A stretch of DNA of 64,000 nucleotides from Octopus sinensis (Eukaryota): assembly GCF_006345805.1 (NCBI RefSeq), contig NC_043000.1, positions 96,100,001 through 96,164,000 of the forward strand, read 5' to 3'. The stretch's first letter is position 1, and the number at the start of each line of letters is the position of its first letter. Position numbers and translations under genes: made by a program. Positions 1 to 64,000 of this stretch are shown piece after piece. The notes below the pieces were generated by a model, which saw only the letters and a program-made list of their open reading frames with translations, ran no database searches and was not told the DNA's origin.

Positions 1-144
1 AGATACTACACATTTTTACCAACTGAGTGAACTAGAGCAACATTAAATAAAGTGTCTTGCTCAAGGACACACTGTGTTGCTAGGAATCAAACTTATGACC
101 TTACGATTGTGAGCCAAATACCTTAATCACTAAACCATGCACCT

Positions 145-192
<48 letters not shown>

Positions 193-974
193 TACTCTAT
201 TAATAAAGCATATTATTCTACCTCTGGTATTCGAGTACTATTTTTTCCACCTTGTTTCGTATTTATGTGCTTACTCTGGTGTATATATATATGGATATAT
301 ATTATGGGGTAACGTGTCATAGACACAATTAATGAAGGTTCCACAGTTTCTTCTAACAACTTGCACAGGTGATTTGTTTATAGTGACCATATGTTTGTAC
401 TATATGTACATTAGCCCACTCCCTCCATCAAATCAACATTGCCGGTGCAGGTGTACAGTGAGCCACACATCAGATGTTGATGTGATCACAGAGCAATGCA
501 AGATTTGCTCAAGTGTCATCCAATCCAAGAATCAAAACAGTTATCTTATGCAATTACTCTCTCTCTCTCTCTCTCTCTCTTACCCTCCGATTGAGTAACC
601 GTGTATCTCCTCTATAGTAAGACACCTGTTTCTGTCTCTCTGTCACACAAACCTCTCATCACCTGGCACAAGGCCACCTCCTCCATTAAAGGATCTTTGT
701 CTTCTGAATTACTTGGTGACCCTGATAGTGCTGGTGTTAAATAGAAAGCATCCAGTCCACACTGTTTAGTGGTTGGCATCCAGCTGCATAAAAATCATGC
801 CAAAACAGTCCTCACAAGTGCTGGTGCCACATAAAAAGCATTCAGTCAACTCTGTAAAGTAGTTAGCATTACAAAGGGCATCCAGTCATAAAAATCATGC
901 CAATGAAGTCTGATGCAGTCTTCCAGCTTGCCAGCTCCTATCAAAATGTCTAACCCGTGTCAGCAAGGAAAACA

Positions 975-1031
<57 letters not shown>

Positions 1032-3226
1032 TAAGGATAAGCCTATTAAAAGGGGTTCATGGAAAAACTCATTTAAATAAAAAGGGGTCATTGGTGGTGA
1101 AAAGGTCAGGTGCCAATGATTTATATAATGGAAATGATTACATAATTCCTGTTCTTTTGTCATTCATTAATTGTTATTACACTCTGTATTAATTAACCTG
1201 ATAATTTACTGCTGCATGTAAGTTATTGAGTTCTAACAACTGGTTAATAGTATTATTATGCCAAGGTGGAATTATGGTTGTGTGTGTGCTATAGATACAT
1301 GTGTTTTGGTTCAATTGTTCTTAAATTCAGTTGGAGTTCATGTGAAAAACTATGTCAAAATCTGTTTTCATCGATAAGTTACCATTAGTAACAATTACAG
1401 GAGAGTGCAGTTCACTGTAATGTAATACACAAAAAACATGAAATATTCATGTTTTACAAAACTAATACAATTAAACAGATATGATATATAATAGATTTTA
1501 TCTACACCTACACTGAGGTAAAATAAACCAATAAACTAGTCAATATGAAAGCCAATGGTAACATACCAAATCACCATCTGCAACCAATTTTAATGATGTG
1601 GACTACTATGGAAAATATACGCTAATTGTACAATTTTTTTTTCCTTCTTTAAAATGCTGAGAAGACACCTGCTGCTTTTATCAACTGAAAGTACCAACTG
1701 ATCCCTCCCTCCTCTAGAAGTAGCAAAAAGAGAGAACTGTATACCAAATAATTCAATGAATAACGTCAAAGTTCAACATCCTGCTTAAGTAAGAACACTT
1801 GCCCATTACATGGTACATTGATTATTAAAGGAACATGGCTAGTTTTGGTAGATGGAAACTGAAAGAAGCCCAGTGTGTGTGTGTGTGTGAACTATAAAGC
1901 CAAGTCAAACTCAAATGTACCACAGTCCAATGAAGGCTAGCATGCCAAAACTTCAAAGCCACTATCAACACTGTTCTTGTAAAAGGATAATAAATATGTA
2001 CTCTATGAAAAGTATTGAGTAATCCTTCAGCTTAATGTAAAATTATTTATCATACTTGACATAAAAACAAATATATGCATTTATGTATGTACATCTATAA
2101 GTGTGCATGGGTGTGTGTTTGTGTGTGTGTATGTCAAGCATCTCCTCAACATGATAGGGTAAACCGGTGTCAGTGTCATACACGCAATATCTTTAGCTTA
2201 CAATCTTCCATGAAAATATGTCAAGCTATTTGAAATATCACCTTACTTAGAAACAGGTGAGTGTTAGTAACAGGAAGAGCATCTAGCTGTAAAAAATTCC
2301 CTACTTCAACAAATTCTCTCCTGCCCATGCAAGTAATGAAGCGTGGACATTAAAACATTCTCCACCACTACCACTAAAAATTAAGATATTAATATATAGT
2401 GAAATTAGCAAAAGTTCTAAGGAGTTACCACATAAAATGATATTGTTTAAACACAAGAAGGCAGGTTGAAGATTATCCTGTGAGATAATTTTGCCCATCA
2501 CTCATTGAAAATATGCCACGGTAGTCATAATGCCAAATGAAAGTCTTGCATACTGATACAATTGTTCCAAAGCTTGAAAAGAAATATATGGATGGACTGA
2601 CTTTAAATTACCGGTGGTAGTTGATAATAGACAGGTTTCGTATTGACCTTGCTAAGATATAAATGCTACAATATAGTATATATTAACTTCTCAATGACAG
2701 ACAGTGGAGAAAGAATTGAGAATAGTATGAAGATTAATAGTGACTGACAAATCAATGACAAAGCACTGCTTGTGACTTTTCAGTTTTTGTTACTACAATA
2801 ACTCTCCATAAGTTACATAGTTCTACAATGCCCTCTTTGATCTGATATTTTACTTTGTGTCTAATAAATTTACTATTATCTATAGAATACCTTCAAGTAA
2901 GCAATATATTTTATGTCTGGGATTAAATTAATGGATATAAGAAGTGGAATCATCAAACAAAATCTGGCAATACAAGAAGGACTTCAGGGTTGTTAACCCT
3001 TTCATTGCCATATTTGTTGAAATTCACTACCTTTATTATCTTATTTGTTTCAGTCATTTGACTGTGACCGCACTGCAACACTGCCTTAATTGATCCCCAG
3101 GACTTATTCTATCAGTCTCTTTTACTGAACCACTAAGTGTCAGGGACATAAACACTTCAACACCGGTTGTCAAGTGATGTCAGGAGGACAAACACAGACA
3201 CACACATTAATAGATTTATATATATA

Positions 3227-3625
3227 CTAGCAGTATCGCCCGACGTTGCTCGGGTTTGTAAGGGAAATAACTATATAAGCATTTTTAGAGATGTAAAGTA
3301 TAATAGCCATCTCAATATGGCTAACCACAAAGGGGGGGGGGTGTTACTGTAGCTTTTTATGTTCTGAGATTTAATAATAAATTTTTAGAGAGTTACTTCC
3401 CTTATATATGCCAAAAATGCATTAAAAATGGGGAAAATTGATGGTAAACTTTTTTTTTAATCGTAGACTCATCGTAGATGCACGCTAATACCCAGAAGGG
3501 CTCGATATGAATCACGACTATAAGATACCCGGTTTTGGTTAAACTGCACCGCAAAATGTGGGAGTAGTTAGGAATCTAAATCGTAGGAGACAGACAGCAC
3601 ACAACCTCACTTTTATATATAAAGA
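3227..3625 (-). mobile_element. Non-autonomous Helitron
   Basis: On the minus strand it starts A|TCTTTATATATAAAAG and ends in a hairpin CCCGAgcaacgTCGGG followed by CTAG|T. It is inserted between A and T, with no TSD. Confidence 0.8.
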
Positions 3626-4290
3626 TATATTACAGGCTTCTTTCAGTTTCTGTCTGCCAAATCCATTCACAAGGCTTTGATTGGCCCGAAGCTATAGAAG
3701 AAAACATTTATCCCATGCCTGTGCCTATGTTTCAATTAATTTTGAAAATAGTGAATAATTTAGTAACTTAACCATGTCATTATTATTAATCTGGTGTTTA
3801 GGACATAAATTAACATCACATTATGATGGGCAGTTTTAACTTGTATCATTTTAAAATAAAAATCTTGTATCATAGAACCAAAAGCAGTCTCAGATGAAGC
3901 TGGAGTCAAAAGGACTAAACGTAAATACCACTCAAAAATGCTGAGATATGAAGCTGTGTCAAAGTATAACATCCAGAGACTGAATATAACTGAAATATAA
4001 AGTATAACATCCCAGCAGAGACTGTATATAACTAGAGTGACTAGTGTTTGTGCAACTTTTCAACATTCGAATGTCAACTTCACATATTCCCATCATTCAA
4101 GAACTAAGCTGAACTGACATCTCCACATGATTCTGAATTGTTTAAGGATTAAAACATTCTATTGAGAAATATCAGCTTTGATTAAGTTGTCAGTGCTTAC
4201 ACAACTAAAGCTTGCATTGATTGATTGTTAATTACAATATTAATGAGTGCATAACTCAAGATGTTCCAATACAGCTGAAGAAGCTAATAA

Positions 4291-4506
4291 TCTTTTTTAC
4301 TCTAGGCACAAGGCACAAAATTTTGGGGGAGGGGGGGCCAGTCAATTAGATCGACCCCAGTATGTAACTGGTACTTAATTTATCAACCCCGAAAGGATGA
4401 AAGGCAAAGTTGACCTTGGTGGAGTTTGAACTCAGAACGTAACAGCAGACAAAATACCACTAAGCATTTTGCCCGGCGTGCTAACAACTCTGCCAGCTTG
4501 TCGCCT
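4291..4506 (-). mobile_element. tRNA-derived SINE (family B) with 15-bp TSD
   Basis: TSD TGAAGAAGCTAATAA at 4276-4290 and 4507-4521. tRNA-like head with a GAGTTCAAA B-box on the minus strand and a central gcctttcatcctttcgggg...ataaattaagtaccag domain. Confidence 0.88.
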
Positions 4507-4764
4507 TGAAGAAGCTAATAAAGCCTCAGAAATTTGTCTATAATGTCATCCTGGAGATTTATTACATAATTTGCACAACTGAACAAAATGGTCTTTCTTA
4601 TCCACACTTGTAATATATGACAAGCCTCACTAGACATTTCCTGCAGTCATGAAAAAAGATTTTAAAAAAGGGGGGAGATTCTTTTATAAGTCCTTTTTGG
4701 TTTGGTGTCCTCCTTTGTAACAGTAATAATATTTACAAGCATATCCTGATTACATATGCAAGCA

Positions 4765-5641
4765 CCCTTAAGCATTTAAACTCACCATATCTGGCCAAAA
4801 TAAAATACCTGTTTTATGTTCAAATTGACCAGATCTGGCCTTTCACACTTATCCTAGAATGTTAGTCTGAAAATAATCATAGTATTGATATCTCAAAGCT
4901 ACAAGATAATGCATGATTAATTCAAAACAATGTGAATAAATAAGCATTACATTTGACAAAGTAATCCGAATGCTAAAGAGTTAAAGCCTAATCCAATCCT
5001 CCAGTTTGTGTTACTACTGTTTCTAAGTCCAGCATTTCATTTGATTAGCCTAAGTCTTACATACTGGCTGATATTATTCCAGAAATAAAGTCATCTATTA
5101 TCTAATTCTTCAAATGCAGTTCACACAGCAGTGCTTCTTTTATGCATTAACTAAGAGTTGAAAACTTGGAAAAAAAATTAATCCAAGGATCCAGTAGGTT
5201 GTTTGCAAGTTACATGTCAATGTTTCACAAAAACATCATTGCCCCAGTTTAACTGGCAATAAGAAATACTGGTGAATATATTTTCAAATATAAGTAACCA
5301 TTATATTGATACCAAAAATGGCAAGGCCAACTGAGTAGGAACCATACTGAATCTTTCAGGAAAAAGAACCCTGTCCATATTTGATTTGTGGAATAAACTG
5401 TTGCTAGAAGTAATGTTAATCTTTTAGCATTCAGATTTCTTTGTTAAAAGTATTGCTTATTTATTTACGTTATTTAGAATTAATCATGCATTATTTTGTA
5501 GTTTTAAGATTTTAACAGTGTGTTTGTATATTTTTAGAGGACATTGTATGGTAAGAGTGAGAGTGTGAATCTAGTCAGTTTTAACATAAATCAGGTAGAA
5601 TATTTGGGCTGGATATGGCCAGATTAAATGCTAAAGTTTAA
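4765..5641. mobile_element. Two inverted copies (4765-4984, 5416-5641) of a second TTAA-type MITE
   Basis: Termini of the form TTAA..tttagcatt / aatgctaaag..TTAA. The interiors are mutually reverse-complementary (gcatgattaattc / gaattaatcatgc; ccatatc / gatatgg). Confidence 0.7.
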
Positions 5642-5730
5642 GAGATCCATATATCAAATACCTTATGCAACAAATAAAGTTACAATTCAATACCCAGCTC
5701 AAGTGTAAGAAAGCACTCACTTATCACTTG

Positions 5731-8700
5731 ATCATCATCATCATCGTTTAACGTCCGTTCTCCATACTAGCATGGGTTGGACGGTTCGACCGGGGTTCTG
5801 GGAAGCCAGAAGGCTGCACCAGGCTCCAGTCTAATCTGGCAATGTTTCTACAGCTGGATGCCCTTCCTAACGCCAACCACTCCGTGAGTGTAGTGGGTGC
5901 TTTTTACGTGCCACCTGCACAGGTGCCAGGCAGGGCTGGCAACGGCCACAGTCAGATTGGTGTATTTTATGTGCCACCGGCACGGAAGCCAGTCGAGGCG
6001 GTGCTGGCATCGGCCACGAGTCGGATAGTGCTTTTTACGTACCACCAGACCAGGGATCCTGGCTGGTTCAATTCGATTTCGATTTCGCTTGCCCCAACAT
6101 GTCTTCACAAGCAAAGGGGGTTGGCATGGGTGCCTGTCGTACGGTCGCATTGGAGTATTTTACGTGCCACGGCCACAAGTCGGATAGTGCTTTTTACGTA
6201 CCACCAGGCCAGGGATCCTGGCTGGTTCAATTCGGTTTCGATTTCGCTTGCCCCAACATGTCTTCGCAAGCATGGGGGGTTGGCATGGGTGTCTGTCGTC
6301 GGATGAGGTTCTATATCGACTTCGTTTGCCTCAACAGGTCTTTGTGTCCAAGGGAGGGAAGGCATTCATAAGTGGGCTGGGCTCACTTGTCCTGCCTGGT
6401 CTTCTCACGTACAGAATATTTCCAAAGGTCTCGGTCGCTGGTCATTTCCTCAGTGAGGCCTAAAGTTCGAAGGTCGTGCTTCACCACCTCGTCCCAGGTT
6501 TCCTGGGTCTACCTCTTCCACGGGTTCCCTCAACTGCTAGGGATTGGCACTTTCTCACACACTATCTTCATCCATTCTCGCCACATGACCATACCAGCGC
6601 AATCGTCTCTCTTGCACACCACAACTGATGCTTCTTAGGTACAACATTTCTCTCAAGGTGCTAACGCTCTGTCGAGTATGTATACTGACATTACACATCC
6701 ATCGGAGCATACTGGCTTCATTCCTCACGAGCTTACGCATGTCCTCAGCAGTCACGGCCCATGTTTCGCTGCCATGTAGCATGGCTGTTCGTACACACGC
6801 ATCATACAGTCTGCCTTTTACTCTGAGCGAGAGGCCTTTAGTCACCAGCAGAGGTAAGAGCTCCCTAACTTTGCCCAGGCTATTCTTATTCTAGCAGTTA
6901 CACTTTCAGCGCACCCACCCCCACTACTGACTTGGTCACCTAGATAACGGAAGCTATCAACTACTTCTAGTTTTTCCCCCTGGAAAGTGACGGAAGTTGT
7001 TTTCTGCAGATTTTCGGAGGTTAATGCTCCCGAGCATCTGCCACATACAAAAACTATCTTCCCAGTTAGCCTACCTTTGACATTGCTGCACCTCTTATGT
7101 GTCCATAGCTTACACTGGGTACATCTTATAGAGTTTCTACCTACACCTTTTCTACAGATCGAGCAGGGCCATCTTCCTGAAGATATTTGTGGATTGTCTA
7201 CCTTTCTACTTATTAGTACTTTGGTTTTAGCTAGGTTGACTCTAAGCCCCTTGATTCTAAACCCTCCTTCCACACCTGGAACTTCTCCTCCAGTTCTGAT
7301 AGTGACTCAGCAATAAGAGCAAGGTCGTCAGCGTAGAGGAGCTCCCAGGGACAGCCTGTCTTGAATTCCTCCGTAATTGCCTGGAGTACTATGATAAATA
7401 GGAGGGGGCTGAGTACTGAACCCTGGTGGACCCCAACCTCTACTTTGAATTCTTCTGTGTACATGTTGCCAACCCTAACCTTACTTACAGCATCTCTGTA
7501 CATGGCTTGCACAGTCCTCACCAGCCATTCATCTATCCCTAGTTTCCTCATTGACCACCAGATAAGGGATCGGGGGACCCTATCAAAAGCTTTCTCCATG
7601 TCAACGAAAGCTAGGTACAGGGGCTTATCTTTGGCTAGGTATTTCTCCTGCAGCTGCCTTACCAGGAATATAGCATCAGTGGTACTTTTCCCTGGCACGA
7701 ACCCAAACTGCATCTCATCTAAACTAACTCTCTCTCTAATTAATTGGGCTATGACCCTCTCCGTAACCTTCATTACTTGATCCAACAGCTTGATACCTCT
7801 GTAATTATTTGTATCTAGGGCATCACCTTTACCTTTGTAGCAGTTGACTAGTATGCTGCTGCACCAGTCATTGGGTATGACTCCTTCGTGTATCACCTGG
7901 TTGACTATACGGGTGACTAGGTTATAGCCGACACTGCCAGATATTTTGAGCATCAAGTCTTTCATCCTCACGGCGCAGGACATTGGCAAATTTTCTCTTA
8001 TCTGCTTCCCCTCTGGCTAGATAGACCTGTCTCCTAGCTTCCCTTCTGGCAGTCTGATACCCTTCCCTGCTACCACCGTTCTTCCAGGCCTTCCAAGCCT
8101 GTTTCTTTTGTCTAATAGCCCTGTCAACAATATTGTTATTTTGGGTCTTAAGACCACGTTATTTTGGGTCTTAAGGGGACTTTGCACCAGCCACAGATCT
8201 GGTCAGCGGCTTTCAGCAGGTTGTCCCTCAGAAACGTCCAGTTGTCTTCTACCCCATGTGTAGCTATACCCCCTTCCACTTCGTCAAAGGCTTCAAGTAA
8301 CATATCTCTAAATCTCTGTCCATTCGCAGGGTCTTTAAGCTTCCAGACCCTTCTTCTCCATGTTGGTCGTCTTCTAGTCGCCCTCTTAGTCCTGATCCTA
8401 AAGTCACTAACTACCAGTCTATGTTGTGGGGTGCATTCTTCGCCTGGGAAGGTTTTGGCATTTATAAGCAGCCATCTTTCCCTTTTTCTGGCAAGGATGT
8501 AGTCGATTTGGCTAGTATGCCGGCCCGATCGGTAGGTGACCAGGTGGCTTGTTGGTTTCCTGAAGTTAGTGTTGCAGACCATAAGACTATTCGCATCGCA
8601 GAACTCCAGCAGCCTGGTTCCCTCCTCGTTGCGGGAACCATAACCGTAGCCTCCATGTACGCCATGGAAGCCCCCAGCATGTCGTCCAACATGCCCATTG

Positions 8701-8897
8701 AAATCACCAGCCACAAAGAGAAGGTCCCTGTCGTTCGTCAATGAGGTGGTCTGCAGTAGGGTGTCATAGAAACTGTCTTTCTGTCCATCGGGTAGCTCTG
8801 GCTGAGGGGCATAGGCCGATATAATGGTTGCTAATCTATGATGAAGCACTATTCTAATCTTAAGTATTCTGTCACTTACTCTGATTACCTCAATTAC
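5731..8897 (-). mobile_element. RTE-clade non-LTR retrotransposon, 5'-truncated, frameshifted and internally deleted
   Basis: APE endonuclease remnant (SAYAPQ, AGDFNGHVG, SQIDYIL, QHRLVV; 8148-8897) and RT (NYRGIKLL, QFGF, FVDMEKAFD, GVHQGSVLSP, LLYADDL; 7231-7957). RTE C-terminal motifs (FRYLG, LHGSETW, RLRWYGHVARM) follow in shifted frames. The 3' UTR ends in an (ATG)n tail at about 5731-5745. Confidence 0.95.
6012..6299. repeat. Two-copy ~129 bp direct repeat in the RTE 3' UTR
   Basis: 6012-6140 and 6171-6299 are near-identical (ggccac[g/a]agtcggatagtgctttttacgtaccaccag...ggttggcatgggtg[c/t]ctgtcgt). Confidence 0.9.
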
Positions 8898-8929
8898 TCT
8901 ATATGTAACAATACCTGATATTAGTTTAG

Positions 8930-9313
8930 CAGTGTTTCTAAACCTTTTTATCATTGCATAACCCTTAAAATGAATTACATATCTCAAGGAACCCCTGCAT
9001 AAAAAAAATTATATACTATATCTTTCTCATTTTTTCATCATAGTTCACATAGTAATGATCACACACATATATATATATATATACAGACATCACTAAATAT
9101 ATCCCCGTGGTTGTTAGATTTTTATAACATAATAGGATGTAGATAGGATGAGGTCTATATTACATTATTACAATAAACAATAATATGTCGTACACATATA
9201 GTAATATTACAATCTGGAAATAAGCATTAGCTTATCTGACTCTTTCTTGCGGAACCTCTAGGAACCTTTTGCGGAAACCTAGGGTTCTCTGGAACCCTGG
9301 TTGAGAAACACTG
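8930..9313. mobile_element. hAT (Charlie-like) non-autonomous element
   Basis: TIRs CAGTGTTTCTAAACC / GGTTGAGAAACACTG and subterminal ggaacc repeats. The TSD is not clean. Confidence 0.7.
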
Positions 9314-11198
9314 GTTTATAATGTCATCCTGGGCGAGGGGCTTATTACATAATTTGCACAACTGAATAAAATGGCTTTTCTTATTCACACTTGTGACATA
9401 TTAAAAGAATGTAAAATCAGGATATTTCCCCACATTCCTGTTGTTTCTGTCTGAAAACCACTGAAGCAAATCTGTCTTCCTTTTTCCAAGCTTCATGTCA
9501 GACACCTTGACACAGAACAACTATAGTGTGGGTCAATGACTAACCCTACTAGAAATAGCAAATATCCCTCAAATCTAACATCTGTTGTTTAAAAAATAAA
9601 AGCGAACACATTGAACCATGTAGTCCTAAGTATACTACCTTAAAAAGGCAAAAATAGGATGGCCACAACAGAAATGTAATGGAAGATAAGTTCTGCTTTA
9701 TCAAAACTGACATGGAAGCTAAACATCAACCACCACCAAATATATTGAGAAGACAGGAGTTATTAAATTTATGGAACCTTACAAATCAAAATTGAAAGGA
9801 AAATGCTTGTCAATGAAATTTAACTATATAGTAGCTTAACTAATATATATATTATAGAGTAAGATATGATAGCATATACATAACACCTTAACTCTTTTGA
9901 CACCAACCTGCCTGGGAACACTTCAGGTTCCGTTATAAAAAAAAGTTCCGTTTTGAAATGTTCATATCTAAATGAAATCCATCAGTTATAATTTTTATGT
10001 TAAAAGTTATATTTCGTACATCAACTTAGTACTTTTATTACCATATTTCTGTTGAGATACTCTGTTTCTGTTTTAATTAATTTCAAAAACAATTAAGAAT
10101 TTAGTGAAATAACTTTGTTATTATTAAGCTGATGTTTCAAATATAACATGAAATTTTGAAGGCAGTTTTTAATTTAGTTCAATTTAAAATAGGAAATTTA
10201 TATTATAGAACCAGGGGTAATCTTAAGCAGGTTGCTAACAAAAGGATTAACAATGAAAAATCCCTCAAAATTATCTATTTCTTAATTTAATTGAGATACA
10301 TAAGCTGCGTATTTATTAGAGGTGTCATAGGTGTGGCTGTATGGTTACATGATTTAAGGTTCAGTCCCATTGCATGGCACCTTGGAAAAAATATCTTGTT
10401 AGAGGATTTGGCAGGTGGAAACTAAAAGAAGCCCACTGTGCATGTATGTGGGTGTCTCCTTGTTTTGACACTGCATGATAGTTGTTTCAAACAAGCAATG
10501 TCATTCATTCCCAATATTCTGTGAAAATATATTTTGCTAAAAGGAAATATTAGTTTGGTGACGATTAATAGCCTCCAATTATAGAAAATCTGTCTCAATA
10601 AACTCCAAGTGACCCATGCAAGCATGGAAAACGTGGACATGAAAGCCATGACGATGATAACAATGAAAGTGCAAATAAATACTTTGTGAAGCCTACTGGT
10701 CAAAACTTTAAAATACAGAGTTATTTAGGCTTCTCACAATTTCTTTACAGGGTATTAAAAAAATACATAAATAAATAAAAGGCTTTATTTCAAAATACTG
10801 CCAGTCAAAAAGTAGTTTTGAAATACACTGAAGAAACCTTAATAGTTAAAAGAAAAAAAAGACATTATTGTAAAACCTAATCACAAGAAACACTTTTAAA
10901 ATAGTATATAAAACAAACTAAAAACAAATTGTTTTCTAAGAACTAATAGTAAATTCATATCCTTTGAAAGGAAGAAAAAAAAAAGAAAAGAATAAATGTG
11001 AAATTTAAAGTTTACAGATTCAGAGTCAGATTGTAAACATTATCATCACAGATTTGATTAAGTGTTCATTAGTAAAATAAATTATATGGTAGCCTATTTC
11101 GTTCTTAATTAGAACTGACTATAATTTACACAGCACACAACCTTTGCAAACAAGATAAAGAAAAACAAAGAAAACTTAAGTCCTCACAAGACAATATA

Positions 11199-11414
11199 TA
11201 TTTCTTTACTACCCACAAGGAGCTAAACACAGAGGGGACAAACAAGGACAGACAAATGGATTAAGTCGATTACATCGACCCCAGTGTGTAACTGGTACTT
11301 AACTTATCGACCCTGAAAGGATGAAAGGCAATTTGAACCCAGAAAATAACGGCAGACGAAATACGGCTACGCATTTCGCCCGGCATGCTAACGTTTCTGC
11401 CAGCTCGCCGCCTT
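11199..11414 (-). mobile_element. tRNA-derived SINE (family B) with 16-bp TSD
   Basis: TSD CTCACAAGACAATATA at 11183-11198 and 11415-11430. Same head and central domain as 4291-4506, but a different tail. Confidence 0.88.
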
Positions 11415-12532
11415 CTCACAAGACAATATAGTTAAAAATCTGTTCCTTATGTCATATTTAAATTAGGAAGAAAAAATGGCTCAAACTAGAAAAGCACTCG
11501 GAGAGCGCACACATCCTCCAAGCAGCTCATTTTAAGATAGATGAAATATCTTGAGGCAATATTCTGTGACCATTGGGCAACCTGAAGCAGTAGTAGGAGA
11601 CACTCATGCAAGCTGCCATGCAAAAGGATTGAAACTGAAATCACATGGTTGTGAAGTAAACTTCTTGACTACACAACTATGCCCATATCTAACCTATTCA
11701 GACAGAATCATCAAACATGCTTACATTATTATACAAAATATTATTTTTCATCATTAAGAGAAACAATTATCTAAATTTATATTGCACTCATATTCATTTT
11801 GCAAATTAGCTGAAATACTTCTATGGGAAGCTATTTAATATTCTAAATGTAAGCCCTTAAAAGATTTACACAGCATGATGCCATAATTTATCAGTCAGTT
11901 TGCCAAAATTAACCAGTCATCTGATGAGAGAGAGAGAAAGATAAACAATAATCAATATTTTTTAAAAGCAATTAACCAAAGTCTTTAAAAAAAAAAGACT
12001 TACTAAGGGAAGATATCAAAAATAAGTAATCAAAAATAGACGAATAACAAACTTCAAAAATGAATTAAAATTTGTAGCTTCTGTTTCAAGTGATACCAGA
12101 AAAATTCTTTCTAAATGAAAAAAATTCAGTACCATTTGATTTGACAGTTATACCAACTCCACTGCAAATCTGTCGTCATATAACTATAATGCTTCCCTTT
12201 GTTTTTAAGAACAAGATGCTATTCACAAGTAACCTTTTCATAATTATGTTTATAAGTACTCAACCACATCTTTTAACTAATCCAATCAAGTTAACACAAT
12301 ACCAGCTTCCTTGCATCCAGATTTTACTCCAACACTGTCATACAGATTTGGCTATATGGCGAGAAGTTTATTTCCCAATTACATGGTTCTGCATACAGTT
12401 CCACAGCGTGGCACATTGGGCAAATATCTTCCACTAAAGCCCTAGATCAACCAAAGGCTTGTTAATGGACTTGGAAGATGGAAACTGTAAGAAGCCTGTT
12501 GCATGTGTGTGTGTGTGTTGTGTGTGTGTGTG

Positions 12533-12585
<53 letters not shown>

Positions 12586-13510
12586 CTTATTGTGTGGTTA
12601 GCGTTAGGAAGGGCATCCAGCTGTAGAAACACTGCCAGATCAGACTGGAGCCTGGTGCAGCCTCCTGGCTTCCCAGACCCCAGTCAAACCGTTCAACCCA
12701 TGCTAGCATGGAAAACAGATGTTAGACGATGATGATGTATATATGTATATATATTTGCATGGGTGTGTTACTGTCTTCTTGCTTTGACATCATGAGATAG
12801 TTGTAAAACAAATCTCACTGTCATGCAAGTAGTGTCCTTCATTACTAAACTTCTATAAAAACATGTCTGCTCATGGAGGTGAGGGTTGGTGACAGGAAAG
12901 GCAATCAGCTGCGGAAAACCTGTTTCAATAAAATCTATTTAATCCATGCAAGCTTGGAAAAGTGGACGCTGAAGTCAAATTTACGGAAAACAAAAGATGA
13001 AAACAGGTGTAGGAACAACAAGCAGGTGTGTTAGTCTAACACTCAGGAAGAATGGAAAAGTCTTTTACATTTCAAGCCTAAACTCTTCGACAGAAAGGAT
13101 TAAAAAGAAAAAAATAGGAGAAAGAATGAAAGAAAGTGGAGAGAGAAAAAATGTGTAGGGATTAACAGTTTAACATGATCAAATAGCCAGAAGAAAGAGG
13201 CTGAATGAAAGGGAGATAATGATGGTGACCTGGTCAAACGAATTTGCATACACACAAATACAGAGGGAGAGAGAGAGAGCTTGCATATGAACATAATACA
13301 ATTTTAGTTCATCTAGAGATAGGCATTTAATGACAATGAATAACTCAACAAGTGGTTGGTGATATGACTTAATGTGAATTAAACAAGGAAAATGAGAGCT
13401 CAAACATACCACAAGGGAAATATGGTATTTTTAACACCTGTTACCTTGCAAGACATCTAGAATATTCACTGCATCAACCACTATTGAACTAAAGGCAGTA
13501 GTTTAGCCTT

Positions 13511-13546
<36 letters not shown>

Positions 13547-15724
13547 GAGTGTGTGTTTTAGCTTTTGTGCAAGTTTATGTATAAAAATAGTGCAAAACTA
13601 GGTGTTGTAACAAAAAGTGAGACTTAGCCATCACAAGTTAGAAGGTTGTACAATGCTAACAAAATATGATACCATGAATATCATGTTATAGTTAAGATTG
13701 TGTAGAAACAGGAAGAAATATCAGTAAATGGAGTTTTGGTCACTTACGAAAAGATTGTGAAAAGTAAAAAAATAACTGTATAGTTTTGAAGTTATAAAGA
13801 CTTTAAAAGGGTATATTTTCCATCTTTAAAATATCTATATCTTTAACATCACCCACATCGATCCACCCACTTTCAGTAGGCCTGTGAAAGCCTACAGTAC
13901 AACTCCTCCTTGGGTAAAACAATTTTTCTATTTTTTAAATACATACCACCTAGTTTCTTTCTCCACTTACCTCCTCGTAACTTGAGGTGCTACTTGAACA
14001 CTTAATAACCACTATCTTTTTGAAGTTACATCAGATTCATTTCTCACTCTCTTTAATGTGAATAGCCATGTAGCTCCCCTACAACAAGAACTTGCTCTAC
14101 CTCACCCCTTCTCTCATACCTTAGCTCTCATCTGCTAGCATAAAGTCCCTCTCTTCAGGTTTCATAGGTTTGTAACCTGCATTGCAATGTTGCTAGTGCT
14201 GGTGGCATACGAAAAGTACCTAGTACACACTGTAAAGTGGTTGGCATAAAGAAGGCATTCAGGCACAAAAACCATGCCAAAACAGTCACTGGAGTATGAT
14301 GCAGTCCTTGGACCCATCAAATTCTATCACATTGCCAACCCATGCCAGTATGTCATGGATGTCAATGATGATGAACTTATAGAAGCATGTAACAGCCAGT
14401 GCTTCACTCAGTTTCATAGGGTTTACTGGTTGAGAGGTACATTTTTTTATATTAAACACTGGTTTATTGCAAATAACACTCTCAGATGATTAAGTACTCA
14501 CTTCTGACAAATGTACTGAAGCAACCAAATGTCTTCCACAGATTTGAACTCTATAATATACAAACTGGTAATCTGACACCTTATACACAACAACATTTTA
14601 CCCTCTTCTAAAATACCTGCATTACTTTCCTGTTGCTAAAGTACAGTTCAACAGGAAATGTAAGTTATAAAATATAGAAAACAGTCTGAATATAATGTGA
14701 ATGTACGCTTGGAGTTGTATCACTTTACAGTTAATAATATCACGCACACTTTGCTTCATATCATAATATAAGGGCAAATAAAGGCTAAAGATAGTTTTAT
14801 CAATGCTAACAATCATCATATTTGATAAACTAATTTCTAATGAAATATACATTAAGAAGCACTGTGAAGCTTCTACACAACACAGGTTTGCCAATATACA
14901 TGACTTAGAATCAAGCCTTTATTAAAGCTTATGGTTATTTTCCATGTCAATATTGATTAACTGAACATGAATATCATAATTGCATGCATGCTCACCATAT
15001 CATTGCATAAAAAAAAAACTCCAGCCAAACTCAAGATTCTAAATCTGCCTTTTAAAAATATTCTGTATATAATCCTATTTTAACTTCACACCTGCCACTA
15101 CAGAGAAACAGACTGACTAAATTCTCTCATAAATCATTCAGCATTATATTTTCATAATAAAAATGGTGTATAACACCAGTGATAATAAAAAAGAATAAAA
15201 AAAGGTATTACAGAAAAGTTCTGAACAATAGTGTACTTCCCTTTATAACTCTATACTTTCTGTGATGACCTTTGCAACTCCATTGAGGGAAAAACCTTTA
15301 GTTACCGGGGTAGAATGCTATTACTCCTCCTCACTGTAAAGTACGAATTGATCCATAAAAATCATTAATTCCTAGCCTATATAACACAATTCATAGATCC
15401 AACTATATTCTTTCTCATTCACATTTTCTTGTTCATATATCTCAATGAAAAGTTACAGTGAAAATCAGTTCTGTTATATTTTGCAAGCTTTTCTCAGCAA
15501 CATATTTTAGTTTATCTCAAATGACATTATGTCACCATATCTCTGAGAATTTTGTGTCCCCAATACATTGCCTTCCAGAGTTTCAGTGCCCTTAAACTAT
15601 CATACCATTCCAGAGATTCCAATGTTCTTAATCTTATACAAGAAATAGTTTTCCACAATAATGTACTTTTGGGAATATATATAAATATAAACTTACATTT
15701 ATTGATTCATAAATACATAGTTAC

Positions 15725-15769
<45 letters not shown>

Positions 15770-16515
15770 AGTATATTTTTGTTGAAGCATACTACCTTTG
15801 TTTTAATTAATTTAGAAAATGAAAAATTTAGTAAAATAAATGTCATATTAAGTGGTGTTTGAAACCATTTAAGAATACTGAGGGAAGGTTTTGAATCTAG
15901 ATCACTTTTAAACAGAAATTTCATATCATATGACCATGAGCAGTCTCAAGTGGGTTGGTATCAAAAGCTACACACACACACACACACATGCATTTACTTT
16001 CGTATATACATAATGTAAGGAACAAAATTCCAACAAACCCATGTAGCTATCCCATTTTTCTTATATCATTAATGCATAGTTATTACCACTTCTATTTCCC
16101 CTCTCACCTTAAAGTTAATAGGGTTGATTAAAGTTGATTCATTGATGAAGGCCTCTTAATCAGAGCATACTTGAGATAATTATTTCTTTATTTACATACA
16201 CACTGGCACTGCTTTGATATCATGTTTGCTAATCTTTTTTCCTCTAAACATAGAAGGATGAAAATGACAGTTATAAAACATCCTCAGGTTTTGAAAATAA
16301 AATACAAAGAAAAGACTACAACAGTTATAGGAACAACCAAAGAATTCCAAAAAAGTTTACAGAGATTTACTTAAAGAAATTCACTAGGTGTTGTTTTGAT
16401 ATAAATTAGGGGAAAAGTGACATAAGTCTTTTGTACAAATCAAATAAACACACACACATACACACAAACCAATAAAAAAAAAAAAAATTCGAACATTAAA
16501 ATTCAAAAATTTCTC

Positions 16516-16928
16516 GCAGGAGTGGCTGTGTGGTAAGTAGCTTGCTAACCAACCACATGGTTCCGGGTTCGGTCCCACTGCGTGGCATCTTGGGCAGGTG
16601 TCTTCTGCTATAGCCCCGGGCCGACCAATGCCTTGTGAGTGGATTTGGTAGATGGAAACTGAAAGAAGCCTGTCGTATATATGTATATATATATGTATGT
16701 GTGTGTATGTTTGTGTGTCTGTGTTTGTCCCCCTAGCATTGCTTGACAACCGATGCTGGTGTGTTTATGTCCCCGTCACTTAGCGGTTCGGCAAAAGAGA
16801 CCAATAGAATAAGTACTGGGCTTACAAAGAATAAGTCCCGGGGTCGATTTACTCGACTAAAGGCGGCGCTCCAGCATGGCCACAGTCAAATGACTGAAAC
16901 AAGTAAAAGAGAGTAAAGAGTAAGAGTA
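16516..16928 (+). mobile_element. Full-length tRNA-derived SINE (family A)
   Basis: A-box-like TGGCTGTGTGG (16523-16533), B-box GGTTCGGTCCC (16566-16576), internal (TA/TG)n and a simple-repeat tail. Decayed copies are scattered across the window (e.g. ~3040-3720, 10330-10660, 22770-23040, 26190-26580, 43400-43700, 46385-46560, 48380-48535). Confidence 0.85.
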
Positions 16929-19900
16929 TTCATTTTTTTTTAGAAAATGATCAATGTATGTGCAATCATCATCATCATGGTGGTATTGTTGTTAATCTAG
17001 AACAAAACAGGTCCTAGAAAAGCAGTATTTCAGTTTTCTTTAGATGAAGCAGGAAGGACAGAATCAATAAAAGATAAGAGGGTTGGATTTAGTTATGTTT
17101 AGTTAGATTAGTTACAGGCAAAATTTAGTTAAAATTTGAGTAGCATCAAACAGGATATCAAATTCAAATATGGACTGTAAGAATTTAGCCATTTGTAAAC
17201 AGAGATTGATAAAATAAATATCAGACAAAAAATACAGGGATCAGTTTAATCAACTAAAACCTTTGAAGATGGCACCTGTACATGGCTATAGCCCAAAGAG
17301 AAAGGTAAAAAGAATCTAGTCAAATTAGCTTTTTGCTGCAAAATAGCAGAACAATACTATACCCTATTCAGCACATGTCAAAGCTTAAATCAAGCATAAA
17401 ATAACCCACAGCTTTAAAACAGCAAAGTAACAGCAAATCAATATTAGCAAACAATGGTAGCCAATGAAATCAGAAGACAAAGAGATAAAAAATTTAAAAT
17501 TTAAAAATTAAAAAAAAAAAAAACAGGATAAAAAATACTAAGAACAAATGTGACCTATTTAGCAAGCAAACCTATGAAGTTTCTAAAAGATTAACAGACT
17601 AAACGTGTTTATAGAATATTTACATCCTCATTTATATGCATGTTTTCCTCCAATCAAAACCAATACCAACAAATGAAGAATGCCCACACCAAATGGTGAA
17701 TTATTTTCCTTATAACTTCCATCCAAGATTACTCCTGGCTATATCATACAAACTTCTGATTCTAAAGTAATCTAAATTAAAACTTTCCATCAAAATTTCA
17801 TGTTTATTTTTTTTCCCCCAATAATAATAACCTTAATAACAACATATTTAAATAAATTCTTCCTCATTTTAAAAAAATTATTGAAATAATGGCAATGTTC
17901 TTTAACAGAATACAGTAACTAAAGAGTTTAATTGGTTTAAATCAAAACCTTCAATCTAACATGTTAATTTATGTTCTCCAAACACCAGCTTAACAATAAC
18001 AAAGTTATTTTACTAAATTTTTCATTATTTTCATAATTAATTGAAGCAAAAATTCATTTCAATAATGATTTAGTAACAAAAGGTTAATGTTAGAGATATT
18101 TTTAAAAAGTCACATAAAACAATACTGTTTATATTCCTGAGAAGTTATTTTCAATTGAGAGCTCAACCCTTTTAACTGAAAATTTTGTAGTTGAGGATCC
18201 GAAGGTGCAGGGGAGTAATTTTCTGACCTAGCTATTTCTTTTAGCTGAATCCTTTCGATTATACATCCACTAAACACCTTAAGGTACACACAGCTTGACA
18301 CACAAGTTAAAAAGAGTATTGTCTATATACAAACTATAGCACTGGTAGCAACTACTACTATTCACTAAATCTTAAAATTCTTGATGCTGCTACCTGCTTT
18401 AAATATGAATAGTTTTATGAACAATAACCTGTAATTGGTAAAAAAGAAACAAAATAAACAAAATCAGAGGATAAAAGGACTATGGTGTTTGGTGGTATAA
18501 TGTTTAGAATTATCTGCATACTTGACTGTTTTGTTTTAATATTTTCAAGCTGTAGAAACAATAAGAACTAACATTAACAATCCTGAATAGCTTAGAAGCT
18601 TTAGAAAAACAAAATGTTATCCTTGAATCTAATACTAAACATGCGTCATCATTTGGATTTAAATATATCAAATGCTAAATATTTAAAACACCTTCGCCAT
18701 TAGCTAAAAAAATTGCTAACAAAAACGAAACAGTCAAACTAAAAAATGCACCTTAAGGCAGGGCTGAGTCATCATAACTAACAGTGAGAACACTGAATAT
18801 GATTTTTTTTTTTATTAGACGACCTCTAAAATTTACTTGAGATTACTATTAAATATTTGAAGCCTCAATTGAAGTCATGATCAAATCTGCAAAACGGTTT
18901 ATTGATTGTACTAGGTGCCAAAACATTTTCACTTATTTTTAGAGAAAGGCAAATAAGCCAATGTGCATGTATGTGTGCTATCTGGCTTGAATCACAGGAT
19001 AAAAAACTATAGTAGTAACTGAGGTTGTTGATTCTCAGGTTAAGCCAACAAGAAAACACTGGCATGAAATTAACACATATGTACAAATCCACTTGAGACC
19101 ACCACTGGTTCTATGATGCAGACTGCCAGCTTTAAAGTGACCTAAACTAAAACCTTTCATCAAAATTCCATGTTAATTTATGGTCCAAATACCAGCATAA
19201 TAAAGACAAAGTTATTATACAAAATTATTTTCAAAATTAACTGAAACAAAGGCAATGCATTTCAGTAGAAATATGGCAACAAAAGGATTAACAACCTTTT
19301 TCATACCAGGCTGAGCAAGACCACCCCTTGTTCTATGATACAAACTTCCTATTTTAAAGTGATCCAAAAAAACTTGCCACCTAAATTCCTGTAAATTTAT
19401 GTTCCAAACATTAGCTTAATAGCAAAGTTATTTTCATAAATTTTTTTTATTTCAAAATTAATTGCAATATATTTCAGTATAAATATGGTAACAAAAAGGT
19501 TGAATAGTTCATAATTATATAAGCATTGGCCCAATTAGTATTTATACAGTTTCACTTTTTCCTTTATTAAAATATAGCAAAATTTACTACTCCCAGTTTG
19601 TTCTATTTTTTTTATTTCACAGTTAATGAAGAACAGATATGTTGCAGACATAAAAACACAACAGAGGAAATAGTAGTAGGTTTCCTGGTATACCAGCATC
19701 ATTTCTCATATTACTATCGATGCATCATCAATATTGAATTAAACATACTGTAAATAGGATGTTCCAATATTTAAAAACAAACAAAAATTCTAAAGGAAAT
19801 ATCCCTCCAACTGTAACTAGTTCAAATTATAGTGTATGTTCCACTTTTGTTAAAGTAGTAATCACCACAACCACCGCTTAAGAAACCTTTAAGTCACACT

Positions 19901-20440
19901 GAACAACAACAACATAAAACAGAAAAAAAAAAGCAATCCCCAAGTTACCACTATATCATAAATACCGTTTAAGAAGGAGTTATATTACCCCAAAACTATT
20001 TTGTTGTTTATCAAAATGATTGCCATAAGAAAGCTTACTTTAATAAACACATTCCCCGTTATGTAATAGATTTACAACACATTTAGAATAAGAGGGATAA
20101 TCTCCAAATATTCTGTATTTTCAGCAGGAAGGTTTAATGATTATCAGCACATGTGCTGCCTCAACAACAAACAAAATCTAGAATTAAATTTTCATGTTTA
20201 TGATGCTTTAGTAATATAGTGTGTGTGTATGAGTTGGGGAGAGAGAGTTATGGTGTAACAATCAAGTTCAGCCAATAAAGTGGTAATTATAAAACTAATA
20301 TCACAACATTTTGTTAATTAACAGTAGTGGAGAGCTCAACAAAACAGCATTTACTATAATGTTTATTACACAATAAAGAGCTAATAATAATGCAAAACAT
20401 GTCCAAAGGTCTCCATGTTCTATGTAATAGTCTGTAGTGC

Positions 20441-20657
20441 TTAACCCTTTCGCTACTGTATTTATTTTGAGATGCTCTGTGTTTCTTTCAATTACTTTAA
20501 ATATATTAAGGAATTTAGTAAAATAACTTAGTTATCATTCAGTTAGGAACATAAATTGTGACTAAGGTTTGGTGGAAGATTTTAATTTAAAACTTATGAA
20601 AACAAGACATTTGTACTACAGAGCCAGTTTCAGCCGGGTTGGTAACGAAAGGGTTAA
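20441..20657. mobile_element. TTAA-flanked (piggyBac-type) MITE
   Basis: TTAA-CCCTTTCG...CGAAAGGG-TTAA termini. Decayed relatives at about 9890-10250, 15770-15965, 17720-18090, 19090-19505 and 24470-24674. Confidence 0.8.
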
Positions 20658-20701
20658 GCCACAATAAAAAGTGTTTGTGAATGTCTCATTTTGTATTATG
20701 T

Positions 20702-20931
20702 TTAACCCTTTCAATACCAACCTGGCTGAAACTGCCTCTGGATCTCTAGTACAAATGTCTTGTTTTCATAAGTTTAGAATTAAAATCTTCCACCAAACCT
20801 TAGTCACAATTTATGTTGCTAACACTAGCTTAATGATAACTAAGTTATTTTACTAAATTATTTGTTATATTTAAAATTAATTGAAAGAAACACAGAGCAC
20901 CTCAAAATAAATACGGTAATGAAAGGGTTAA
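20702..20931. mobile_element. TTAA-flanked MITE, inverted relative to 20441-20657
   Basis: TTAA-CCCTTTCA...TGAAAGGG-TTAA. The interior is the reverse complement of the neighbouring copy. Confidence 0.8.
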
Positions 20932-21257
20932 CCCACTCTTTACATGTTGGCATGGGCTAGATGAAACTTCTTGAGACAGTAATCTATAGTTAAATGCCAT
21001 TGTCAGTTCTTACTAGTTTCCAAGTTAAATACCTTATTCTATTGGTCATAGAAACCCTGAGCTGCCAGGTATGTTGTTTATGCAGGACACAAACAAAATG
21101 TTAGCACTGTTAAAGCAGTGTCGTCTACCAAATTTCATTCGCAAAGCTAAACTAGAAGTTACTTGCCCAAAATACCATGCAGTGAGAGTGACCCTGAAAC
21201 CAATAGTTGTGAAGCAAACTTTTTAACAACAAACCTCTGTCTGCAACTGTTTATATA

Positions 21258-21347
<90 letters not shown>

Positions 21348-21839
21348 TACACATAGCAATATATGTACATGCCTGTTGAGATAATTCATTATCATCATCT
21401 TTGTTTAATGTCTGCCTTCCATGCTAGCATGGGTTGGATGGTTTAACAGGAGCCAGCCAGGTAGAAGACTACACCAGGCTACTGTGTCTGTTTTGGCATG
21501 GTTTTTACAGCTGCATGCCCTTCCTAACACCAACCACCTAGAAGAGTGGACTGAGTACTTTTTGTGTGGCACCAGCACAGATATGGTCAGTTTTGGCATG
21601 GTTTTTATGGCTGGATGCCCTTCCTAGCACCAACCACTTCACAGTGTGGACTGGATGCTTTTAATGTGGCACCAGCAGGGTCACCAAGTAACTTACAAGA
21701 CAAGGAATTTCAAGAGAGGAAGGGGCATTGGAGGAGGTGATCTTGAGTCAGATGATGAAAGATTAGAGTGTGACAGAGAGGCTTGTTTATGTGTGCATAT
21801 GTTACACATATAAAAATATATATACATGCTTGTTGAAAT

Positions 21840-21881
<42 letters not shown>

Positions 21882-22798
21882 GCTTTTGTATCTGCTTTTT
21901 CTTCTAAAAGGTTTGACTTGTTGAGGCTGTTTTCAACAATGGGGTGCAGTTTGTGTCTCATTTGTTGCCAAGTACGTAGATCACCTATCCCCTCCCCACA
22001 CCTTTTTTGCAACAGGACATGATTCTATAACAGGTGTAAACAGTGACACAATCTAAATTGTGTCGCTGTTTTTATGCCTTAAGTACATAATATCAAAACA
22101 CACATGAGGACAATCAGATATACATATACAGACTTCCGTACAGTTTCTGTCCACTATTAAGGCATTTGTAAATCCAAAGCTATATCAGAAGTCACTTGCC
22201 TATGGTGTCACGCAGTGGGAACAAACCAGGAACTATAAAGCAAACTTCGTCCCCAGAGTCATATGTTATCATCATCATTGTTTTAACATCCACTTTTCTG
22301 TGTTTGCATGAGTCAGGTGGAGTTTACTAATGGCTGGATACCCTTCCTGTCACCAATGCTCACCCGTTTCCAAGCAAGATAATGTTTCCCCATGGTCAGA
22401 CATGTTTCCACAAAATATTGGAGATGAATCACACTGATTATTTGACAGTGACACTCATTTACAACAACCACACGATGTCAGGACAAGGTAGACAAACATA
22501 CATACACTCACACATATATAGATACATACCCTGGTGGCTCATCAAAAAGCATTAGATAATTTCTGCTACCTAGGGGACCAAATTAGTAGTGGGAGAGATG
22601 CACCGAGTGTGTGATATCTAGAAGAATTGGATGGAGGAAATTCAAAGAGCCTTTACCTCTGAGAGGCAAGAGATTCTATCTGTAAAGTGAATGCAGTGTG
22701 TGTACATGCAAGAACATGTCAGAACAAGAAATAGATAAAGGACTTTTCAAAAGTGGTCATTTTTATAATGCTGTTGTCAAGTGATGCTAGGGGGACAA

Positions 22799-22862
<64 letters not shown>

Positions 22863-23749
22863 CATACATACATATATACAACAGGCTTTCTTCAGTTTCC
22901 GTCTACCAAATCCACTCACAAGGCGGTTGGCCCAAGGCTATACTAGAAGACACTTGCCTAAGGTGCCACACAGTGGGACTGTACCCGAAACTATGTGGTT
23001 TGTAAGCAAGCTACTTACCACACAGCCACTCCTACGCCTACCATTGATGTTTACAATGACTGAGAAAATTTTGTTTCACAATCGATTAAATGAAGTTCAA
23101 ACATAGAAGCTTGTTGTCCTTACATCATAAAAGTATGAAATAAATATTATTCGAATAACTTACTAATTTTATAAGCTGATATTTTTTATGGTTAATTAAA
23201 AGTAATGAAAAATGTTAACAAGCAAACCAAATATACCTTGAAATTAACTTACATGTTTAAAAAAAAAAAGAAAATCAATGTAAGTCAACAATGGATGCCA
23301 TTAAAAAACAGCATATCTTATAACCAAAATTCATTATGACTTATCTATTTAAATATTTTTGGAGTGTTCTGACTCACTTCCCTCTTGAGTCTTATTTCTT
23401 AGATCAAGCTAAAGTCTGCATGACACTGTATTTTCTCAACTGATATACTATGTTCAGTACTCCCTCCTACAATTGTCCTTTGTCAAAATAAACGGAACTT
23501 CTAAACAGGTTTCAGGAGTTGTATCGTTATTATAGTAGAATTGTTCAACAAAATTGAACAAAATGTATTGTGATAATTAAAGTGGGCCTTGGTGATTTTT
23601 CCTTTCATTTTTCATTCCAGAAAACCATAACTTAAGACCATTTAGCTAACTGGATCAATTACATCAGCTAAACTTACTCATCAAAAAGTGGGCCTTACTC
23701 TATACATAGAGAGGCATATAGAGTTTTAGAGGAGGCAAAATAGAAAAGA

Positions 23750-24100
23750 TGAGAAGTGAGAAGTGGGTTGGAGTAATACTAGTTCAGAGGAACAAGGACT
23801 ATTGTAGTAGTGTTAGTAGACAGGAAGATACAGTACGTGTAGAACATAGTACAGGTAGTGCATTTATGAGTCATAGGTTAACTATTAATCAGATTTTCTT
23901 TGATTGCAATTGAAAATGTATGAATGTAGCAGCTGTGAAGTCCCAGGCATGTGAACATTACTTTAATGTAGTATCATTATACTGTTCAGCAATTCAGTAT
24001 TGCTTGACTCTGGATATGAAATCCAGCCTCGTATACTATTGTTGTAACAGCTTATAGACAGAGGAGGGAAGGCAATACCCATGAGCTTTTGTAGAGTCAC
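23750..24100 (-). mobile_element. Highly decayed CR1/L2-group LINE C-terminal remnant
   Basis: Minus-strand fragments TLK*CSHAW and Y*HYYNSPCSSEL resemble the post-RT motifs RPxLEYCSHIW and FYRYYNGxCSxEL. Confidence 0.4.
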
Positions 24101-24674
24101 CAGAATTAATATAGGGGAAAGGAAGGAATAAACGATGACTTATGGTCTATTCTCAGAACAGAGACCTAGTCTAAACATTTGCAACGGAATGCATTCTGCT
24201 AAAAGGGCCACAAGGCTCATGCGGTGGCAATAGAGTTAATCTACCACCCATTAATGTCTAGGCCAAGTTGTAGATGTGCAGTTTCAATTAATGATCAACA
24301 GACACTGTACAGCTTAGCATTTGGAGTTTGAAGATTTGCAGATCATCACTTCTGGAATCTTTGATGTTCTTCAAAATCATATACATTTTAAGGGAGAAAT
24401 ATCCAACAACCCTCAAATACTTTACAAAATGTTAATAGCTTAAACTCTGATGTTATTTTACATGAGTTTAACACTCTTGATACCAACCATCCTGAAACTG
24501 CCCCTGGTTCTATGACACAAACTCCTTGTTTTAATGTCATCCTAAAACCTACCATCAAAATTTCATGCTAATTTATGTTTCAAACATCAGCTTAATAATG
24601 ATAAAGTTACATTTAATAAATTGTTGTTTATTTTTTAAATTTACTGAAACAAAAGCAGTATATTTCAACAGAAA

Positions 24675-25060
24675 TCTATATATAAAGCTGAAGTTGTCTG
24701 TGTATGACAGGTTTGGTAGCCTTCAACTAACACTATCTCCTCCGAGACCCTGCGGCGCAAGTTGACCAAAATTGAGAGTATGATAGAAGGCTTGCTCTTC
24801 CTTCTGAGGAAGAAAAAATTTAAATTGGACCATGTTAACACCAAAAATTATTTACATAAAAAAGGTGCTTTTTTTCTATGAAAACCCCTATTTTTTTACG
24901 ATTTTTTGACTGCTGTGTCGCTATTTTTCAGTGTATTTCAACCAGAAAAATGTTCACTTAAAGAGAATAATAAGCTACATACTGTAAAATTTTTACTTTT
25001 CAAAAATTCCAATTCTAAAGGGCCGAAACAAACCTGAGCAACGCCGGGCGATACTGCTAG
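24675..25060 (+). mobile_element. Non-autonomous Helitron
   Basis: Starts A|TCTATATATAAAG and ends acaaacctgagcaacgccgggcgatactgCTAG|T. The 3' terminus matches the 3227-3625 element. Confidence 0.8.
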
Positions 25061-25960
25061 TATATTAAAAAAATTATTAACAAAGTATATAAGTATAGTT
25101 AAGTCATTAGCATAGTGAACTTGATATTTCTAGCCCAAAGAGGGAATTCACTTATTTTTAGTTTGGCAGAAGTCATTTAGTTCCAGGTTAGCCTTGATAA
25201 AGCAGCCCAATAATCAAATGTGTTCCTGTTATGGCCATCTTTGCTTTTATTCTGACACTGTAAGCTAAGGCTACATTTATTCAATATAGGATGTGATTTG
25301 AGGAAGATTTGTTTGCTATTTCAAGCATATCGAGTGACCAAACAGGAGTTCAATAAGCTTCAATAGTAATAGGGTATCAATAATCCAGTATGTTTACACT
25401 AAACTGCTTAATTAATTACTTGTTTATCTAATGTATAAGTAATATTAGCCTCTTAACCATTTCCATTAGGTGGTCAATAATTTTAGCCAGGATTATCATT
25501 CTTGCTTTTAATAAGTTGCCAACAGGAACATATGGGATTAATAAGATAGAGTAGTACAACAATATATTGTAGTGGTGATCTAACAGCAAACTCCTACAAA
25601 GGAATCTAATAATATTTCAGTTGAATATCTTGATGAAAGTAAATTATTGATGTTTATTTAATTAATCTCAATGGAACAAATATGTAAGTGGACAGCAATA
25701 GAATAGAAATGAAAAAGGTGGGAAGTACTTAAGCTTCATGTGTTTCTACAAATTTGGTTCAATGTCTTTTTATTGTAATTCTGCCTGAAGAAGAACTCTA
25801 GTAGGTAGTGTTTTACCAGTCACTTTACAAATGGAAGACGAAGACAGCTGAAATTAACAGAGCTAATGTTAACTTTGAACTTTTGAAGGACAGTTCTAAA
25901 GAGAAAATATCCACAAATACTGGGAAGGGAAAAAGAGAAACTTCCTCCAATTATTGCTAT

Positions 25961-26016
<56 letters not shown>

Positions 26017-28469
26017 TATGTGTGTGTGTATTTTCATTATAATAATGAATTTTGCATTAGTTTTGTGAGAAGAGAAAGATAGCAAATAGCCTGATTGGAA
26101 ATCAGTAGCTTCAGGTGAACTTTTTATACAATCTTGTACTTGCTGGAGAGACACTTGTCACAAACAGGAAATAGGATTATCTGGACATAGGCACAGGCAT
26201 AGTTAGTTCACTATGCAACCTCATGGGCATGCATCTGTTATAGCCCCAGTCTAACCAAAGCCTTGTGAGCAGGTTTGGTGAAAAGAAACTGAAAGAAGCC
26301 CGTCATGTATATGTGTGCATGTGTGTGAGTGTGTGTGTGTGTGTGTGTTACTGTTTCTTTGACTTGACGTCGCATGATAGTTATAAATGAATGTCACTAT
26401 TATGCAGTATGCATTGCCTTGCATTCCAAATATTGCGTAAAAAACATGTCAGGTTATGGGGAAATATTACCTTATTTGGAAATAAGTGAGAGTTGGTGAC
26501 AGGAAAGGCATCTGGCCATAGAAAATCTGCCTCAACGAAATTTCATGCAAGCATGGAAAAGTGAGCATAAAAACGATGATGGTAATGAAGATAACGATAT
26601 CAGAGTCCTTATTTTAAAGTTCAAGCCTCTGGAGTCTTCCCTCTGCTAGTAAGGCTCCACTAAGAAACCCTTTTCACCATTATCCTCTGATGATCATGGG
26701 TACAACTGGAGGAGCAGCCAAAATGAAATGCAACATCAGAGATATATTTTCCTCAGAAAAGGTGACTGGTCCAAGTACTGGCAAAATATTAATTCTGCAG
26801 GGGTATCCAATGGCCATAATGTTTTTAAATGCATTTTTTCTTTCGATGCATTGTTGAATAAAACCAGTTCAGGTTATTAAGGTACCAGCACTAACTAGAT
26901 GAGAGTGCTCAACTATCATTTATACTGTCCAGTTATTTACACTACACCAACTACAATGATTTGCGGTTTTATGTTACTTGTTGCATAAATAACCTCATTT
27001 AATTTTACTCAAAAACACAATAGAGATATAAATTATAAATGCATATGCAGTATTTCAGTTTTACTAAATGGCTTGTTAATGTAATGAAATTAAACAGCAG
27101 GAAAGAGCCTTTCAAAACGTGTGTGTGTGTTAGAATGTTTAAAATATGTAGGTTGATGGGAGATGATTTCAATAACATGGACAGTCAGTAATGCACCACC
27201 ACATTTATCTATCACCAGCTCTGTCTTTTTCTCCATCTGATACATTATGTGGTACAGGATGAGAAACCAATTCATGAAGAGCAGAAGCAATAAGAAATTT
27301 CTATCATAAAAGAAAGTGATAATAATAATAATAAAATAAAAGCTTCAATAGACGTTTGCTATAATGATCCAGTTAGTTAAGTAGGAAAAATGGGAGATAA
27401 AGAAAAGAGAAAGAGAAGGGAAAGAAGAGGAATTTAGGCATTTATTAAAATGGTGCAAATGAAAATAGAATTACCACCAACCAAATTCCAGCGAGGTTTT
27501 CAGTTTATGGGGAGGGGTGTATTTTTTCTTTATATTTTCAATTGCTTTTAAAAAAACACAATGATGTGTTCCAGTTTTTGAACTCTCATGACAAAAACAA
27601 AAACAGTATTTAAATGCCTCAGTCGATGAGGTTTAAAACCTTCGCTCAGCGGACTTGATAATGATTAATTTATTAATTTTCTTATTAGTATTTTTTTTTA
27701 AATAACAAACAATGTCAAAAATTAAATTTAAGACTGATCGAAAACAGATTTATATTTTCAGTTCAGTACCAAGCTCAACGGGGCATTTTTTTTTTTTTGC
27801 GCTGTTTTCATTTTTTAAGTTAATGGGGGAGATAGACAATAGAATGATTCTCGTTTATACATATTTTAATTTTTATTTAAACATCAACCAACGACTGGAA
27901 AGGTAAATCCAACCTCATACAAGTTAGTTATTAACTACAACGATAATGGAATAATCGGCAAGAAAAATACAGTACAAGCAACAGCATAATAACAATACCA
28001 TACAAGATAACCAAAGCGAGCTTGGAAAAAACAACAACAATTATTATTGTTGTTGTTGTTGTTGTTATCGGTGGAAGACAAAGAAAATAATGAATACGGA
28101 GAGAGAGGGAAAAAGAAACAAAGAGAGAACAACTAAGGTGAGGGAAAGACACTCTTCAATCTGATAAATAATTATAAGACAGAGAAAAATCAATTAAACA
28201 GAGGCTGGGCAACTTGGAATGATTTCATATTAAATGCATGATGTCAACACAGCCGTTTCTGAAGAAGAAAGAGATGAGCTACCGAAAATTCTGATATAAA
28301 GCAGACCCCCAACCCTCTTCAAGAAGAAATGGTTTACTGTCATCGTTCACTGGTTATTTATCTCTTTAGATAAACGCATCCGTACGTAAGAAAGATACTC
28401 CTACTCACTGGTCGTTATCACCAATAATATTAACAACTGCAATAGTAGTGACAACAATAACAACGACAT

Positions 28470-29580
28470 TCTACTATACGCTCAAGACCTGAAATGTTTA
28501 GGGTGGATGGGTAGTTGATTACATCGACCCCAGTGCTCAAATGGCACTTACTTTTCCGATACAGTAAGGAATGAAAGGTAAAGTCAACCCCAGCGGGATT
28601 TGAACTCAGAACGTAAATACCCAGAGGAAATGCTGCAAAACATTTTGTGCAACACGCTAACGCTTCTGCTACCTCACCGCCTTAATATTATTTCTTCCTA
28701 ATTTTGGCACAAGGCCGGCAATTTTGAGCGGAGGGGTTCTACTGGATATCATCGCCCCTAAAACTTGACTGGTACTTTATTTTATCGACCCTGAAAGAAT
28801 TAAACACAGAATTGATCTCGGCGGGATTTGAACTCAGAACAGAGAGACGGAAAAAATACCGCAATGCAAATTGCCCGACGCTCTAACGACTCTACTAGCT
28901 CGCCGCCGTAACTATAAGAAATTTAAGCACAGGGCTTGCGACTATGAAGGAAGGGGAATAGTCATTAAATCAACCCGCAGTTCTTCGTGGGTAGCTTTAT
29001 TTTGTCGACCCAATAAAGATAAAAAGCAAAGACGACTTCGAAGTGATTTGAACTCAGAACAAATCCCGCAAGACATTTTTTTCCAATGCTCTAACGATTC
29101 TACCAATACACTACCCTCTAACAACAACAATAATAATGGTTTCTAATTTGGCACAAGACCAGCAAGTTCGGGGAGTGAGGAATAAGTCGATTACACCGAC
29201 CTCAGTGCTCAACTAGTACTTATTTTATTGGCCTCGTAAGGCTGAGGGCCAAAGTCAACCTCGGCGGAATTTGAACTCAGAACGTGAAGATGGACGAAAT
29301 GCTGCTAAGGCGTACTAAGGATTCTGCCAGCTAACCTTTCTGCTATTTATTTGTATAAGATCTAAAATCTTTGTGGGAGGAGACTAGTCGATTACGTCGG
29401 CCCAGTGCTTGACTGGTGCTTGCTTATTTTATCAACCACAAAGAAAGAAAGGTAAAGTCGACCTCGGCGGAATTAATGATTCCAAATTTTAGCCCAAGGC
29501 TAGCATTTTTTTTTAGGGAGTGGGATGAATCGATTACATCAGCTCCAGTGCACAACTGGTACTTATTTTATCGACTTCGA
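28470..29580 (-). mobile_element. Head-to-tail cluster of about six family-B SINE copies
   Basis: Repeated gcacaag...gtcgattacatcgacc...ggtactta...atttgaactcagaac modules at about 28470, 28697, 28920, 29140, 29345 and 29476, all in the same orientation. Confidence 0.8.
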
Positions 29581-30155
29581 AACAAGTAATCCATAGGACA
29601 AACATTATCAGGGTGAGTTTTGTTTGCCACCAAAATTTTGCAGAAACGACTTTCAAAGAAAACAAACGGTGTGAAAAAGAAAGTAGAGATTTCATCAAAG
29701 ATGACAAAAATTTAGATGAAAAACATTTTTTTTTTATAGAAATAATACATTTCTAAATCTCTCAGAGCTTCCTTCTATGAAACTAAGAAATAAACAAAAA
29801 AAAACATACACACAAAAGCGATTTGATAAACGTTATGAGCGTGGTTGTTTAATAACTTTGGATTTTATAAAAGAAAACAATAACCTGAAACACCATAAAA
29901 ACTATGAATTCTTTATATTGGACAAATATAATAATCCAAGTAGACACCGCGTGAGCAAGTGATTGATATATATTGTGTAGATATGTATCATGTGTGTGTG
30001 TGTGTGTGTTAATATATACAAACACGAATATGAGAGAGACATGGATGCATGTATAGATAGACAAACAAACATTGCGAAATAGGCACTACTTGAGAGATTA
30101 ATATTCACAGTAGATGCATGTGAGTATAGATGTGTATGGGGGGGTATGAGTATAA

Positions 30156-30203
<48 letters not shown>

Positions 30204-30847
30204 TACATGACGGAGAGAGAAGAGTGTGTATCCATGCATATTGCTAAACATGTAAATGAGAAAGAAACATTCATTCACATGTTTACATGCCAAGATAAAT
30301 AACTATTGGAGACTAGAAGTTGTTGATACAATATAGACACTGCATACATACGTATATGCACACACGCACGCATCGTATCACATAGCGATGCACCGACACC
30401 AAAAGATGCATATCACACACACCTAATGTACACAATGCGTGTGTGAAAGAGAGAGAAAGATGGTGCACACAATAATTTCCGTATGGTATTCTTAATAATA
30501 CAACAATGCATGAGGCGAGCAGGCTGGTTGATTGGCTGGCTGGCTGGCTGGCTGCAACATGTCAATCGTACGGGAAAAGTACAGTGTTGTGTGATGCATA
30601 CGAGACAGATATAAATGGGAGTCAGAGGAGCCGAGATGGGCAACAATCACGTATGTCCATTGTTAAGAGCGTAAACTATGAAGAGCAAAAAAAACGGAAA
30701 TCTTCACACAACATTAATTTTTGTTGTTGTTTTTTGTTTACCAGAGTAACATACATTTCCTCGCCACAATTTAACTGGAACAGCTTTTAAACATGTCGAC
30801 GTGCAGCAGCCCTAACCAGCAATTATAATACTAAAGCAATATATATA

Positions 30848-30915
<68 letters not shown>

Positions 30916-31083
30916 TATACATTCACACATACACTACTTTAATACAATACAATTCTAAGCTGCAAAGGGACCCATTAAGAAAAAAACGAGAAAGAACCTT
31001 ATAAAAATAAACATGAGATAAAGAAAATCTACAGTACAAGCTAACTTTAAAAAAATTTTTTTTTATAAAAGGTTGTTCCCAAG

Positions 31084-31123
<40 letters not shown>

Positions 31124-31854
31124 AGATATTTACTTACACACACACACACACACACACAGCAAACTATAAATAAACTAAAAAAATCAGGCGACCAACTTGT
31201 AGTAAGGTGCTTATTTATAGGTATACGTATGTGTGTGTATATATAACACAAATATTTGTTTTGTCTGTATATCTATGAGACGAACAAAGAAAATGTGTGG
31301 CTAACAAGTTCATTTTTTTCCTCTGCACTTTTTTGTAACCAGTCTCGCATCGTCGAAAGCAAATTAATAGCCTTGGAAATCCAAGAAAAGAGGAAAAGCA
31401 AAAACCGTAACAACTTTATGTGTGTACAATGAGTAAAAGTTATAAAGTGACGTAAGGATCGAGAACTTATAAAATTGGTGGTTTCTATAAATGAAGTCAC
31501 TCTAATGATGACTAATTTGAAACCGATTTGACAAGTACCAATGAACGAAACTCTAGGCCCTTGAGTGTTCACTTTGTAACTTATATATATATATATACAT
31601 ACATACATACACTCACGTTTTGAGTTGTATTTCCCTGATCACACACATGCACGCAGATGTGTGTGTGTGTGTGTGTGTGTAACCCTAATACAAACAACAG
31701 AGTAAATAATGATAATCAGAACTCATTATCATGAAAATTGGTTTGATTTTCGATGGAGGGAAGGAGGACTCGAAAGGAAAAAGGTGAAACTGAACACTTA
31801 TGTAAATATACATGTGCCTGAAGGTGTGTGTGTATGGAGTTTGCACACACACAC

Positions 31855-31918
<64 letters not shown>

Positions 31919-33616
31919 ATTGTTTGTGGGATATACATATGCGTATGTAATAATCAGTTATCTTAAGTAAGGAGTTGCACAGCGAGCTAAGGCTATGCAC
32001 TACATTCGACATATATATAACAAAAACTGAACCTTGCATAAGATACATCCCCCCTCTCAATGACCTAATTTCTAATTACACCATTTCACTTCTCTTATTA
32101 TAATTAATCTGATTAATTATTATCATCATTATTTAGCATATTAGTTAATTATTACGATTTGGTAGTGTTCTTTCCAGCGATATCGTTTGATTAATTTTGT
32201 TTACTATCTGAGAATAAATTCAGTGTTAACTGTTAAAAACGATCAGGTTTTCACAATGAATCATATTAAAGCTACTACAGTTTATTTCAAACTTTCGACG
32301 ATGGGGAATGAATATACAAATCAGGATGATATATATATATATATACACACACACACATATATATATTATACATACATATATATATATTTAAATAATTTAT
32401 ACATTGAACTTTATATATATATAATGTTCAATGTGTATATACATATCCTGTTTTTATAAATGTAATGTAGATTATCGTGTGGGTGTGATGTAGATGTGGC
32501 CAGTGAATGGGTATTTATGAATGTGTAGACTAAAATCTACCCCCCCCCACACACACACACTTGTTTTTTTTTCTTTCTTTACTGTGATCTCATGGTACAA
32601 TATACTGCAACCCTCATTCGGATTCGGTCTGACTTCATAATGGAACAAGATATCAATGTTGTTATATTACATATAAATAGATGCTTATAATAACAGATGG
32701 TTGTTCCACCAACTTCACCACCCCAACTTCTTTACCAAAACTGTCGGCTTTCTTATAGAATATGGCATTTTCCCTTCACAACATGAAAACATTTCCTTGG
32801 AAACACCATCAGGTGAAACCAGAACTTCTTAACTAAATCAGCGTCATCATCATGATCATGGTGATGATGATAATACGAAAAGATTTGGATTTTTCTTCTT
32901 TTATTTCTTTTCTTTTGAATATTAATATACACAAAAGAAAAAAAATAGCATCAAAATTAAATGAAAATGGATCGGAGACAAAGACAGGTTTTACATGAAT
33001 GAAATCTGACCATTCCATGGGACAGATCATAGCAGGAAGGTAAACAGAACGTTCCTGCTCACATATCTGGCAAATCCAAACGAGGCAACAAGAGGGTCTA
33101 TACATGGTTAGAAAACAATATACGAGAAATAGCAGCTAAAGCTTCCACATACCACACACACTATCATTTTAAAAATTAGGATCCACACATTCGATACAGT
33201 AGTCTGGGGAAAATTGGCCCTGAATTGCGCGCGCGCAGGCACACACACACACACACACACAAATGTATGCAACACTATGATCAAATCGTAAGGTATCAAT
33301 TTCATGAATAATTAACCACTGAAGACAAAGAAAAAGATAAGAAAGAAAAATCAGATTGATTACATATATAAAAACTCTACACTTTCCGTCAAAAAAATAT
33401 GTAATATATACATGCTTATGCGTGCGCATGTGAGGAGGGGGGATTGTGTGTACATATACAAGAATATATATAGAAATATACACGAATTATATACACATTA
33501 GCCCATCTATACACATAAAAGGCGTGTCCAAATATACAAATACATACATATCGATACAAACACGTGTAAGCATAAGTATATACATATATTATACAGCTAT
33601 CTATCTATCTATCTAT

Positions 33617-33683
33617 CAACGTTTCAGCTGATATATATCCTCCAGCCTGATGAAGACTGGAGGGTATATCAGCCGAAACGTTG
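33617..33683 (+). repeat. Palindrome containing a hammerhead-like core (Penelope-like remnant)
   Basis: caacgtttcagctgatatatatcctccagcCT-GATGA-AGactggagggtatatcagccgaaacgttg. The arms are near-complementary, and the right arm reads CTGATGA...cagccGAAAC. Confidence 0.7.
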
Positions 33684-35124
33684 TGTTAACAACAAATAAG
33701 ATGGGGACAAATATCCGTCAAATGTAAATAATGTACATGATTCCTCATCTCTTAAATATAGAACTGTATGTATATATATATATATATATATATCACGTGA
33801 TCGACCAGACTATCAGATGTTGCTGCACATCGCTAATCACAATGCGCTTCGCCTCAAATGACGCCACCCTGCTGGCTATATATATATATATATACACAGA
33901 TATAAACACACATACATATATCATTACCATCATTATCTTTTAATGCCCATCTTTCATGCTGGCATGGTTTGATAGCATCTGATGTATCATGCCCCAATTT
34001 GTGTTTCAGCATGGTTACTATGGCTGGACGCCCTTCCTAACACCAACAACATTACAGGGTGTACTGGGTGCTTTTTTTTCTTCATGGATGAACACAAGAG
34101 ACATTGCTATTGCTATGCAGCTTGCAACTTAAGATTTCCTTCCACTGAGTATAAGGGAGGTGGCTTTATGCTAAGAGATGAGAGGTTAAAGCATGAGAAG
34201 AGACCAGGCCAGAACAGCTTTATTGTTGTAGAGGTGCTTCCATGGCTATTTATGCTGTAGAAGAAAATATGGGAGTAGCAGAGATAGTACTAGAAAGTAT
34301 AATGAAATAGTGGAGACTAGGTGTCAGGGAAGACCTCAAGATACAAAATGAGTAGAAGTGAGTGAGCACAGAACAGTGGTAGGTAGAGGTTGCAAGAATG
34401 CATGGGGAGAATGAAATGGTTAAAGATGGGGAATGGGTGAGGGGTAAATATAATGAATGAAGAACAAGTGTTGAGGGATGATAAATATACGTTGGAGGGA
34501 AGATAGGTAAGAGTAGGTGATGACTGTAGAGATTGGATAGGGATGAGGGGTGGATGTAATGAACAGTGGACAAGGGATGAAGGTGATCAAATGATAACAT
34601 GAAGTGAGGGGAGAAAAGGTGATGAGTGATAGTACAGAAAGGGTGAAGAGCAGCAGAGTGTGATAATGATACAGTAGAGAGGGGAAGGACGAAAGAAAGA
34701 GCCGTGTGGTTGGATAGGTTGCAAGAGTGGGAGGTGTAGTGCATAGGGAGAGTGATGCATGGAAAAGGAGATATAATCTGGTGGCACAGAAGGGTCATCA
34801 ATGTAAACACTGAGTGAAGAAAGGCAGTATTAAGAATGAAAGAGAGGTATCAAGTGAGGTGGTTCAAGGTAGTGAGAAAGACAAGTGGTATCAGGGAAAA
34901 GCTATTGAAGTATACATTTTTGCTCACATTTAATTACAGCAGCAGATTATTACAGTTAGGCAGGTCATGGAGAGAGTCAGTGATAGAGATGAGTTTTGTG
35001 GTCAGTTTAAGAAGGAAAGTGGGCAAGAGGCCCAGTTGTATGTGTATATGTGTCTATGTATACATATAGATATATATGCATGCATAGAAAATGGACGTTA
35101 AACGATGATGATGATACAGTTATA

Positions 35125-36390
35125 CAAGGGTGGGTACTCAAAAGTGACTGGAAATATTCTCTGTGGAAGAAGACCGTTGTAGTTCAGGCTTCTACTGCTA
35201 CAAACCACTTAATGCAACCCTCAGCCATCAATCTACTGACTGGTGGCATCATATAAAGTCATACTGCTACATGGTGCATCTTTGTTTTGCAGTGCTTCTC
35301 CCCTGTTCATCAATTTCTGCAATGGCTGAAACAAAGGAACAGCAAGCTTCTGTGAAATTCTATTTTCTGCCAAGGAAAATGGTGACTGAAACAGTTGTCA
35401 AGCCTCAAACAGCTTACATGGACATTGCCATGAGCAAAACACAAGTTTACAAGTGGTTTTCATGCTTTAGGAATGGTCACTTGTCGCTTGAAGCTCAACA
35501 TCATTCAGGGCAATCTTTGACCTCCCAAATGAATGAAAATATCACAAAAATTCATGAACTGATCTTGGAGGATCGCCACAGAACAGATGACAAACTTTTT
35601 GATATGAAGCTCCTGCCAACGAATTTTGAGCAAAGAATTGTGAATGAAAAGAGTTGCAGCAAAATTTGTGCCTTGCTTGCTCATGGAAGATCAAAAGCAG
35701 TCACAACTAAATGCATGTCGTGAACTGAAAGAACAGTTGGAAGTTGATCTAGACCTCTTTTCAAAGGTCATCACTGGTGATGAAAGCTGCAGCTATGGCT
35801 ATGACCCAGAAACAAAGCAGCATTCAAGTCAATCGAAACATTTGATGTCACTACAACCCAAAAAAGCACACCAAGTGAAGTCCAATGTCAAGACAATGCT
35901 GATTTGTTTTATTGATGCAAAAGGAATTTTCTACACACAATTTGTTCCTCCAGGCCAAACTGTTACTTGGCAGTTCCGAAGCATTTGTGAGACGCAGTAA
36001 GATGAAAATGCCCCGGCCTGTGGCAAAATCGAGACTGGTGGTTTCATCACGACAATGCACTTGTGCACACCACCTTGAGTGTGAGAGTTTTGACCAAATA
36101 TGGCATGACCCTGCTTACCCACCCTCCCTATTCATCCAAACTTGCTGCCTGTGACTATTTTTTTTGTTCCCCTGAATGAAAAGTGTCCTTAAAGGAAAAT
36201 GTTTTGCAGATGAGGAAGAAGCATCACTTTGCAAGATTTCAAGGACTGCTTTGAACAATGAAAAACATGTCTGGACTGATGCGTTGCTTCAAGTGGAGAA
36301 TACTTTGAAGGCGATAAAAGTGTGAACATGTAAAAACTAAGTGAATAAAATAATATTGCAAAATTCTGGTTTCCTTTGGGTATGCCTTTG
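35125..36390 (+). mobile_element. Mariner DNA transposon, decayed (irritans/Hsmar2-like), transposase pseudogene ~35322-36333
   Basis: Fragments MAETKEQQASVKF, AAKFVPCLL, ITGDESCSYGYDPETKQ, HHDNA, PPYSSKLAACDYF and GEYFEG occur across frameshifts. Degenerate TIRs (caagggtgggtactcaaaag / cctttgggtatgcctttg) are flanked by TA. Confidence 0.9.
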
Positions 36391-37391
36391 TACATACATA
36401 ATGATTCTGGAATCTGTTTCATCATGACAAATGAGTCTCTTCAAATACCACATACCACCACTGGTCATACTGATCATTTCATATATGCATTCATATACAT
36501 ATACACTCACACATTCACATCTAAATATGTATAGATATTGCTCATCAACATATGTATAAATACATATGTACACACATATACACAACATACCTATATATAT
36601 GTATACAGGTATGACATATACATACATAAAAATACACACATACATGTACACAAATGGTGGGGGGAGATACACAGAGCAGAAACATGCTCATTGTTGCCCT
36701 CATTTTTAATAGTATGTCAATTTTAGAGAATTCTTGATTCTTGAGACTATCTCCTCTTCTCGAAGGCAACCCTGGTCACCTACTGTGAAATATAAAAAGA
36801 ACTCTTTTCAGTTTATCATACTTTGATATGAAAAAATCCATAACCTTCCATCTCAATAAACCACTATCCCTGAAAATTGTTTTTAATATTTACTACTCTT
36901 GCTTGAAGCTAACTTTCTTCCTACACCTTGATCTTTGGATCTTTTATAACATACACACACACTTATATACTTACATATACATACATTTATACATAGACAT
37001 CCTCCTTTAATATCCAATTTTGATGCTGGCATGTGTTGGACGGTTTGACCAAAGCTAGCAAGTCAGAGAGCTGCATCAGGTCACAGTTTGATTTGGTTTG
37101 TACAGCTGGATGCCCTTCGTAACACCAACCACTTTACAGTATGTGCTAGGTGGTTTTAACATGGCACTGGCACAAGTGCTTTTATATGGCACCAGCACAG
37201 GACTCTTACAGGAAAATCCTCTTCACCAGGGGATGTGGATTTAACACTTCTGTTGAGGATGGGTTTTCTTGAGTACAGCAAGGTGCCAGGTATCTCAATC
37301 TATTGTCATCTTGTCTGAAAGGTCATCCTTCAGTACTTCATCTCATGTCTTCCTGGGTCACCTTCTTCCAGGAGTTCCATCCACTTTTATA

Positions 37392-38643
37392 TCAGGTCAC
37401 TAAGAATGAAATGTCCCATTTTGAACTGAAAGATTATTTTACTTTATCTCAAAAAAAGCATTGCAGTTAATCAAAGAATGCACCTAAATTATCAACACAA
37501 TTTTGCCATTTTATCAGTAGCTTATTCATGCCAGCAGCGAAGAATTCTGGAGAGCAAGGGGTGATGAAATCATGGAAGGCTGTTATTGCATCATCTTCAG
37601 ATTCAAAGTTTTTTCCTTGCAAAATGTTGTTTAATGACTGGAAAACATGATACTCGGTTGGTGAATATGGTAGATGACAGAGTACTTCCAAGTCTAGTTC
37701 CTGTAACTTGAGCAATGTTCTTTGTGCAACATGTGGTAGAGCATTGTCTTGCAAGAGAATTGGCCTGTCTCTATTGACCAATCTTGGTTGCTTAATTGCA
37801 AGTTTACTCATCATGTCATCCAATTGGTTGATGTATATGTCTGCTGTAACTGATTTACCAAATCTCATGAAGCTGTAGTGGATGACACCAGCATTGGACC
37901 ACTAAATAGACACCATTAGCTTCTGTTAGTGAATATTCTTTTTTGGATTGTGTTTTGGCACTTCATCTCTATCCAACCACAGTGCAGAACAGTAGCTATT
38001 GTTGAAAAGAATCCATTTTTCATCACACATAACAATACAATGCAAAAACGGTTCACTTTTATGCCATGACAGCAAAGAACAGCAAGTTTCAAGATGTGTC
38101 ATTTGATACTCGTTCAGTTCATATGATACCCACTTGTTGAGCTTCTTTACCTTGCTGATTTGTTTTAGATGGCCCAATATAATTGGAAGCGAAAAATCAA
38201 ACTTTGCTGCTAACCCACACATAGTTTGAGAGGTATCCACTTCCACTACAGTTTCCAGCTCATCATTATCCACCTTGGTCCCAGGTCTACCACAGGGGTA
38301 ATTTTCAAGAGTAAAGTCACCAGACCAGAATTTCTCAAACCATTGACGTACAGTGCGCTCATTCGCCACATTTTCACCAAACACCTCATTGATGTTTCGA
38401 GCTGTCTGGAATGCATTGGTTCCACAATGGAACTCATATTTATAAACAACACAAATTTTTGATCTATCCATAAGTTAACAAAAATTGATTTACAAGCAGA
38501 AACTCACAATATAATCAGACACCATGAATTGCATTTCGAAATGTGATGTAACTCTTCAATGTTGTAAAACAAAGAATTGTCAGGATAAAATATCAGAGTT
38601 AACAACTGTCAAACTTGGTGCATAAGAAAATCGGACATTTCAT
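37392..38643 (-). mobile_element. Mariner DNA transposon, decayed (Hsmar1/SETMAR-like), transposase pseudogene 37467-38471
   Basis: Motifs WVSYEL (WVPHEL), MCDEKWI, LLQDNA and HLPYSPTEYHVF (YSPDLAP with a deletion) in two frames. TIR remnants are atgaaatgtcccatttt (37406-37422) and aaaatcggacatttcat (38627-38643). The right end is truncated next to an RTE-tail insertion. Confidence 0.9.
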
Positions 38644-38649
38644 ATATAT

Positions 38650-38832
38650 ATCATCATCATCATCATCATTTAGCGTCCGCTTTCCATGCTAGCATGGGTT
38701 GGATGGTTCAACTGGGGTCTGTGAAACCAGAAGGCTGCACAAGGCCCAGTCTGATCTGGCAGTGTTTCTACAGCTGGATGCCCTTCCTAACGCCAACCAC
38801 TCCGTGAGTGTAGTGGGTGCTTTTTACGTGCC
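38650..38832 (-). mobile_element. Isolated RTE 3' tail (short truncated copy or RTE-mobilised SINE)
   Basis: Near-identical to 5731-5912, including (CAT)n and ggatgcccttcctaacgccaaccactccgtgagtgtagtgggtgctttttacgtgcc. Related tails at about 12590-12737, 21390-21700, 33930-34080 and 47300-47500. Confidence 0.85.
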
Positions 38833-39650
38833 ATATATATATATATATATATAAATATATACATACACACACACATACTTGTGTGTGTATTTAGTGTACA
38901 CTTGTCTCAACACTATTTGGTGGTTGCAAAGAAGCATCATCATACAGGTATGGTTATTCATTCCCAGTCTTCTGTAAAAGAAAACACATCTGGCCATGGA
39001 GAAATATCATCTTGCTTGGAAACAGGTTAACTTCAGGTAGAAAATTTACAGACAACCAAGAAGACATGTGACAAACTAGTGAAGAAGGACATCAGGATGC
39101 TGAGTCTAACAAATGAAACAGAAAAGACTGAAATGATTGCTGATTTGCTGTGCTTGAGAAGATCCATTCATCAAAGCAAAATAAAGCCCTAAAAACATAT
39201 GTCTATGCCCTTTCATTCAATCTGCCCTGATAAATCTCTCCTACAACTCCTCTTTCTAACACTCCACCGTCCTCCATCACTCTTCTAACTACTGCACTAT
39301 CAACTCAGCCACTGGAATTACAAGAGTTGAACTGCTCATTCTTCATCCCCCACTGCCACTCATCCTCCCTGAAATCATTTCTTTTGTCTTCCATGTTCTC
39401 AGTATCATCCGTTGCCACTGTATTTTCCACAAAGTGCCCTTTTCACTGTATGCCTTCTCACTCTGCCAACACCCACCCCCAATACTTTTTGTCATTCACT
39501 ATTTCCACTCTCATGTACCTCTGATCTCGTCCCTAGCACTGTGCATCTCTCTCTCTCATGCACTCCACCATCACACATTTTACAACTTCTGTGCTACCAT
39601 CTATTACCTCCCTGACCCATACTTTGTTTCCCCACCCCCAAAAAGATGAA

Positions 39651-39910
39651 CGTATTAGTACTGAAAATCGAGATCAAGCGAGCTTTTGCCCTTTTGCTCG
39701 ATGTGTGGTTTCCGTCCACCACCTTGGGACACCTGCGTTACCGTTTGACAGACATACCGCCCCAATCAAACTCTCCAACCCACATTATTCTCGACTAAGG
39801 GTCACACATCGGCTGCGTCAGCGCTCGACATGCACCGCATGCTTCACACCAGATAATGAACCACCGCTCGACAACGGCCCGATCCCTTCTCCATTGGGTG
39901 AACGAGGAAA
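39651..39910 (-). pseudogene. 28S (LSU) rRNA fragment, diverged
   Basis: The minus strand reads gagtttgattggggcggtatgtctgtcaaacggtaacgcaggtgtcc...gagcaaaagggcaaaagctcgcttgatctcgattttcagtactaatac. This matches the conserved LSU segment GGGGAGTTTGACTGGGGCGGTACACCTGTCAAACGGTAACGCAGGTGTCC...GGGCAAAAGCTCGCTTGATCTTGATTTTCAGTACGAATAC, with substitutions and a short deletion. Confidence 0.9.
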
Positions 39911-40419
39911 CCACACCTTTACCCACATTGACCATTCAGCTCTATTCTTATCTTTAGTCATCTACTTTTCTTTCATACTCTTGCAAACTTACCCACTCAT
40001 ACTATCCAATTCACTGTACTACTTCTCATATATTTGCTACCATCTTTTTTTTTCCCAACTAGAATAATAATGTATCTCTTCTGCAATACAACACTTGTTC
40101 CAGTCCCTCTATCATACTTTAACTGCTCACCTGGCATAAAACCAGCTCTCTCAATATTAAACACCCACTAAATTGATGAGTTTTCTTTTGCAAGTTATTT
40201 GGTGACCTCACATGTGCTACATAAAAAGCACCCAGTACACTTTATAAAGTGATTGGCATTAGGAAGGGCATCAAGCCATTGAAAACACCAAAGCAGATAC
40301 TGGAACTTAGTGCAGTCTTCTGGCTCACCAGCTCCTGTCAAGCTGTGGTATGAAACTATTTGTAGCTCTTATTTTAATACAGAGTACATTGAATGATATA
40401 TATATACATATATATATAT

Positions 40420-40678
40420 TGTTTGTTTCTTCTCGAGCCATCCCTGGCTCATTAGAGCCGGTTTCCCAGTTTCCTGTGAGCTGCAAGATGCAGGAGGAAA
40501 GAGTGAGAGAAAGTTGTGGCGAAAGAGTCAGCAAAAGTTCACCATTATCTTCTGCCGGAGTTGCGTGGAGCTTAGGTGTTTCGCTCATAAACACACACAT
40601 CGCCTGGTCTGAGATTTGAACCTGCGATCCCTTGACCATGAGTCCACTGCTCTAACCACTAGGCCATATGCCTCCACA
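40420..40678 (-). mobile_element. tRNA-derived SINE (family C)
   Basis: Minus-strand head tgtggaggcataTGGCCTAGTGGttagagcag...GGTTCAAATCT. A related copy lies on + at about 62686-62990. Confidence 0.75.
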
Positions 40679-55888: not shown

Positions 55889-56054
55889 ATTAGTTGAAAA
55901 AAGTTAAAAGTCTGGTTTTCACGTTTTTTATTATGGTATTTTAACAAAACGCTATCATGCATAGTATACTCATCTGATGAAGATGAGTACACTGTATAAA
56001 AGCGCTAATTTTGTTAAAATACCATAAAAACCAGACTAACTTTATTTAACCAAT
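55889..56054. repeat. ~165-bp imperfect palindrome with CT-GATGA-AG apex
   Basis: Paired blocks agtctggtttt/aaaaccagact, ttatggtattttaacaaaa/ttttgttaaaataccataa and tactcatct/agatgagta around the loop GATGA (55976-55980). Confidence 0.8.
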
Positions 56055-56759
56055 AATGTGTGTGTATGTATGTATATATACGTGTATGTACAAGCGTGTT
56101 AAAGCATTAACGTAATACCCTATTTAAACTGTTCTTCCTGTGTTGTCCTTAATATTTATGGTATATACACCATATGTCTGTGTGTATGTATAAGTAAGTA
56201 TGCATGTGTGTCTACAGATGCAATATATGTGCGTGTGTATGAAATATATGGGATACTTTTGTTTTGTTTTGTTTTATTTTCAAGATAGTTTTATCCTCGC
56301 TAAAAATTTATTGGTGTTAGGGTAACTAGAGCCCAAGTTAAACTTGCTAGCATGTGTCTGTAGTAAACATACTTTTAGTGTAAAAGAAAGAACTGTGGTT
56401 AGACCTCTAGTTTTGTAGGGGTTTTGTTTTCTTCTGTGACAATTTTTTTTCTAAAAACATTGAATTGTCTAGTTTCAGTATTTATATCGTTTTGTTAGAG
56501 ATCGGTTACTTATTGTCATGGTCTCAGAAAATAGTAGCTCGTTTTCTATAATAGACTCATATTTGCACAGAACTCAGTTAGTCTGTTCTAATTTGCAAAG
56601 CAGTACAAGTGTCAGCCACGTAAATAATATTTCTTTTCTGGCCTCCGTCTCTCATTAATGACCATGGATGAAGAGCTTAGTTGTCCGCCCTTCTGAAACA
56701 CCGTTGTCAGTGACTGAACAGTCTACATTTCAAATATGAGGTGCACATGATGTGGGGAT

Positions 56760-57060
56760 TCGATAGGATCCAAGACTGGACAGTATTGTATAGCAAACTG
56801 ATTGTTGCCCATGCAGCGTTTGTTTCCCCTCTCCACAGCACGATTTGGCACCAGTATCGTCGCAGGAGTTGCCAGAACGAGGTCGTAGACAATGTCGAAC
56901 TACCTCAGGAGCTCCAGCCCCCAATTTAACTCGAGGTTTACCCCCGAAGCCTCTCCTATAGCTGGGTATAGCCGCAAAGCAGCGGAGTTTCGGAATCTGA
57001 ATTTTCCTTCTCCTAAATGGGTTGCCTCAACCTCTGGCTAACGGGTTCCATCGGCCCAAC
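56760..57060 (-). mobile_element. Non-LTR retrotransposon 5'-UTR-like remnant (Vingi/RTE-type leader)
   Basis: GC-rich island. Minus-strand motifs ggcaacccatttaggagaaggaaaattcaga, ttctggcaactcctgcgacg..ctggtgccaaa and gctgcatgggcaaca resemble Vingi/RTE leaders as I recall them. The family assignment is unverified. Confidence 0.5.
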
Positions 57061-57636
57061 TGACTTACTAATTAAATCATAACTGGGACTCTGGCAGGTG
57101 CTACTACACTGGCTCAGAACAGATATGGTCACAATAGTGGCTGAGAGGTAACTTCATATTCCCCGAAACCCTGGAACTCCTAAATCAGGGCCTCAGTACT
57201 GGATGCATTTTAAGTCATTTTGTGTTTTAAAAAGAAAGTAAATATGTGGATCTTCGTCATTTTCGACGATGACTTTTCAGTTGTGTGATCCAGGTTCATT
57301 GAATTAGTAAATGGCTGGGTATTCCACAGATACGTGTACTCTTAACATAATTCTCAGGCAGAATCAGCTTAAAACTATGTAAACAGGTTGCATTTTTTAA
57401 TTACAAGTACAACCTACCCGACAGGCTACTGCACAGTTTCCGATGGCCCAATTTCATTCACAACACTTGAACTGACGCGAAGTTATAGAAAAAAAAAATC
57501 ACATTCCCAAGCACTGGGGTCGAACGCAGGAGCTTATGACAACGAAGCGAACGTCTTAACTACTCCCTCGTTCTCTACATTTATGGTAAATAATATAAAC
57601 TACTCGTGTATTTGTAATCAAGAGAAATAAGAAAAC

Positions 57637-57679
57637 GATCTCTGACGAAGTGGTGCAAAACGCTGAAACCAGTTAGATT
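57637..57679 (+). ncRNA. Minimal type I hammerhead ribozyme motif (Penelope-type)
   Basis: GATCT-CTGACGA-AGTG(gtgcaaaa)CGCT-GAAAC-ca-GTT^AGATT: stem I GATCT/AGATT, core CUGANGA, 4-bp stem II, GAAA, very short stem III and a GUU cleavage triplet. Confidence 0.6.
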
Positions 57680-58071
57680 AAGCTTTATTTATTTATTTGC
57701 TACAGTGAGTAAAAATATGTCATCGAATCACGTGTACATACTTCTCACAGTGAGGCAGTGTTTTTATTGAAATAAATTTCCATATTTGGTAAGAAATGTG
57801 TTTACTAAAAGTGGGAAATAGACTTAACCTGCTGCCCAATTTAACACTATCACCTGGCACCTTCAGTTCTTTTAACTGAATCCAGTCTGTAGCAAGCAAT
57901 GGGGCCAGGTTTCCGGTTTCAGGATATCTTTCTCAATCCCTCCTTCCAGTTTCGGAAGGCCCTGTAAAAGGTCATGGACACTGCCTTGTCTCCTACTTAA
58001 AATAAAAATTTTAAAAAAGAATAAACACATGCTTGTGAATATAACTTGCATGTCTCTCTCTCTCTCTTTCT

Positions 58072-58102
<31 letters not shown>

Positions 58103-60417
58103 AATGTTTATTTTTATGTTGAGTTTAATGAAAACATTGTTATACTTGGGACGGTCATATTTTGCCGACTCAACACACGCACTATATATCTGGTCTTCAC
58201 TTCAGCTTTATCGCTATCATTTTAGTTTCTTTGTAAAAGTTTCTTTCATCACACATTCAGTGAACTCTTCAATGACTCTCTTCCCTACGTATCTCTTCTT
58301 ATTCTGCTTTGGAGAGGCTGCAGAACGTGTGACGAGAGAACCTTAACAAAGAAACTAGAATAATAGTAACAAAGCTGAAGTGAAGACCAAATATATAGTG
58401 CGTGTGTTCAATCAGCAAAATATGACCATCCTCAAGTATAACAATATCTGTTTCACGTACGCTTTCATATCAAGAATCTTGCAAAACAAATACATAAACA
58501 ATATTAAGAAAATAATTTTACATTTAACGAGTCCATATTTATTGAGTAAAATTTCTCCATTTTTGACATTGAAAAAAAAATTTTTTTTACAAATGATCAC
58601 TACCTTACAAAAACTATATCAGCTTAGCAAAACTCTCTGCTGTGAATGCATTAAAAACACTATAACATAATCTGAACACTATTTCAAAAAATATCACCGT
58701 TCTCTTTAAGCATGCAAAAGACAAATTTAGCTGGGGCAAAATGAGTAAGACAAGATAAGATAAGGTGAATTTATTTCTTCAATTCTTCAAAATTATTTGA
58801 AAACAAGCTTATACACATCAATACCCATCCTTAGACATCAGAAAGATCAGAAATGCAGCAAAAATTTAAAATATCTAAGTTAAATGAAAGAGGGTCAGGG
58901 AAAATGGCACATGATATGAAATTAACGGAACTCAACTAGATCTATAAGCTCATAATATTTCAACTTCAGCAACAACTATGCTGACCAATTTTTACTCCTA
59001 AAGGTGATGCAACAGTACAAAATGATGGTGCAATGCTTGTAATGTAAAGACTTCAAACAAGGAGACAACAACGAGAAATCAGAAGTTGTTCATTTTACCC
59101 CTGTTACCACTTTTCCCCCCACCTTTTTAATTCATCTTTGTTACTTATGATTTTAATTCATCTTTGTTACTTAAATTATCAACATGTTGTGGGCACAATG
59201 GGAATGAGGGGGAAATTACCTTAAAAGTGCATCGTTCTCATACTAAAATGCACATACAAGTAGTTCTCTAAAGTTGAAAAGCTTCGGTTAACTAAGATTA
59301 TTATCTATCAAATTAGTGGACAAAAATTCCTGCTGAGAGTTTTTGTCAATAATGTTTGCTGACACGTTCGGACAGCTGCAAAACACTCACACACACTCAC
59401 GAGCGCGCACACACACGCACACATACACGCACGCACACACACACACATGTACGGTTTGGGTCATTTTCACTTTGCGCTGATCGAGCAATTAATATATCAC
59501 AAAAAAGAAGCCAATCAAATATTTAGTTGACCCGTAAAATTAAAACATACCATACATATGGTATAGTTTCCTCCTCTATTCATCTCTCTCTTTCTCTATC
59601 TCTCACTCTCTTTTTCTCTTTCTCTATCACTCTCTCTATTTCTCTCTGTCTTGGTCTCTCTCTCTTTTTTTTTTATTTTGGTGCTTACGCTCAAGTTATG
59701 ATGGTGATGGTCATATCGCCCTAGGTCAACCTTGATCGAGCCGACCTATGATCAAATGTTTTCAAGCTATGAGTAAATTGGATTTTTCGGATTATGACGG
59801 TCTGCACTATTCAATGTCCCTTTTCCTTTTTCAAGACGCCAGGGTGTTATTGCAACAGATTTGACTGCTATTTCTAACAGCTCAAGCGATCGTGATTTTA
59901 ATTTAATTTGTCAAATTTGGTCGGACTGAATTTTAAATTGAAATAAAACATCGACCAACTTGTGAACTACATGATATAGTTATATGTGTTTAAAATACAA
60001 CACATGTAATGTAATTTGACCCGGTTGCTAACCCCGATCGAAACGATTTCCCATTAATTGTGTTTTTCAATGTTTTGAGGCAGAACATTCTGTTTTTCCA
60101 TCTCGTGTAGTGAAACTCTAACCAACCCAAAGATTTATTTCGTCATCAAACCCCTATTCCCATTTTTATTCTCGTACTTATATCCACTGAATTCGTTTGT
60201 TTCTGGGTATCGTAAGATTTTCGCTTTTTCTCATATTTATAGGATCCAATCAACAAACAACAACAGGTCTTTTTAAATATATATTTATGAGAACTTGTAA
60301 ATGCTGTACGATGAAAGATAACGGTGTTGGTTATAATATTGATTTCCAACAAAAGACAAAAGCCATTGAAACGACTTCAATTAACAGAGGGTAACAAGTA
60401 TCCGATGCCCTCTAGAA

Positions 60418-60483
60418 CAGCTTTTTCAAACTTTTTTGTCGCGACCCACTGAAGGGCCGAGACCCCCAGTTTGAAAAACGCAG
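60418..60483. mobile_element. 66-bp hAT (Charlie/MER5-like) MITE with 8-bp TSD
   Basis: TSD CTCTAGAA at 60410-60417 and 60484-60491. TIRs cagctttttcaaact / agtttgaaaaacgcag. Confidence 0.8.
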
Positions 60484-62685
60484 CTCTAGAATGATGTAAA
60501 ATTGAGGGAGTTATTTTTTTTTTCACAGTGTTCTTATTGTTTACTTTTATAAATTGTGTTCTTTTTCACTGAATTATTGTTGTTCTGATTTTTTATTTTA
60601 ATATTCTCAAGTATCAGCTGGTTGTTTATATCTAACACTTAATTTTTATCAACTTTGGAGAACAAAGTCGGGTATAGTTCAATTTGAACTCTGTCCGTCG
60701 ATGGATGGAATTACATGCTAAAATATCATGTTTAAATTAATCATAATATTCGTTTAATTACATTGGATAAATAAGTGAAATCCGTTATCTGAGGAAACAA
60801 GGTGATAGTCGTTAATTTTGGCTGAAAATAATCGTGGAAGTGTACGATAAGCTCAATTATCTCCAACCAATCCCGACCGAAGCATTTTTTCTCCCTTCCG
60901 CACTGATGAAGGGCAAAGAGCCAACAAATTTCGAGTTGTCATTGTTTGCAATAGCTGAACTTAGCAAACTGCAAACTATAAATTTTGGCTTTTAATTTTC
61001 CCAGAAGTCAAAGATAATCCAGTAAGAAGGAAGACCACTATAAGCTTAATCAAAGAATTTAACTTACGTTATAAACAGAAATCTGGTGCTCTAAAATGCT
61101 GAGTCACCGTTCCGATTGCGAGTTAATATCATGTTGGTATTTATTTTACATGTCATTTATTTTTAAAGAGCTTTTCAGGAAATTTGATATAACTTTTCAT
61201 TTTTATATACTATTTTATTTGTATTTTATCTATGATCTTTCTCAATAAATTTAATTTATGCGTATTAAAAACACGCACTTATATCTTTTATCATTTCCAA
61301 AACATGTTGATGTATAAAGATAAATAAAGTATAAACAAGGTATTCAAGGCCGCGAAAGACTAACGAAATAACATAAATATGGGTCTCTGACTTAAACCAA
61401 TGAGATGCGATGTTGTTTAGCCTAAGGTTGAAACTGATTGATGTGATATATAAACAAGGGCAATCCAGCCGTGACCATCTCATCTTTCTATTGGTTCCAA
61501 GACTATCATTATCTAATATGTCTTTCACTTTTTCAGACAGTAATGTGTGATTTAATGGTAATTTAACGGTTATTTCTAGCACGTAGAATCTCCCTTCTAC
61601 TCGTGGTATTACGATTATGGATAAAAGGGCTACAGAGGTAACAAGTCCTTGGCCTCCCCTTCTTTCTTGTTTGTGTGAATGTGTGTGTGCGGGTGAGCGC
61701 ACACGCTTGAGTCTGTGCATGTGTATTTTCATGTAAATTTAACCCAAGGAACGAGTTTCTACCTGGTCTCTCTCACCTTCTTTGAAGTAGTCTCCTAATA
61801 TTTTTCAGATTTCACTCTCACGATAGAAAGGACACACGGAATAACATATTCCTAGATATATTAATTCTGACAAAAAAAAAAAAAAAATGAAACAGGATTG
61901 GCATAGCTGGAATGCTCTTCATAATAGGTCTGCTCAGTCGGGTTTGACCTGGGCTGGCTAAACAACTATCCAAATTAGTTGCAACAGAAATAAGCTAGTT
62001 CACTCTTTACTTTCAACTGTTGATTCTGTTAAACTTTTACTGCAGATAAATAAATCTATTTATATAATTAGCTGCATGTCTCTATCTCTTTGTCTGACCC
62101 TCTGGCATAATACATCATCATCATTACCGTCATCATTATAACGTCCATTTTTCCATGTTAGCATGAGTTGGAGTTTTTTTTAGAAAGATTTTCTATGCCT
62201 GGATGCTCTTCCTGTTGCCAACTCCAACTTTTTCTAAGCAATGTAATATTTTCCCCATAGCTAGACATGTTTTTGCAGAATACTGGAAATAAATGATACT
62301 GCTTATATGATAGTTTACAAGTATCATGTAATGTCAAGATGAGACAAAAATATACACACTTATGCACATGTACACCCACACACACATATACATACATACG
62401 CACGTGTGTGTGTGAACTCATGTGGTTTAGTATTAGGGTATTGGCTCATAATTGTAAGGTTGTAAGTTCAATTCTTGGTGTCACGTTGTGTCCTTGAATA
62501 AAACACTTTATTTCATGTTGTTCTAGTCCGCTCAACTGGCAAAAATTACTTGTAATTCAAAGGATCAGCCTTGTCACATTGAATCTCCCTAAGAACATTA
62601 AGAGTATATGTGTTTTCGGAGTGCTCAGCTGCTTGCACTGCTCAGATCAACTGGAACACACATTATAACCAATGGAGTGCCGTGT

Positions 62686-62990
62686 GTGTGGAGGTGCAAT
62701 GGCCCAGTGGTTAGGGCAGCGGACTCGTGGTTTTGATTCCTAGACTGGGCGTTGTGAGTGTTTATTGAGTGAAAACACCTAAAGCCCTACAAGGCTCCGG
62801 CAGGGAGTAGTGGCAATCCCTGCTGTACTTTTTCACCACAACTTTCTCTCACTCTTTCTTCTGTTGGCCTTCTTGCTTAACCAGTGGGGTGGCATCATTT
62901 GAAGGCTAAAACAATGCGAAGCACATTCTGGCCAGCGATGTGTAGCAACATCTGATAGCCTGGTCGGTCACAGTGATCACGGTGATATAT
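62686..62990 (+). mobile_element. tRNA-derived SINE (family C)
   Basis: gtggaggtgcaaTGGCCCAGTGGttagggcagcggactc...gaaaacacctaaagc. Its 3' part matches 33793-33880 in reverse. Confidence 0.7.
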
Positions 62991-64000
62991 ATATACATAT
63001 TTGTGTATTTGTACATATGTATATACAACAGGAAGGCTTTGATTGGTCTTACCCAAATGCCATGCAGTGAGACTGAACTCAAAACCATGCAAACCATGCA
63101 AACTTCTCAACTATGCAGCTATGCCTGCACCTATACATCACTGACAAAGAGTTCTGGTGGTATATAGTGAGACTTCTGCCTAGTTTTGAACCATCTTGCT
63201 CATAAAAAGTAAAACCAGCTGCAATAAATTAACTGTATCTCCATAAAAGGCAAGAATGTCTGGTATGTAGCCAATGAAATGGTATGCTTAAAAAGAGGTG
63301 TGACATTTGCACCAAGTAGTTTTTCTGAAGTTTTGTTAAAAGTTATAAAAAGTTGAAATATTGAACTCCAAGACAGAACAAGCCCATGCATGACATGGAA
63401 CTGTCATTCAGTTCTGTAATTCCATGATAGGTTTTTCAGTAACCATCGACAATTATCATACAATAAACTAAAATATTATTTCTATTTTACCCAGTAAATA
63501 TTTAAATTCTCTTGTATACTATAATGTGTAAGGTTTTTCAATTTAATTTTTCATAGTACATACATGAATACTACTGTTTGAAGTAATAAAATATAGAAAT
63601 ATATATCATTATTAGGGTGATCATTAAAGGTAGCAAGCTGGAAAACTTGTTAGATAGCTGGTCAAAGTGCTTAGCGTCATCTAGTCCATCTTTATGTTCT
63701 GAGTTCAAACTCTGCTGATGTCAGCTTTGCCTTTCATCCTTTTCAGTTCGATAAAATAAGTACCAGCTGGGCACTGGGGTCAATATGATTGACTTACTCC
63801 TTCATTCGAAATTGCTGGCCTTATGCCAAAATTTGAAACCATTATTAGTGAGGTCATTTTCACTTTAGCACACAGCTTACCAGCCTATCTTCTACCTTCT
63901 TACTGTTGTGTATTACCAGTGATGATATTATGATGACCACTTACTGCCAAGGTCACCTTTGCCTTTCATCATTTTGCAGCTGATAAATAAAATACCAATC

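What the first reader, a model, noticed from the sequence alone, without database searches (positions are those of the whole stretch)
33617..33683. Palindrome folding back on the hammerhead core CT-GATGA-AG (copy 1)
Seen: a 67-bp near-perfect inverted repeat whose 5-nt loop (GATGA, 33649-33653) lies inside a hammerhead core CTGATGA. The right arm continues into a stem II-like gactg/cagcc and GAAAC. Known: Penelope-like elements carry minimal hammerheads in their pseudo-LTRs and often insert with an inverted terminal copy. Inference: this is a fold-back (self-primed) product whose turning point is the ribozyme core. An unrelated palindrome at 55889-56054 turns at the same apex, which suggests a reproducible mechanism or an undescribed class of non-autonomous hairpin elements.
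Basis: partly seen in the sequence, partly recalled or inferred. Interest (0 to 1): 0.72.

Follow-up and report, generated by a model that had tools for sequence, protein, structure and literature searches.

The report
Penelope insertion scar, microhomology-set hairpin tip
The hairpin is two back-to-back, cut-short end pieces of an abundant Penelope-type jumping gene, likely joined at a 3-base overlap that happens to lie in a hammerhead ribozyme motif; sister hairpins turn at many other places, so this is an ordinary insertion scar and not a new element class.

Summary
The hairpin and its GATGA loop are real. It is two head-to-head, 5'-truncated copies of the pseudo-LTR of a protein-coding Penelope-like element (RT plus GIY-YIG), a layout already described. 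The scan found this family, with its tRNA-like head, before on other DNA. The claimed fixed apex fails. It occurs in 1 of 50 unselected family hairpins and 1 of 71 near-core ones. Junctions are spread out and sit at microhomologies; here the overlap is CCT, built into the extra-A hammerhead core. The second palindrome belongs to another family and gets the same letters from a 6-nt duplication. Across families, back-to-back cores show little pile-up near the core. One residue survives: in this family, arm ends are about 2.6-2.8-fold enriched at the core's 5' edge, partly through one hotspot. In 46 of 50 pairs one arm carries the tail and the other does not, and target-site duplications flank the pairs. 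This favours two separately primed cDNAs over simple fold-back. This copy's ribozyme lacks stem I and is predicted to be buried. Also noticed: a young 498-bp tandem hammerhead repeat with the same insertion signature.

The parts
33617..33648 (-). Inverted, 5'-truncated pLTR arm of family A (reference positions +7 to about +37 from core C3). It has no catalytic core, and its outer end is unusually short, abutting a (CTAT)n run.
33646..33648 (.). CCT microhomology shared by both arms: the junction (class +7/-1, 3 nt)
33646..33767 (+). Direct, 5'-truncated pLTR arm of family A, ending at the end of the tail (reference 279) next to a (TA)n run; 96.7% identical to the family reference
33647..33687 (+). 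Minimal type I hammerhead motif remnant: core CTGATGA, extra A, stem II with an A.C mismatch, GAA, palindromic ACGT, predicted cleavage after 33682. The 5' strand of stem I is lost.
   Evidence: layout as in PMC4209133
55889..56054 (.). Second palindrome: head-to-head arms of a different hammerhead-bearing family (B). Junction -2/+2 by ATC microhomology; the apex loop comes from a 6-nt duplication at about 55976-55986.

Best explanation
The hairpin is two head-to-head, 5'-truncated copies of a Penelope-like element's pseudo-LTR, likely made in one insertion by two separately primed cDNAs whose ends annealed at a CCT microhomology. Inferred steps: the GIY-YIG endonuclease makes a staggered break in AT-rich DNA. 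Each free end primes reverse transcription on element RNA, one at the tail-end start site (reference 274-279) and one about 27 nt further in (241-260). Both cDNAs stop early and are joined at any short complementarity. The extra-A hammerhead core (C-T, five bases, A-G) always offers a 2-3 nt overlap of this kind, so a CT-GATGA-AG tip recurs now and then in unrelated families without any ribozyme action. Shown here: family identity, paired long and short ends, target-site duplications, microhomology and the spread of junctions. Not shown: the order of molecular events.
For: Full-length copies carry inverted pLTR + ORF + pLTR; RT PF00078 E=9e-9; the C-terminus matches GIY-YIG clusters at 0.96-0.97. 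One arm with tail and one without in 46 of 50 and 53 of 71 pairs. Flank repeats of at least 8 bp in 55 of 99 such pairs against 2% in shuffled pairings. Microhomology of at least 2 nt in 23 of 50 against 14% expected, at least 4 nt in 14 of 50 against 2%. The tail-less arm reaches further 5' in 58 of 86 pairs and the tail arm in 28, so neither arm can always be a copy of the other. Short loops are not in excess when conditioned on length (distance up to 10 nt: 10 vs 6.8 and 20 vs 20.0). In vitro, an anole PLE cuts and extends both strands and starts reverse transcription at two sites bounding the tail (PMC11167929).
Against: Arms share non-CpG variants 3.5-fold more than random pairs (21 of 3875 sites against 0.0015 per site), and in family C both arms carry the same source haplotype. 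This fits fold-back as well as two primings on one source. Near-symmetric junctions (up to 3 nt apart) are slightly in excess in the unselected set (6 vs 2.2, p=0.027). Arm ends at core -2..+4 exceed the microhomology model about 2.6-2.8-fold. Site 1 itself has a short left arm and I found no target-site duplication there, so it shows only part of the signature.
Confidence: 0.6

Rival explanations
1. Fold-back with asymmetric resolution: one cDNA (or an antisense RNA) snaps back at a microhomology and copies itself, and the endonuclease later trims one arm at the tail during integration.
For: PMC3846280 reads head-to-head palindromes as self-priming (passages). PMC8557442 ascribes the tail to endonuclease resolution (passages). 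Arms share source variants. The commonest junction joins CAGGT to ACCTG, which pair in the predicted RNA fold (probability 0.23).
Against: No excess of short loops beyond the closest class. Junctions with arm ends only 0-2 nt apart and no room for a loop exist. It needs an unobserved cutting step to put the tail on either arm. Two internal start sites are seen in vitro.
Confidence: 0.28
2. The ribozyme sets the turning point: its fold or cleavage stops reverse transcription at the core and yields a reproducible apex or a hairpin element class.
For: Both window junctions lie at the core. Arm ends at -2..+4 number 38 vs 19.9 expected (58 pairs, p=9e-6, window chosen after seeing the data) and 9 vs 3.8 (43 pairs, p=0.018). 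Five family A loci and one family C locus have the exact apex.
Against: Exact apex 1 of 50 and 1 of 71 (2 of 59 after refinement, 1.1 expected). No excess at the predicted cleavage site (8 vs 13.8). With the window widened to -2..+8 the excess falls to 1.6-fold (p=0.06 and 0.2). Family-independent back-to-back cores within 10 nt: 26 of 466 net, against 16-24 expected. Family C: only the query among 13 junctions turns at the core. Site 2's apex form occurs once in the genome.
Confidence: 0.06
3. Later deletion: a longer palindromic insertion lost its centre by microhomology-mediated repair.
For: Microhomology at junctions. Site 1's left arm has also lost its outer part.
Against: A very young family (97-99% identity) already shows dispersed junctions. 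Full-length head-to-head pairs with a 2-nt spacer persist (L029).
Confidence: 0.06

Closest known systems
Endonuclease-containing Penelope insertions with inverted pLTR, tail and target-site duplication (Adineta vaga; PMC3846280, abstract and passages seen; PMC8557442, passages seen)
   Same: Head-to-head pLTRs, a roughly 30-nt tail on one arm only, 8-13 bp duplications, pLTR holding the start of the ORF, microhomology at 5' junctions.
   Different: Here both copies are cut to short pLTR stubs, with hundreds of such pairs. The family pLTR begins with a tRNA-Arg-like head and an (AAT)n linker.
Poseidon PAc of Anolis carolinensis (PMC11167929, parts 1-2 of 4 read)
   Same: Hammerhead overlapping the ORF start, two start sites bounding the tail, AT-rich targets; ribozyme cleavage was not needed for insertion in vitro.
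   Different: The paper's main text does not analyse inverted junctions. The ATG here lies about 35 nt before the core. Clade membership was not tested by a tree.
Minimal type I hammerheads of metazoan PLEs (PMC4209133, parts 1-2 of 4 read)
   Same: Extra base after A9, G10.1-C11.1 pair, palindromic helix III, 4-5 bp helix I in intact family copies.
   Different: The copy at 33647 has lost helix I's 5' strand, has an A.C mismatch in helix II and is buried in the long hairpin.
L1 twin priming (5' inversions; recalled, with PMC2837659 seen only as a search listing)
   Same: Two primings from both sides of a break, joined at microhomology, flanked by a target-site duplication.
   Different: L1 inversions copy non-overlapping parts of one RNA (recalled); here both arms copy the same 3' region.

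Membership tests
Endonuclease-containing Penelope-like element (family A) | ORF with RT and C-terminal GIY-YIG, bounded by pLTRs | tested here: met
   L246, L249, L253, L254 and L257 hold ORF pieces between pLTR copies. RT PF00078 hit in 1 of 5 pieces scanned. GIY-YIG by atlas features only, no Pfam hit. All long copies seen are broken.
Endonuclease-containing Penelope-like element (family A) | pLTR plus tail equals the start of the ORF | tested here: met
   The frame opens inside the pLTR and continues past the tail in L258, L261 and L248.
Endonuclease-containing Penelope-like element (family A) | Inverted 5'-truncated copy, tail on one end only | tested here: met
   46 of 50 and 53 of 71 pairs. 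Site 1 has the tail arm; its other arm is shorter than usual.
Endonuclease-containing Penelope-like element (family A) | Target-site duplication around the whole insert | tested here: met
   55 of 99 pairs with at least 8 bp against 2%. None recognisable by eye at site 1, which lies between microsatellites.
Penelope/Poseidon clade | Phylogenetic placement of the RT | not tested
   No tree built.
Minimal type I hammerhead | Core bases, extra base after A9, G10.1-C11.1, palindromic helix III | tested here: met
   Family reference and site 1.
Minimal type I hammerhead | Helix I of 4-5 bp at site 1 | tested here: not met
   Family reference has 5 pairs; site 1 has 2 at most, and ribozyme stems have near-zero probability inside the hairpin.
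Minimal type I hammerhead | Self-cleavage as a dimer | not testable with these tools
   Needs an in vitro assay.
Non-autonomous hairpin element with a fixed apex | Many copies sharing one junction | tested here: not met
   Junctions are dispersed; exact apex 1 of 50 and 1 of 71.
tRNA-derived SINE | tRNA-like 5' head | tested here: met
   51 of 74 nt identical to a tRNA-Arg(TCT) of this genome, best of 20 distinct tRNAs from 30 loci covering only six amino acids. ARAGORN and Rfam do not call the head a tRNA.
tRNA-derived SINE | Independent of a coding element | tested here: not met
   The head is the start of the pLTR of the coding element.
Penelope-like element (family B, site 2) | Associated RT and GIY-YIG ORF | not tested
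   Only the hammerhead layout, head-to-head arms, one-sided tail and (TA)n targets were seen.

The most novel reading that the evidence does not exclude
The fold of the hammerhead region biases where Penelope reverse transcription stops or rejoins: arm ends pile up about 2.6-2.8-fold at the core's 5' edge. Together with the one-long-one-short ends, target-site duplications and microhomology in over a hundred genomic pairs, also seen in a young non-coding tandem retrozyme-like repeat, this would be in vivo evidence that PLE machinery inserts by twin priming from two start sites.
Probability: 0.25. Interest if true: 0.5.

Novelty: new member of a known kind. Interest (0 to 1): 0.24.

Why it matters
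The site itself is ordinary. How Penelope elements form inverted repeats is still called undefined (PMC8557442, passages). The junction statistics gathered here bear on that question and link the two in vitro start sites of PMC11167929 to genomic scars. In four searches and the parts of five papers that I read, I found no junction map of this kind. Subscription papers and Repbase/Dfam notes are not searched, and I did not look at supplements.

Tried and rejected
Rfam scans of the window and six loci gave only microsatellite-driven miRNA-like hits in the rows shown. ARAGORN found no tRNA in 21 loci. My first reading, a Penelope-dependent tRNA SINE, was dropped after earlier notes and my own check showed the head belongs to the pLTR of a coding element. 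Ribozyme cleavage as the source of arm ends was rejected (8 vs 13.8). Family B as a replicate was underpowered: 3 and 14 pairs, mixed subfamilies, and a reference unreliable upstream of about -80. No RNA holder listed. Three unstranded RNA runs of a related species label, laid on a family copy at 82% likeness, showed pLTR pieces at high depth, little ORF and no start or end peaks; this says nothing on cleavage or on this locus. The pattern mostly caught ordinary family A copies; of the first 100 of 302 rows I judged by eye 3 to have the exact apex, site 1 included. Rows dropped: three duplicate or paralogous loci (L068, L070, L143), and junctions with inserts over 4 nt in the refined model (6 of 50, 9 of 68). 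The refinement breaks ties towards longer microhomology, which inflates the hotspot count. Exact-match anchors favour younger copies.

Full report
Observation. The hairpin is in the sequence as described: arms 33617-33648 and 33654-33683 pair at 27 of 32 columns, with the loop GATGA at 33649-33653. It is far beyond shuffles (-22.3 against -5.3 +/- 1.9 kcal/mol). The second palindrome at 55889-56054 is also real. The heptamer CTGATGA alone is at chance level in the window.

What it is. The window lies at G000:C4:96100001-96164000 in a 2.7-Gb genome, and the site matches a high-copy family (1213 first-look candidates). The right arm runs to 33767 and is 96.7% identical to a 279-nt family reference. 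The reference has a tRNA-like head (51 of 74 nt identical to a tRNA-Arg of this genome), an (AAT)n linker, an ATG, a hammerhead motif and a tail. I first read it as a SINE. Earlier notes of this scan called it the pseudo-LTR of a coding element, and I checked this. Three loci (L076, L116, L132) continue past the tail into shared sequence, which has 371 candidates. Among 21 long stretches, five read inverted pLTR, ORF, pLTR. [quoted passage not shown] So site 1 is two 5'-truncated pLTR copies head to head, a layout described for Penelope elements (PMC3846280; PMC8557442).

The ribozyme. Intact family copies fit the minimal type I hammerhead of PMC4209133: core, extra A, 5-bp helix II closed by G-C, palindromic ACGT, 5-bp helix I. 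At site 1 the junction removed helix I's 5' strand, helix II has an A.C mismatch, and ribozyme stems have near-zero probability within the long hairpin. This copy is predicted inactive; cleavage was not tested.

Is the apex reproducible? Two samples were mapped. One is the first 50 of 174 pairs found with a downstream anchor; the other is all 71 pairs with junctions near the core. Junctions are spread from about -150 to +60 around the core. The exact apex occurs in 1 of 50 and 1 of 71 (2 of 59 after refinement, 1.1 expected). Targeted searches gave five family A loci with it, site 1 included. Junctions favour microhomology: at least 2 nt in 23 of 50 against 14% expected, at least 4 nt in 14 of 50 against 2%. 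At site 1 the overlap is CCT. The commonest junction is a different one, a 5-nt CAGGT overlap (12 of 59). The extra-A core always has CT and AG five bases apart, so this tip is available in any such family (inference from the sequence).

Site 2 is not a homologous case. It belongs to family B, whose core is followed directly by helix II with no extra A. Its junction is -2/+2 by ATC overlap, and the loop comes from a 6-nt duplication; that form occurs once in the genome. Across families, back-to-back cores number 485 within 60 nt (control 19) and 33 within 10 nt (control 7). Net 26 of 466 compares with 16 expected for uniform ends (p=0.014) and 21-24 once 2-3 nt of overlap is allowed (p=0.16-0.33). 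A third family gave one exact apex (L313), by a GCT overlap; its other 12 junctions lie elsewhere.

After modelling microhomology and length, arm ends at core -2..+4 are in excess: 38 vs 19.9 in 58 near-core pairs (window chosen after seeing the data) and 9 vs 3.8 in 43 unselected pairs (p=0.018). Twelve of the 38 come from the CAGGT hotspot, and my refinement leans towards it. The excess falls to 1.6-fold in a wider window. There is none at the predicted cleavage site (8 vs 13.8). Family B was too small to replicate it. A pause at the predicted CAGGU/ACCUG stem would explain it without the ribozyme.

Mechanism. One arm ends at the tail end (274-279) and the other about 27 nt short (241-260) in 46 of 50 and 53 of 71 pairs. 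Flank repeats of at least 8 bp surround 55 of 99 such pairs against 2% in shuffled pairings, so each pair is one insertion. The tail-less arm reaches further 5' in 58 of 86 pairs. A plain fold-back copy of a tail-primed cDNA cannot give those, and a copy of a tail-less cDNA cannot gain a tail. The anole element cuts and extends both strands and starts at two sites bounding the tail, without needing ribozyme cleavage (PMC11167929). I therefore favour two primings joined at microhomology (0.6). Fold-back with later asymmetric cutting remains (0.28): arms share source variants 3.5-fold above random pairs (family C), and near-symmetric junctions are slightly in excess. Site 1's own left arm stops early next to a (CTAT)n run, probably from later loss (inference).

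Context. An exon of a RanBP9/10-like gene lies on the minus strand near 53190-53519 (E=2e-18). Site 1 is probably in its intron; my motif scan found no later exon in the window. On that strand the sense arm has no core. RNA reads were uninformative.

Verdict. Ordinary Penelope insertion scar; new member of a known kind; interest 0.24. Papers seen: PMC11167929 parts 1-2 of 4; PMC4209133 parts 1-2 of 4; bioRxiv 10.64898/2026.07.22.740005 part 1 of 5 and a term search; PMC8557442 passages; PMC3846280 abstract and passages. I did not look at supplements, which may hold junction data.

Noticed in passing
L334:1004-1501 (G000:C10436); L313/L333 (G000:C3:29403088); L333-L362: A young (mostly 96-99% identity), 498-bp tandem repeat with a type I hammerhead layout and no long ORF, inserted in (TA)n. 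It forms head-to-head arms with two fixed 3' ends (227 and 318 nt after the core) and microhomology junctions. This retrozyme-like repeat shows the Penelope insertion signature. The 2026 preprint's abstract argues the link by phylogeny and distribution, and its text uses 'inverted' only in a reference.
   Followed up: partly
L029, L248, L258, L259 (family A pLTR start): The pLTR of the coding element begins with a tRNA-Arg-like head and an (AAT)n linker, a possible RNA polymerase III promoter. Earlier notes of this scan report the same; promoter activity is untested.
   Followed up: partly
family A reference positions -25 and -2 from the core: A junction hotspot (12 of 59 near-core pairs, 1.9 expected) at a CAGGT/ACCTG overlap that also pairs in the predicted RNA fold.
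   Followed up: partly
L314-L317 (e.g. G000:C4:73757951, C5:85729616): Old, short hammerhead-type hairpins that seem to turn 3-4 nt before the core, possibly one further family with a recurrent apex.
   Followed up: no
window 53190-53519 (-): Exon of a RanBP9/10-like gene.
   Followed up: partly
window 6555-9008 (-), 35148-36000 (+), 37467-38474 (-): A decayed LINE with RT and endonuclease pieces, and two mariner-type transposase remnants.
   Followed up: no
window 40649-40672 (-): A tRNA-like head of another short repeat, sharing 23 of 25 nt with the family A head.
   Followed up: no
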